DNA of 63,365 nucleotides, the filler included, from Octopus bimaculoides (lineage: Eukaryota): the NCBI RefSeq assembly GCF_001194135.2. It is 4 parts of 4 records of this genome, joined end to end, with 100 filler letters (N's around TTAATTAATTAA, not from the genome) between each part and the next. Parts side by side here need not be neighbours in the genome. Positions count along the whole stretch, not along the records: positions 1 to 30,210 come from NC_068994.1; 3 more parts are not named here. One strand, 5' to 3'. Below, one piece after another: positions 1-63,365 of this stretch. Under the pieces are notes generated by a model that was given only the letters and a program-made list of their open reading frames with translations, made no database searches and had not been told where the DNA came from. A program made the translations under genes and the position numbers. How positions within the stretch are numbered: the stretch's first letter is position 1; every line of letters starts with the position of its first letter.

Positions 1-31
<31 letters not shown>

Positions 32-714
32 ACAAACCAGCAGAAAAAAAATCCTTTTCAGATTGAATAATAAAGCTCGTAGCTAACATGGTTCTGGATA
101 TTATGCAAACATTTGATAACTTGTGAAAGTAAACAATGAAGCTTATTGGTTTAAAAATTTAAATTAAAATTTATTATATCGGATATCTGGTAGAAATATA
201 CAAGGAAGATTGCTTGATTTAAATCACTTTAATACAGCAAACTACGGATTTTTTTGATAATAAATCATAAAAGGATGGTGGGATTGGTTTATTAACAGAC
301 TGGCTAAAGATAATTTTATAGAAAAAAGGTCAGCCGTATCGCTGCATTTTGGTTATTAACTTACATCTAAATTGAGCGATAAAAAAAATTTGTAATGATG
401 TCAAATACGGTAGACGGTGTATTTCTAATTTAGTCCTGTATACAATCAAACGATATTACCTAAACCAATAACCCGGATAAAATATAGAATAAACGAATTT
501 CAAATACGTGAATCAAATAAAAAGGTAAATAACGTTAAATCATACGTAAGAAAACAATTTGAAGTAGTATAAAGGTAGAGTGGACAACAAAAGGTGGAAG
601 TGTTGTTAGTTAATATATTTAATATGGGTTTAAAGATGGCCGAAGTAATGTGAAATGAAAAGGTTAACTTAAGACTATAAAAGAAACATGAATAGAAACA
701 GTTGATATAGGTTT

Positions 715-905
715 CAAATTTTGGCACAAGGCCAGCATGTTCAGTGGGTACTTATTGTATTCAATAGGTACTTATTGTATTGATTTTGAAAGGATGAAAG
801 GCAAAGTCGACTCCGGTCGAATTTGAATTCAGAACGTATATACGGGTGAAATGATGCAAAACGTTTTGCCCTTCAAGCTATAACTAATAATTCTGCCAGC
901 TCGCC
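715..905 (-). mobile_element. tRNA-derived SINE, family B (head GGCGAGCTGGCAGAA...), diverged copy
   Basis: Contains GAAAGGATGAAAGGCAAAGTCGAC...GAATTTGAATTCAGAACG, the reverse complement of the body seen at 4934-5357 and 11095-11245; ends in CTGCCAGCTCGCC. Confidence 0.8.
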
Positions 906-1829
906 ATCTTTATTTTAGAATTAATATTGAATTAGGGAAACAAAGGCGACAATAAAACTCAACGGATGAGTCTTTCACCGCCATCCTTAACGTATCTTTT
1001 TTCCTAACACCCATATCAAATTTTCCGCCGCTGCCCGACGTAAGCGTGGTGGCGGAGGCGGGTGGCTATACAGCCCACTCTGTGAAGCAGTCAACTAAAC
1101 CATTAANNNNNNNNNNNNNNNNNNNNNNNNNNNNNNNNNNNNNNNNNNNNNNNNNNNNNNNNNNNNNNNNNNNNNNNNNNNNNNNNNNNNNNNNNNNNNN
1201 NNNNNNNNNNNNNNNNNNNNNNNNNNNNNNNNNNNNNNNNNNNNNNNNNNNNNNNNNNNNNNNNNNNNNNNNNNNNNNNNNNNNNNNNNNNNNNNNNNNN
1301 NNNNNNNNNNNNNNNNNNNNNNNNNNNNNNNNNNNNNNNNNNNNNNNNNNNNNNNNNNNNNNNNNNNNNNNNNNNNNNNNNNNNNNNNNNNNNNNNNNNN
1401 NNNNNNNNNNNNNNNNNNNNNNNNNNNNNNNNNNNNNNNNNNNNNNNNNNNNNNNNNNNNNNNNNNNNNNNNNNNNNNNNNNNNNNNNNNNNNNNNNNNN
1501 NNNNNNNNNNNNNNNNNNNNNNNNNNNNNNNNNNNNNNNNNNNNNNNNNNNNNNNNNNNNNNNNNNNNNNNNNNNNNNTGTGTGTGTGATGGTTCGTGCT
1601 TTGTAACAGTCTTCGAGTCGCTTTTACAACGTAATTTGTTTTCAGATTCGACACACGATTGTCACGGAATCAAGTCACTTGGAAAGCAAGTAAAAGACAT
1701 GCATACATACACACACACATACATACATACATACAAGCATACATACATTACATACACACAAATATATATTCATATACATATACATGCATACATGTTAACA
1801 TATATTAATATTAATATATATGTATATAT

Positions 1830-1877
<48 letters not shown>

Positions 1878-2576
1878 GAATATATGTATATTTGTATGTG
1901 TATATATGTATGCATATATATATACACATGGATATATACATACACATATATATACATACATCCATACATCCATACACATATATACATATATACTTGCACG
2001 CGTACAAACATGCATACTACTTATGCATATACATACACATTTATATGTACCTACACATACACATACATGCATACACACACACACACACACACACACACTA
2101 TCCCTTTTTGTATTTCTTGCTTGTTTTCTTTTTTTTTTCTTTCCATAAAACGCTTCGCTGAAAGCGTTGCTGACTGGGTTACGTTGACATAATTTCGTTA
2201 GCGAACGAAATTATCGGAAACAATTGCAAGAGATACACGGCTAACACGTTCATTAATGAAGCCCCGTATTATATCAAACGTGGGCAGTTTACTTCAAAGA
2301 CATTTAAACCTTTACACAAAAGAAGCTATTTACTCACATTCACTGAGCGACTATTGATTACGTAGGCAGGTCACGTGTTTGTCTTTGTTAACGAGTTTTC
2401 TGAATATTACGCTTGTGTGTGTGTGTTTGTGTGGTTTTGTTTGTATGCAAACTAAAAGTGTGTTTTTGTGATGATTACTTATGCATATGTAGGTAGATAG
2501 ATCGATAGATAGATAGATATATAGATAGATAGATAAGATAAATAGATAGACAGACAGACAGATAGATAGATAGGCT

Positions 2577-2820
2577 TACCATAATTTTCCAGATTTCAAA
2601 ACAAGGACAATTGGAGTTGAAACCAGTATCAATTTGGGATCTTTTTTAAAACGGGGGCCACATTTTTCATTAATGTTTTACGTAGTGTTTTTGGTACCGA
2701 AAGACTTTCAAACTTCGTATACTTATCTATTTTGTGTTATAGAACAGAAAAATATTTTTGTATTCGAATTTATTTCATGTAAAAAATTGTCTTATTTCGA
2801 TAATTTCAACCAATCTGTAT
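2577..2820. repeat. MITE-like dispersed repeat (left part; related to 24159-24270)
   Basis: About 70 bp (TAATGTTTTACGTAGTG...CTATTTTGTGTT) near-identical to 24159-24227; GGGATCTTTTTTAAAACGGGGGCCACATTTT appears inverted in the other copy. Confidence 0.65.
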
Positions 2821-3129
2821 GAAACAGAGAGGGAGAGAGAGAGAGACCAAGAACGGAAAGTAGACATACAAGGTTATTCGTGTCACCTCAGAACAAACAT
2901 ATAAAATATATAAAACATTGTCAAGTACGATAGCAATATTTAAAAATAAATAAAACTAAATGTTGGGTTATGAGATTCCTTCGTTTGTTTCTTTCAATTT
3001 GAATTAATATGAAAAATATTTTTTATGGTAGTGTTTTATAGGCTTTTATTTTTTGCTGTTCTATTCCTTTGGTACAACTTTTGTTTATCGTCTTTGAAAT
3101 TTGAATAAATTTTACTTCGTTTCAGACGT

Positions 3130-3308
3130 ATGGCAGCGGAGAGTCAAATAGAAAAAAAATTAGCATTTTCTACTCCTACTTCTCTTCGTTTTCAATCACG
3201 GTTTCAAAGCTACAAAGGCCATTCGAGACGTTTGTGTATGGAGAAGGCACTGTTACTGAAAAAAAAAACTGTACAGAAAATAGTTTCCATGCTTCAACGA
3301 GGGGGAAA
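3130..3308 (+). pseudogene. mariner transposase N-terminal HTH remnant (frameshifted)
   Basis: Stitched frames give MAAESQIEKK / HFLLLLLFVFNHGFKATKAIRDVC / GEGTVTEKKTVQK, matching the mariner HTH pattern HFRH.LLF.FN.G.KA.EA.R.I..VYGEG...E.T...WF. Confidence 0.7.
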
Positions 3309-3548
3309 ATTACGGGGACGTAAACACACGAGCATCGGTTGTCAAGCAATGGTGGGGGACAAACACAGACACACAAACATACACACACACATATATATAC
3401 ATATATACGACAGGCTTCTTTCAGTTTCCGTCTACCAAATTCACTCACAAGGCTTTGGTCGGCCCGAAGCTATAGTAGAAGATACTTGCCCAAGGTGCCA
3501 AGCAGTGGGACTGAACCCGGAACCATGTGGTTGATGAGCAAGCTACTT
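3309..3548 (-). mobile_element. tRNA-derived SINE, family A (octopus OR-type-like) with internal microsatellite
   Basis: Reverse complement of ...CCACATGGTTCCGGGTTCAGTCCCACTGC...GAGTGGATTTGGTAGACGGAAACTGAAAGAAGCC(TA/TG)n body; more than 10 copies in window. Confidence 0.85.
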
Positions 3549-4789
3549 TATTTCATTAAATATTGGCCATTAAGGCCTTACAAAGAGGGGCAAACAAGGA
3601 CAGACAAACGTAAAGTAGCTGCGGGCTGGACACGGACATTAATGAGATGAGGGTGATAACAAAAAAGGTTGAAATAAAAATGGGAGGGGCACCGGCGCCC
3701 ACCGACCGATAACCCCTCGCTACTTACCACACAGCCACTCCTGCGCTTATGTGTATTTTTTTTTTAAATTATGGTTGGTGGTATAAAAGGAAGTCTTTCC
3801 AGCACTGCGAAGTAGAACTGAACTCTTTACCAAATGGTTGAGAAGCAAGCTTATTACCACACAGTCACACCTGCGCCTATATAAAGAATAAAATAAAATA
3901 AAACCGTTTTCCTACATTTTAGAAATGTTCGTTTCAGTTCTTTCAGATAGAGAATTAGTCCTTTATGACGTCAAGTAATTAACGTTCTCTTTGAATAACG
4001 ATTCTTCTACCATTTAAATATAAAGATAGGATTTTCGTAAAGAGAAAAACTTAGGAGAGATTTCACTCTTTTGAAATGTTTCTATTATGACGTAATAATC
4101 ATTCCATTTTCTTTACAAACCCCCCACCACACTTGTTTACTTTCTTATTTCATATCTACAATGCTTCAGTAGACACTAACATAGGAATCATATATATAGG
4201 CTTGTGTCTTGTCTATCGAATCCAAGATAACATTCAGGTGTTTCGCCAACCGTATGAATGAATGTTAGATAGACAAGAAAGATAACCTACAATCAGCAAA
4301 CACACTTAACACATTTAATAATCGCAAAAACACATCAACCATCTTTAATAATTGGTTTGCTAATCTGGGTAAGGGTTTTTCCTCTCTTTGCTTAAATGGA
4401 CAGAAACGCAAATACGAACGCGGTTAATACTCGCTATTTCACACAAATACCTATGTATCTGTGTGTCAGTTTATATTTCTGCATGTACACACACACGTAC
4501 ACACGCACACATAGATACTTCGAAATTTCGGCTTACTGGCCGTCATCAGACTTCGAAAAATCACGTTGCCTTGTAAAAATGATGTAGTGTCTGTCATATG
4601 CACATACATAAAGGAGCCTTGGGTCTAGGTTACGAACCAACTCTTTCTCTCTTGGCAAGAAATCTTGAAATAAAACTTAATAATGGCATACATGCATCTA
4701 ATTACATATCTACAAGCGTACATACATGTGTGTATATATGGAGAGACAGAGAGAGCAAGAAAGAAAGGAAGAAAAAGTGTGATATTCTT

Positions 4790-5357
4790 TTCTACTCTAG
4801 GCACAAAGCCCGATATTTGGTGGGAGGGGACCAGTCGATTAGATTGACCCCAGTACACAACTGGTACTTAATTTATCGACTCCGAAAGGATGAAAGGCAA
4901 AGTCGACCTCAGCGGAATTTGAACTCAGAACGCACTGGCAGAAACGTTAGCACACCGGGCGAAATGCTTAGCGGTATTTCGTCTGTCTTTACGTTCTGAG
5001 TTCAAATTCCGCCGGGGTCGACTTTGCCTTTCATCGTTTCGGGATCGATAAATTAAGTACCAGTTACGCACTGGGGTCGATGTAATCGACTTAATCCGTT
5101 TGTCTGTCCCTGTGTGTCCCCTCTATGTTTAGCCCTTTGTGGGCAATAAAGAAATAAGAAACGTTTGCACGCCAAGCAAAATGCTAGTGGTATTTCGTCT
5201 GTCTTTACGCTCTGAGTTCAAATTCCGCCGAGGTCGACTTTGCCTTTCATCCTTTCGGGGTCGATAAATTAAGTACCAGTTGCGTACTGGGGTCGATCTA
5301 ATCGACTAGCCCTCTCCCCCAAAATTTCGGACCTCAGGCCTAGAGTAGAAAAATATC
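4790..5357. mobile_element. SINE family B trimer: one inverted 5'-truncated copy plus two tandem forward copies
   Basis: 4790-4931 is the reverse complement of the body in 4934-5155 and 5156-5357. Confidence 0.85.
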
Positions 5358-5802
5358 TTTTGTAGTTCTGTTTCCATGCTGTGTTTCTTCTTTTTTTTTA
5401 ACTATTTCTGCTATTTTCATCTCTGATAACCTGTTGTATCAATATAGTTTGTTTCGGTTTTATATTTTGTCGCCTCCTTGTGTATAGAGAAAATCGTTTT
5501 CGTTTGTTCGTGTTGCTTCATTACATTTTGTAGTCTTCTGATTCTAGTTTTTAAATACACTTTTAGTCCAACTGTTGGTATTTCGTAGTAATTTTCTACA
5601 ATGTGTCAAGCCACGGCCTCCTTCAGAGCGAAGTCGATATATTTTGTGCGTGTCTGCTTTGGGATAGTAACTTCGGTGTGTTGTTTTCTGGTTTTTCTAA
5701 CTTTCTCAATTCACTGATCTTCCAGCTCATTATGCTGAAGCTGTAATTTATGATTGTTATGGCTAGCGTGTTTATCCATATTATCTTATTTTTAGCATTG
5801 AG

Positions 5803-5803
5803 T

Positions 5804-5864
<61 letters not shown>

Positions 5865-5877
5865 TATTATTATTATT

Positions 5878-5909
<32 letters not shown>

Positions 5910-6075
5910 TAGAAGAAATCATTATTATTATTACGTCATAATCATTGTCGTCGTCGTCATCATCATCATCATCATCACCACCATCATCATCATCATCATT
6001 ATTATTATCAGCAGTAGGAGCAACATCATCATCATTTTATTATTATTATTATTATTATTACCATCATCGTCATCA

Positions 6076-6154
<79 letters not shown>

Positions 6155-6156
6155 CA

Positions 6157-6187
<31 letters not shown>

Positions 6188-6202
6188 CATCATTGTCGTC
6201 GT
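5803..6202. repeat. compound (ATT)n/(ATC)n/(GTC)n triplet microsatellite running into a gap
   Basis: Direct reading. Confidence 0.95.
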
Positions 6203-6821
6203 NNNNNNNNNNNNNNNNNNNNNNNNNNNNNNNNNNNNNNNNNNNNNNNNNNNNNNNNNNNNNNNNNNNNNNNNNNNNNNNNNNNNNNNNNNNNNNNNNN
6301 NNNNNNNNNNNNNNNNNNNNNNNNNNNNNNNNNNNNNNNNNNNNNNNNNNNNNNNNNNNNNNNNNNNNNNNNNNNNNNNNNNNNNNNNNNNNNNNNNNNN
6401 NNNNNNNNNNNNNNNNNNNNNNNNNNNNNNNNNNNNNNNNNNNNNNNNNNNNNNNNNNNNNNNNNNNNNNNNNNNNNNNNNNNNNNNNNNNNNNNNNNNN
6501 NNNNNNNNNNNNNNNNNNNNNNNNNNNNNNNNNNNNNNNNNNNNNNNNNNNNNNNNNNNNNNNNNNNNNNNNNNNNNNNNNNNNNNNNNNNNNNNNNNNN
6601 NNNNNNNNNNNNNNNNNNNNNNNNNNNNNNNNNNNNNNNNNNNNNNNNNNNNNNNNNNNNNNNNNNNNNNNNNNNNNNNNNNNNNNNNNNNNNNNNNNNN
6701 NNNNNNNNNNNNNNNNNNNNNNNNNNNNNNNNNNNNNNNNNNNNNNNNNNNNNNNNNNNNNNNNNNNNNNNNNNNNNNNNNNNNNNNNNNNNNNNNNNNN
6801 NNNNNNNNNNNNNNNNNNNNN

Positions 6822-6859
<38 letters not shown>

Positions 6860-7348
6860 CATTATATATATTTCTCTTTCTGTCTCTCTTTCTTCTATTT
6901 CTTTCTCTTTCTGTTTCTCTCTTTCTCCCTCACTCTCATTCTCTCTCTCTCTCTCTCTCAATTTCTCCCACCCTCTATCTCTCTCTCTAACTATCTCTTT
7001 CTCTCTCATATACACACACGTACATATATGCATGCACACATGCATTCTCTCTTTCTCGCACATGTGCACATAAAATCTGTCTGTCTCATGCACACATTCA
7101 TACACTCAAATGCGCACACGCACACTCATACACACATACACGCGCACACACACATACGCATACAAATAATAAAGAGGAACAAAGCTATATTAAATACCAT
7201 ACAACATAAAATATGGTCCACAACTGAGAACGAAATAATCTCTTCAATTATTTAAAATATATCCTAATACAGTTCTATATTTAAGAGATGAGGAATTATG
7301 TACATTATTTACATTTGACGGATATTTCTCCTCATCTTGTTTGATGTT

Positions 7349-7394
7349 AACACAACGTTTCGGCTGATATACCTTCCATCCTTCATCAGGTGTC
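7349..7394 (-). ncRNA. minimal type I hammerhead ribozyme
   Basis: GACAC-CUGAUGA-A-GGAUG(loop)CAGCC-GAA-ACGU-U/GUGUU: intact core, stem I GACAC/GUGUU, stem II with one mismatch, palindromic ACGU helix III. Confidence 0.75.
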
Positions 7395-7454
7395 TTGGGG
7401 AAATTTCGAACCTGGGTTCTCATTCCTAAGGTATTTTTCGATGTTATTATTATT

Positions 7455-7528
7455 CAGGTCATTGTTTGGAATCGAACTCGGAATTTTGGGGTTAGTAGCC
7501 CACGCTTTTAACCACTACACCATATGCC
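7455..7528 (-). promoter_or_regulatory. tRNA-derived internal Pol III promoter (A and B boxes)
   Basis: Minus strand GGCATATGGTGTAGTGGTTAAAAGCGTGGGCTACTAACCCCAAAATTCCGAGTTCGATTCC: A box TGGTGTAGTGG, B box GAGTTCGATTCC; not a complete cloverleaf. Confidence 0.7.
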
Positions 7529-7557
7529 CGTGGGCAATTATGGAGTGAATTTTAGGG

Positions 7558-7818
7558 CTTATAAATCTAATATTCTCCTATCCTTCTTTAATACCGGTTC
7601 CCATATGTTATTCATATCTGCACTCGGTCTGCTTAGGAGGTTGTTGTGTCCTAACATATGTGCTGCTCCTTTTAGTTTTCGTTTTTTCCAGTGGTGTTCT
7701 GTCTATTATTTTAACTTCATCCCACAGGGGGAGGCGGTCTCCATTTTTTCCATTCATGATCAGCTATACCCGATTTATCAATATCTACTCGTGTCACAGC
7801 TTTGCGATGTTCTTCTAC
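7558..7818 (-). pseudogene. PLE GIY-YIG endonuclease C-terminal fragment (two frameshifts)
   Basis: VEEHRKAVTRVDIDKSGIADHEWKK / GDRLPLWDEVKIIDR / EHHWKKRKLKGAAHMLGHNNLLSRPSADMNNIWEPVLKKDRRILDL*; fits the R..EH...S.IA.H...H...WD...I..E...R...EA pattern of Penelope/Poseidon-type EN. Confidence 0.8.
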
Positions 7819-8261
7819 CCTGATGAAGACTGGAGGTTATATCAACCGAAACGTTGTGCTAACAACAAACAAGATGAGGACAAATATCCGTCAAATTAAT
7901 TTAAATAACGTATATCCTAATAGTTCCTGGCTGTTGACAAACACGCTTTACAATGTCATGTTTAATAAAGTATTAGTTCTCTATAATTCTTATGGATTAA
8001 TTTACAGAAACGGCAGTAGATTGGCTGAAACATTTTGCAGTATTTACTGTTTCACTGTTTTCTTTCTGAGATAAAATCTAGTCGAATTTGATATTTATTC
8101 CTCCAAAACATTACCTATACAGTAAATTACTAGCCAAGCGGAACGACAAAATTCAAAATCGACAAAGTTGGGATTTGAATTCAGAAAAATCAAGGGAGAT
8201 AACTGAATGCCTCAATCTATTTTATTAGGGCTCTCTTGACTCTGTCATAATATACAAAGAC

Positions 8262-8296
<35 letters not shown>

Positions 8297-9439
8297 TAGT
8301 GATAGTGTGTATGTGTGTGGGTACATGTTATTCTATTATTATTTTACTTGTTTCAGTCATGTGACTTCGGCCATGCTGGAGCACCACGTGCGCATGTGTG
8401 CGTTGATGTATACGCGTGTATATGTGCGCGTTTGTGTATGTTTTTGTTTGTGCGTGTATGTGTGCGTGCGTGGGTGTCTATAATGTGTGTATGCGTGGGC
8501 GTATGTGTGTGTGTGTGTGTGTATTTGCGAGCGCAAGTGTACGTCGGTGTCTCTAACATGTGCACGTGCGCGCGCGTGTTTGTGTATGTGTGTGTGTGTT
8601 TGTGTGCGTACGTGTGTATGTATATGTCTATGTCTGCGCGTGGGTTTGTGTGAGTGCGTGTTTGTATGTGTGTGTGTGTGTGCATGTATACGGCTGTGTG
8701 TAAGTGTGCTTATGTGTGTGCGTGTGTGTGTGTTTATGTGGGGGTGTATGGGGTGGTGTTGTACATTTTAAAAAATGTCTGAACACGAAGACAGCAACCG
8801 CTGCTACGGACATATAATGTATATCCACGATACACGTTGGCATAGCAACCGTTGTTGGGGTCTTGCTGGGTGTTTGTGAGGTCATCTCTGAGAATATTGG
8901 GGGCGGGTGTTTACAGATGAAATAACAGACTGTGAAGACGGTTGGTTATATATATATCATGTTGAAGACCTCGTTTAAACTATGTTGGNNNNNNNNNNNN
9001 NNNNNNNNNNNNNNNNNNNNNNNNNNNNNNNNNNNNNNNNNNNNNNNNNNNNNNNNNNNNNNNNNNNNNNNNNNNNNNNNNNNNNNNNNNNNNNNNNNNN
9101 NNNNNNNNNNNNNNNNNNNNNNNNNNNNNNNNNNNNNNNNNNNNNNNNNNNNNNNNNNNNNNNNNNNNNNNNNNNNNNNNNNNNNNNNNNNNNNNNNNNN
9201 NNNNNNNNNNNNNNNNNNNNNNNNNNNNNNNNNNNNNNNNNNNNNNNNNNNNNNNNNNNNNNNNNNNNNNNNNNNNNNNNNNNNNNNNNNNNNNNNNNNN
9301 NNNNNNNNNNNNNNNNNNNNNNNNNNNNNNNNNNNNNNNNNNNNNNNNNNNNNNNNNNNNNNNNNNNNNNNNNNNNNNNNNNNNNNNNNNNNNNNNNNNN
9401 NNNNNNNNNNNNNNNNNNNNNNNNNNNNNNNNNNNNNNN

Positions 9440-9650
9440 NNNNTATGACATCGACGAGAAGATGAAAAGAAGAAGGGAAGAGGAGGAATACGATGACAAT
9501 GATGATGATGATAACAAAAAGGAGGAGGGAGGGAGATCATGACGATGACGATGGAGAAGAAGAAGAAGAAGAAGAAGAAGAAGAAGAAGAAGAAAAAGAA
9601 CAAGAAGAACAAGAACAACAACAACAACAACAACAACAGGAAAATAATCC
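9440..9650. repeat. (GAT)n/(GAA)n/(CAA)n triplet repeat cluster
   Basis: Direct reading. Confidence 0.95.
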
Positions 9651-9654
9651 TTCC

Positions 9655-9785
9655 TTCTATGGGCACAAAGCCTAAAATTTGGGGGGAAGTGGGGGAGGGG
9701 CCAGTCGATTACCTCGACCCCAGTACTCAACTGGTACTTTATTTTATCGACCTCGAAAAGATGAAAGACAAAGTCGACTCCGGCG
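9655..9785 (-). mobile_element. SINE family B 3' fragment
   Basis: GGCACAAAGCCT...CCAGTCGATT...CCCCAGTACTCAACTGGTACTT...GATGAAAGACAAAGTCGAC. Confidence 0.75.
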
Positions 9786-10065
9786 ATTACGAAGACAAAA
9801 TAGGGGACAGCATCGCAACTTTCCCGTTCGAAAGCAGAAACTTCTCATCTGGGATGCAACTCGCAGATACTCTCCCCAGCTGCGGTTTGGCGAAACCAAG
9901 ATCGGATCCAGATTTCGTCGCCCGACAGACGGAGGAATGCAAGTTTAAAAAGCACTCCGATAAGGTTTCTTTTCGTCATGGTGACAATGAAAACATCCTG
10001 GAACCCACGAACCATCTCCCTACTGAATTTGCTAATATAAATGACAGAATGGTTAACTTATTTGC

Positions 10066-10420
10066 ATAGGCGTAGGCGTGGCTGTGTGGTAAGAAGCTTG
10101 CTTCCCAACCACATGGTTCCGGGTTCAATGTCTTCTACCATAGCCTCGGATCGACCAAAGCCTCTTCCTGGCACCAACACGGCTCCAACAGTCGAGTGAT
10201 ACTTTTTATCTTTTATCTTTTGATTGATTTAGTCATTAGACGGCAGCCATACTGGGGCACCGCCTGAAAGAATTTTTAGTCGAATGAATGGAGCCCCAGT
10301 AACTATTTGTTATTTAAGCCTGGTACTTATTCTATCGGTCTTTGGCCGAACCGCTAAGTTACGGGACAGTAAACACATCAACAACGGTTGTCAAGCGGTA
10401 GTCACACACACACACGCACA
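10066..10420. mobile_element. SINE family A fragments: forward head then reverse tail
   Basis: GGCGTGGCTGTGTGGTAAGAAGCTTGCTTCCCAACCACATGG head; minus-strand tail 10195-10420. Confidence 0.75.
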
Positions 10421-11094
10421 AATGTAGGTAGATAGATAGATAGATAGATAGACAGACAGATCCAGTAGATTTTTGATCAAAGATATTCTGTCCTTGAACA
10501 TCTCCTTTATTTCCGACGCATTATTTCGTCTGGGACTTCATAATCGGTGTCCTTTCTACGTCGAAGTATAACCCAAGGAAAAATTCGGTTGATCTTTGCC
10601 GTGAGGTTCTACTTAACTGGTCGTTTATTTTATCGGTTTGCCATACCTAAACACCAAATCTAAAAACGTTTTATTTTAAACCAACTGATCACATTTTGAA
10701 TTATGACATTTAGAATACAAAGAAACAAAAAAAAAAGAAAAGGGGTAAAAAGAGGAAAAGGAGGATTAAGTAGTAGATGATGGATGGAAAAGGGGCAATG
10801 GGCCACACTCCCCAAGGCAAATGTAAAGAGACTTAACTGCGAATATAATACAAGGGAAATAACTCTTCAAATTGCAGGTATTATTTCCCTTTACTGCCGT
10901 TGATATGAAAAGATCCATTATTGGTAAAATTCAAAATGATGTTTACCAGTCAATAACATCTTCGATCGCAAGACTTTGTTTTGCTTTGACAATAAATTTC
11001 AACAGAATTTCAAGAGACTAGAATCTCCAAATACTTTAACCAGAAAAAAATTAAAGATACTAACAAACCAGGTACAATATTTTGTTTACTTATA

Positions 11095-11245
11095 TTTGTC
11101 GCTAGGAAATTCTGCCAAGGTCGACTTTGCTTTTCATCATTTTGGGGTCGATAAATTAAGTACCAGTGAAATACTGGGATCGATGGAATCGTCTAGTCCC
11201 CCTTCCACAAAATTTCAGGTCTTGTGGCTTTAGTAGAAAGGATTA
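11095..11245 (+). mobile_element. SINE family B 3' part
   Basis: GTCGACTTTGCTTTTCATCATTTTGGGGTCGATAAATTAAGTACCAG. Confidence 0.8.
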
Positions 11246-11334
11246 TATTTGTTACTAGGACCAGGATGGTTACGACAGAATTGGTAGAGCGGTGCAGACA
11301 AAGTCTGTTGTAATATTTAGTAAACTTTTTCTAC

Positions 11335-11441
11335 TTAGGGTTAAGGTTAGTGTTTTAGGGTTAGGGTTTAGGGTTAGGGTTTTAGGGTTAGGATTAGGAT
11401 TAGAATTTTAGGGTTGGGGTTTTAAGGTTAGGGTTAGGGTT
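11335..11441 (+). repeat. degenerate interstitial telomeric (TTAGGG)n tract
   Basis: About 15 TTAGGG/TTTAGGG/TTAGGA variants. Confidence 0.85.
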
Positions 11442-11532
11442 ATGGAAAAAAAGTGAAAAAAATAAAGAAATTGGGGTGGAGGTACGGGGATGGGCATTAA
11501 ATTTCAAAATTCCGATTTTTGGCAATTTTCTG

Positions 11533-11615
11533 TCTTCTACTATAGCCTCGGGCCGACCAAAGCCTTGTGAGTAGATTTGGTAGACGGAAACTGAAAGAAG
11601 ACCGTCGTATATATG

Positions 11616-11648
<33 letters not shown>

Positions 11649-11850
11649 TTGTGTGTTTGTGCGTCTGTTTGTCCCCCAACATCGCTTGACAACCGATGCT
11701 GGTGTGCTTACGTCCCTGTAACTTAGCTGTTCAGCAAAAGAGACCGATAAAATATGTACTAGACTTTCAAAGAATAAGTCCTGGGGTCGATTTGCTCGAC
11801 TAAAGGCGGTGCTTCAGCATGGCCACAGTCAAATGACTGAAACAAGTAAA
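11533..11850 (+). mobile_element. SINE family A, 5'-truncated, internal (TA)n(TG)n
   Basis: Body and tail ...CAGCATGGCCACAGTCAAATGACTGAAACAAGTAAA. Confidence 0.85.
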
Positions 11851-13030
11851 TGAGAACGTAATTACTTTAATCTACAACAGTGTGTAATGCAGGTGGTGAG
11901 ATATAAACTGAGAATACTTCGGATCAGGATGCGACAAACGATTAATGCGACAGATAATTAATTGATATCCATTATCCTCCAAAAAATAGAACTGATATTT
12001 TCTACTTCTGCGATACTATTTACAGTATCTCCTGTAGGCAAGGCTGCTCTAGCTGCATTACAGGGCCCCAAGCGAAACAACGCACTGGACTCTATATTAT
12101 GTATTTCTAGGTAAGAAGATAATGCATACATATATCAGAATTGGACCCCTAGACCTGTGAAGCCCCCGAGCTACTGCTAACGTACCCATGCCTGAAGAGG
12201 GCACTGCCTGTAGGTTTGATTTCAATATATTCAATATGTTTGAGTGTTGCTCTGTAAAGAAATATTTGATGGAATATTTTAAAGAAATTGCGATAATTTT
12301 AAATATTGTCTTTCGTAAAATGTTGCACTGAGGCTGTTTACGCGCTTCTCGAGGCATAAAGAAGGGGGTTTTTTAAGCTTTAAAGGGTAATTTTGAACGT
12401 ATGTATCCGCTTTCCGCTTTGAAGGGTCAAACTCGCGAATATGCTTTAGAAAGCAGGAGGCCGCATAGTTCTGTGTTTAAGAATGTTTCTGCTAATGAAC
12501 GAGCCGTAAAAATAAAACCACGTTGCCACCCGCTTTTGTTTTCTAGCAAGAGTCATACGAAATCCTATCTGCTGAAGTGTACTCGCGGGTTCAAAAGGTC
12601 AAGATATACATACCGGGTAGGGAGAGAGAAAGAGATAAAGAAGAAAAAGAGAAAGAAAATAATGCAATAAAGGAGGGAGAAAGGAAATGAAAAAATAAAA
12701 AAAGAGAAAGAAAATATCTATACAGCTTTAGAATAATTCGACGATTGTAGCGTGAAAGACACAAAGCAAGCCACTTACAGACACAAAATGACCATTAACT
12801 TCTCTTAAACATTTAGGGGCTCCGATTGGTTATACGCTGCAGATTGGCGCGACTGAGTAAGGGACAAATTGTGCCAATACCAACCAATCAAAGTAGTGGA
12901 CACAACGGGGTCCAAATAGCGGCCAAAGGCTATGTTCTCTGTTACGTTCGAATGTACGAATATATAATAAAGGGGAGAGGAATTTCACTCGAGTGTACGT
13001 TACAGATACATGTGTGTGTGAGAGAGAGAG

Positions 13031-13150
13031 GGGGGGGAGCGAGAGATAATATGAGAGAGAGAGAGAGAGGGGGAGCGAGAGATAATATGAGAGAGAGAGA
13101 GAGAGAGAGAGAGGGGGAGCGAGAGATAATATGAGAGAGAGAGAGAGAGA
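13031..13150. repeat. minisatellite, 3 units of GGGGGAGCGAGAGATAATAT(GA)n
   Basis: Direct reading. Confidence 0.85.
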
Positions 13151-13589
13151 TGGGCTTCTTTTGATTTCTGTCAACCAAATCCACTCCCAAGGCTTCAGTC
13201 AGCTTGGTGCTGTAGTAGAAGTCACTTAGCCAAAGTGTCACACAGTGAGACTGAACTCGAGACCATGTGGTTGGGAGGTAAACTTCCTACCACCCAGCCA
13301 CACCTGTGTACTTCGTTTGATATTTTATTTTATCGACTGCAAAAGGTTAACAAATAAAGTCAACTAATGCTGGACATAGGCAGGGCCGGATTAAGACCCC
13401 ATGGAGGCCTTAAGCACTCGAAAGATTTTGGTGCCTCGAAATGTAAATAATAATAGATCATAAAAGATGGACGACTGAAGCAAGAGTGTTGAGAATAAAT
13501 GAATTTGTTTGAGCGAGAAATTAAAGAGTTTACCAAAGGACTCGGTGTTGGAATGTGGTTTGTGGGGTCGGCCACGTGTCTCACTTACT

Positions 13590-13963
13590 CTTTTACTTAT
13601 TTCAGTCATTTGACTGTGGCCATGCTGGAGCACCGCCTTTAACAGAGCACATCGACCCCAGGACTTATTCTTTGTAAGCCTAGTACTTATTGTATCGGTC
13701 TATTTTGCCGAACCGCTAGATTACGGGGACGTAAACACACCAGCATCGGTTGTCAAGCGATGTTGAGGGGACAAACACAGACACACAAACACACACACAT
13801 ACATATATATATATATACGACGGGCTTCTTTCAGTTTCCGTCTGCCAAATCCACTCACAAGGCCTTGGTCGGCCCGAGGCTATAGTAGAAGACACTTGCC
13901 CAAGGTGCCACGCAGTAGGACTGAACCCGGAACCATGTGGTTGGAAAGCAAGCTACTTACTAC
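13590..13963 (-). mobile_element. SINE family A, near full length (a diverged 5' half also lies at 13150-13310)
   Basis: Reverse complement of the family A consensus, from tail to head. Confidence 0.85.
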
Positions 13964-15216
13964 NNNNNNNNNNNNNNNNNNNNNNNNNNNNNNNNNNNNN
14001 NNNNNNNNNNNNNNNNNNNNNNNNNNNNNNNNNNNNNNNNNNNNNNNNNNNNNNNNNNNNNNNNNNNNNNNNNNNNNNNNNNNNNNNNNNNNNNNNNNNN
14101 NNNNNNNNNNNNNNNNNNNNNNNNNNNNNNNNNNNNNNNNNNNNNNNNNNNNNNNNNNNNNNNNNNNNNNNNNNNNNNNNNNNNNNNNNNNNNNNNNNNN
14201 NNNNNNNNNNNNNNNNNNNNNNNNNNNNNNNNNNNNNNNNNNNNNNNNNNNNNNNNNNNNNNNNNNNNNNNNNNNNNNNNNNNNNNNNNNNNNNNNNNNN
14301 NNNNNNNNNNNNNNNNNNNNNNNNNNNNNNNNNNNNNNNNNNNNNNNNNNNNNNNNNNNNNNNNNNNNNNNNNNNNNNNNNNNNNNNNNNNNNNNNNNNN
14401 NNNNNNNNNNNCTCTATCATAGATATATGACTTGGCTTTCAAGTGGAGATACTAAATAGCAATAGCGCAAGCCGTTTTTTCCGTCGCTCCACCAATTCTA
14501 TGGTTAACTATTATCACTGTATTCATCACAGATTCGCTTTGATGTCCAAGCGGAGATAACTCTAGCTGCATTTCGATCTAAACAACAACAATCATTCATT
14601 CAGTGTTTTCATCTGTCAAAATCCTGACTCGAACTCGGAGAGGAGGAAAAAAAAAATTATATTCACACCACAATAGATGCGTGTACGTGTACGCAATGTG
14701 TATCAACTGAATTTCAAGTGTACGCGCATGTATTTTAATTTTCATTTTTGGGTAGCTTGGCTGAGTTAACTAACTAAATAGCTATTTGGATGGTTGCTTT
14801 GTCTAGCTAGCTGGCTCGCTAGGCTAACTTGGTTGGCTGTTTGGCTTGTGTTTGTTTTTGTTTTGGGTGTTGTTTTTTTTACTTATACGTTATTTGAAAG
14901 ACTGAAAAACGAAACAGATTTTTTTTCTTTTAAATATAAGACTACAGAAAAGGAAACATTAGCAACCAACAGAAGCGAAGGTAGCTGGAAAGAAAAAACA
15001 GCAGACAGAACAACAACAACAACAAAAAAAAGGAAGAGTACATGTGATTCTAGAAAACCAACCAAACGACACTAAACGAGGGAACTAGCTGGCCTCATAA
15101 GGCTGGCGCGTATACGTACATACAAATACAGCATTCACTCAATTAGAGAGAAAGAAAGAGACAGACAGCCAGAGAGATTCATACGGACATTGCAACTTTT
15201 TATATACCACGCGAAC

Positions 15217-15258
<42 letters not shown>

Positions 15259-17259
15259 ACACCACACGCGTAACATATACATGAAGCCAGGCATACAATA
15301 CTCAGACAGACGCGTGTGCAGGACACATGAGAGAAAAACGAACGACCTGAAGCTCGTTAGACTATAAAAGACCAGTCATCATCGTATTTATCTTTCAATA
15401 TCTATCTATCAATCGATATATTATATATACTATATATATTTTCATATGTATAGATAGATTTTTCAAGCTTGGCAGGTAAGAATATAGCTCAAATAGCCTT
15501 TATTTTTTTCTTGTATTTCTTCTTCTCATTCATTGTCATCCGTTTTTTTCTTTCTTTAGCTTGTTTGTTTATATACGCTTGCTTGTTTCCATGTCGTTTT
15601 GGCTTCATTTCTCACTTCCCGTCTATCACACACGCATACTTACATACATACATACGTACACATATACACTATTCTAGCTAATTTTTGCAGTTAGTCATCT
15701 ATCTAACCATCTTTGAGACGGAACCTGATCCCATTCTTTTCTTTGCTTATACATATATGTGTGTGTGTGTGTATGTTGTGTCTGTATAGATATAACTTTC
15801 TTTATTAGCCACACAGGGGCTGAACACAGATGGGACAAATACAATGTAGAGTTTTTTTTCTTTTCGATGGGGGCGAGAAAAAATATAAAAAAGAAACAAA
15901 AGTCGGGACAACGACCAAGATAACGGAACATCAACAACCCAGTCTCAGAGGGTCTGCAAGGATCCTGGGTCACCAATTCTTCCTCTAGCTCAACAAATAA
16001 AAAGTACATAAAATATAATCCTTTGTTTTGCCTGTAAAATCGTTAAGTCCTTCCTAACAGTAAACCAGCTGAAGCTTTACGTACAATCTGTTGAATGGAA
16101 AAAATTTGCAATATTTCCGTTTTAAATTATTATTATTATTATTTTCGGAAGTTACTTTATATTTTTAATTTAGTTACCAATGATTGTTTGCCTGACGTGT
16201 TTTTTTTTTTGTACCCTGGACATTTTAACGGCGAAATCCAATACGTTTCTGTATAATGTTATTTGTATATCTTACTAAAGCTGTGTCGATAGGCATCCAC
16301 ACGTGAATGTGTCTATAGTTTTACTTTTGTTATACCAAATCTTCACACGCGTATTAACATTAGTGAAGGCAATATTTATGTACACACACACACACACACA
16401 CACACACTTTCTCTCACTCTCTCTCTCTCTCTCTNNNNNNNNNNNNNNNNNNNNNNNNNNNNNNNNNNNNNNNNNNNNNNNNNNNNNNNNNNNNNNNNNN
16501 NNNNNNNNNNNNNNNNNNNNNNNNNNNNNNNNNNNNNNNNNNNNTATATACATATATACAAAGCATAAACAATGGCATATATATACTTGTAAATATAATA
16601 TAAATAATAGATGTATATATACATATGCATATATAGGTACAGGACCTCACAAACTGTACGCGTGCACACACACACCCACACACGCACAAACATATATATA
16701 GAGAGAGATAGATGTGTGTATATATATTTATATATATAAATATATACACACACACATATATAACTGGCTAGGAAGTCCTTTGTTGTATACATTTATACTT
16801 TGATATTCTGTTGCTCTTGATTTCCTGTTACGCTTTTTTTTTTATCTAACAATAATAATAATGTCTTATCTAATAATAAATGTTATTTACTCCTATTTAA
16901 CTCTGTGCTTGCTGTCTTATCATCTTCATAATTATTCGCTATTCTTAGTTAATAATTGTCCTAATAAGACTACTAATGCTGTTTATTTTAGACCGTTGTC
17001 GCCATCACCTCTGACTAACTAGTTTGTTTCTTGGTTATTTTTTATCATTAATCGTTGTTGCTAACGTTTTATTATTGGGATCATCATCATCATTATTTTA
17101 TTATTGGTGGTGGTGTTGTTATTAATATTGTTGTTGGTTGTGGTGTGTGTGTGTGTGTGTGCAGGGTGGTGGGGTAGTGTTGTCATCATGAATAACCATT
17201 GTTTTAGTCACCTTGTGTATATAAATGTTTGTGTGTACGTGTCTGCCTGTATATATTTG

Positions 17260-17309
<50 letters not shown>

Positions 17310-18304
17310 NNNNNNNNNNNNNNNNNNNNNNNNNNNNNNNNNNNNNNNNNNNNNNNNNNNNNNNNNNNNNNNNNNNNNNNNNNNNNNNNNNNNNNNNNNN
17401 NNNNNNNNNNNNNNNNNNNNNNNNNNNNNNNNNNNNNNNNNNNNNNNNNNNNNNNNNNNNNNNNNNNNNNNNNNNNNNNNNNNNNNNNNNNNNNNNNNNN
17501 NNNNNNNNNNNNNNNNNNNNNNNNNNNNNNNNNNNNNNNNNNNNNNNNNNNNNNNNNNNNNNNNNNNNNNNNNNNNNNNNNNNNNNNNNNNNNNNNNNNN
17601 NNNNNNNNNNNNNNNNNNNNNNNNNNNNNNNNNNNNNNNNNNNNNNNNNNNNNNNNNNNNNNNNNNNNNNNNNNNNNNNNNNNNNNNNNNNNNNNNNNNN
17701 NNNNNNNNNNNNNNNNNNNNNNNNNNNNNNNNNNNNNNNNNNNNNNNNNNNNNNNNNNNNNNNNNNNNNNNNNNNNNNNNNNNNNNNNNNNNNNNNNNNN
17801 NNNNNNNNNNNNNNNNNNNNNNNNNNNNNNNNNNNNNNNNNNNNNNNNNNNNNNNNNNNNNNNNNNNNNNNNNNNNNNNNNNNNNNNNNNNNNNNNNNNN
17901 NNNNNNNNNNNNNNNNNNNNNNNNNNNNNNNNNNNNNNNNNNNNNNNNNNNNNNNNNNNNNNNNNNNNNNNNNNNNNNNNNNNNNNNNNNNNNNNNNNNN
18001 NNNNNNNNNNNNNNNNNNNNNNNNNNNNNNNNNNNNNNNNNNNNNNNNNNNNNNNNNNNNNNNNNNNNNNNNNNNNNNNNNNNNNNNNNNNNNNNNNNNN
18101 NNNNNNNNNNNNNNNNNNNNNNNNNNNNNNNNNNNNNNNNNNNNNNNNNNNNNNNNNNNNNNNNNNNNNNNNNNNNNNNNNNNNNNNNNNNNNNNNNNNN
18201 NNNNNNNNNNNNNNNNNNNNNNNNNNNNNNNNNNNNNNNNNNNNNNNNNNNNNNNNNNNNNNNNNNNNNNNTTAGAAAAAGATCGTTTATGTTAATAATA
18301 AACT

Positions 18305-18800
18305 AGGCACAGGAGTAGCTTTGTGGCAAGAAGCTTGCTTCCCAATCATATGGTTTCGGGTTCAATCCCACTGCGTGGCACCTTGGGCAAGTGTCTTCAA
18401 CTATAGCCCCAGACCAAAGCTTTGTGCAGTGAATACATTGGTCTGTCCCCTGGAGGCCTCACAGGTTTAGGGACCCAATTCTGATATCTATATTTACCGT
18501 GGCTTACTGTCAATAAATATTACAGGGCCCGTTGCTATAAACCTGCTACGACAGCCCTGGCTTTGTGAGTGGATTTGGTGGACGGAAACTGGAAGAAGCA
18601 CGTCGTCTACATATATCCGCGTTTGTCCCCCATCACTGGTGTTGGTGCGTTCACGACCACCTTAAGTTAGCGGTTCGGCCAACGGAGGCGAGTAGAATAG
18701 CAACCAGGCTTTGAAAATAAATTTAGTACTGTGGTTCATTCGTTCGCCTGAAATTCTTCAGAGCAGTGTCCCAGCATAGCCGCAGTCTGATGATTAAAAC
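18305..18800 (+). mobile_element. SINE family A interrupted by a hAT-type insertion
   Basis: Head at 18305, body resumes after 18567, tail CCAGCATAGCCGCAGTCTGATGATTAAAACAAATAAAA. Confidence 0.8.
18427..18559. mobile_element. 133-bp non-autonomous hAT-type element
   Basis: CAG...CTG termini; perfect 8-bp TSD GCTTTGTG at 18419-18426 and 18560-18567. Confidence 0.75.
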
Positions 18801-19313
18801 AAATAAAATATAGAAGATAATCTTTATTGTTCTTATTAATGATTTTGTTGCTGGTAGAATCGGTAAACTTGCCAGAATCTATAGCATTTGTTTTTATTGT
18901 TTCGCCTTGAATTCATTCAACTGAGTTTCAGTTAGTTTCGCCCTACCCTGACGCGATAATACAATACCAGTCAAATAATATGGTGGGTCAGTAACCGATA
19001 GTTCTTTCTTTCCTCGCTATAAATTTGTCGTATTATATATAGTAGTTATGTTCATTATGTGGTGTGGTGTCGGTTGTGGTCGTGAGTCAGATTAAACGTT
19101 TTGTGCTTATGAGTTCGACCGTTCCTTTCTCTTCTTAGCACACAATTTACATGCGTGCGTACACGTATATGTATGTGTGTGCTTGAGTTGTCCAAGAGAC
19201 CATAAGTCAGGGAGAAGATGCACTCGTATAACTGTTAGTAGAGTGAGTATATTATCTGAATTTTATAGTAATAAGTATCCATCACGGCAACAAACCACTT
19301 ATATATAAAAATG

Positions 19314-19435
19314 CGCTCATCAGAAGTAACCAGCATGGAAGGGAACATGGCGACTGATCTCTAGTGCTAACAGTTGAAAATCCAGTGGAGAGCAGTCGCC
19401 ATATTCCCATCCGTGTCGGCTACCTCTGACGAGCG
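19314..19435. other. 53-bp imperfect inverted repeat with 16-nt loop (MITE or structured RNA)
   Basis: 42 of 53 positions Watson-Crick, no indels. Confidence 0.8.
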
Positions 19436-19619
19436 TATTACTTTAAATATAACAAAGAATTTAGTAAAATAACTTAGTTATCATTAAGCTAACGTTAGGA
19501 ATATAAATTGTGACTAAGGTTTGGTGGAAGATTTTAATTCAAAACTTATGAAAGCAAGACATTTGTACTCAGAGCCAGAGGCAGTTTCAGCCAGGTTGGT
19601 AATGAAAGGGTTAATACTG

Positions 19620-19945
19620 TAGGTGTAGGTGTGGCTGTGTGGTTAGAAGTTTGCTTCCCAACCACAAGATCTCAGGTTCAGTCCCATTACGCAGCACCTC
19701 GGACAGCTCCCAGGTCAATCAAAGTCTTCTGAGTGGATTTGGTACAAAACTGAAAGAAGCTCAGCATGTGTGTGTGTGTGTATATATCTTCTCCCCATTG
19801 CTTGACAACTGGCAGTTTGGCAAAAAGAGGACAATAAAATAAAATACCAGGCTTAAAAAAAAAAATGTGCTGGGATTAATCTGCTTGACTAAACCCTTTA
19901 AGTTGGTGTCCTGGCATAGCCGCAGTCCACTGACTGAAACAGGTT
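19620..19945 (+). mobile_element. SINE family A, diverged full-length copy
   Basis: Head GGTGTGGCTGTGTGGTTAGAAGTTTGCTTCCCAACC; tail GCATAGCCGCAGTCCACTGACTGAAACAG. Confidence 0.8.
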
Positions 19946-20661
19946 AAAGATAAAATCAATATTTATGAACTTGCTTACAATTAAAACCTGCAAGATCTTT
20001 TTTTTTTTTCCTTTTACTTACAAGCTCTAGCTTTTGATACCGCTATATCAGTAGTTTTTTGTTGTTGTTGTTGTTTACTGTTACTATAAACATATGTGTT
20101 GTTGTTTATTTATACTAACACACATGTATATACAAGTTTGTTTACCTGTTACTATTTATTGTTTTACCTTGTCTCTATAGTTTTCATATTGAACAACTGG
20201 TACAATGACTGATCAAAACAATAACAAAGGACTCTCTCTCTCTATCTCTATTTCTTTCTATCTAGCTCTCTCTATCTTATCTATATCTCTATCTATCTAT
20301 CTATCTCCCTCTCTATCTAGTTCTCTCTATCTCTCTCTCTCTCTCTCTCCCTCTATCTATTTATCTATCTGTCTCCAAACTATCTTTCTCAGACTACCAT
20401 TGTCATAACAAACAATTGTGACATTGTGTCACAGTTAGATATTACCATTATTATTATTATTGTTACCAGTGCTCTTTCAAGAGTTGAAGACTAGGCCTTG
20501 GAATTAGTGTGCACTACACTCTTGGTAAACACTGCCATCTAGTGTGCCATAACTATTGAGGGCTGGTGACATTTTGCATTTGAACTCTGAGTGTAAAGAC
20601 AAATGGATGTTGTTAAACATTTTGTCCAATGTGTTAACAATTCTGCCACCTTGCTACCTTC

Positions 20662-20694
<33 letters not shown>

Positions 20695-21092
20695 TTATTC
20701 TTTTATTGACCACAAGGGCTAATATAAACAAACATAAAGGACATGCAACAACATAAAAGACAATACAATTCAATGGGTTTTCACATTCATGCACACAGTA
20801 AGTAACAGATAAAGATTAAACAATAAAATCTCCTAATAGGGGCAGGTGCTTTAAGGTTACTCATAGAAAAACCTACAAAAGCCATGGATGCCTGACCAAG
20901 AGGGCAAGAGGCCTTCTTTTTTTTTCTCAAATAATGGTTTCAATCTTTGGCACAAGGCCAGAAAGTTTGTGGGGAGGAAGTAAGTTGAGTACACTGGCCC
21001 CAGTGCTCAACTGATACTTACTTTATCAATTCTGAAAAGCAAAGTCAGCCACAGCAGAATTTGAACCCAGAATGTAAAGACAGATGAAATGC

Positions 21093-21203
21093 TACATTAC
21101 TTACATTTGACGGATATCTGTCCTCATCTTGTTTGTTGTTAACACGTTTCGACTGATATACCCTCCAACCTTTATCAGGTGTCTTGGGGAAATTTCGAAC
21201 CTG
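21093..21203 (-). mobile_element. 3' fragment of the hammerhead-bearing PLE-terminus repeat, core mutated
   Basis: GACAC-CUGAUAA-AGGUUG...CAGUC-GAAACGUGUU; same tail as 7300-7410; sits among SINE fragments. Confidence 0.8.
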
Positions 21204-21634
21204 TCAGAAACTCTGTGTGTGTGTATATATATGTCTATGTTTGTTCCCCATCACCACTCCTGCTTGACAACCAGTATTGGTTAGTTTACATCCATGTAAC
21301 TTAGTGGCTCAGCAAAAGAATAGATACCAGTGGTAATTTGTTATACTGAATTGTCCAAGGCATACTTGGCTACTCATCAGGCCGAAGATACCTTAATTTT
21401 ATGAAGGTTACATTGTCGTTAAGGAATCCCAGGTTAACTCACCTAAGTTATAGTTATTTCAGCCTGATGAATAGCTTAGCTAAGTACTTCTCATTGAGTG
21501 ATTATTACATAAAAGAATTTGCTAGCTAGGAAACATATGTAGACTGAATTTTACCTGCTCCACTCCCTCAATTTGGGCTTTTATTCACATACATAGCAAC
21601 TCTAGTTGCTAATCGTGAGTTATAAAAAACCTTT

Positions 21635-22453
21635 GGTACTAGTATAGTATGCGGTCTACCACATTGTCAAACAGTATAGCCTGGGTTATCTACCTTAAAT
21701 GTTCAGTTTGTAAAGGAAACCAATTTTTCCATTATACAGGCATTAGCAACAAATTAAGCTGCAAGCTGAGCCTGAGTGAGATTTTAAAACTAATATTTTT
21801 CTTTGTCATGGATATGCCCATGACCACAGCAGTGACTCTAACAGGAAAATCTACAAATACAATAACTGACTGGGTACAATATGTGCCACAAGGTGTGTGT
21901 GTAGAGCCATAGTTTATCATGTACGACAAGGGAAGATGGTTGGAACAAACGAAAACCCCATTCAGATCAATGAAGAAAGATTTGCTGGTCGACAAAAATA
22001 CAATTGAGGAAGAATGCTGAATGACGACAACGCTCCTCTCTTTGAAGATAGTGATGCAGAACAATGAAACAACAGGAACCATGGACGCAGAATTGATGGG
22101 TCGTGGATTTTTGGTCTCAAACAAGGCTCAGACTGTCGATACTTTTGTGTGGAATGGCGTGACGGGAACAATCTGATCCCAATTATTGAAAGAGAATGTG
22201 AAAAAAGGTTCACTAATTCATTCAGATGAGTGGCCCGCTTATAATAATTAAAATGCCATAGGTTATCACCATCTGACAGTGAACCATCAACAACATTACA
22301 TGGATCCAGTGACCGGGGCACACACTCAAGCCATTTAGTGATCATGGTTAGATGCTAAAACTATTATTCTGAAAAAAATGATCTGAAATATCTGAAAGAT
22401 AAGATAGATAACCTTGTTTGATAACATGGTAGACCGCATACTATACTAGCTCC
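21635..22453 (+). mobile_element. Merlin-superfamily (ISXO2-like) DNA transposon, decayed and internally deleted
   Basis: 23-bp perfect inverted repeat CTAGTATAGTATGCGGTCTACCA (21639-21661 / 22427-22449); transposase motifs IQINEERFAGRQKYN*GR, WIFG, LIPII, SLIHSDEWPAY, GYHHLTVNHQQHYMDPVTGAHTQ. Confidence 0.85.
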
Positions 22454-22602
22454 GAAACTTATTCAGCTTATCAAGCTTTGATATAGGAAGAGCCTACAAC
22501 TTTTGATACCAATAAATTATTATTGTTATTATTCAGCGTTGTTTTTTATATCTACCACGAACTGCTCGAAGCTTACAAACTTCCTACACTATATCGATAT
22601 AC

Positions 22603-22982
22603 TCTTTTACTTGTTTCAGTCATTTGACTGCGGCCATGCTGGAGAACCGCCTTTAGTCGAGCAAATTGACCCCAGGACTTATTCTTTGTAAGCCTAGTAC
22701 TTATTCTATCAGTTACTTTTGCCGAACCACTAAATTACAGGGACGTAAACACACCAGCATCGGTTGTCAAGTGATGTTGGGGGGGGGGGCAAACACAGAC
22801 ACACATATACATATATACGACGGGCTTCTTTCAGTTTCCGTCTACCAAATCCACTCACAAGGCTTTGGTCTGCCTGAGGCTATAGTAGAAGATGCTTGCC
22901 CAAGGTGCCATGCAGTGAGACTGAACCCGGAACCATGTGGTTGATAAGCAAGCTACTTACCACACAGCCACTCCTGCGCCTA
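22603..22982 (-). mobile_element. SINE family A, full length
   Basis: Tail to head ...CACACAGCCACTCCTGCGCC. Confidence 0.9.
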
Positions 22983-23895
22983 GGAAATTGGGAAAAAAGT
23001 TTTGGTATTATTCACCATTACACATGTTCCATTTGCTTATAGGAGTTACAAAAGTGTACACCTGGGAGAAACAAGTAAGATATCACCCATTAGAAATTCT
23101 TCAAACAAAGAATCGAATAACACAAGAATTTACATCTGGATGGTGAAGCTTTTGTTTATAGATAGCTAACGAGCAGATGTGCTTCATGAGAACACAACTT
23201 GGATTATAACCCTATACACACACACACACACACACACACTCGTCTATTGAGGTCTTTGTTCTACTAATATCGTGTGTTGTATATATATATTGAGTGTGTG
23301 TATGTGTTTATAGTTCGTGTCTCTCTCATAATTCAGATATGTTGCTTTCTGTTCAGTGGTATGTCAACCTTTGTATCTTGTGTATGTAGAATATATATAT
23401 ATATACACACAAACACAAGTGTGTGTGGTGTACACAATTATAAACACTCTTCAAGTTATAGCACTCCTTCCTACTTCACATTGCTTTTGTTATTATTTTT
23501 GGTTTTTTTCATTGTTTCTTTTTTTTTTCGGTGGTGGTGGTGGTGGGGTTTCACGTGTTTGTTGGTCTGTACATTTTTTTTTTCCCCTCTACGCCGAGAT
23601 TTCTTTGTCTCCAGTTTTCTCTCCAGCTGGCTTGTCTCTCATATATACACTCATACACTTGCACTCATACACATCACGCTCACACATTCACTCACTTATA
23701 CACACGCATACACATACACATCACGCATGCACTCACTCACTCACTCACACACTCGTACACATGCGCATACACACACGTGCACTCATACACTTGTACATAT
23801 AGCCACATGCACACACACACACACACACTCGTACACATGCACATACGCACATACACACTCATACACTTGTACATGTAGTCTCATGCACACACACG

Positions 23896-23940
<45 letters not shown>

Positions 23941-24158
23941 NNNNNNNNNNNNNNNNNNNNNNNNNNNNNNNNNNNNNNNNNNNNNNNNNNNNNNNNNNNN
24001 NNNNNNNNNNNNNNNNNNNNNNNNNNNNNNNNNNNNNNNNNNNNNNNNNNNNNNNNNNNNNNNNNNNNNNNNNNNNNNNNNNNNNNNNNNNNNNNNNNNN
24101 NNNNNNNNNNNNNNNNNNNNNNNNNNNNNNNNNNNNNNNNNNNNNNNNNNNNNNNNNN

Positions 24159-24270
24159 TAATGTTTTACGTAGTGTTTTTGGTACCGAAAGACTTTCAAA
24201 CTTCGTATACTTATCTATTTTGTGTTTCGTTAATGGAAAATGTGGCCCCCGTTTTAAAAAAGATCCCAGG
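24159..24270. repeat. short deletion derivative of the MITE at 2577-2820, with right TIR
   Basis: Ends TTAATGGAAAATGTGGCCCCCGTTTTAAAAAAGATCCC, the reverse complement of 2635-2672. Confidence 0.65.
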
Positions 24271-24359
24271 CTGGATTGTGTGATTCTTGGTTCTTTATAC
24301 GTAGGCTGAAAAATAAAAAAATAAAACCGGCGTGCTAAGGATTCTGCCAGATCGTCGCC

Positions 24360-24407
<48 letters not shown>

Positions 24408-24409
24408 TT

Positions 24410-37726: not shown

Positions 37727-38391
37727 AGTGTGTGTGTGTGTGTGTACATATGTGTATGTTTGTATGTCCGTCTGTATAGCATGCCTGTTTGTATATATTT
37801 AAATATATATAAATATATATTTATTGATGTTTGCATTTTATATTATATTACATAATATTATATTATAAAGAAATAGCAATAAATATACTTTGTTCAAAAT
37901 GGCTGACAGAAACAGTCGTGCGAGTGATAAGCTACGTTTCATTGTATGGAAAAGATTTGCTGAGAGAAATTGAATTAATGCGGCAGCAGCGGCAGGTTGT
38001 TAGATTATGTAAGGCCATCAATAACTTGATACAGAGTCAGATATAGAGTTGAGTTGAACGGAAGCTTTATGGAACAAAATGACACCCCGATATGGAATCA
38101 TAGATTGAATAATACTCACATATTCACGTGCATACCTAGGCAAGTTATATATGCATGTATATAAATATATATACATATACCTATACATACATAGCACATT
38201 CACTCCACTACACTTTTAATACACTGTACATAAATATATCTATAACACATACACACACACATGTATATAAAAGTGTGTGTATATATATATAAAACTATCG
38301 ACCACCTATCCACTAATTTATATATGGGTGTTAGGTTTTCTTTCATAAATTAATGTGTATGTGAATGTGAATATATTTCTATACGTATGGT

Positions 38392-38485
<94 letters not shown>

Positions 38486-39342
38486 CTCACATACATAACA
38501 CTTATACACATATTCTTTCTCTCTTTCTCTCTCTTTCCCACTCACACAAATTGTATATGCATGTATGAATATACATGCATATATGTGTCTAGAAGTATAT
38601 GTGTGTTGTATTAGTGTACACATATATTATTTCTGGCAAACAAGGGAAATAGATGAAGTTTGAAATAAAGAATATGAGAAAAAGAAATCTTTTACCGGGT
38701 CGCTGAGTGAGATGGCGACATATAGTTTATTGAGTGCATACAAGAAAATTCTCATGTAAATAGAGTTCTATGTAATATAGTCTATTTCATATGAACGTAA
38801 AAAATATGTAGATCTGTGTGTCTATGCATATGAATGTGTATGAAATGAAACATAAATGCTCTCACACACGTTCACATTTCTTGTGTAGGTAGGTATATTT
38901 GTGCCTACGTGTGAATGTTAGTGTTTTTGTGCATATCTATAGTAATCTCAGGAATATATAGATTTTGTATAAACATAACGAAAATACTTTTATGTGAAAA
39001 ATCATCTTCGCTATATTCTCGATGAGCATGAAATGAATTCATGTTTAATGAAATAGCATAAATAGATATGATGATTGGTTATACGAAAAGGCATTGGAAA
39101 ATGCGTTCATGTTATACGTACATAAAGGTAACTATATACATTTATTAAATCTTCTCCGGACACAAACTCGTGTTCCTAGTACGCGCGGCAGTAAAAGAAG
39201 TGTCGATGTGCACTCAGTAAAAAGAGTAAGCTTTAACAGAAAACATGTTCATATACAAATCTGGTGAAATAGAGAATCTAAAGCTGGATTGCAAAAAGGA
39301 AACAAAAATTTCAAGAATATTTATTAAAACATATATACGATT

Positions 39343-39510
39343 GTGTAGGAGTGGCTGTGTGGTAAGTAGCTTGCTTACGAACCACATGGTTTCGGGTTCA
39401 GTCCCACTGCGTGGCACCTTAGGTAAGTGTTTTCTATTATAGCCTCGGGCTGACCAATGCCTTGTGAGTGGATTTGGTGGACGGAAACTGAAAGAAGCCC
39501 GTCGTATATA
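39343..39510 (+). mobile_element. SINE family A 5' half
   Basis: GGAGTGGCTGTGTGGTAAGTAGCTTGCTTACGAACCACATGG. Confidence 0.85.
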
Positions 39511-39514
39511 TATA

Positions 39515-40427
39515 TTTAAAAAAAGGCTATATGCAGAGGCTGTACGAACTGCAGTAGCTGAGCAGCAAGCTTTTTTAAGCGTGGCCCAGAAAATGGTACA
39601 ACAGTTAACGTGGATGCAGAGGGTACAGAGTCAACGCCACACGAACCATTGTCCAAGACCACCACAGATGATGGATCAGGGATGGCCACCGCTAACACCA
39701 GGAACCCCTGCACAGATATCACACCCATATTCCTACTGAATATCCGGGGCCTATTACGAAGAGGCGGCAAAGACATGTTCCTATACTTGAAAGACCTAGT
39801 AACATGCAATCAAGCAATATGCATGGTGGTTACCGAAACGCATCTAACACCTAATATAGCAGATGCGGAAATAAATATACCAGAGTATGCCGTACTCCGA
39901 ACAGACAGAAGGGATAGAAGTCATGGGGGAGTNNNNNNNNNNNNNNNNNNNNNNNNNNNNNNNNNNNNNNNNNNNNNNNNNNNNNNNNNNNNNNNNNNNN
40001 NNNNNNNNNNNNNNNNNNNNNNNNNNNNNNNNNNNNNNNNNNNNNNNNNNNNNNNNNNNNNNNNNNNNNNNNNNNNNNNNNNNNNNNNNNGCAATGTACA
40101 TTCGAGAAGATGTCACACCCCTACTACTACTATCACACTCTAACTCTATATGTGATACTTTAATAGTACACATAAAACAAATTGATGTAGTTGTATGCTC
40201 AACATACCGTCCACCAAATACCGCAAAGCAGGAAGGTAAATTTGAGGACAGCCTGAGACGCATAGAAGAGGTCCTGGCAAATCTGGACCAACACATCAAC
40301 ATTCTTTTCCTAGGCGACTTTAACCTCCCAAATGTTAAATGGCCTGAAGGTCACATCCTCTCTGGGATGTCACTGCATGAACAAAGCCAGGCAAAACCAT
40401 TGCTAGAACTATCCAACATGCTGTTCA
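39515..40427 (+). mobile_element. CR1/L2-group LINE fragment: probable ORF1 tail (39515-39739) overlapping ORF2 APE endonuclease (39610-40427)
   Basis: LLNIRGL, VTETHL, RTDRRDRSHGG, YRPP, GDFNLPNVKW APE motifs. Confidence 0.85.
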
Positions 40428-40527
40428 NNNNNNNNNNNNNNNNNNNNNNNNNNNNNNNNNNNNNNNNNNNNTTAATTAATTAANNNNNNNNNNNNNNNNN
40501 NNNNNNNNNNNNNNNNNNNNNNNNNNN

Positions 40528-41525
40528 ACCGTGGTCGGCTGGGTAGGAACAGTAATTACCAGTGAGAAGAGAGTCCGGACGAAAGGTGCCGTGGAGATGT
40601 TGGTGAAACGTCGCCTAGGAGTTCTGGGAGAGCTGATCGCCGAGTTCGGACTGAAGCTGAACGTGGTTTTCGTGCCTTTGGAAAGAAACAGGGCAGACAC
40701 ACTGACCAGGGTGAAAAGGGCGTGGCTGGAGGAACCGGAGGAAGCAAGGAAAGGGATAGTGGCAGCGTGTCGGCTGGGTGACTCCGAACTGAAGGAGCTA
40801 CATGCTATGCACCACTTGGGGGTGGATAGGACCCTGTATCTGGTGAAAATGGTTGATGCTGACGCGACTAGGAGAAACATCAAGAAAGTGGTCGCGAAAT
40901 GTGACAGATGCCAGTCCATTGACCCCGCCCCGGGTGGGCATGAGCAGGGGAACCTCTCAGTAGAGCGCAACTGGAAGAGACTGGCTGTGGATGTGACGCA
41001 CTACCGTCAGGAAATGTATCTTAGCATGGTCGACTGCGGGCCGGGCCGGCTGGCTATTTGGAGGGAGCTGAGGACAGGCATTGCCGATAAGATTGCCCGC
41101 ATTCTGAACGGGATATTCTTGGAGAGGGGTCCCGTGGAAGAACTGCTAATGGACAACGGGGCGGCGTTTCGTTCGGAAGCGTTGGGAGATATGCTTGACC
41201 TGTGGAAGGTGCGACGATTATTTAGAGCGGCGTATAGGCCGAGTGGCAATGGAATCGTTGAGAGGCACCATCGGACGATCAAGGCCATGGCTGAAAGGGG
41301 GCACATTTTGCCCCTGGAAGCGGTCTACTGGTACAACATGTCTCCCTGATCTGGACAAGCGAAAGAGTCTGTGCTGCACAGAGCGGTGTTCAAATATGAA
41401 TGGAGGCATCCCAGTAAGACGCTGGAGTTCTGCGAGGAAGAGAAGGGACCTGCCGGCGTGAAAGTAGGGGAGGAAGTTTGGGTCAAGCTGCCGAAGGCAC
41501 GCTGCACATCACAATGGGGCAGGGG
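40528..41525 (+). mobile_element. Ty3/Gypsy LTR retrotransposon pol fragment: RNase H end and integrase
   Basis: NRADTLTR; HHCC zinc motif HAMHHLGVDRT...CDRCQSID; DDE core AVDVTHY, DNGAAFRS, NGIVERHHRTIK; single internal TGA at 41347-41349. Confidence 0.9.
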
Positions 41526-42811
41526 NNNNNNNNNNNNNNNNNNNNNNNNNNNNNNNNNNNNNNNNNNNNNNNNNNNNNNNNNNNNNNNNNNNNNNNNNNN
41601 NNNNNNNNNNNNNNNNNNNNNNNNNNNNNNNNNNNNNNNNNNNNNNNNNNNNNNNNNNNNNNNNNNNNNNNNNNNNNNNNNNNNNNNNNNNNNNNNNNNN
41701 NNNNATGACGTCAGTGTCTGGGGAGGCTGACCGGAAGGGCGAGTTGACCGGAAGAGGAAAAAGGGCAGAGGGAGCCTCGATCGAGATTCGTGCCCTTTTC
41801 GAACGGGGTCGTGGTCAGGACGAGACGTGTTAAGCGACGGTCTAGGTTTGGGAGAAGCAGCTGCTATTCCTGGTGTTCTTTGGGTCGGGGCAAGCTTCAA
41901 GGATTGGATACCGCAAGACAGAGTCGCAGTCGACGAAAGGAAAACCGAGGTAAGGCGATTACATCTACTCGCACGCATACACCACAGCAACCATAACCTG
42001 TAATATTTCATGACTGGCAGGTTTGGAAGGTATTGATTAAAATTTGCAACGTAAAATATTAATTCATAACATAAAATATCATCTATCATTTAAAAGTGAA
42101 AAATGATTAGGATTATAAAACTTTATTATTCATCTCAATTTACCATCAAACCAATTAGAATCCACTAAAATTCCTTTGCTATGTCTCATTTTGGGAAATA
42201 AATTCCTGAAGCAACTGTAATCAGATTTATTTCTTCTGTTCTTTTTTTGTGTTACAAGTTTGCCAGAAAATTCAACTTCTCTTGTGTCAATCTTGACCAA
42301 AGACATGATTATTTTTCTCTGTGGCTAGTAAAATCTGCATTAAAGGAAGATCAGGCATTGGAAGTAAGGGAGGAAGTTGACATCATGGGAAAAAGCATGA
42401 CTGGACATGTGTAGTATCGTTTACCTGAACACAAACATCTTGGCATTCATCTAAAACCTTTATGGAACCCAAAAGTTGTGCATTAATCCCAAACTCCCTT
42501 TACAGAATGTCCTGTGGTATGAATAATAAAGTTTTATAATCACTATTGTTTTGCACTTTTAATATTTTATGTTACAAATTGATATTTTGCATTGCAAATT
42601 TTAATCAACACCTTCCAAACCTGTGAGCTACACATTCTGCTGGGAAAATGCTTTTTTGGAGATCTGGAAAAAGATTCTAGGGATGTTGGGTTTGACATCA
42701 GGTGATAAGGGTCAGGCATACCACATTACCTATCCCCTTCTCTTCTTCTATCTGTCATGGATATGGGTTAGTATGGGCAGTTAGGAGTCCTCATTTTAAT
42801 GCCTATATGAC

Positions 42812-42845
42812 CTGGTCTAAACAGAGTGCACTCTGTTTAGACCAG
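42812..42845. other. perfect 34-bp palindrome with no spacer
   Basis: CTGGTCTAAACAGAGTG|CACTCTGTTTAGACCAG. Confidence 0.95.
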
Positions 42846-43246
42846 CAGTTGCAACTCATTTGCTCAGCTCTCCCATGATTCGTATGCCTAAGGCAACCCT
42901 GGTCCACGTGGGGTATGTGCTACCCCATCCCTGGAGGTCAGGACATTGCTGTGGTAAATTGGTGCTCTCGGTGACCTGGTTTTGTTTGCCATGGGTCCCA
43001 AGCTCAATTGACCCATGTTGGGAAAGTAAACAGTCAATAAGTTCTCACCACTGATTCTGTTAACATTAATCATATGTTAACATTCCTCATACCTTTACAT
43101 CCCTCCAGGGCTAGTTTAAGCTTGGTGTCTGGGATAAAATTAATTCTATTGTTGTATTCAGCTCTCCTAAGTGCTTCATTATAGTATTTCATGTCATTGT
43201 AGAAAATCCATTCATTGATGGAAAGGTTGGAAACCTTAATTGAGAT

Positions 43247-43423
43247 ACATTAGTTACATTATTTACATTATTTACATTTGATGTCTATTTGTCCTCATCT
43301 TGTTTGTTGTTAACATAACGTTTCGGCTGATATACCCTCCAGCCTTCATCAGGTGTCTTGGGGAAATTTTGAACCTGGGTTCTCATTCCTAAGGTATTTT
43401 TTGATGTTCTTCTTCTTCTTCTT

Positions 43424-43454
<31 letters not shown>

Positions 43455-43577
43455 TTATTATTATTATTCAGGTCACGGCCTGGAATCGAACTCGAAATCT
43501 TGGGGTTAGTTGCCCGCATTCTTAACCACTATGCCATATGCCATATGGCATAGTGGTTAAGAGTGCGGGCTACTAAC
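43247..43577 (-). mobile_element. ORF-less tRNA-headed, hammerhead-bearing SINE-like element with inverted head duplication
   Basis: Same head, spacer, core and tail as 7270-7528; 36-bp inverted repeat 43505-43540 / 43542-43577 (34 of 36 match). Confidence 0.85.
43312..43357 (-). ncRNA. minimal type I hammerhead ribozyme
   Basis: GACAC-CUGAUGA-A-GGCUG(GAGGGUAUAU)CAGCC-GAA-ACGU-U/AUGUU: perfect 5-bp stem II, one mismatch in stem I. Confidence 0.7.
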
Positions 43578-44056
43578 TAAACTTTCATCGGAAGATGAAA
43601 GCAGTAAGGACTAGCAAATAACCAGAAAAGGAAGGAGGAAGAGGACAAAAAAAAAAAAAGAACAAAAGCAAACACAAACACAACTCCTGAAGACATTTTG
43701 AACTCTGACACAAACAACACCAACACCACAAAAACAATGATGCTCACAGCCATAAACACTAAAAACAGAGTTAATGGAATACATGGAAACAAACCTAACA
43801 GAAGATGACATAAAAACAAGCAACCACCCACACACAACACCACCAAACACGTCAAAATTTTGCACATAACACTCACCTTGCACTACACACTAAAATCTCT
43901 CTACCCCAATGCAGTAGAGGGATGTCAAAAATACTCCTCAAAAAAACTATACAGCAACCTCCTTGATGAAAAATCAAAGGAGGAGACAAAAATTTCGAAC
44001 GGAAAACAACTCTCTGTTCCTTTCATTTGTGTTTTAAAACACGACTCATTAGGATC

Positions 44057-47000
44057 ATGATCAAGATTGGTTGTGTGAATGCGTGTGGCTTGGGGACCCC
44101 TTGGAAACAAGGGTACCTCTTAAATGACATAAAGTCACATGAGTTAGGAATTATAGCCATAAGTGAGACCAGCATTCACGGCCCTGAAGTCCATGTTTGG
44201 CAGACGGTTTTACATTTATTTTTCTCCCTGTCTAACAAGAATGGGCAGTAGTGGCATGGCGGTACTTTTTCGCACGAGTCTGGATCTCGAAGTAAAGACG
44301 ATATTCGTAGACCTGGAGGGTAGACTGGTTGTCCTGGATATCGACGACAGCAATGGGTGTGCTTTTCAACTCATATCAGTCTATGCACCGCCTTTAACAG
44401 GTCAGCCAGATTTCTTTCGATGTCTAGAAGTATTCCTAGAAACGTCTCGTCCTTTACTTTTAGTGGGGGATTGGAATGCTACCTTGGACACGCATCTAGA
44501 CTACGTGGGGAGAGATAGGAATAGAAGGGGATGCAAATGCCTCAGAGACCTGCTCAGACACTTTCAACTGTCTAACAGGTACCGACTCAACCACCCAAAT
44601 GCACCAATGTGCACATGGAGCAACCGCATTGGGTCGTCGAGATCGTATTTAGATAGAATACTGTGTAGGACAGTAGATAGAGATAGCTTAGGATGACCAC
44701 AATTCCACATAGTCAGCTACATGGATCACAAACTCATGACGTGTACGCTAGACTTAGATAAGGCACATAGGCAGGGTCCCTGTTACTGGAAACTGAACGC
44801 ATCTTTCCCGTCGAGACAGGTTTTCAGAGACTGGATTAGTATGCTATTAAAGAGGGCTTTTACAGGAGCAGTCATCAACAACAAATGGTGGTTTGCCCTC
44901 AAGAGAGCAATAAAAGCAGAAGCGATTAGGTATAGCAAAGCACTAGTGATAGATTAAAACAGAGTAAAGGATGGCCTAGTTAAGAATCTAGAAGAGGCGA
45001 TTAGAAGTGGTATCGCATCCGACGTATTGGCGGCGAGGTTGGCCCTCGACCAACACTTCAACGCCAAACACGAAGGGTGTGTTGTCAGGGCTAGGATGCA
45101 CGCTCTAAGGAACGAAGGTGTTGGAACCGCGTGAGAGGCCCGGGTGGCGGAGGTGCAACAGAGCAACAAAGCCACCATTCGGTCTCTGGTAGATGAACAG
45201 GGGCATGAATTACTCGAGCCCAGTAAAATGTGTGAGGCCTTTCAGCAACATTTTCCCCGACTGTGCGGGACGAGTGGCGAGCGAGAACGCAGGGTGGACT
45301 TCAGAGCCTACTTGCACGGCCTGTCATNNNNNNNNNNNNNNNNNNNNGGTGCCATCATGGCGGCGGACGTGCGGGACGCGATGGCAGAATGCTCGAGAGA
45401 CAAATCGCTGTGTTTGGATGGTCTGCTCTACGAGCTTTACAGTTGTATGCCAGACTTGTTTGGAGACGTCTTGACACCAGTGTACTGCAACTGGCAGCAA
45501 ACAGGGAGCATCCCCAGTTTTGTGAGCCAAGGAGCCGTAACGCTGCTGAAGAAAGATCCAAACAAGGGGGACGTAATAGATAACTTTAGGCCCATCACTC
45601 TGCTCAATGCAGATTTGAAAATTTTGGTCAAGGTGTCAGCCAAGAGGTTGGCGCTTGTCATCGAGAAACTGGTCGAAAAGGCTCAAACGTGCGCTGTGCC
45701 GGGGAGGAGCATCCATGACAACCTCCATCTGATGCACTACATCATAGACAGGGTAGTTAAGGAACCTGGCATGGATGGGGCCCTGATCAAATTGGATCAA
45801 TCCAAAGCTTTCGATAGGGTAGACTATCGATACTTGGAGGCTGTCCTCATAGCAGCTGGTTTAGGTCCCATCTTCCGCAGCTGGATAGCTGCCTTGTACA
45901 GATGCATCCGTTCGGTAATTCTCGTGAATGGGCATCTGTCGAGACCTTTCGACATTGCACATTCGATCTGTCAGGGATGCCCCTTCTCGTCACTTCTGTA
46001 CGTATTGACTCTCAAGCCACTACTGCGGAAGCTGGCGATGCTCAGGGGCATCCCGTGAGAATTGGGATGCGGGACAAGTGTGTCGGCATACGCGGACGAC
46101 GTCACCGTCATAGTGTCTAGCAACGACCACACCAAGCAGGTCGGTGAGACACTAAAAAACTACGAAGTGGTAACAGGAGCAAAAATCAACCAGGAAAAGT
46201 CAGTGGACTTGCGGCTCGGCACCTGGAGAAGCAAGCCTATGTCGTGGGAAGCTAGACCGACGGTCCGGTCAAGTTGCTAGGGGTCTGGTTTGGTCCAGAC
46301 CTCCAAACAGAGAAGAACTGGGACGAGATGAGTAGGGTGGCCACTTTCGCCCGGCAATGTGCTGAGAGGAAGCTGTCCCTAAAAGGTCGGGCGAAGGTGG
46401 CGAACGCATACATCGCGTCCGTAATCTACTACCACCTAACCGTTGTCCCTTATCCCGACCCTCCCATCACCAAACTGGAATGCATCCTCTTCCGCCTCTT
46501 GTGGAAAGGACGTGTTCCGATGATCAGGCGATCCGTTTGCTGCCAACACCTGCTGTAAGGAGGGCTAGGCATGCTGTGATTAATGATGCGCAGACATGCG
46601 CTGAGCCTGCGATACCTCCAGCTCTATGTAGATGACAGTGGACAGGTGTGGTCACCGTTTGTGCGGCATGATTTCCCGCAGCTCGTCTCCATGACCAATT
46701 TCAGTCATGGATCAAGAAGAGAAAGAGGAAGGGCGAATGGCACCACAAGTGTCACGTTGCTCTCGAGCAACTATGCTGTCCCGGGTTGACCTTAAGCGAC
46801 TGCATCACAACCAAAGCATTCTATAGGGGACTAGTTGTTTCTTTCCCGGATGGATACAATTGTGCAGAGTCCGTTTGTCTCAATATGAAAAAGCTGTTTG
46901 AATGTCGACGTTTGAAGATATTTGTAACTGAAGTTAAAAAAAACATAGTAATTAGAAAGAGCGTAAGCTATAGCTTTTTTTTTTTAATGCACAAAAAATT

Positions 47001-48258
47001 GAAATTATTTTTTTCTGTGCCTCTGATTAAAATTTTCCAAAAACAAACCCAGCCACATTACTTGGAAAAAAATAATCTTTATTGTGCTGGTTTTTCGTAA
47101 AATTTCGCGCATAGGAAAGGCAACAGAATCGCCCCTCCCCACTTTGAATGGGATATTCCTATCTTAAAAAGTAATAATCGATTATCTCGGTAACCATGGG
47201 AGTTGGAGGGCAATAAAAATCTGAACAAGTGCGGACCATGCTACCGCTCTGTGCTGAATTTCACACGATTCCACTACACCGTTCTTGAGTGAATCTGCTG
47301 ACACTCAATCAATCAATCAATCAATCAATCAAGCAATCAAGAACACTGCAATTTATAGTATAGATTAGTGGAGAGGAGGTACGACGACAATCTTGGGGCG
47401 AACCTGGATGTCGACAGGGTATACCTGACCTGCCCGTTCAAGACGACTTTCGGGCCGGGACCTATGGACAACTTCTAGAGATCCCTGGCTTGGCAGTGCT
47501 ATCGAGAAGCGCTACCCGTTCTGGATAAGCTCTGCAGGCATGGCTCGAGAAACACGGTGCCGACCTGCCCAAGATGCGGTCAGAGCGACGAAACCATTCT
47601 GCACGCACTCGTGTAGTGTCCAACCATTTCCAGCCTCTAGGCTTATCTCGAAACAACTGCTGTCACGTGTGGGGCGAGTTGGTTTATCAGCCGAGTCTAT
47701 CGTCAATATTGTAGCGCCTCCTTCCTTCAAACTGAAAGGAAGAACCTTTTTCAGCATACTTGTAGCTATGGCGAAAGAATGTCTGGTGGACGTGTCTGAA
47801 AGGACTAGAGACAAACACTTACATCTCTGGTCAATCTCTCATTAACTTCTTCAAGTATCACTTGAAAAGGAAGGTGAGAGAGGGAAGGTATGTCTAGTGA
47901 ATGCCACAATATAAGATGGGTAAATGTAGCAAGGATGGCACGTGTGAATGACGGAGCCACCTTGAACATAATCCTATGAACCAGAAAAACAAAAGAAAAA
48001 TGAGAATTACTAACTGTAAATGTGTTATTGTATGACATTATTACCCGAGGTTACTGTGGTCTTTTTGGAACTACGTTTCTTTTCTTTTTGTACTATTTCG
48101 ATTTTTGTATATCCCAAACGATTTCGATTCCTTTTGATTGTTGTCCCTATTTTTATATTCTATTATTATATTTTTTTTGTTTTCGCTTCCCCTCGAAACG
48201 AAAAACTCTACATTGTATTTGTCCCCTCTGTGTTCGACCATGTGTGGCCAATAAAGTA
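44057..48258 (+). mobile_element. Tx1/L1-clade LINE ORF2 (APE-RT-CCHC), decayed, with 3' UTR
   Basis: MIKIGCVNACGL, ISET, VYAP, GDWNA, SYLDRI, YWKLNAS; RT NFRPITLLNADLKI, LDQSKAFDRV, QGCPFS, YADD; CPRCGQSDETILHAL zinc knuckle; AATAAA at 48250 followed by (CT)n. Confidence 0.9.
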
Positions 48259-48259
48259 A

Positions 48260-48336
<77 letters not shown>

Positions 48337-48349
48337 CATGTTTCTGCTT

Positions 48350-49335
48350 TAATATGTTTTGGTGTAATATTAAAGAGATCAGGGCCAATTGAGGTGAAAT
48401 AATTGTGCCGTATGATTGTGATCAGATGCGAGTGTGATTTATGTTGTGGGCGGATAGCATGGGGCCCAAGTCTAGGATGTATCTTAAAGGTGATGCCAAC
48501 ATCATTTGGGTAATGCTGATAGAATATTTTCTACATCATACAGATGATGTAGCGCTCACGGTGTTGTAATTGATGTAGCGCTCACGGTGTTGTAATTGAC
48601 CTTTGAAGTGCTTCAGCTTTCATGATACTTTGATTCATGTGAGGAGACCACAGTGGACAATAGTATTCAAGGTGGGGTCGGGCAAAAGTGGAGAAGAGAA
48701 GGATAATGATGTGGATATCTTTTGACTGGAAAGTTCTGAGAATCCAGGAACACATTCTGCAGGCCAAGTCAACTTTGCTGTTTATATGACCTGCCCAGCT
48801 TATGTTGTTGTCCACAATTACTCCCATGTCTCTGATGCTGTTGGATGCCATGTGAGTTTCACCCGAAGGAAAGGAGTATGAGAGTTTCAGGGTATCCTCT
48901 TTTCAATGTGGATTAACTCAAATTTGTCCTCGTTCAGCAGCATATTATTCTTTTCCGCCCATTGGGTGACAGCCAATAAATTTGACTGAAGGCATGTCCG
49001 CTCACCCACTTCATTGGTGACTTTCTGGATCTTGGAATCATCTACGCAGATTATGTTGCTGTGCTTGTTGATGTCAGTAATGTCATTAATGTAAATGATG
49101 AAAAAAAGTGGACCCAATACAGTACCTAGTGGAACACTACTACTGACTTTGGCTGGGCTTTATTCTACTCCTTCGACTACAATGTATTGGGTTCTGTCTG
49201 TCAGGAAACACTTGATCCATTGTAGTAACTTTCCAGAGACACCAATGTTGGATAGTTTTTTCAAGAGCATCTTATGATCAACCCCATCAAAGGCCTTGCT
49301 GAAATCAAGGTAGATGACATCGGTGTTGGAGCCCC
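48350..49335 (-). mobile_element. CR1-group LINE RT fragment
   Basis: DVIYLDFSKAFDGVDH, VPLGTVLGPLFFIIYINDI, DMGVIVD, RPHLEY..PLWSPH. Confidence 0.9.
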
Positions 49336-49572
49336 CCCTCTCTCTCTCTCTATATATATATATATACATATAGATATATATACACACATATATATATACA
49401 TGTATATACATACACACACACACACACATATATATATANNNNNNNNNNNNNNNNNNNNNNNNNNNNNNNNNNNNNNNNNNNNNNNNNNNNNNNNNNNNNN
49501 NNNNNNNNNNNNNNNNNNNNNNNNNNNNNNNNNNNNNNNNNNNNNNNNNNNNNNNNNNNNNNNNNNNNNNNN

Positions 49573-49639
<67 letters not shown>

Positions 49640-50149
49640 GCAACAAGTGTTAATGGCAGAATAACATTCGAAATGCAAATCTGTGAATGAAAAATAAGTT
49701 CAGACATCTACATGGTAGGTAGACCTGGTAGAAATAGCAGCCAAATCTCCCTCAAAACACCCTACTGTATTAATGCGAGAATTCTGCGTATTATGTTAAG
49801 AAGTTGACGTTAAGAATTGCTTTAACAGAAAATTAAGCTGTAAGAATGAACGGGAAAATTGTGTGTAAGAATTAATAGCAGACGTATCCAATTTATGAAA
49901 AGTGAAGTATGGAATAAGTAATTGTTATACGCTTATAGAAAAAAAAATTTATATTATAGAAATTGATACATACCTGTTGAAGATTAAAATGAGCTAATGT
50001 TTTCGACACGTGTATAATCATAGATAAACTGAAAGACATGAAATTTCCGTTTGTGTGTGTATGTGTGTGTATTTTTGGCGGGATTTTTGCATTTTTGCAT
50101 TTAGCACGAGTTGGTTTGTTTTATCTGTCGATCAATGGCCAGACAAGTG

Positions 50150-50260
50150 AAAAGGGAAGGTGATCTTATGAAGTGAGTGCCGAATGAAGATACATGGCGA
50201 GTTTTATGACTGAACTTCTTTTGAAGTTGTGGTGAGAGGAGAAAATTCATGTTCGTGTGT
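50150..50260 (+). repeat. dispersed repeat; inverted homologue at 58360-58465
   Basis: ATCTTATGAAGTG...AGTTTTATGACTGAACTTCTTTTGA shared. Confidence 0.7.
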
Positions 50261-50353
50261 ATGTCTGTGTGTGTGTGAGTGTGTATGTTTGATGGGGTGT
50301 GCGCGACAAAGAGAGTAATGTTGATAGTGTATGTATATATGAGAGAGAGAGAG

Positions 50354-50390
<37 letters not shown>

Positions 50391-51667
50391 TAAACGAAAT
50401 TTATCATTCAGTTTATTTATTTATTATGTATATATGTATGAATGGCTTAAGTATGGGGGCTAGGAAAAAATAGAAAGCGCGTTCCAATCTATGCACCCGT
50501 CTCCACATGTGTGCCATTTTTCACACGAATACACCCAGCTGTTTGGCCGTGAACCTCAAGACAAGAAAGAATACAATGCTCAGCCAACTTCAATTTATAT
50601 TATNNNNNNNNNNNNNNNNNNNNNNNNNNNNNNNNNNNNNNNNNNNNNNNNNNNNNNNNNNNNNNNNNNNNNNNNNNNNNNNNNNNNNNNNNNNNNNNNN
50701 NNNNNNNNNNNNNNNNNNNNNNNNNNNNNNNNNNNNNNNNNNNNNNNNNNNNNNNNNNNNNNNNNNNNNNNNNNNNNNNNNNNNNNNNNNNNNNNNNNNN
50801 NNNNNNNNNNNNNNNNNNNNNNNNNNNNNNNNNNNNNNNNNNNNNNNNNNNNNNNNNNNNNNNNNNNNNNNNNNNNNNNNNNNNNNNNNNNNNNNNNNNN
50901 NNNNNNNNNNNNNNNNNNNNNNNNNNNNNNNNNNNNNNNNNNNNNNNNNNNNNNNNNNNNNNNNNNNNNNNNNNNNNNNNNNNNNNNNNNNNNNNNNNNN
51001 NNNNNNNNNNNNNNNNNNNNNNNNNNNNNNNNNNNNNNNNNNNNNNNNNNNNNNNNNNNNNNNNNNNNNNNNNNNNNNNNNNNNNNNNNNNNNNNNNNNN
51101 NNNNNNNNNNNNNNNNNNNNNNNNNNNNNNNNNNNNNNNNNNNNNNNNNNNNNNNNNNNNNNNNNNNNNNNNNNNNNNNNNNNNNNNNNNNNNNNNNNNN
51201 NNNNNNNNNNNNNNNNNNNNNNNNNNNNNNNNNNNNNNNNNNNNNNNNNNNNNNNNNNNNNNNNNNNNNNNNNNNNNNNNNNNNNNNNNNNNNNNNNNNN
51301 NNNNNNNNNNNNNNNNNNNNNNNNNNNNNNNNNNNNNNNNNNNNNNNNNNNNNNNNNNNNNNNNNNNNNNNNNNNNNNNNNNNNNNNNNNNNNNNNNNNN
51401 NNNNNNNNNNNNNNNNNNNNNNNNNNNNNNNNNNNNNNNNNNNNNNNNNNNNNNNNNNNNNNNNNNNNNNNNNNNNNNNNNNNNNNNNNNNNNNNNNNNN
51501 NNNNNNNNNNNNNNNNNNNNNNNNNNNNNNNCTCTTAAAGTGCTTTAATAGTGAAATCCCTGAATTGCAGGGAGGTTTATTTAAAGATGATGCCCTATTT
51601 GTTATCCCTAGCGACAACAAATCGGTCATAGAAAGAATGAGGAAAAGAATTAAAAAATTTTTTAAAA

Positions 51668-51747
<80 letters not shown>

Positions 51748-51991
51748 GTATGGGGCAAGTCATTCACTTTTAGTGCTTTATTATTTAACACACTGGTTCG
51801 ATTTCCACTTATTTATTTTACCTAAAATTTTCGTTGTCTTGCAACTTTTTCAATAGGCATTGACTTTGTCCGTTATCAGAGCTGCATTGTTTTTGTTTGT
51901 TTGTTTGTTTGTGCGCATGTGTGTGCATCAGTGTTCATGTGTATACACATATGTATGTATGTATGTATGTATGCATGTATGTGTGTATGCA

Positions 51992-52031
<40 letters not shown>

Positions 52032-52359
52032 TACGTGTGTGTATGTTTTATGTATGTATGTATTCTGCATATCCATGTGTTTATGAGTTCATTTTTGTGC
52101 ATTTGTATGAGTGTGTGTGTGAGTGAGTGAAGTGCGCGCATGTGTATATGGTCATGTATTTAAGTCTTCATTTTTGTATGTATGTGTATATGTGTGTGTG
52201 CGCTTGTCTGTCCGTATTACCTATGTACCTATCTATTTGTTTATCTATCTGTTTACTTACATATCCATTTATCTACACACACACACATGTATTTATATAC
52301 ATATATACACGTCTACATAACAGCCTACTAACAACTCTACCTGTGTATATATAAACTGT

Positions 52360-52945
52360 AGGTATTGGGGTACGTATATTTCCTATTTAGTACTGGGGAT
52401 GTTTCATTTATGAGGACGTACTCCTGTATTTAACTGAGTGTTAGGTCCTTCGGGTGCTTGAATAAAATGCAGATGTCAAGTTGACCCAGTGTGCCTCCAT
52501 GGTGGTCTCTGGCATGTTGGTAGAGTATGGAGGACTGTTTTTTGTTGTCATATTGTCTCAAATGTACATTTAGTCTCTCCACAATGCTTCTAGATGTTTC
52601 ACCTAAGTATATCGTGTTCTTGTCTTTACAAGCACCATCTATGCACCTTATGCTGTAGACTACATTTCTAGTTCTACAGTTAATACCAGGGTTAATCTTA
52701 CATACCATGCAGTTATCATTGGTGTATGCGGTATTCTCAAAGGGGTACGTCCTATATAGTTGTGATCTGATGGAGCACTCTGGCTTTTCAACGATCTTAA
52801 TGTTGAGTTTAGCCACCTTCAGAGCTTTCCTAATTCTACGGACTAGTTCTCCATGGGCTATGGCCTCTACAAACATCACTCCTTGATATTTGTCGGTCTT
52901 GTACCACGTTTTCACCCTGTTTGCTTTGTCACAAACTCTTTGTAT
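52360..52945 (-). pseudogene. PLE GIY-YIG endonuclease domain fragment
   Basis: CMVCK...NCRTRNVVYSIRCIDGAC...IYLGETSRSIVERLNVH...SILYQHARDHH. Confidence 0.85.
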
Positions 52946-53049
52946 ATATATATACATATATATATTTGTTCTTTGATTCTTTTATGCTTCAGCCCAAAGG
53001 TTGTGGCTATGCTGCAGCACTGTTAGTGTTATCATCTTTAAAGTGGCCA

Positions 53050-55075
53050 TGTTTATGTGACTGGCTTTTGGTGAAGGAGAAAGTTCGACACAGCTGGCCT
53101 CTTTTGAGTTTCTTGCCATGATATAGGTTCATCTGAGAAATCAAGTTGTTTCCTGAAAACACCTATCCCTACTCCTCCATGAAGGCATAAATAATGTAGA
53201 CCCTTGACTCTCAAGCTACTGAAGTACATGATCGACACTCTAGACAGAATAGCTGGGACCATTGGAATAGTGCAATGAGATCCAGTTCAGGGGTTAGTAT
53301 AGCTCTTGATGCCAAAGTTTGGTGCCATCCTCTCCAGGATCTTCTGTACATAAATCACTGCATACCCCTTCTGTCTTTGCTCCAGGGAGAGGAGCCATAA
53401 CTCTTTCAGTCTCTCACAGCAGCTCATCTGTTCCACAGATGCAATCTTCCTAGGGTAGCACTACTGAACAGCCTCACGTTTTGTTATTAATTTGACACTG
53501 TGGGGTGACTACAGTTGAGAGCAATAGTCCAATTGCTGAGTACAAATGTCCACCATAGAACCAGCATAGTTTCCTGGTGCCTTGTTCTGAAGGTTCTCAG
53601 AATCCATCTGGCCATTCACCTGTTTGTTGCAACCATCTTGGTGATATGTATGTGAAACAAAGCGTCGTTGCTCAGATCAATTCCCAGATCATGCACTGTA
53701 CTTGATTCTGGGATTGTTGCTCCTTTTTTTCCAAAGTATTGTTGGTGTGGCATGGGTGCACTGGCTATCTGATAGCGGAATTTACTTGCATTAAATTGTA
53801 TATTGTTTTCTTCAGCCCATATATATGTATATATATATATATATATATATGGTATCTAGGTCTTTCAGTAGAAGATTAGCATTTGAAGGTTCCTTGACTG
53901 CTTGTACTACTTTTGTGTTGTTAGCACAGCGAGTAAATGTGGCTGTCTGCGTAACTGATAGTATGTCCGAGAGAGCCACCATAAACAGCAGTGGCCTCAA
54001 AATAGTTCCCTGAAGTACTTCACTCTCTATTCCTGTCTCCTTGGAGAGGTCCCCACTAGCTGTCACCACCTGGCTCTGTCTTTTAGAAGTCATGTAAACA
54101 CTTCCAGTTTTCCTCCTATGCTGAGTCTCCATAGCTTGTGACATATCCCAAGAACGATCTTATCAAAGGCCTTTGCAAAATCAAGATAAATCACATCCAT
54201 TCTTTTGTGATTCATTAGTTGTTTCAACACCCAGTCATAATGCTACAAAAGCTAAGTAAGGTAGCTTCTTCCTGAGCGGAGACCATGCTGAGTGTCAGGG
54301 AGCAAGTCATTATCTTTGAGGAACGCGATCAGTTTCCTCCTGACAGTGGATTCCACAACTTTGCTGACATGAGAGATTAAAGAGACAGGTCTATAATTTT
54401 TAGCATCTACTTTGCCAACTACCTTATGAATAGAACATAGAATATGCCTTCCTTTAACTTTCTGGGAAGTCTCCCAGTTGTGAGAAAGCTCTGGAAGAGA
54501 TTCCATAGCGGTCCTTCTAGAGCCTCTTTGCATTTCTTTAGGAGTATTGCTGGGAATCCATCAGGGCCTATGGCTGAGTTTGAGCTCATTTCATCAGTGG
54601 CTGATATTATATCAGTTTCCTCTATCAATAATTGCCATCTCTTTGTGTAGAGCTGTGGTGCCAAAGAACGCATCAGTCATAGTTACTTGCAAGTGCCCCA
54701 TTGGAATTGTGAAAACATTCTTGTATTGAACATGCAGTATTTCACTGATCTTCTGGGGGTCTGCCATTGGTGAACCATTTTCTTTGAACAGTGGCCTTAT
54801 CTTGTACTATACTGAAGCAGACTATTTTGCAAATCCATAGAAGGCCTTTGGGCTTGTCTTTATACTTTTGACATCCCTGGTTTCTTTTTCTGCCCTCTCC
54901 TTTCCATGGGAGTGTTTAAGCCCGTTTTCGATCTCAAGTAATGTTTGTTTGAGATAGGATCCTTTGCTATCCCTTAGTGGCCCATTTAGATGGTTTGAGA
55001 TTTTTGCTTGCTGTCTCATTAGAATCTTCCTATCCATGGGAATGATATCTTTCTGTTTGTTTGACATTCTACTTG
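53050..55075 (-). mobile_element. CR1-group LINE RT region, decayed
   Basis: KAFYGFAK, SAIGPDGFPAILLK, NYRPVSLISHVSKV, QHGLRSGRSYLT, MDVIYLDFAKAFDK, VLQGTILRPLLF. Confidence 0.88.
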
Positions 55076-55826
55076 GAGAGAATGTGTATGTGTAAGTCGT
55101 CTAAGAGTCCATAAGTCAGAAAAAATTCACTTGTATATCTGTCAATAAAGTGGGTACATTGTCCGAAGTGTACAGTATTATATATCCATTACAGCCTTTG
55201 ATACTAGTCGGTTTCACCCTAGGGATTCAACAGAGAATTAAGTAGCAATCTGATTATGTAACCATGCACTCATAAATGTGTGTGTGTGTGTGTAGAGGAT
55301 ATGAGTTTTCTTCAGGATGACTCAGACTAATAGGTATGCGTTCAGAGTGCTCAAATAGGTGTGCCACCAAAATTCCAGTTAGAACAGCGTTTGAAGTTGT
55401 GGTTGTGTGATAGTATTCTTCAAACACTGTTGTAGGTGGCATCCCTTTGAGTCAGTACCCAGAGGTTAAAGTAGTGAGGATAGACAAACAATTAGGTAAT
55501 GCAGGACAAGGAAATTTAATTTCATTTAATTCAATCTAAAATTTAGCTACATAACGAATGGTAAAAATAGTACAAAATGGTAAAGATGGTCTCTGACAGC
55601 TGTTTCTGGGATATCCTAGCTATTGGAGCATCATATCGAGCAAAGACTCTATAAGTTGGGTATTCCATCATCAAAGAAATATAAGTTAGATAGTGGAAGA
55701 ATGTTCCTCATCAATGACATTTGTTGTGATTCTTTATGTCCAGGAGGGTAGGCGGGTCCAATTAAATCCAGTTGTATCAGGTCTTCTTTTGGTAAATCCC
55801 TGATCAAAAAAGAATGGTTAAATTCG

Positions 55827-55854
55827 AAAGTTGTGTGAATATTCACACAACTTT
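55827..55854. other. perfect 28-bp palindrome with no spacer
   Basis: AAAGTTGTGTGAAT|ATTCACACAACTTT. Confidence 0.95.
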
Positions 55855-56589
55855 GGAGCTGCTAGAATTCATTCTTCCTCTGGAATGAATACCACTGAAC
55901 AATATATATACTGAACAATATATATCCAATACATGCCTTTTAACCATCTATCTTTTATCTTTATTCCTCGCACAACTTTGGATCTGCTAGCATTCATTTT
56001 CATTTTCCCTTCATACGGAGAACTGCATAACAATTCTTTCCCTCTTCTCACCATGCTGTACCACTTAACCATTCCTTCTGATCATGGATTTACCTAAAGA
56101 AGACCTGATAAATAAATAAATGAATAAATATATTGTGGCACCTTTTATATACATCTAAACAGAGTCAAAGAAAAAGAAAGGGGAAGAATGCCAGGAGGAA
56201 GAAAGAAAGAGAAAATTGAGGAGTGGTATAAGTTGAAGTTTGTTAGGAAAAAGTGAGGGAGGTGGGAGATAATGTTTCTGGTCAATAGGGGAACATAGTA
56301 ATTCGAGGTAAGTTGGTTGTTTATCATTTAAGAGTAAAACTATACAAATGCATATTAGCGCGTAGCACATGTATTTTTTCTGTGCCTGTAGTATCTTGTA
56401 GGTGTGCATGCACACGTAGGTGCCTGCATATGCTCATTTGCAGAAGGAAGGTGTAGGGAGACCATGAGGTTAAGAAAAATCATAAAATATTAAAAAATAT
56501 ACAAAACAATATAAAGTAGTTATAAATACAAAGAGCTGCGAGTGGGGGAAGAGGAATAGTTAGGGAATAACAAGTGGGGGCACAATTAT

Positions 56590-57885
56590 TTGTACTTTGA
56601 GAATGTGTTGCATAACCAGTGTTTACGATTAAAAATTAGATGTTTTTGTTCATTCAAATAATTGGTGGATTACATAATAGAAAAGACTTCAGTGATACAT
56701 AGATCGCATTTGTTGTTTATAACTGTTATACAGTTTGGAATGGGTAACTATGGACAATTTTAAATTATATGGAATTGAGTTTTGTTCTAGGTTATGAATT
56801 AACCAAGATGAAGAAGTGCTGTTGGTTCTTGGGATTTGAAGCTTGAATAATGGTTACCCACTCTGACTTTGAAGGTGGTGCTGCATGAGCTGATGTATAC
56901 ATAATTGGAATCCTCAGCTGATACCGTGCATTTGTATACAATATTTTTTGCAAGGTATCTATTATCTAAGGGACAGGAGGAGGAGCATCTACAACTGCAT
57001 AAGATTCTGAGTACTAAAGATAAATTTATGAGGTTATGGTTATCTAGGGTCAACCTGGTGCTATATTCATTATCCGCTGCAGCTTTAGGATTGGTATATT
57101 TTTGGGTGGTGAGGGAGTCATCTGGGGGATGTAGTTTATAATAGTTCTCGCGTCTAATGATATTACTTCATTCCTTATTTCAGTGATGGGTATAAAGGGG
57201 CCGTAAGGTAGGTTGAGGATATTGGGATGATTAATAAAAGAATAGGCAGTGTGAGGGTCAGTATTGGTAAGGAGGTCTAAGGATGTTCTAAGGTTACTGG
57301 TATGGGGCTGGAGGTTAGGGTGAGTTGTGTTATTGTGATTAAAATTAACTAATTGTTGGTTCCCAAGTTTCTTATTGTTCAAACGTTGGATTATACCAGC
57401 AATGTTAGTTGCAATGGAGTATGAAAATTTAATCGACTGGGAGTTGAAGATTTTTCTAAGAAACCTGGACTTAGGGAAATGTTTTTCAAGTAAAGCAAAG
57501 AAGAGTTTGGGTATTCTGGTCTGAAAATTAAGGGCAAAGGGGGTGGGGAACCAGATAATGTCACATGTCCTGGTCCATTTATTCCAGTTTAGGGGATTAC
57601 CCGAGAATAGCTTGAGGTATGGAGGTGCGCATTCGTGTGGATTTCAATGGGCAGTCGCAGATTTGGGATCCAGGATCGCAGGGTGAGAAAAGTGCCTATT
57701 ATGTTTGGTACAATGATAAAATTTGGGGGAATAGGGGGAGGATAGAATATGGAGGATACTTCATGTTTTATTTTAAGGGGCAGATATATCTGTGGGGCCA
57801 GGTTTAGTGGAGGGAGGATCGCACAATATAGAGTTGAATTTGATGAGATTCTTATATCCGTCACATCGTAGGGTGCAGTCATGAC
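56590..57885 (-). mobile_element. PLE fragment (RT C-terminus/linker and GIY-YIG), heavily decayed
   Basis: IIWFPTPF...KHFPK..FLRKIF (WFNPP-type linker); CPLDNRYLAKNIVYKCTV...YVYISS...FKVRVGNHYSSF; KCDLCITE. Confidence 0.78.
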
Positions 57886-57900
57886 ATTCAGTATATATAC

Positions 57901-57961
<61 letters not shown>

Positions 57962-58244
57962 NNNNNNNNNNNNNNNNNNNNNNNNNNNNNNNNNNNNNNN
58001 NNNNNNNNNNNNNNNNNNNNNNNNNNNNNNNNNNNNNNNNNNNNNNNNNNNNNNNNNNNNNNNNNNNNNNNNNNNNNNNNNNNNNNNNNNNNNNNNNNNN
58101 NNNNNNNNNNNNNNNNNNNNNNNNNATTAAAACAACCTGCATGCGTGTATGTGAGTGTGTCACTGAAGCCATTCATACAATATATACATATTAATAAATA
58201 AATAAACTGAATAAATTTCAGTTATCTCTCTCTCTCTCTTTCTT

Positions 58245-58275
<31 letters not shown>

Positions 58276-59112
58276 CACATACACCATCAACATTACTCTC
58301 TCTTCGCGCACACCCCATCAAACATACACATTCACACAGACACAGACATACGCACGCACATCAATTCTCCCCTCTCATCACAACCTCAAAAGAAGTTCAG
58401 TCATAAAACTGTCCATGTCTCTTCATTTGCCAGCCACTTCATAAGATTGCCTTTCTTTTTCAAAAGCTTCGTACCTGCCATGCCAGCCAATGACACACAA
58501 CTTCACTCACTCTATCTCTCTTTCTTACCCTCTTTCTCTCTCACATACACACACAAACACACATGCACGTCTATTTCATATATCTTTTAATTTCTGCTCT
58601 CTGCAACTAAAATTTTTACGGAAAAAACTGCTTACAAAAATTGTGATTAACGTATAATTTCTTTCTATGTTCATAATTAAATAAATCTTTTAATGATTAG
58701 GCAGACTAGAATAGCTCTCACAAACAGACTACATGCAAATTCTTTCTTCACAACTCCTGAAGCCATTTTCTGACAGGAGGGATGAAATCTTCATACAGCT
58801 GGAGGCTCCAATCGAAATGGGACACAAAATGATCAGGTTGAGAAACGCTGTTATAGATTATGTCTAACCAAAAGCAATCACAGCCACATCATCCAAACAG
58901 ACCGGGTGAAACCGGGTTTATTTGCTCATATATATATTTGTATATAGTATGTATATATATGTATGTGTGTATGTATATATATATATGTANNNNNNNNNNN
59001 NNNNNNNNNNNNNNNNNNNNNNNNNNNNNNNNNTTAATTAATTAANNNNNNNNNNNNNNNNNNNNNNNNNNNNNNNNNNNNNNNNNNNNTGTGTGTTTGT
59101 ATACATACATTG

Positions 59113-59361
59113 TAGTAAAGTTTATTTGCACACATAACGTGGTGGTCCTATAACGGACAATTTAACTGTTGTTTAAGCCCCTGGAAGACATGTTTTCCAG
59201 CTGGCTCTTGACACACAATCGATGACCTCCCTTGCAAAGACTATACGGACACAGGCTGTGTGTCGATAACCAGCTGGAAAAGATGTTTTCCTGGTTCTGA
59301 AACAACAGTAACATTGTCCTTTATAGGACCGCCACATTCTGTTGGCAAATAAACTTTACTA
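59113..59361. mobile_element. MITE/foldback with imperfect TIRs of about 105 bp, TA at both ends
   Basis: TAGTAAAGTTTATTTGC...TTGACACACA versus TGTGTGTCGA...GCAAATAAACTTTACTA, about 80 percent complementary. Confidence 0.8.
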
Positions 59362-59435
59362 TTCGGTACTGTTACTGTATATCTCCCGCTGCGAGATTTC
59401 AGACAAGTTGTTTTTCTCTCTATATATACATTTAT

Positions 59436-59663
59436 ATGGTATTAATAATGTCTTTTTTCTTTAGGGTTTTCTATTATTAAAATATTAATTATTTTGATTC
59501 AGCCTTTAAGGTTAGGTTTTATGATTATGTTGACTAGTATTTTTATCAGGATAATAAATTCTTTTTATTTTCTTGGTATGGCTATATATTGTTTTTTTTT
59601 GGAGGTTTATTAGTAAGATCTAAAAATATTACTAGTTTAATTCCTAATTTAGATTTTTCCTAA
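59436..59663 (+). pseudogene. nad6: nuclear mitochondrial DNA segment (NUMT) of nad6
   Basis: Invertebrate mitochondrial code, two frameshifts: MVLMMSFF / LGFSIIKMLIILIQPLSLGFMIML... / FSWYGYMLFFFGGLLV....TSLIPNL; matches molluscan ND6 motifs QPLSLG, SWYGY, GG.LV, SLIPN. Confidence 0.8.
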
Positions 59664-59872
59664 AGGTTTAATTACATATATATTTATTGTTAGCTATATA
59701 TATATAAGTAGGTAGATAGATAGGTAGATAGATAGATGGACTAATAGCTACATCGATAAATTGATATTAACATAGATGCATAAATAGATTGATGAGTTTA
59801 TACATGGATTGATCGATAGTTAGATAAATGGATAGATAGATAGATAGATAGATGGACTATTAGCTAGATAGA

Positions 59873-60395
59873 TACGAGGTGTGTTCCAGAAGATTCGAGA
59901 CATCTTTTAGTCGAGGTACTTATAACTGTCCTAGATTATTGTAATTAGTATGTCAAAACTATAGATCTAAATGCTGACCTGCCAAATTTTTTCCCAGTTT
60001 GAAGGCGACGCCTGTAACAGCACATTGAACACAACCTACTAAACACTGCTCGTTATAGCTGACGAATTTGCAGAATGCAGTCAGGACATGAAAACAATTT
60101 AGAAGCTTTCTATGCTATGAAGTTTTGTGCTAAACTGGGCAAAAATGTTACAGAAACATATGAAATGCTCCAGACTGCTTATAAATTAACTTGGATGAGT
60201 GGAGCATCTGTTTTACGCTGGCACAATTGACCAGGAAAAGCAAGTCCACTGGGAAGCTCATGATGAGCCCCTTTTTCGACAACAAGGATATTATCTACAT
60301 CCACTGGGTTCCCTCTAGCCAGACGGCCAACAAAGAATACTTTGTGGAGGTTTTAAGGGAGTTGAAGAAGAGATTTCGTCGCAAAAGGCCAAAGT
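59873..60395 (+). mobile_element. mariner transposon remnant (left TIR and internally deleted transposase)
   Basis: TA-CGAGGTGTGTTCC start; YAMKFCAKLGKNVTETYEMLQTAY; GKLMMSPFFDNKDIIYIHWVPSSQTANKEYFVEVLRELKKRFRRKRP. Confidence 0.85.
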
Positions 60396-62044
60396 ATCTG
60401 CTCATTTGTTTCACGAAACTCTTCAAGGCTTGCTCCAGCATGACCGCAATCTAACGACTGAAAAGATAATACATACATATTACATAAATTCTCAGTTTTA
60501 TATCTTAGCAAGGCATTGTAAGCCTTGCATTCCTGCAAAAAATTCCACAGTTGTGTGGGTGTCAATGTTAAACTGATGTCGAAACGTAGAAAGTTGTGTG
60601 CGCCGACTAACAGATGAAGCGGAGATAGAGTAGAATGGAATGCGCGAGATGAAAATACAGGTTAAAATATGGGTTTAATGTACCTGTATGTGGATGAACT
60701 ACGGTGTGGGGCAAACTGTGGTGTGTGGAGCAGAAATTTACGCATGACTACATTTACCATGTCATTATTATCCAGGTGAAGCACGGCATAGAATCTTAAG
60801 GGAACGATGGATCAAAATGGCTGCTGTGCACAAAACAACATGGCGGAAAAGAGGAGAAGAGAAGAAAAAGAGAACAAAAAACGAAAAATGGAAAACGAAA
60901 AAGTATAAAGTCATTTAACGAAATGTGAAGAAATTCACCATTTTTGATTTATAAACAACAAAAACAGACTTTTTTCCTCCTATTAATTCTAGTAACAACT
61001 TCTTAGATTATATGAATGAAAAGCAATTACACACACACACACACACACACGCACACACACATGCACACACACACACAGACACGCACCTAAATACACGTAA
61101 ACACACAAGTGTGTATACAGATACACAAACTTATACATAAATCTACACAAATTCCGGTATGCATAAATTTTAAAATACCTAATGATGAAATGTGTGTGTG
61201 TGGTTATATATATATATANNNNNNNNNNNNNNNNNNNNNNNNNNNNNNNNNNNNNNNNNNNNNNNNNNNNNNNNNNNNNNNNNNNNNNNNNNNNNNNNNN
61301 NNNNNNNNNNNNNNNNNNNNNNNNNNNNNNNNNNNNNNNNNNNNNNNNNNNNNNNNNNNNNNNNNNNNNNNNNNNNNNNNNNNNNNNNNNNNNNNNNNNN
61401 NNNNNNNNNNNNNNNNNNNNNNNNNNNNNNNNNNNNNNNNNNNNNNNNNNNNNNNNNNNNNNNNNNNNNNNNNNNNNNNNNNNNNNNNNNNNNNNNNNNN
61501 NNTATATATATATATATTTATATATATATATATATAATATAATGTATGTATGTAAATATATATATATGTATATATGCATACACACACACATATGTGTGTG
61601 TGTATGCGTGTCTTTGTATGTATGCATGCATGATTAAATACATCTGCCTCAATGTGTATGTTTTTATCCGAAAACATAGGGAAAATCTTAGTAAGCATGT
61701 GATTATATATTGGTACAGATTGATATGTATACGCCACGCGCGCACACGCACAAACATACACACACATGCAAACACACACATATGCAAACACAAGCACACA
61801 TACACATCCAAACATTTTGGCATCATGCCGCACTTCCTGGCGAAGCTTTTGGATGTACGTATGTATGTATTATGCTTCTCACCACACAGACACACCATAT
61901 ATATATACATACATATATATATATATATATATGTNNNNNNNNNNNNNNNNNNNNNNNNNNNNNNNNNNNNNNNNNNNNNNNNNNNNNNNNNNNNNNNNNN
62001 NNNNNNNNNNNNNNNNNNNNNNNNNNNNNNNNNNATATATATAA

Positions 62045-62760
62045 GAGGCGCTGCGTTTCGCATGCGGGCCTGCTATTGTGGGTCTTAATTTGAGGTCATT
62101 AGGAGTTGGTATCTTGACTATTATATCTGTGGCTCCCCTGCATGCGTTACTTATTTTTTTTCCCTTTTGTGTATCTTAGGAATACCGTATAATTGACTGG
62201 GTTTGCTATTGAAGTTAGTCATATAGTCGTATTCCTTGTCGGTGAGCCCTACTCTGTATAGGGTTAACATTGTTTTTAGGTTTCTCATTATTTTATGTTG
62301 ACTGTAGTACCTTTTCATAATATGTTGTCTTCTAATATGGATAGCACTAGGGTTATATAATATACTGTGTCCATTAAGACTACTGCACTCCCTTTATTAG
62401 CCTCTTTGACTGTGATTGTTTTATCATCCTTTAATCTGTTTAGTTCAGCCCATTCTTTTATGCTGAAGTTTGGCTCGTATTTTTGTTTGTGTTTATGCTG
62501 ATATGGGTAATTCGTTATGTGTTCACAGAAATGGGGTGTAGTTACTTTTATTTCATACTAACGATGCGGCCTCATTGTATTTGTCGTATAGTTCCTCGGC
62601 GAGTCGTAATTTTCTACAGAATTTCGCAACGTCTTCTTTCATTTCGTTGTAGTTGGGGCGTTGGGGTGGTGGTGGTGGTGTAAATTTGAGCCCTTTGGAG
62701 AATATGTTGATTTGACCTGGTGTTAGTTCTTTGTGGGGTAGATTGATGATTTTTATCACT
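62045..62760 (-). mobile_element. PLE ORF N-terminal/RT-start fragment
   Basis: IINLPHKELTPGQINIFSKGLKFTP...FCRKLRL; KEANKGSAVVLMD; YGIPKIHK; LKLRPTIAGP. Confidence 0.85.
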
Positions 62761-63094
62761 TTTGGTTTCTCCTGTCTGATGTTATCTCGTATCCCAGTGT
62801 TTGCGTACCCCTGTTGTGCTTTATAGTGCAGGTTCTTGGGTGGGGATTGAAAAGTGTGTCTCCCATGAATGCCGTCACCATCACAGATGAAATTACAACA
62901 AGAATTTAGAATATTTCCAACCACTGCTGCTACGACCACAACAGGTCACTTTTAGGTCATTTGACCATTAAAGAAGATTCCTCGAACAATTTACAGTCAC
63001 AGCAATCCTGTAGTTTTCTATTCTTTCTCTTTCTCCCTCTTCTTTCCCTACTCCTACTTCTCTTCCTCCTTCATTTTCTCTTCCTCCTCCTCCA

Positions 63095-63365: not shown

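What the first reader, a model, noticed from the sequence alone, without database searches (positions are those of the whole stretch)
7258..7922. Penelope-like element whose 3' terminus is a tRNA-derived Pol III promoter plus a hammerhead ribozyme, captured as one TSD-bounded insertion
Seen in sequence: a perfect 12-bp direct repeat (TATATCCTAATA, 7258-7269 and 7911-7922) brackets the whole composite. On the minus strand it reads: inverted copy of the tail, GIY-YIG C-terminus ending in TAA near 7558, about 30 nt, tRNA-like A/B-box head, (AAT)n, hammerhead, tail. Established: PLEs encode RT plus GIY-YIG, often leave inverted partial terminal repeats at 5' truncations, and carry minimal hammerheads in their terminal repeats. 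Inference: the tRNA-like promoter is an integral part of this PLE's terminal repeat, not a later SINE insertion. Pol III could then make a short self-cleaving RNA from the element's own end, which would spawn SINE-like derivatives. I am not aware of this being described for cephalopod PLEs, but I cannot check the literature.
Basis: partly seen in the sequence, partly recalled or inferred. Interest (0 to 1): 0.88.

Follow-up and report, generated by a model that had tools for sequence, protein, structure and literature searches.

The report
Penelope retrotransposon carrying tRNA-like module
This is a dead, front-truncated copy of an octopus Penelope-like retrotransposon whose family carries a tRNA-like, promoter-type sequence between the end of its gene and its hammerhead ribozyme; that could let short copies behave like SINEs, but no activity has been shown.

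Summary
A perfect 12-bp direct repeat (7258-7269, 7911-7922) brackets a 641-bp insert. On the minus strand the insert reads: inverted tail, decayed GIY-YIG C-terminus (two frameshifts, TAA 7561-7559), 29 nt, a tRNA-like segment, (AAT)3, a PLE-type minimal hammerhead, and a 42-nt tail extension.

It is one old, 5'-truncated Penelope-like element insertion, probably made by priming from both target strands.

The same order, ORF end then tRNA-like segment then hammerhead, recurs in:
- an independent Octopus vulgaris insertion;
- a metagenome scaffold;
- four copies of a diverged sister family (about 72% nucleotide identity in the endonuclease).

Chance nesting of a SINE is therefore excluded.

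The segment has A and B boxes 44 nt apart (none expected by chance). It does not fold or score as a tRNA with ARAGORN or Rfam.

Pol III transcription, self-cleavage and SINE-like offspring remain untested. A single minimal hammerhead is not expected to cleave alone.

I found no description of a tRNA-like module inside a PLE in the held literature; Repbase and Dfam could not be checked. Verdict: a new variant of a known kind, of moderate interest.

The parts
7258..7269 (.). Target-site duplication, left copy (TATATCCTAATA)
   Evidence: Only two matches in the window. It directly abuts the element's 3' end, which is defined independently by other copies.
7911..7922 (.). Target-site duplication, right copy
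   Evidence: A looser 27-nt direct repeat (7243-7269 and 7896-7922, 78% identity) hints at a longer, imperfect duplication or at AT-rich chance similarity.
7270..7311 (-). 42-nt 'tail' extension (TAAATAATGTACATAATTCCTCATCTCTTAAATATAGAACTG), present at the 3' end only
   Evidence: It is absent from the inverted arm of this insertion. In L001 the situation is reversed: the extension is on the inverted arm and absent from the 3' end. This matches the one-ended 30-40 bp PLE tail (PMC8557442) and the two RT start sites of PAc (PMC11167929).
7312..7348 (-). Post-hammerhead tail ending ...AATATCCGTCAAATG; the short-form element end falls just after it
   Evidence: Conserved in all octopus-type copies. 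Its 5' arm GAUGAGGAG pairs with UUCCUCAUC in the extension, forming a hairpin.
7349..7394 (-). PLE-type minimal type I hammerhead. Layout: GACAC / CUGAUGA / bulged A / GGAUGG-loop-UCAGCC / GAAA / CG / U U, cleavage, GUGUU. Predicted cleavage lies between 7354 and 7353.
   Evidence: Core nucleotides are intact. Helix II is paired in 89% of cells across 11 copies, with one U-A to C-G double change between families. Slid controls pair in 15-48% of cells. The features match PMC4209133. No Rfam hit.
7399..7413 (-). AGGTTCGAAATTTCC motif (B-box-like), the 5' boundary of tail-only copies
   Evidence: The second copy in the window starts here (21210). Tandem units of the sister family also start at the homologous motif.
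7446..7454 (-). Internal (AAT)3 microsatellite
   Evidence: Read directly. It is expanded to hundreds of bases in another copy (L001).
7462..7529 (-). tRNA-like segment. A box at 7522-7512, B box at 7478-7468, starts 44 nt apart.
   Evidence: Box test: 0 of 100 shuffles reach this. It is homologous to the same segment in L001, L002, L003, L004, L010 and L011. No tRNA call by ARAGORN or Rfam.
7530..7558 (-). Conserved pre-head spacer (GCCCTAAAATTCACTCCATAATTGCCCAC). With the stop codon it forms the motif TTTATAAGCCC...
   Evidence: Aligned across both families at 62% between-family identity, against 39% for the unalignable spacer.
7559..7818 (-). Decayed C-terminal part of the PLE GIY-YIG endonuclease ORF (RVEEHRKAV...IWEPVLKKDRRILDL, stop at 7561-7559)
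   Evidence: 71% amino-acid identity to P0001 and P0002. About 90% DNA identity to L001 and L002, with +1 and -2 frameshifts. Relatives lie downstream of RVT_1 reverse-transcriptase ORFs.
7819..7910 (+). Inverted short-form copy of the tail. It carries a hammerhead core (CUGAUGA 7820-7826, GAAA 7848-7851), ends ...CCGTCAAAT at 7896, and is followed by 14 nt (7897-7910) of uncertain origin.
   Evidence: The junction with the EN sequence at 7819/7818 shows GG microhomology.
21093..21210 (-). Second, tail-only copy of the same element: no tRNA-like segment, G8-to-A core mutation, 3-nt deletion
   Evidence: 90% identity over 114 nt. The sequence begins right after a (CA)n run.

Best explanation
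Positions 7270-7910, read on the minus strand, are one old, dead, 5'-truncated insertion of a canonical (C-terminal endonuclease) Penelope-like element of an Octopus-type genome.

How it inserted. It went into AT-rich DNA by target-primed reverse transcription. Both strands of the staggered break primed cDNA synthesis on the element's RNA. One cDNA started at the distal RT start site and ran about 550 nt, up into the endonuclease gene. The other started at the proximal start site and ran about 80 nt. The two were joined head to head at a GG microhomology. This left the inverted tail, a tail extension at one end only, and a 12-bp target-site duplication.

The tRNA-like segment. The segment between the ORF stop and the hammerhead is not a nested SINE. 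It is an inherited, lineage-wide component of this PLE's post-ORF region, the region that forms the pseudo-LTR in tandem copies.

Inferred function. The segment most likely acts at the DNA level as a type-2 (A box plus B box) Pol III promoter or TFIIIC-binding site. If so, any truncated copy that keeps the last roughly 280 nt could be transcribed from within, from about 7533 to the TTTT at 7257-7254. The resulting RNA still carries the RT start sites and could be mobilised in trans like a SINE. The hammerhead would need a second copy or the PLE protein to cleave.

My probabilities for the three layers: single PLE insertion, about 0.9; segment integral to the lineage, about 0.85; real Pol III or SINE-generating function, about 0.35.
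For: Shown:
- TSD and inverted arms.
- EN homology and frameshifts.
- RT ORFs upstream of the EN in relatives.
- All published PLE minimal-hammerhead features, and preservation of helix II across 11 copies with one compensatory change.
- Long versus short ends distributed as expected for two RT start sites, in both the window and L001 (PMC11167929).
- Top- and bottom-strand cleavage and extension by a purified PLE protein is published.
- The two arms differ at about 13-15% of positions, and each differs from the majority of octopus-type copies at only 4-5 of 78 positions (read). That fits one event followed by decay.
- The same ORF-stop, tRNA-like, spacer, hammerhead order is present in L001 (independent flanks and truncation point), in L002, in L003, L004, L010 and L011, and in the inverted copy in L011.
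- Between-family identity is 57-62% in the pre-head and head regions, against 39% in the unalignable spacer and 72% in the EN coding sequence.
- A and B boxes with tRNA-like spacing do not arise in shuffled sequence.
- There is no T4 run between the head and the end of the element, and TTTT lies 12 nt past it (read).

Inferred: twin priming; promoter function; SINE-like mobilisation.
Against: - ARAGORN and the Rfam tRNA model find nothing, even on 141-291 nt slices.
- No fold of the segment is shared between copies.
- In the sister family each box has two mismatches, a level that chance gives about twice per window.
- The head is the least conserved of the alignable segments.
- Only three octopus-type and four sister-family ORF-linked copies were seen. 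No full-length element or upstream pLTR was obtained.
- The 30-kb window has no second copy of the head, and no clean SINE-length copy starting at the head was found.
- The predicted Pol III RNA has no special stability, and its hammerhead helix II is not in the minimum-free-energy fold.
- A read-through RNA would bury both hammerheads in a roughly 90-bp hairpin.
Confidence: 0.62

Rival explanations
1. Passenger relic. An ancestor of these PLE families captured a tRNA-derived SINE head once, for example by template switching between a SINE RNA and PLE RNA. The head has since been carried along as non-functional 3' UTR sequence, and the boxes persist only by descent.
For: The head is the least conserved alignable segment (57% between families, against 73% for the hammerhead and 72% for EN coding). 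The boxes have drifted to two mismatches each in the sister family. The octopus family has lost about 20 nt relative to the sister family. No SINE-length offspring were found.
Against: The segment has been retained in every ORF-linked copy of two families that differ by 28% in the EN nucleotide sequence. The invariant columns in the head fall largely within the A-box and B-box stretches (T..TA..GG..GCG..GG and GTTC.A).
Confidence: 0.25
2. Not tRNA-related at all. The segment is a PLE-specific cis element, such as a Pol II promoter of the pseudo-LTR, an RNA element bound by the PLE protein, or part of an upstream leader. Its box-like strings resemble A and B boxes by convergence.
For: No tRNA call by ARAGORN or Rfam on any of seven copies. 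No cloverleaf. PLE pLTRs are known to contain the element's own promoter (PMC6765202). In the Anolis element, cis signals and the ORF start overlap the hammerhead region.
Against: Two boxes, each one mismatch from consensus, with tRNA-like 44-nt spacing, were not produced by 100 shuffles. In L001 and L002 the A box is a perfect TRGCNNAGTGG. By my recollection only, the sister family's extra 20 nt sits where a class II tRNA has its long variable arm; this was not tested.
Confidence: 0.1
3. Chance nesting. An unrelated tRNA-derived SINE inserted into the 3' UTR of this particular PLE copy after it had landed, or the composite is two adjacent insertions.
For: The window is full of other tRNA-derived SINEs, so nesting is common in this genome.
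Against: The identical junctions recur at independent loci and in a sister family. No internal TSD flanks the head. The head has no 3' tail of its own. The 12-bp TSD encloses the whole composite.
Confidence: 0.02

Closest known systems
Canonical EN+ Penelope-like elements (Penelope/Poseidon type), including the biochemically studied Anolis element PAc
   Same: RT followed by a C-terminal GIY-YIG endonuclease. A minimal type I hammerhead near the 3' end. An inverted 5'-truncated partial copy. A 30-40 bp tail at one end only, explained by two internal RT start sites. A TSD of variable length. An AT-rich target (PMC8557442, PMC4209133, PMC11167929).
   Different: None of the PLE papers I could read mentions a tRNA-like or A/B-box segment between the ORF stop and the hammerhead. 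Clade assignment by RT phylogeny was not done. No CX2-5CxxC linker is visible upstream of the GIY motif in L002, which points to Penelope/Poseidon rather than Neptune or Nematis.
SMalpha / Sjalpha SINE-like elements of schistosomes
   Same: A short retroposon that combines a Pol III-type promoter with a hammerhead ribozyme (PMC6765202; PMC8490949).
   Different: SMalpha is a free, non-autonomous, often tandem repeat of about 335 bp with a canonical, active hammerhead. Here the promoter-like segment plus a minimal hammerhead sit inside the 3' region of copies that still carry the PLE ORF, and no free SINE family was demonstrated.
Animal non-LTR retrozymes
   Same: Non-coding units derived from PLE pLTRs that carry type I hammerheads and are presumed to be mobilised by PLE machinery (PMC7761336; bioRxiv 10.64898/2026.07.22.740005). 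Tandem units of about 123 nt from the sister family's tail exist in public data (P0130, P0133, P0140).
   Different: Retrozymes are tandem arrays that give circular RNAs, and no Pol III-type promoter is described for them. In the window the hammerheads are single and on opposite strands.
Cassandra, Helenus and Ajax (non-autonomous LTR retrotransposons with 5S- or tRNA-like sequences in their LTRs)
   Same: A small-RNA-gene-like, Pol III-promoter-type sequence embedded in the terminal repeat of a retrotransposon (PMC10886601).
   Different: Those are LTR-class and non-autonomous. Here the host is a Penelope-like lineage, and the copies carry RT and EN coding sequence.
L1 twin priming (5' inversions)
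   Same: Two cDNAs primed from the two strands of one target break and joined at microhomology, giving an inverted 5' segment within one TSD (my own knowledge: Ostertag and Kazazian 2001).
   Different: Here both cDNAs start at the element's own 3' RT start sites. The inverted part is therefore another copy of the tail, not an upstream segment. The exception is L001 4801-5300, which looks like classic internal priming at the (AAT)n run.

Membership tests
Penelope-like element (canonical, C-terminal EN+) | PLE-type reverse transcriptase upstream of the endonuclease in one ORF | tested here: inconclusive
   Absent from the window copy, which is truncated within the EN. In relatives L010 and L011, ORFs matching RVT_1 lie directly upstream of the homologous EN. 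No RT phylogeny was done.
Penelope-like element (canonical, C-terminal EN+) | GIY-YIG endonuclease with a CCHH motif whose two cysteines lie between GIY and YIG, plus R, H, E and N residues (PMC8557442) | tested here: inconclusive
   Close relatives show VYSIPCSCGRLYKDET...R..EH...H...E...N (P0001, P0002). The window fragment starts after the YIG motif and keeps only R-x-EEH, ADH and the N-containing end. The Pfam GIY-YIG model gives no hit at E<=0.01.
Penelope-like element (canonical, C-terminal EN+) | Inverted 5'-truncated partial copy and/or pseudo-LTR | tested here: met
   Inverted arms 7288-7390 and 7819-7921. The same feature is seen in L001, L004 and L011. No direct pLTR was seen.
Penelope-like element (canonical, C-terminal EN+) | [quoted passage not shown] | tested here: met
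   The 42-nt extension 7270-7311 is present at the 3' end and absent from the inverted arm. The arrangement is reversed in L001.
Penelope-like element (canonical, C-terminal EN+) | Target-site duplication of variable length in an AT-rich target | tested here: met
   12-bp TSD. A candidate 11-bp ATAATTTTAAA duplication flanks the L001 insertion at 2957-2967 and 3636-3646 (read).
PLE-type minimal hammerhead (type I) | Catalytic boxes CUGANGA and GAAA and a cleavage triplet ending in a non-G base | tested here: met
   CUGAUGA at 7389-7383, GAAA at 7361-7358, GUU then cleavage at 7356-7354. The core positions are invariant or nearly so in 11 copies.
PLE-type minimal hammerhead (type I) | [quoted passage not shown] | tested here: met
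   The bulged A is invariant. The G-C closing pair is present in 9 of 11 copies. The 6-bp helix II is paired in 89% of cells, with one U-A to C-G double change. Helix I is 5 bp in octopus copies and about 3 bp in the sister family. The ACGU palindrome is present. Covariation is not significant on its own (51 of 500 shuffles).
PLE-type minimal hammerhead (type I) | Match to the curated Rfam hammerhead models | tested here: not met
   No hammerhead hit at E<=10 on 2.2 kb, on 291 nt, or on five loci. This is expected for variants that lack helix III.
PLE-type minimal hammerhead (type I) | Self-cleavage (as a dimer or with protein help) | not testable with these tools
   Needs in vitro transcription and cleavage assays.
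tRNA-derived SINE (SINE2) head / type-2 Pol III promoter | A box (TRGCNNAGTGG) and B box (GGTTCGANNCC) at tRNA-like spacing | tested here: met
   One mismatch in each box, starts 44 nt apart, 0 of 100 shuffles. The A box is perfect in L001 and L002.
tRNA-derived SINE (SINE2) head / type-2 Pol III promoter | Recognisable tRNA ancestry (cloverleaf or covariance-model score) | tested here: not met
   ARAGORN finds nothing at 80% or more of its default thresholds. At 70% it makes calls in inconsistent registers. There is no Rfam tRNA hit and no shared fold.
tRNA-derived SINE (SINE2) head / type-2 Pol III promoter | Free copies that begin at the Pol III start site, lack coding sequence and have their own TSDs | tested here: inconclusive
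   None were found in the window or loci. Suggestive fragments only: a deletion derivative joining the head to the hammerhead, exonised in O. bimaculoides (P0123), and an inverted head fragment ending about 14 nt upstream of the head (L001). A genome-wide census was impossible with these collections.
tRNA-derived SINE (SINE2) head / type-2 Pol III promoter | Transcription by RNA polymerase III | not testable with these tools
   Needs RNA 5'-end data, Pol III or TFIIIC occupancy data, or in vitro transcription.
Non-LTR retrozyme | Tandem head-to-tail repeats, each carrying a hammerhead | tested here: not met
   The two hammerheads in the insertion are on opposite strands and the third copy is 13 kb away. 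Tandem arrays exist elsewhere for the sister family.

The most novel reading that the evidence does not exclude
An autonomous Penelope-like lineage carries a working internal Pol III promoter in its pseudo-LTR. Every truncated copy that keeps the last roughly 280 nt would then be a ready-made SINE with the element's own reverse-transcription start sites. This would be a built-in SINE generator. It would also explain how hammerhead-bearing SINEs such as schistosome SMalpha, and perhaps retrozymes, arise from PLE ends.
Probability: 0.3. Interest if true: 0.8.

Novelty: new variant of a known kind. Interest (0 to 1): 0.55.

Why it matters
SINEs are normally thought to arise when a Pol III-transcribed small-RNA gene happens to acquire the 3' end of an autonomous partner. 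Here the two parts already sit together inside ORF-bearing copies of the autonomous partner, in a class (Penelope-like elements) for which no tRNA-type SINE partnership is described in the papers I could search.

If the segment is a working promoter, it would:
- give a direct route from PLE ends to hammerhead-carrying SINEs and retrozymes;
- explain part of the very large pool of unclassified SINEs reported for octopus genomes (PMC13282606);
- make the still unknown role of PLE hammerheads testable in a short Pol III transcript.

If the segment is only a relic, it is still a useful annotation warning. Repeat maskers will split such copies into 'SINE/tRNA' plus 'PLE', and so miscount both.

Tried and rejected
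1. Rfam on the region, on five loci and on short slices gave no tRNA or hammerhead hit. The only hits were microsatellite-driven miRNA look-alikes and CRISPR-repeat noise.
2. ARAGORN gave nothing at normal thresholds. At thresholds relaxed to 70% it made calls in inconsistent registers, which I discarded.
3. Two exact-pattern scans of JGI metagenome contigs for the tail gave 0 hits and then 2 chance hits in bacterial contigs. There is no octopus DNA in that collection.
4. Scans for the EN profile in viral contigs and GTDB genomes gave nothing usable: one 33% match in a Ruminococcus MAG contig, not followed up.
5. A search with the peptide encoded across the tail was meant to collect more copies. 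It gave only three word-index hits. In the representative library it gave 53 hits, nearly all short (the one 475-aa hit is an unrelated repeat protein), and none is a long PLE protein.
6. I considered that the tail encodes the N-terminus of the PLE protein, as in Anolis PAc. The frame MRTQVRNFPKTPDEGW... is open in several copies. However, no ORF continues into PLE sequence, and by my own hand count from the sequences substitutions between families show no third-position bias. The idea is neither supported nor excluded.
7. Pfam does not recognise the PLE endonuclease, and PDB sequences gave no hit.
8. P0123's genomic locus could not be fetched because the gene range is too long. L008 starts inside the (AAT)n run, so its upstream part is unknown. 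L005 and L009 end or diverge before the region of interest.
9. Individual folds of the head region showed no shared structure.
Full report
**What is in the sequence**

The 12-mer TATATCCTAATA occurs exactly twice in the 30-kb piece, at 7258-7269 and 7911-7922, even when one mismatch is allowed. The chance expectation is 0.30. Between the two copies lie 641 bp. Their ends form a 103-nt inverted repeat, 7288-7390 against 7819-7921, that is 82% complementary; BLAST gives 84.5% over 97 nt.

Read on the minus strand, the insert consists of:
- 14 nt of uncertain origin (7910-7897);
- an inverted copy of the element's tail (7896-7819);
- a decayed open reading frame (7818-7562);
- a TAA stop (7561-7559);
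- a 29-nt spacer;
- a tRNA-like segment (7529-7462);
- (AAT)3 (7454-7446);
- an AGGTTCGAAATTTCC motif (7413-7399);
- a hammerhead (7394-7349);
- a tail ending ...CCGTCAAATG (to 7312);
- a 42-nt extension ending ...ATATAGAACTG (7311-7270).

The extension abuts the left copy of the 12-mer directly. The same ...AGAAC(T/A)G end is seen in two other copies. The boundary is therefore defined independently of the repeat.

**The coding fragment**

With two frameshifts repaired, the fragment reads RVEEHRKAVTRVDIDKSGIADHEW...WDEVKIID...KLKGAAHMLGHNNLLSRPSADMNNIWEPVLKKDRRILDL. It is 71% identical to two short predicted proteins, one of them from Octopus vulgaris.

Those relatives extend further towards the N-terminus and show VYSIPCSCGRLYKDET. 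That is a GIY...YIG motif with two cysteines in between, which is the hallmark of PLE endonucleases (PMC8557442).

At the DNA level the window is about 90% identical to L001 and L002. It has a +1 insertion near 7749 and a -2 deletion at 7699/7698.

A profile of the endonuclease end retrieved 861 relatives. In the contigs I fetched, the homologous EN lies just downstream of ORFs that match the RVT_1 reverse-transcriptase family.

Pfam's GIY-YIG model does not recognise these proteins. The endonuclease assignment therefore rests on motifs and context.

**The hammerhead**

Rfam's hammerhead models find nothing. The motif nevertheless has every feature that Cervera and de la Pena listed for PLE minimal hammerheads (PMC4209133):
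- CUGAUGA and GAAA boxes;
- an unpaired A between positions 9 and 10.1;
- a G10.1-C11.1 closing pair;
- a 6-bp helix II (GGAUGG with UCAGCC);
- a 5-bp helix I (GACAC with GUGUU);
- no helix III loop, only the palindrome ACGU.

Across eleven copies from two families the core positions are invariant or nearly so. Helix II is paired in 89% of cells, and one pair switches from U-A to C-G between families. Sliding the 3' partners drops overall pairing from 80% to 15-48%.

The covariation score alone is not significant (51 of 500 shuffles reach it). The case therefore rests on the full set of features rather than on covariation.

The 2014 paper already noted pairs of such hammerheads 100-700 bp apart on opposite strands. 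That is exactly this arrangement.

**How the insertion was made**

PLE insertions are known for three things: high 5' truncation, an adjacent inverted 5'-truncated copy, and a 30-40 bp tail at only one end (PMC8557442).

For the Anolis element PAc, Frangieh et al. showed that the protein cleaves and extends both DNA strands. Reverse transcription starts at two adjacent internal sites, and the tail is the sequence between those sites (PMC11167929).

The window fits this model. The 3' end uses the distal site and so carries the 42-nt extension. The inverted arm stops shortly after CCGTCAAAT, at the proximal site. In the independent O. vulgaris insertion L001 the two ends are swapped.

The inverted arm joins the EN sequence at a GG microhomology at 7819/7818.

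The two arms differ at about 13-15% of positions. Each differs from the majority of octopus-type copies at only 4-5 of 78 positions (read). That is what one event followed by roughly 5-6% decay per arm would give. An intact 12+12 bp duplication is compatible with that age.

I conclude that this is a single, old, twin-primed, 5'-truncated PLE insertion. The twin-priming step is an inference.

**Is the tRNA-like segment part of the element?**

It was not refuted.

- L001 (O. vulgaris OX597819.1) has different flanks, its own candidate 11-bp duplication, and a truncation point about 50 nt further upstream in the EN gene. It shows the same series: stop, TTTATAAGC-type spacer, GGGCATGTGGCGTAGTGGTTAAGAGCG..., (AAT)n, GGTTCGAAATTTCC, hammerhead, tail.
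- L002, a 621-bp scaffold whose ORF reaches back into the RT-EN linker, continues after its stop into the same spacer and head.
- A diverged family in ENA assembly ERZ21867824 is 56-70% identical in EN protein and about 72% in EN DNA. It has the homologous arrangement in four of four copies (L003, L004, L010, L011) and in the long inverted copy of L011.

Between the two families, identity by segment is:

| Segment | Between-family identity |
|---|---|
| Hammerhead | 73% |
| EN coding sequence | 72% |
| Pre-head spacer | 62% |
| Head | 57% |
| Unalignable middle spacer | 39% |

No internal duplication flanks the head. Nesting of a SINE into this particular copy is therefore excluded. The segment was already present in the common ancestor of these families.

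**Is it tRNA-derived, and is it a promoter?**

The octopus head has an A box (TGGTGTAGTGG, perfect in L001 and L002) and a B box (AGTTCGATTCC) with starts 44 nt apart. With at most one mismatch per box, the window contains two such pairs, against none in 100 Markov shuffles. The other pair is the head of an unrelated SINE.

The invariant columns of the two-family alignment fall largely within the two box stretches.

Against this, ARAGORN and the Rfam tRNA model find nothing on any copy, even on 141-291-nt slices, and the copies share no fold. The sister family's boxes each have two mismatches.

The sister family also has about 20 extra nucleotides where, by my recollection only, class II tRNAs carry their long variable arm. 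That is a lead, not a test.

The segment thus qualifies as a type-2 Pol III promoter look-alike. Its tRNA ancestry and its activity are unproven.

If it were active, transcription from about 7533 would meet no T4 run until the TTTT at 7257-7254, just past the duplication. The product would be an RNA of about 280 nt that includes both RT start sites, the requirement for mobilisation in trans.

That RNA has no unusual stability (z = +0.4), and its hammerhead helix II is not in the minimum-free-energy fold. Minimal hammerheads cleave only as dimers or with protein help.

A read-through transcript of the whole insert would instead fold the two arms into a roughly 90-bp hairpin (-205 kcal/mol, z = -9.6).

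**Do SINE-like offspring exist?**

I could not run a genome census. The public collections available here hold almost no octopus DNA.

The window has a second, tail-only copy (21093-21210, 90% identity) that begins at the GGTTCGAA motif. It has no second copy of the head.

There are two suggestive fragments:
- An O. bimaculoides gene model, dystrobrevin beta isoform X1, has an N-terminus encoded by the first roughly 25 nt of the head fused directly to the hammerhead (P0123).
- In L001, an inverted head fragment ends about 14 nt upstream of the head, next to an expanded (AAT)n run.

Neither is decisive.

**Comparison with what is known**

Everything except the tRNA-like segment is textbook PLE anatomy.

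Pol III promoter plus hammerhead is known from the schistosome SINE-like SMalpha and Sjalpha elements. PLE-derived non-coding hammerhead repeats are known as animal retrozymes (bioRxiv 10.64898/2026.07.22.740005). Small-RNA-like sequences inside terminal repeats are known for LTR-class Cassandra, Helenus and Ajax.

I found no paper describing an A/B-box or tRNA-like segment inside the post-ORF region of ORF-bearing PLE copies (searches; full-text term checks for SINE, tRNA or Pol III). Repbase and Dfam entries for octopus could not be consulted, so prior curation there cannot be excluded.

**Verdict**

- It is a new variant of a known kind.
- Interest is moderate, at 0.55. It would rise to about 0.8 if Pol III activity and SINE offspring were demonstrated.

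Noticed in passing
window 10079-10132, 18316-18369, 19632-19685, 27677-27730 (+ strand): Heads of a different, abundant tRNA-derived SINE family, with A and B boxes 43 nt apart. Their bodies and tails (…GTGAGTGGATTTGGTAGACGGAAACTGAAAGAA…) are unrelated to the PLE tail.
   Followed up: partly
window 27660-28010: Two copies of that other SINE lie tail to tail in inverted orientation, forming a long palindrome.
   Followed up: no
P0123 (Octopus bimaculoides dystrobrevin beta isoform X1, GCA_001194135.2): The predicted N-terminus MPMGIWHSGEGWRVYQPKCCVNNKQDEDKYPS is encoded by a deletion derivative of this element, with the start of the head fused to the hammerhead. This is an apparently exonised copy used as an alternative first exon. 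The locus DNA could not be fetched.
   Followed up: partly
P0130, P0133, P0140 (representative protein library): These ORFs read through tandem repeats of about 41 aa (about 123 nt) of the sister family's GGTTCGAA-hammerhead-tail unit. They are retrozyme-like arrays, and their unit begins at the same motif where the window's tail-only copy begins.
   Followed up: partly
L001 4801-5300 (O. vulgaris): A tail copy is preceded by several hundred bases of (AAT)n/(AAC)n and then by an inverted fragment of the head. It looks like internal priming at the element's own microsatellite.
   Followed up: partly
window 7271-7423 (minus strand): A 51-codon frame, MRTQVRNFPKTPDEGWKVYQPKRCVNIKQDEEKYPSNVNNVHNSSSLKYRT, is open from 31 nt upstream of the CUGAUGA box to the end of the element. 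It is also open in several other copies. In Anolis PAc the ORF starts at the hammerhead. No continuation into PLE protein was found here.
   Followed up: partly
window 7270-7910 (minus strand): A read-through RNA of the whole insert would form a roughly 90-bp, near-perfect hairpin from the two arms (z = -9.6). That is a plausible double-stranded RNA substrate in an animal known for heavy RNA editing (speculation).
   Followed up: no
window 7312-7345 with 7283-7291 (minus strand): A 9-10 bp hairpin, GAUGAGGAG with UUCCUCAUC, brackets the short-form end of the element. This is reminiscent of the stem-loop at the RT start site of PAc.
   Followed up: no
window 6900-7160, 8260-8300, 5800-6180, 20660-20700, 24360-24410: Dense microsatellites surround the insert: (CT)n, (CA)n, (TG)n and many (AAT)n runs. 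PLEs are reported to favour microsatellite and AT-rich targets.
   Followed up: no
window 27489-27521 (minus strand): A 33-nt fragment resembles hammerhead helix II (85% identity), with no flanking element sequence. It is probably a remnant or chance similarity.
   Followed up: no
L012 (MAG Ruminococcus sp. JBJEOX010000036.1): A weak (33%) match to the PLE endonuclease profile in a 4-kb contig of a bacterial MAG. It may be host contamination or may be unrelated.
   Followed up: no
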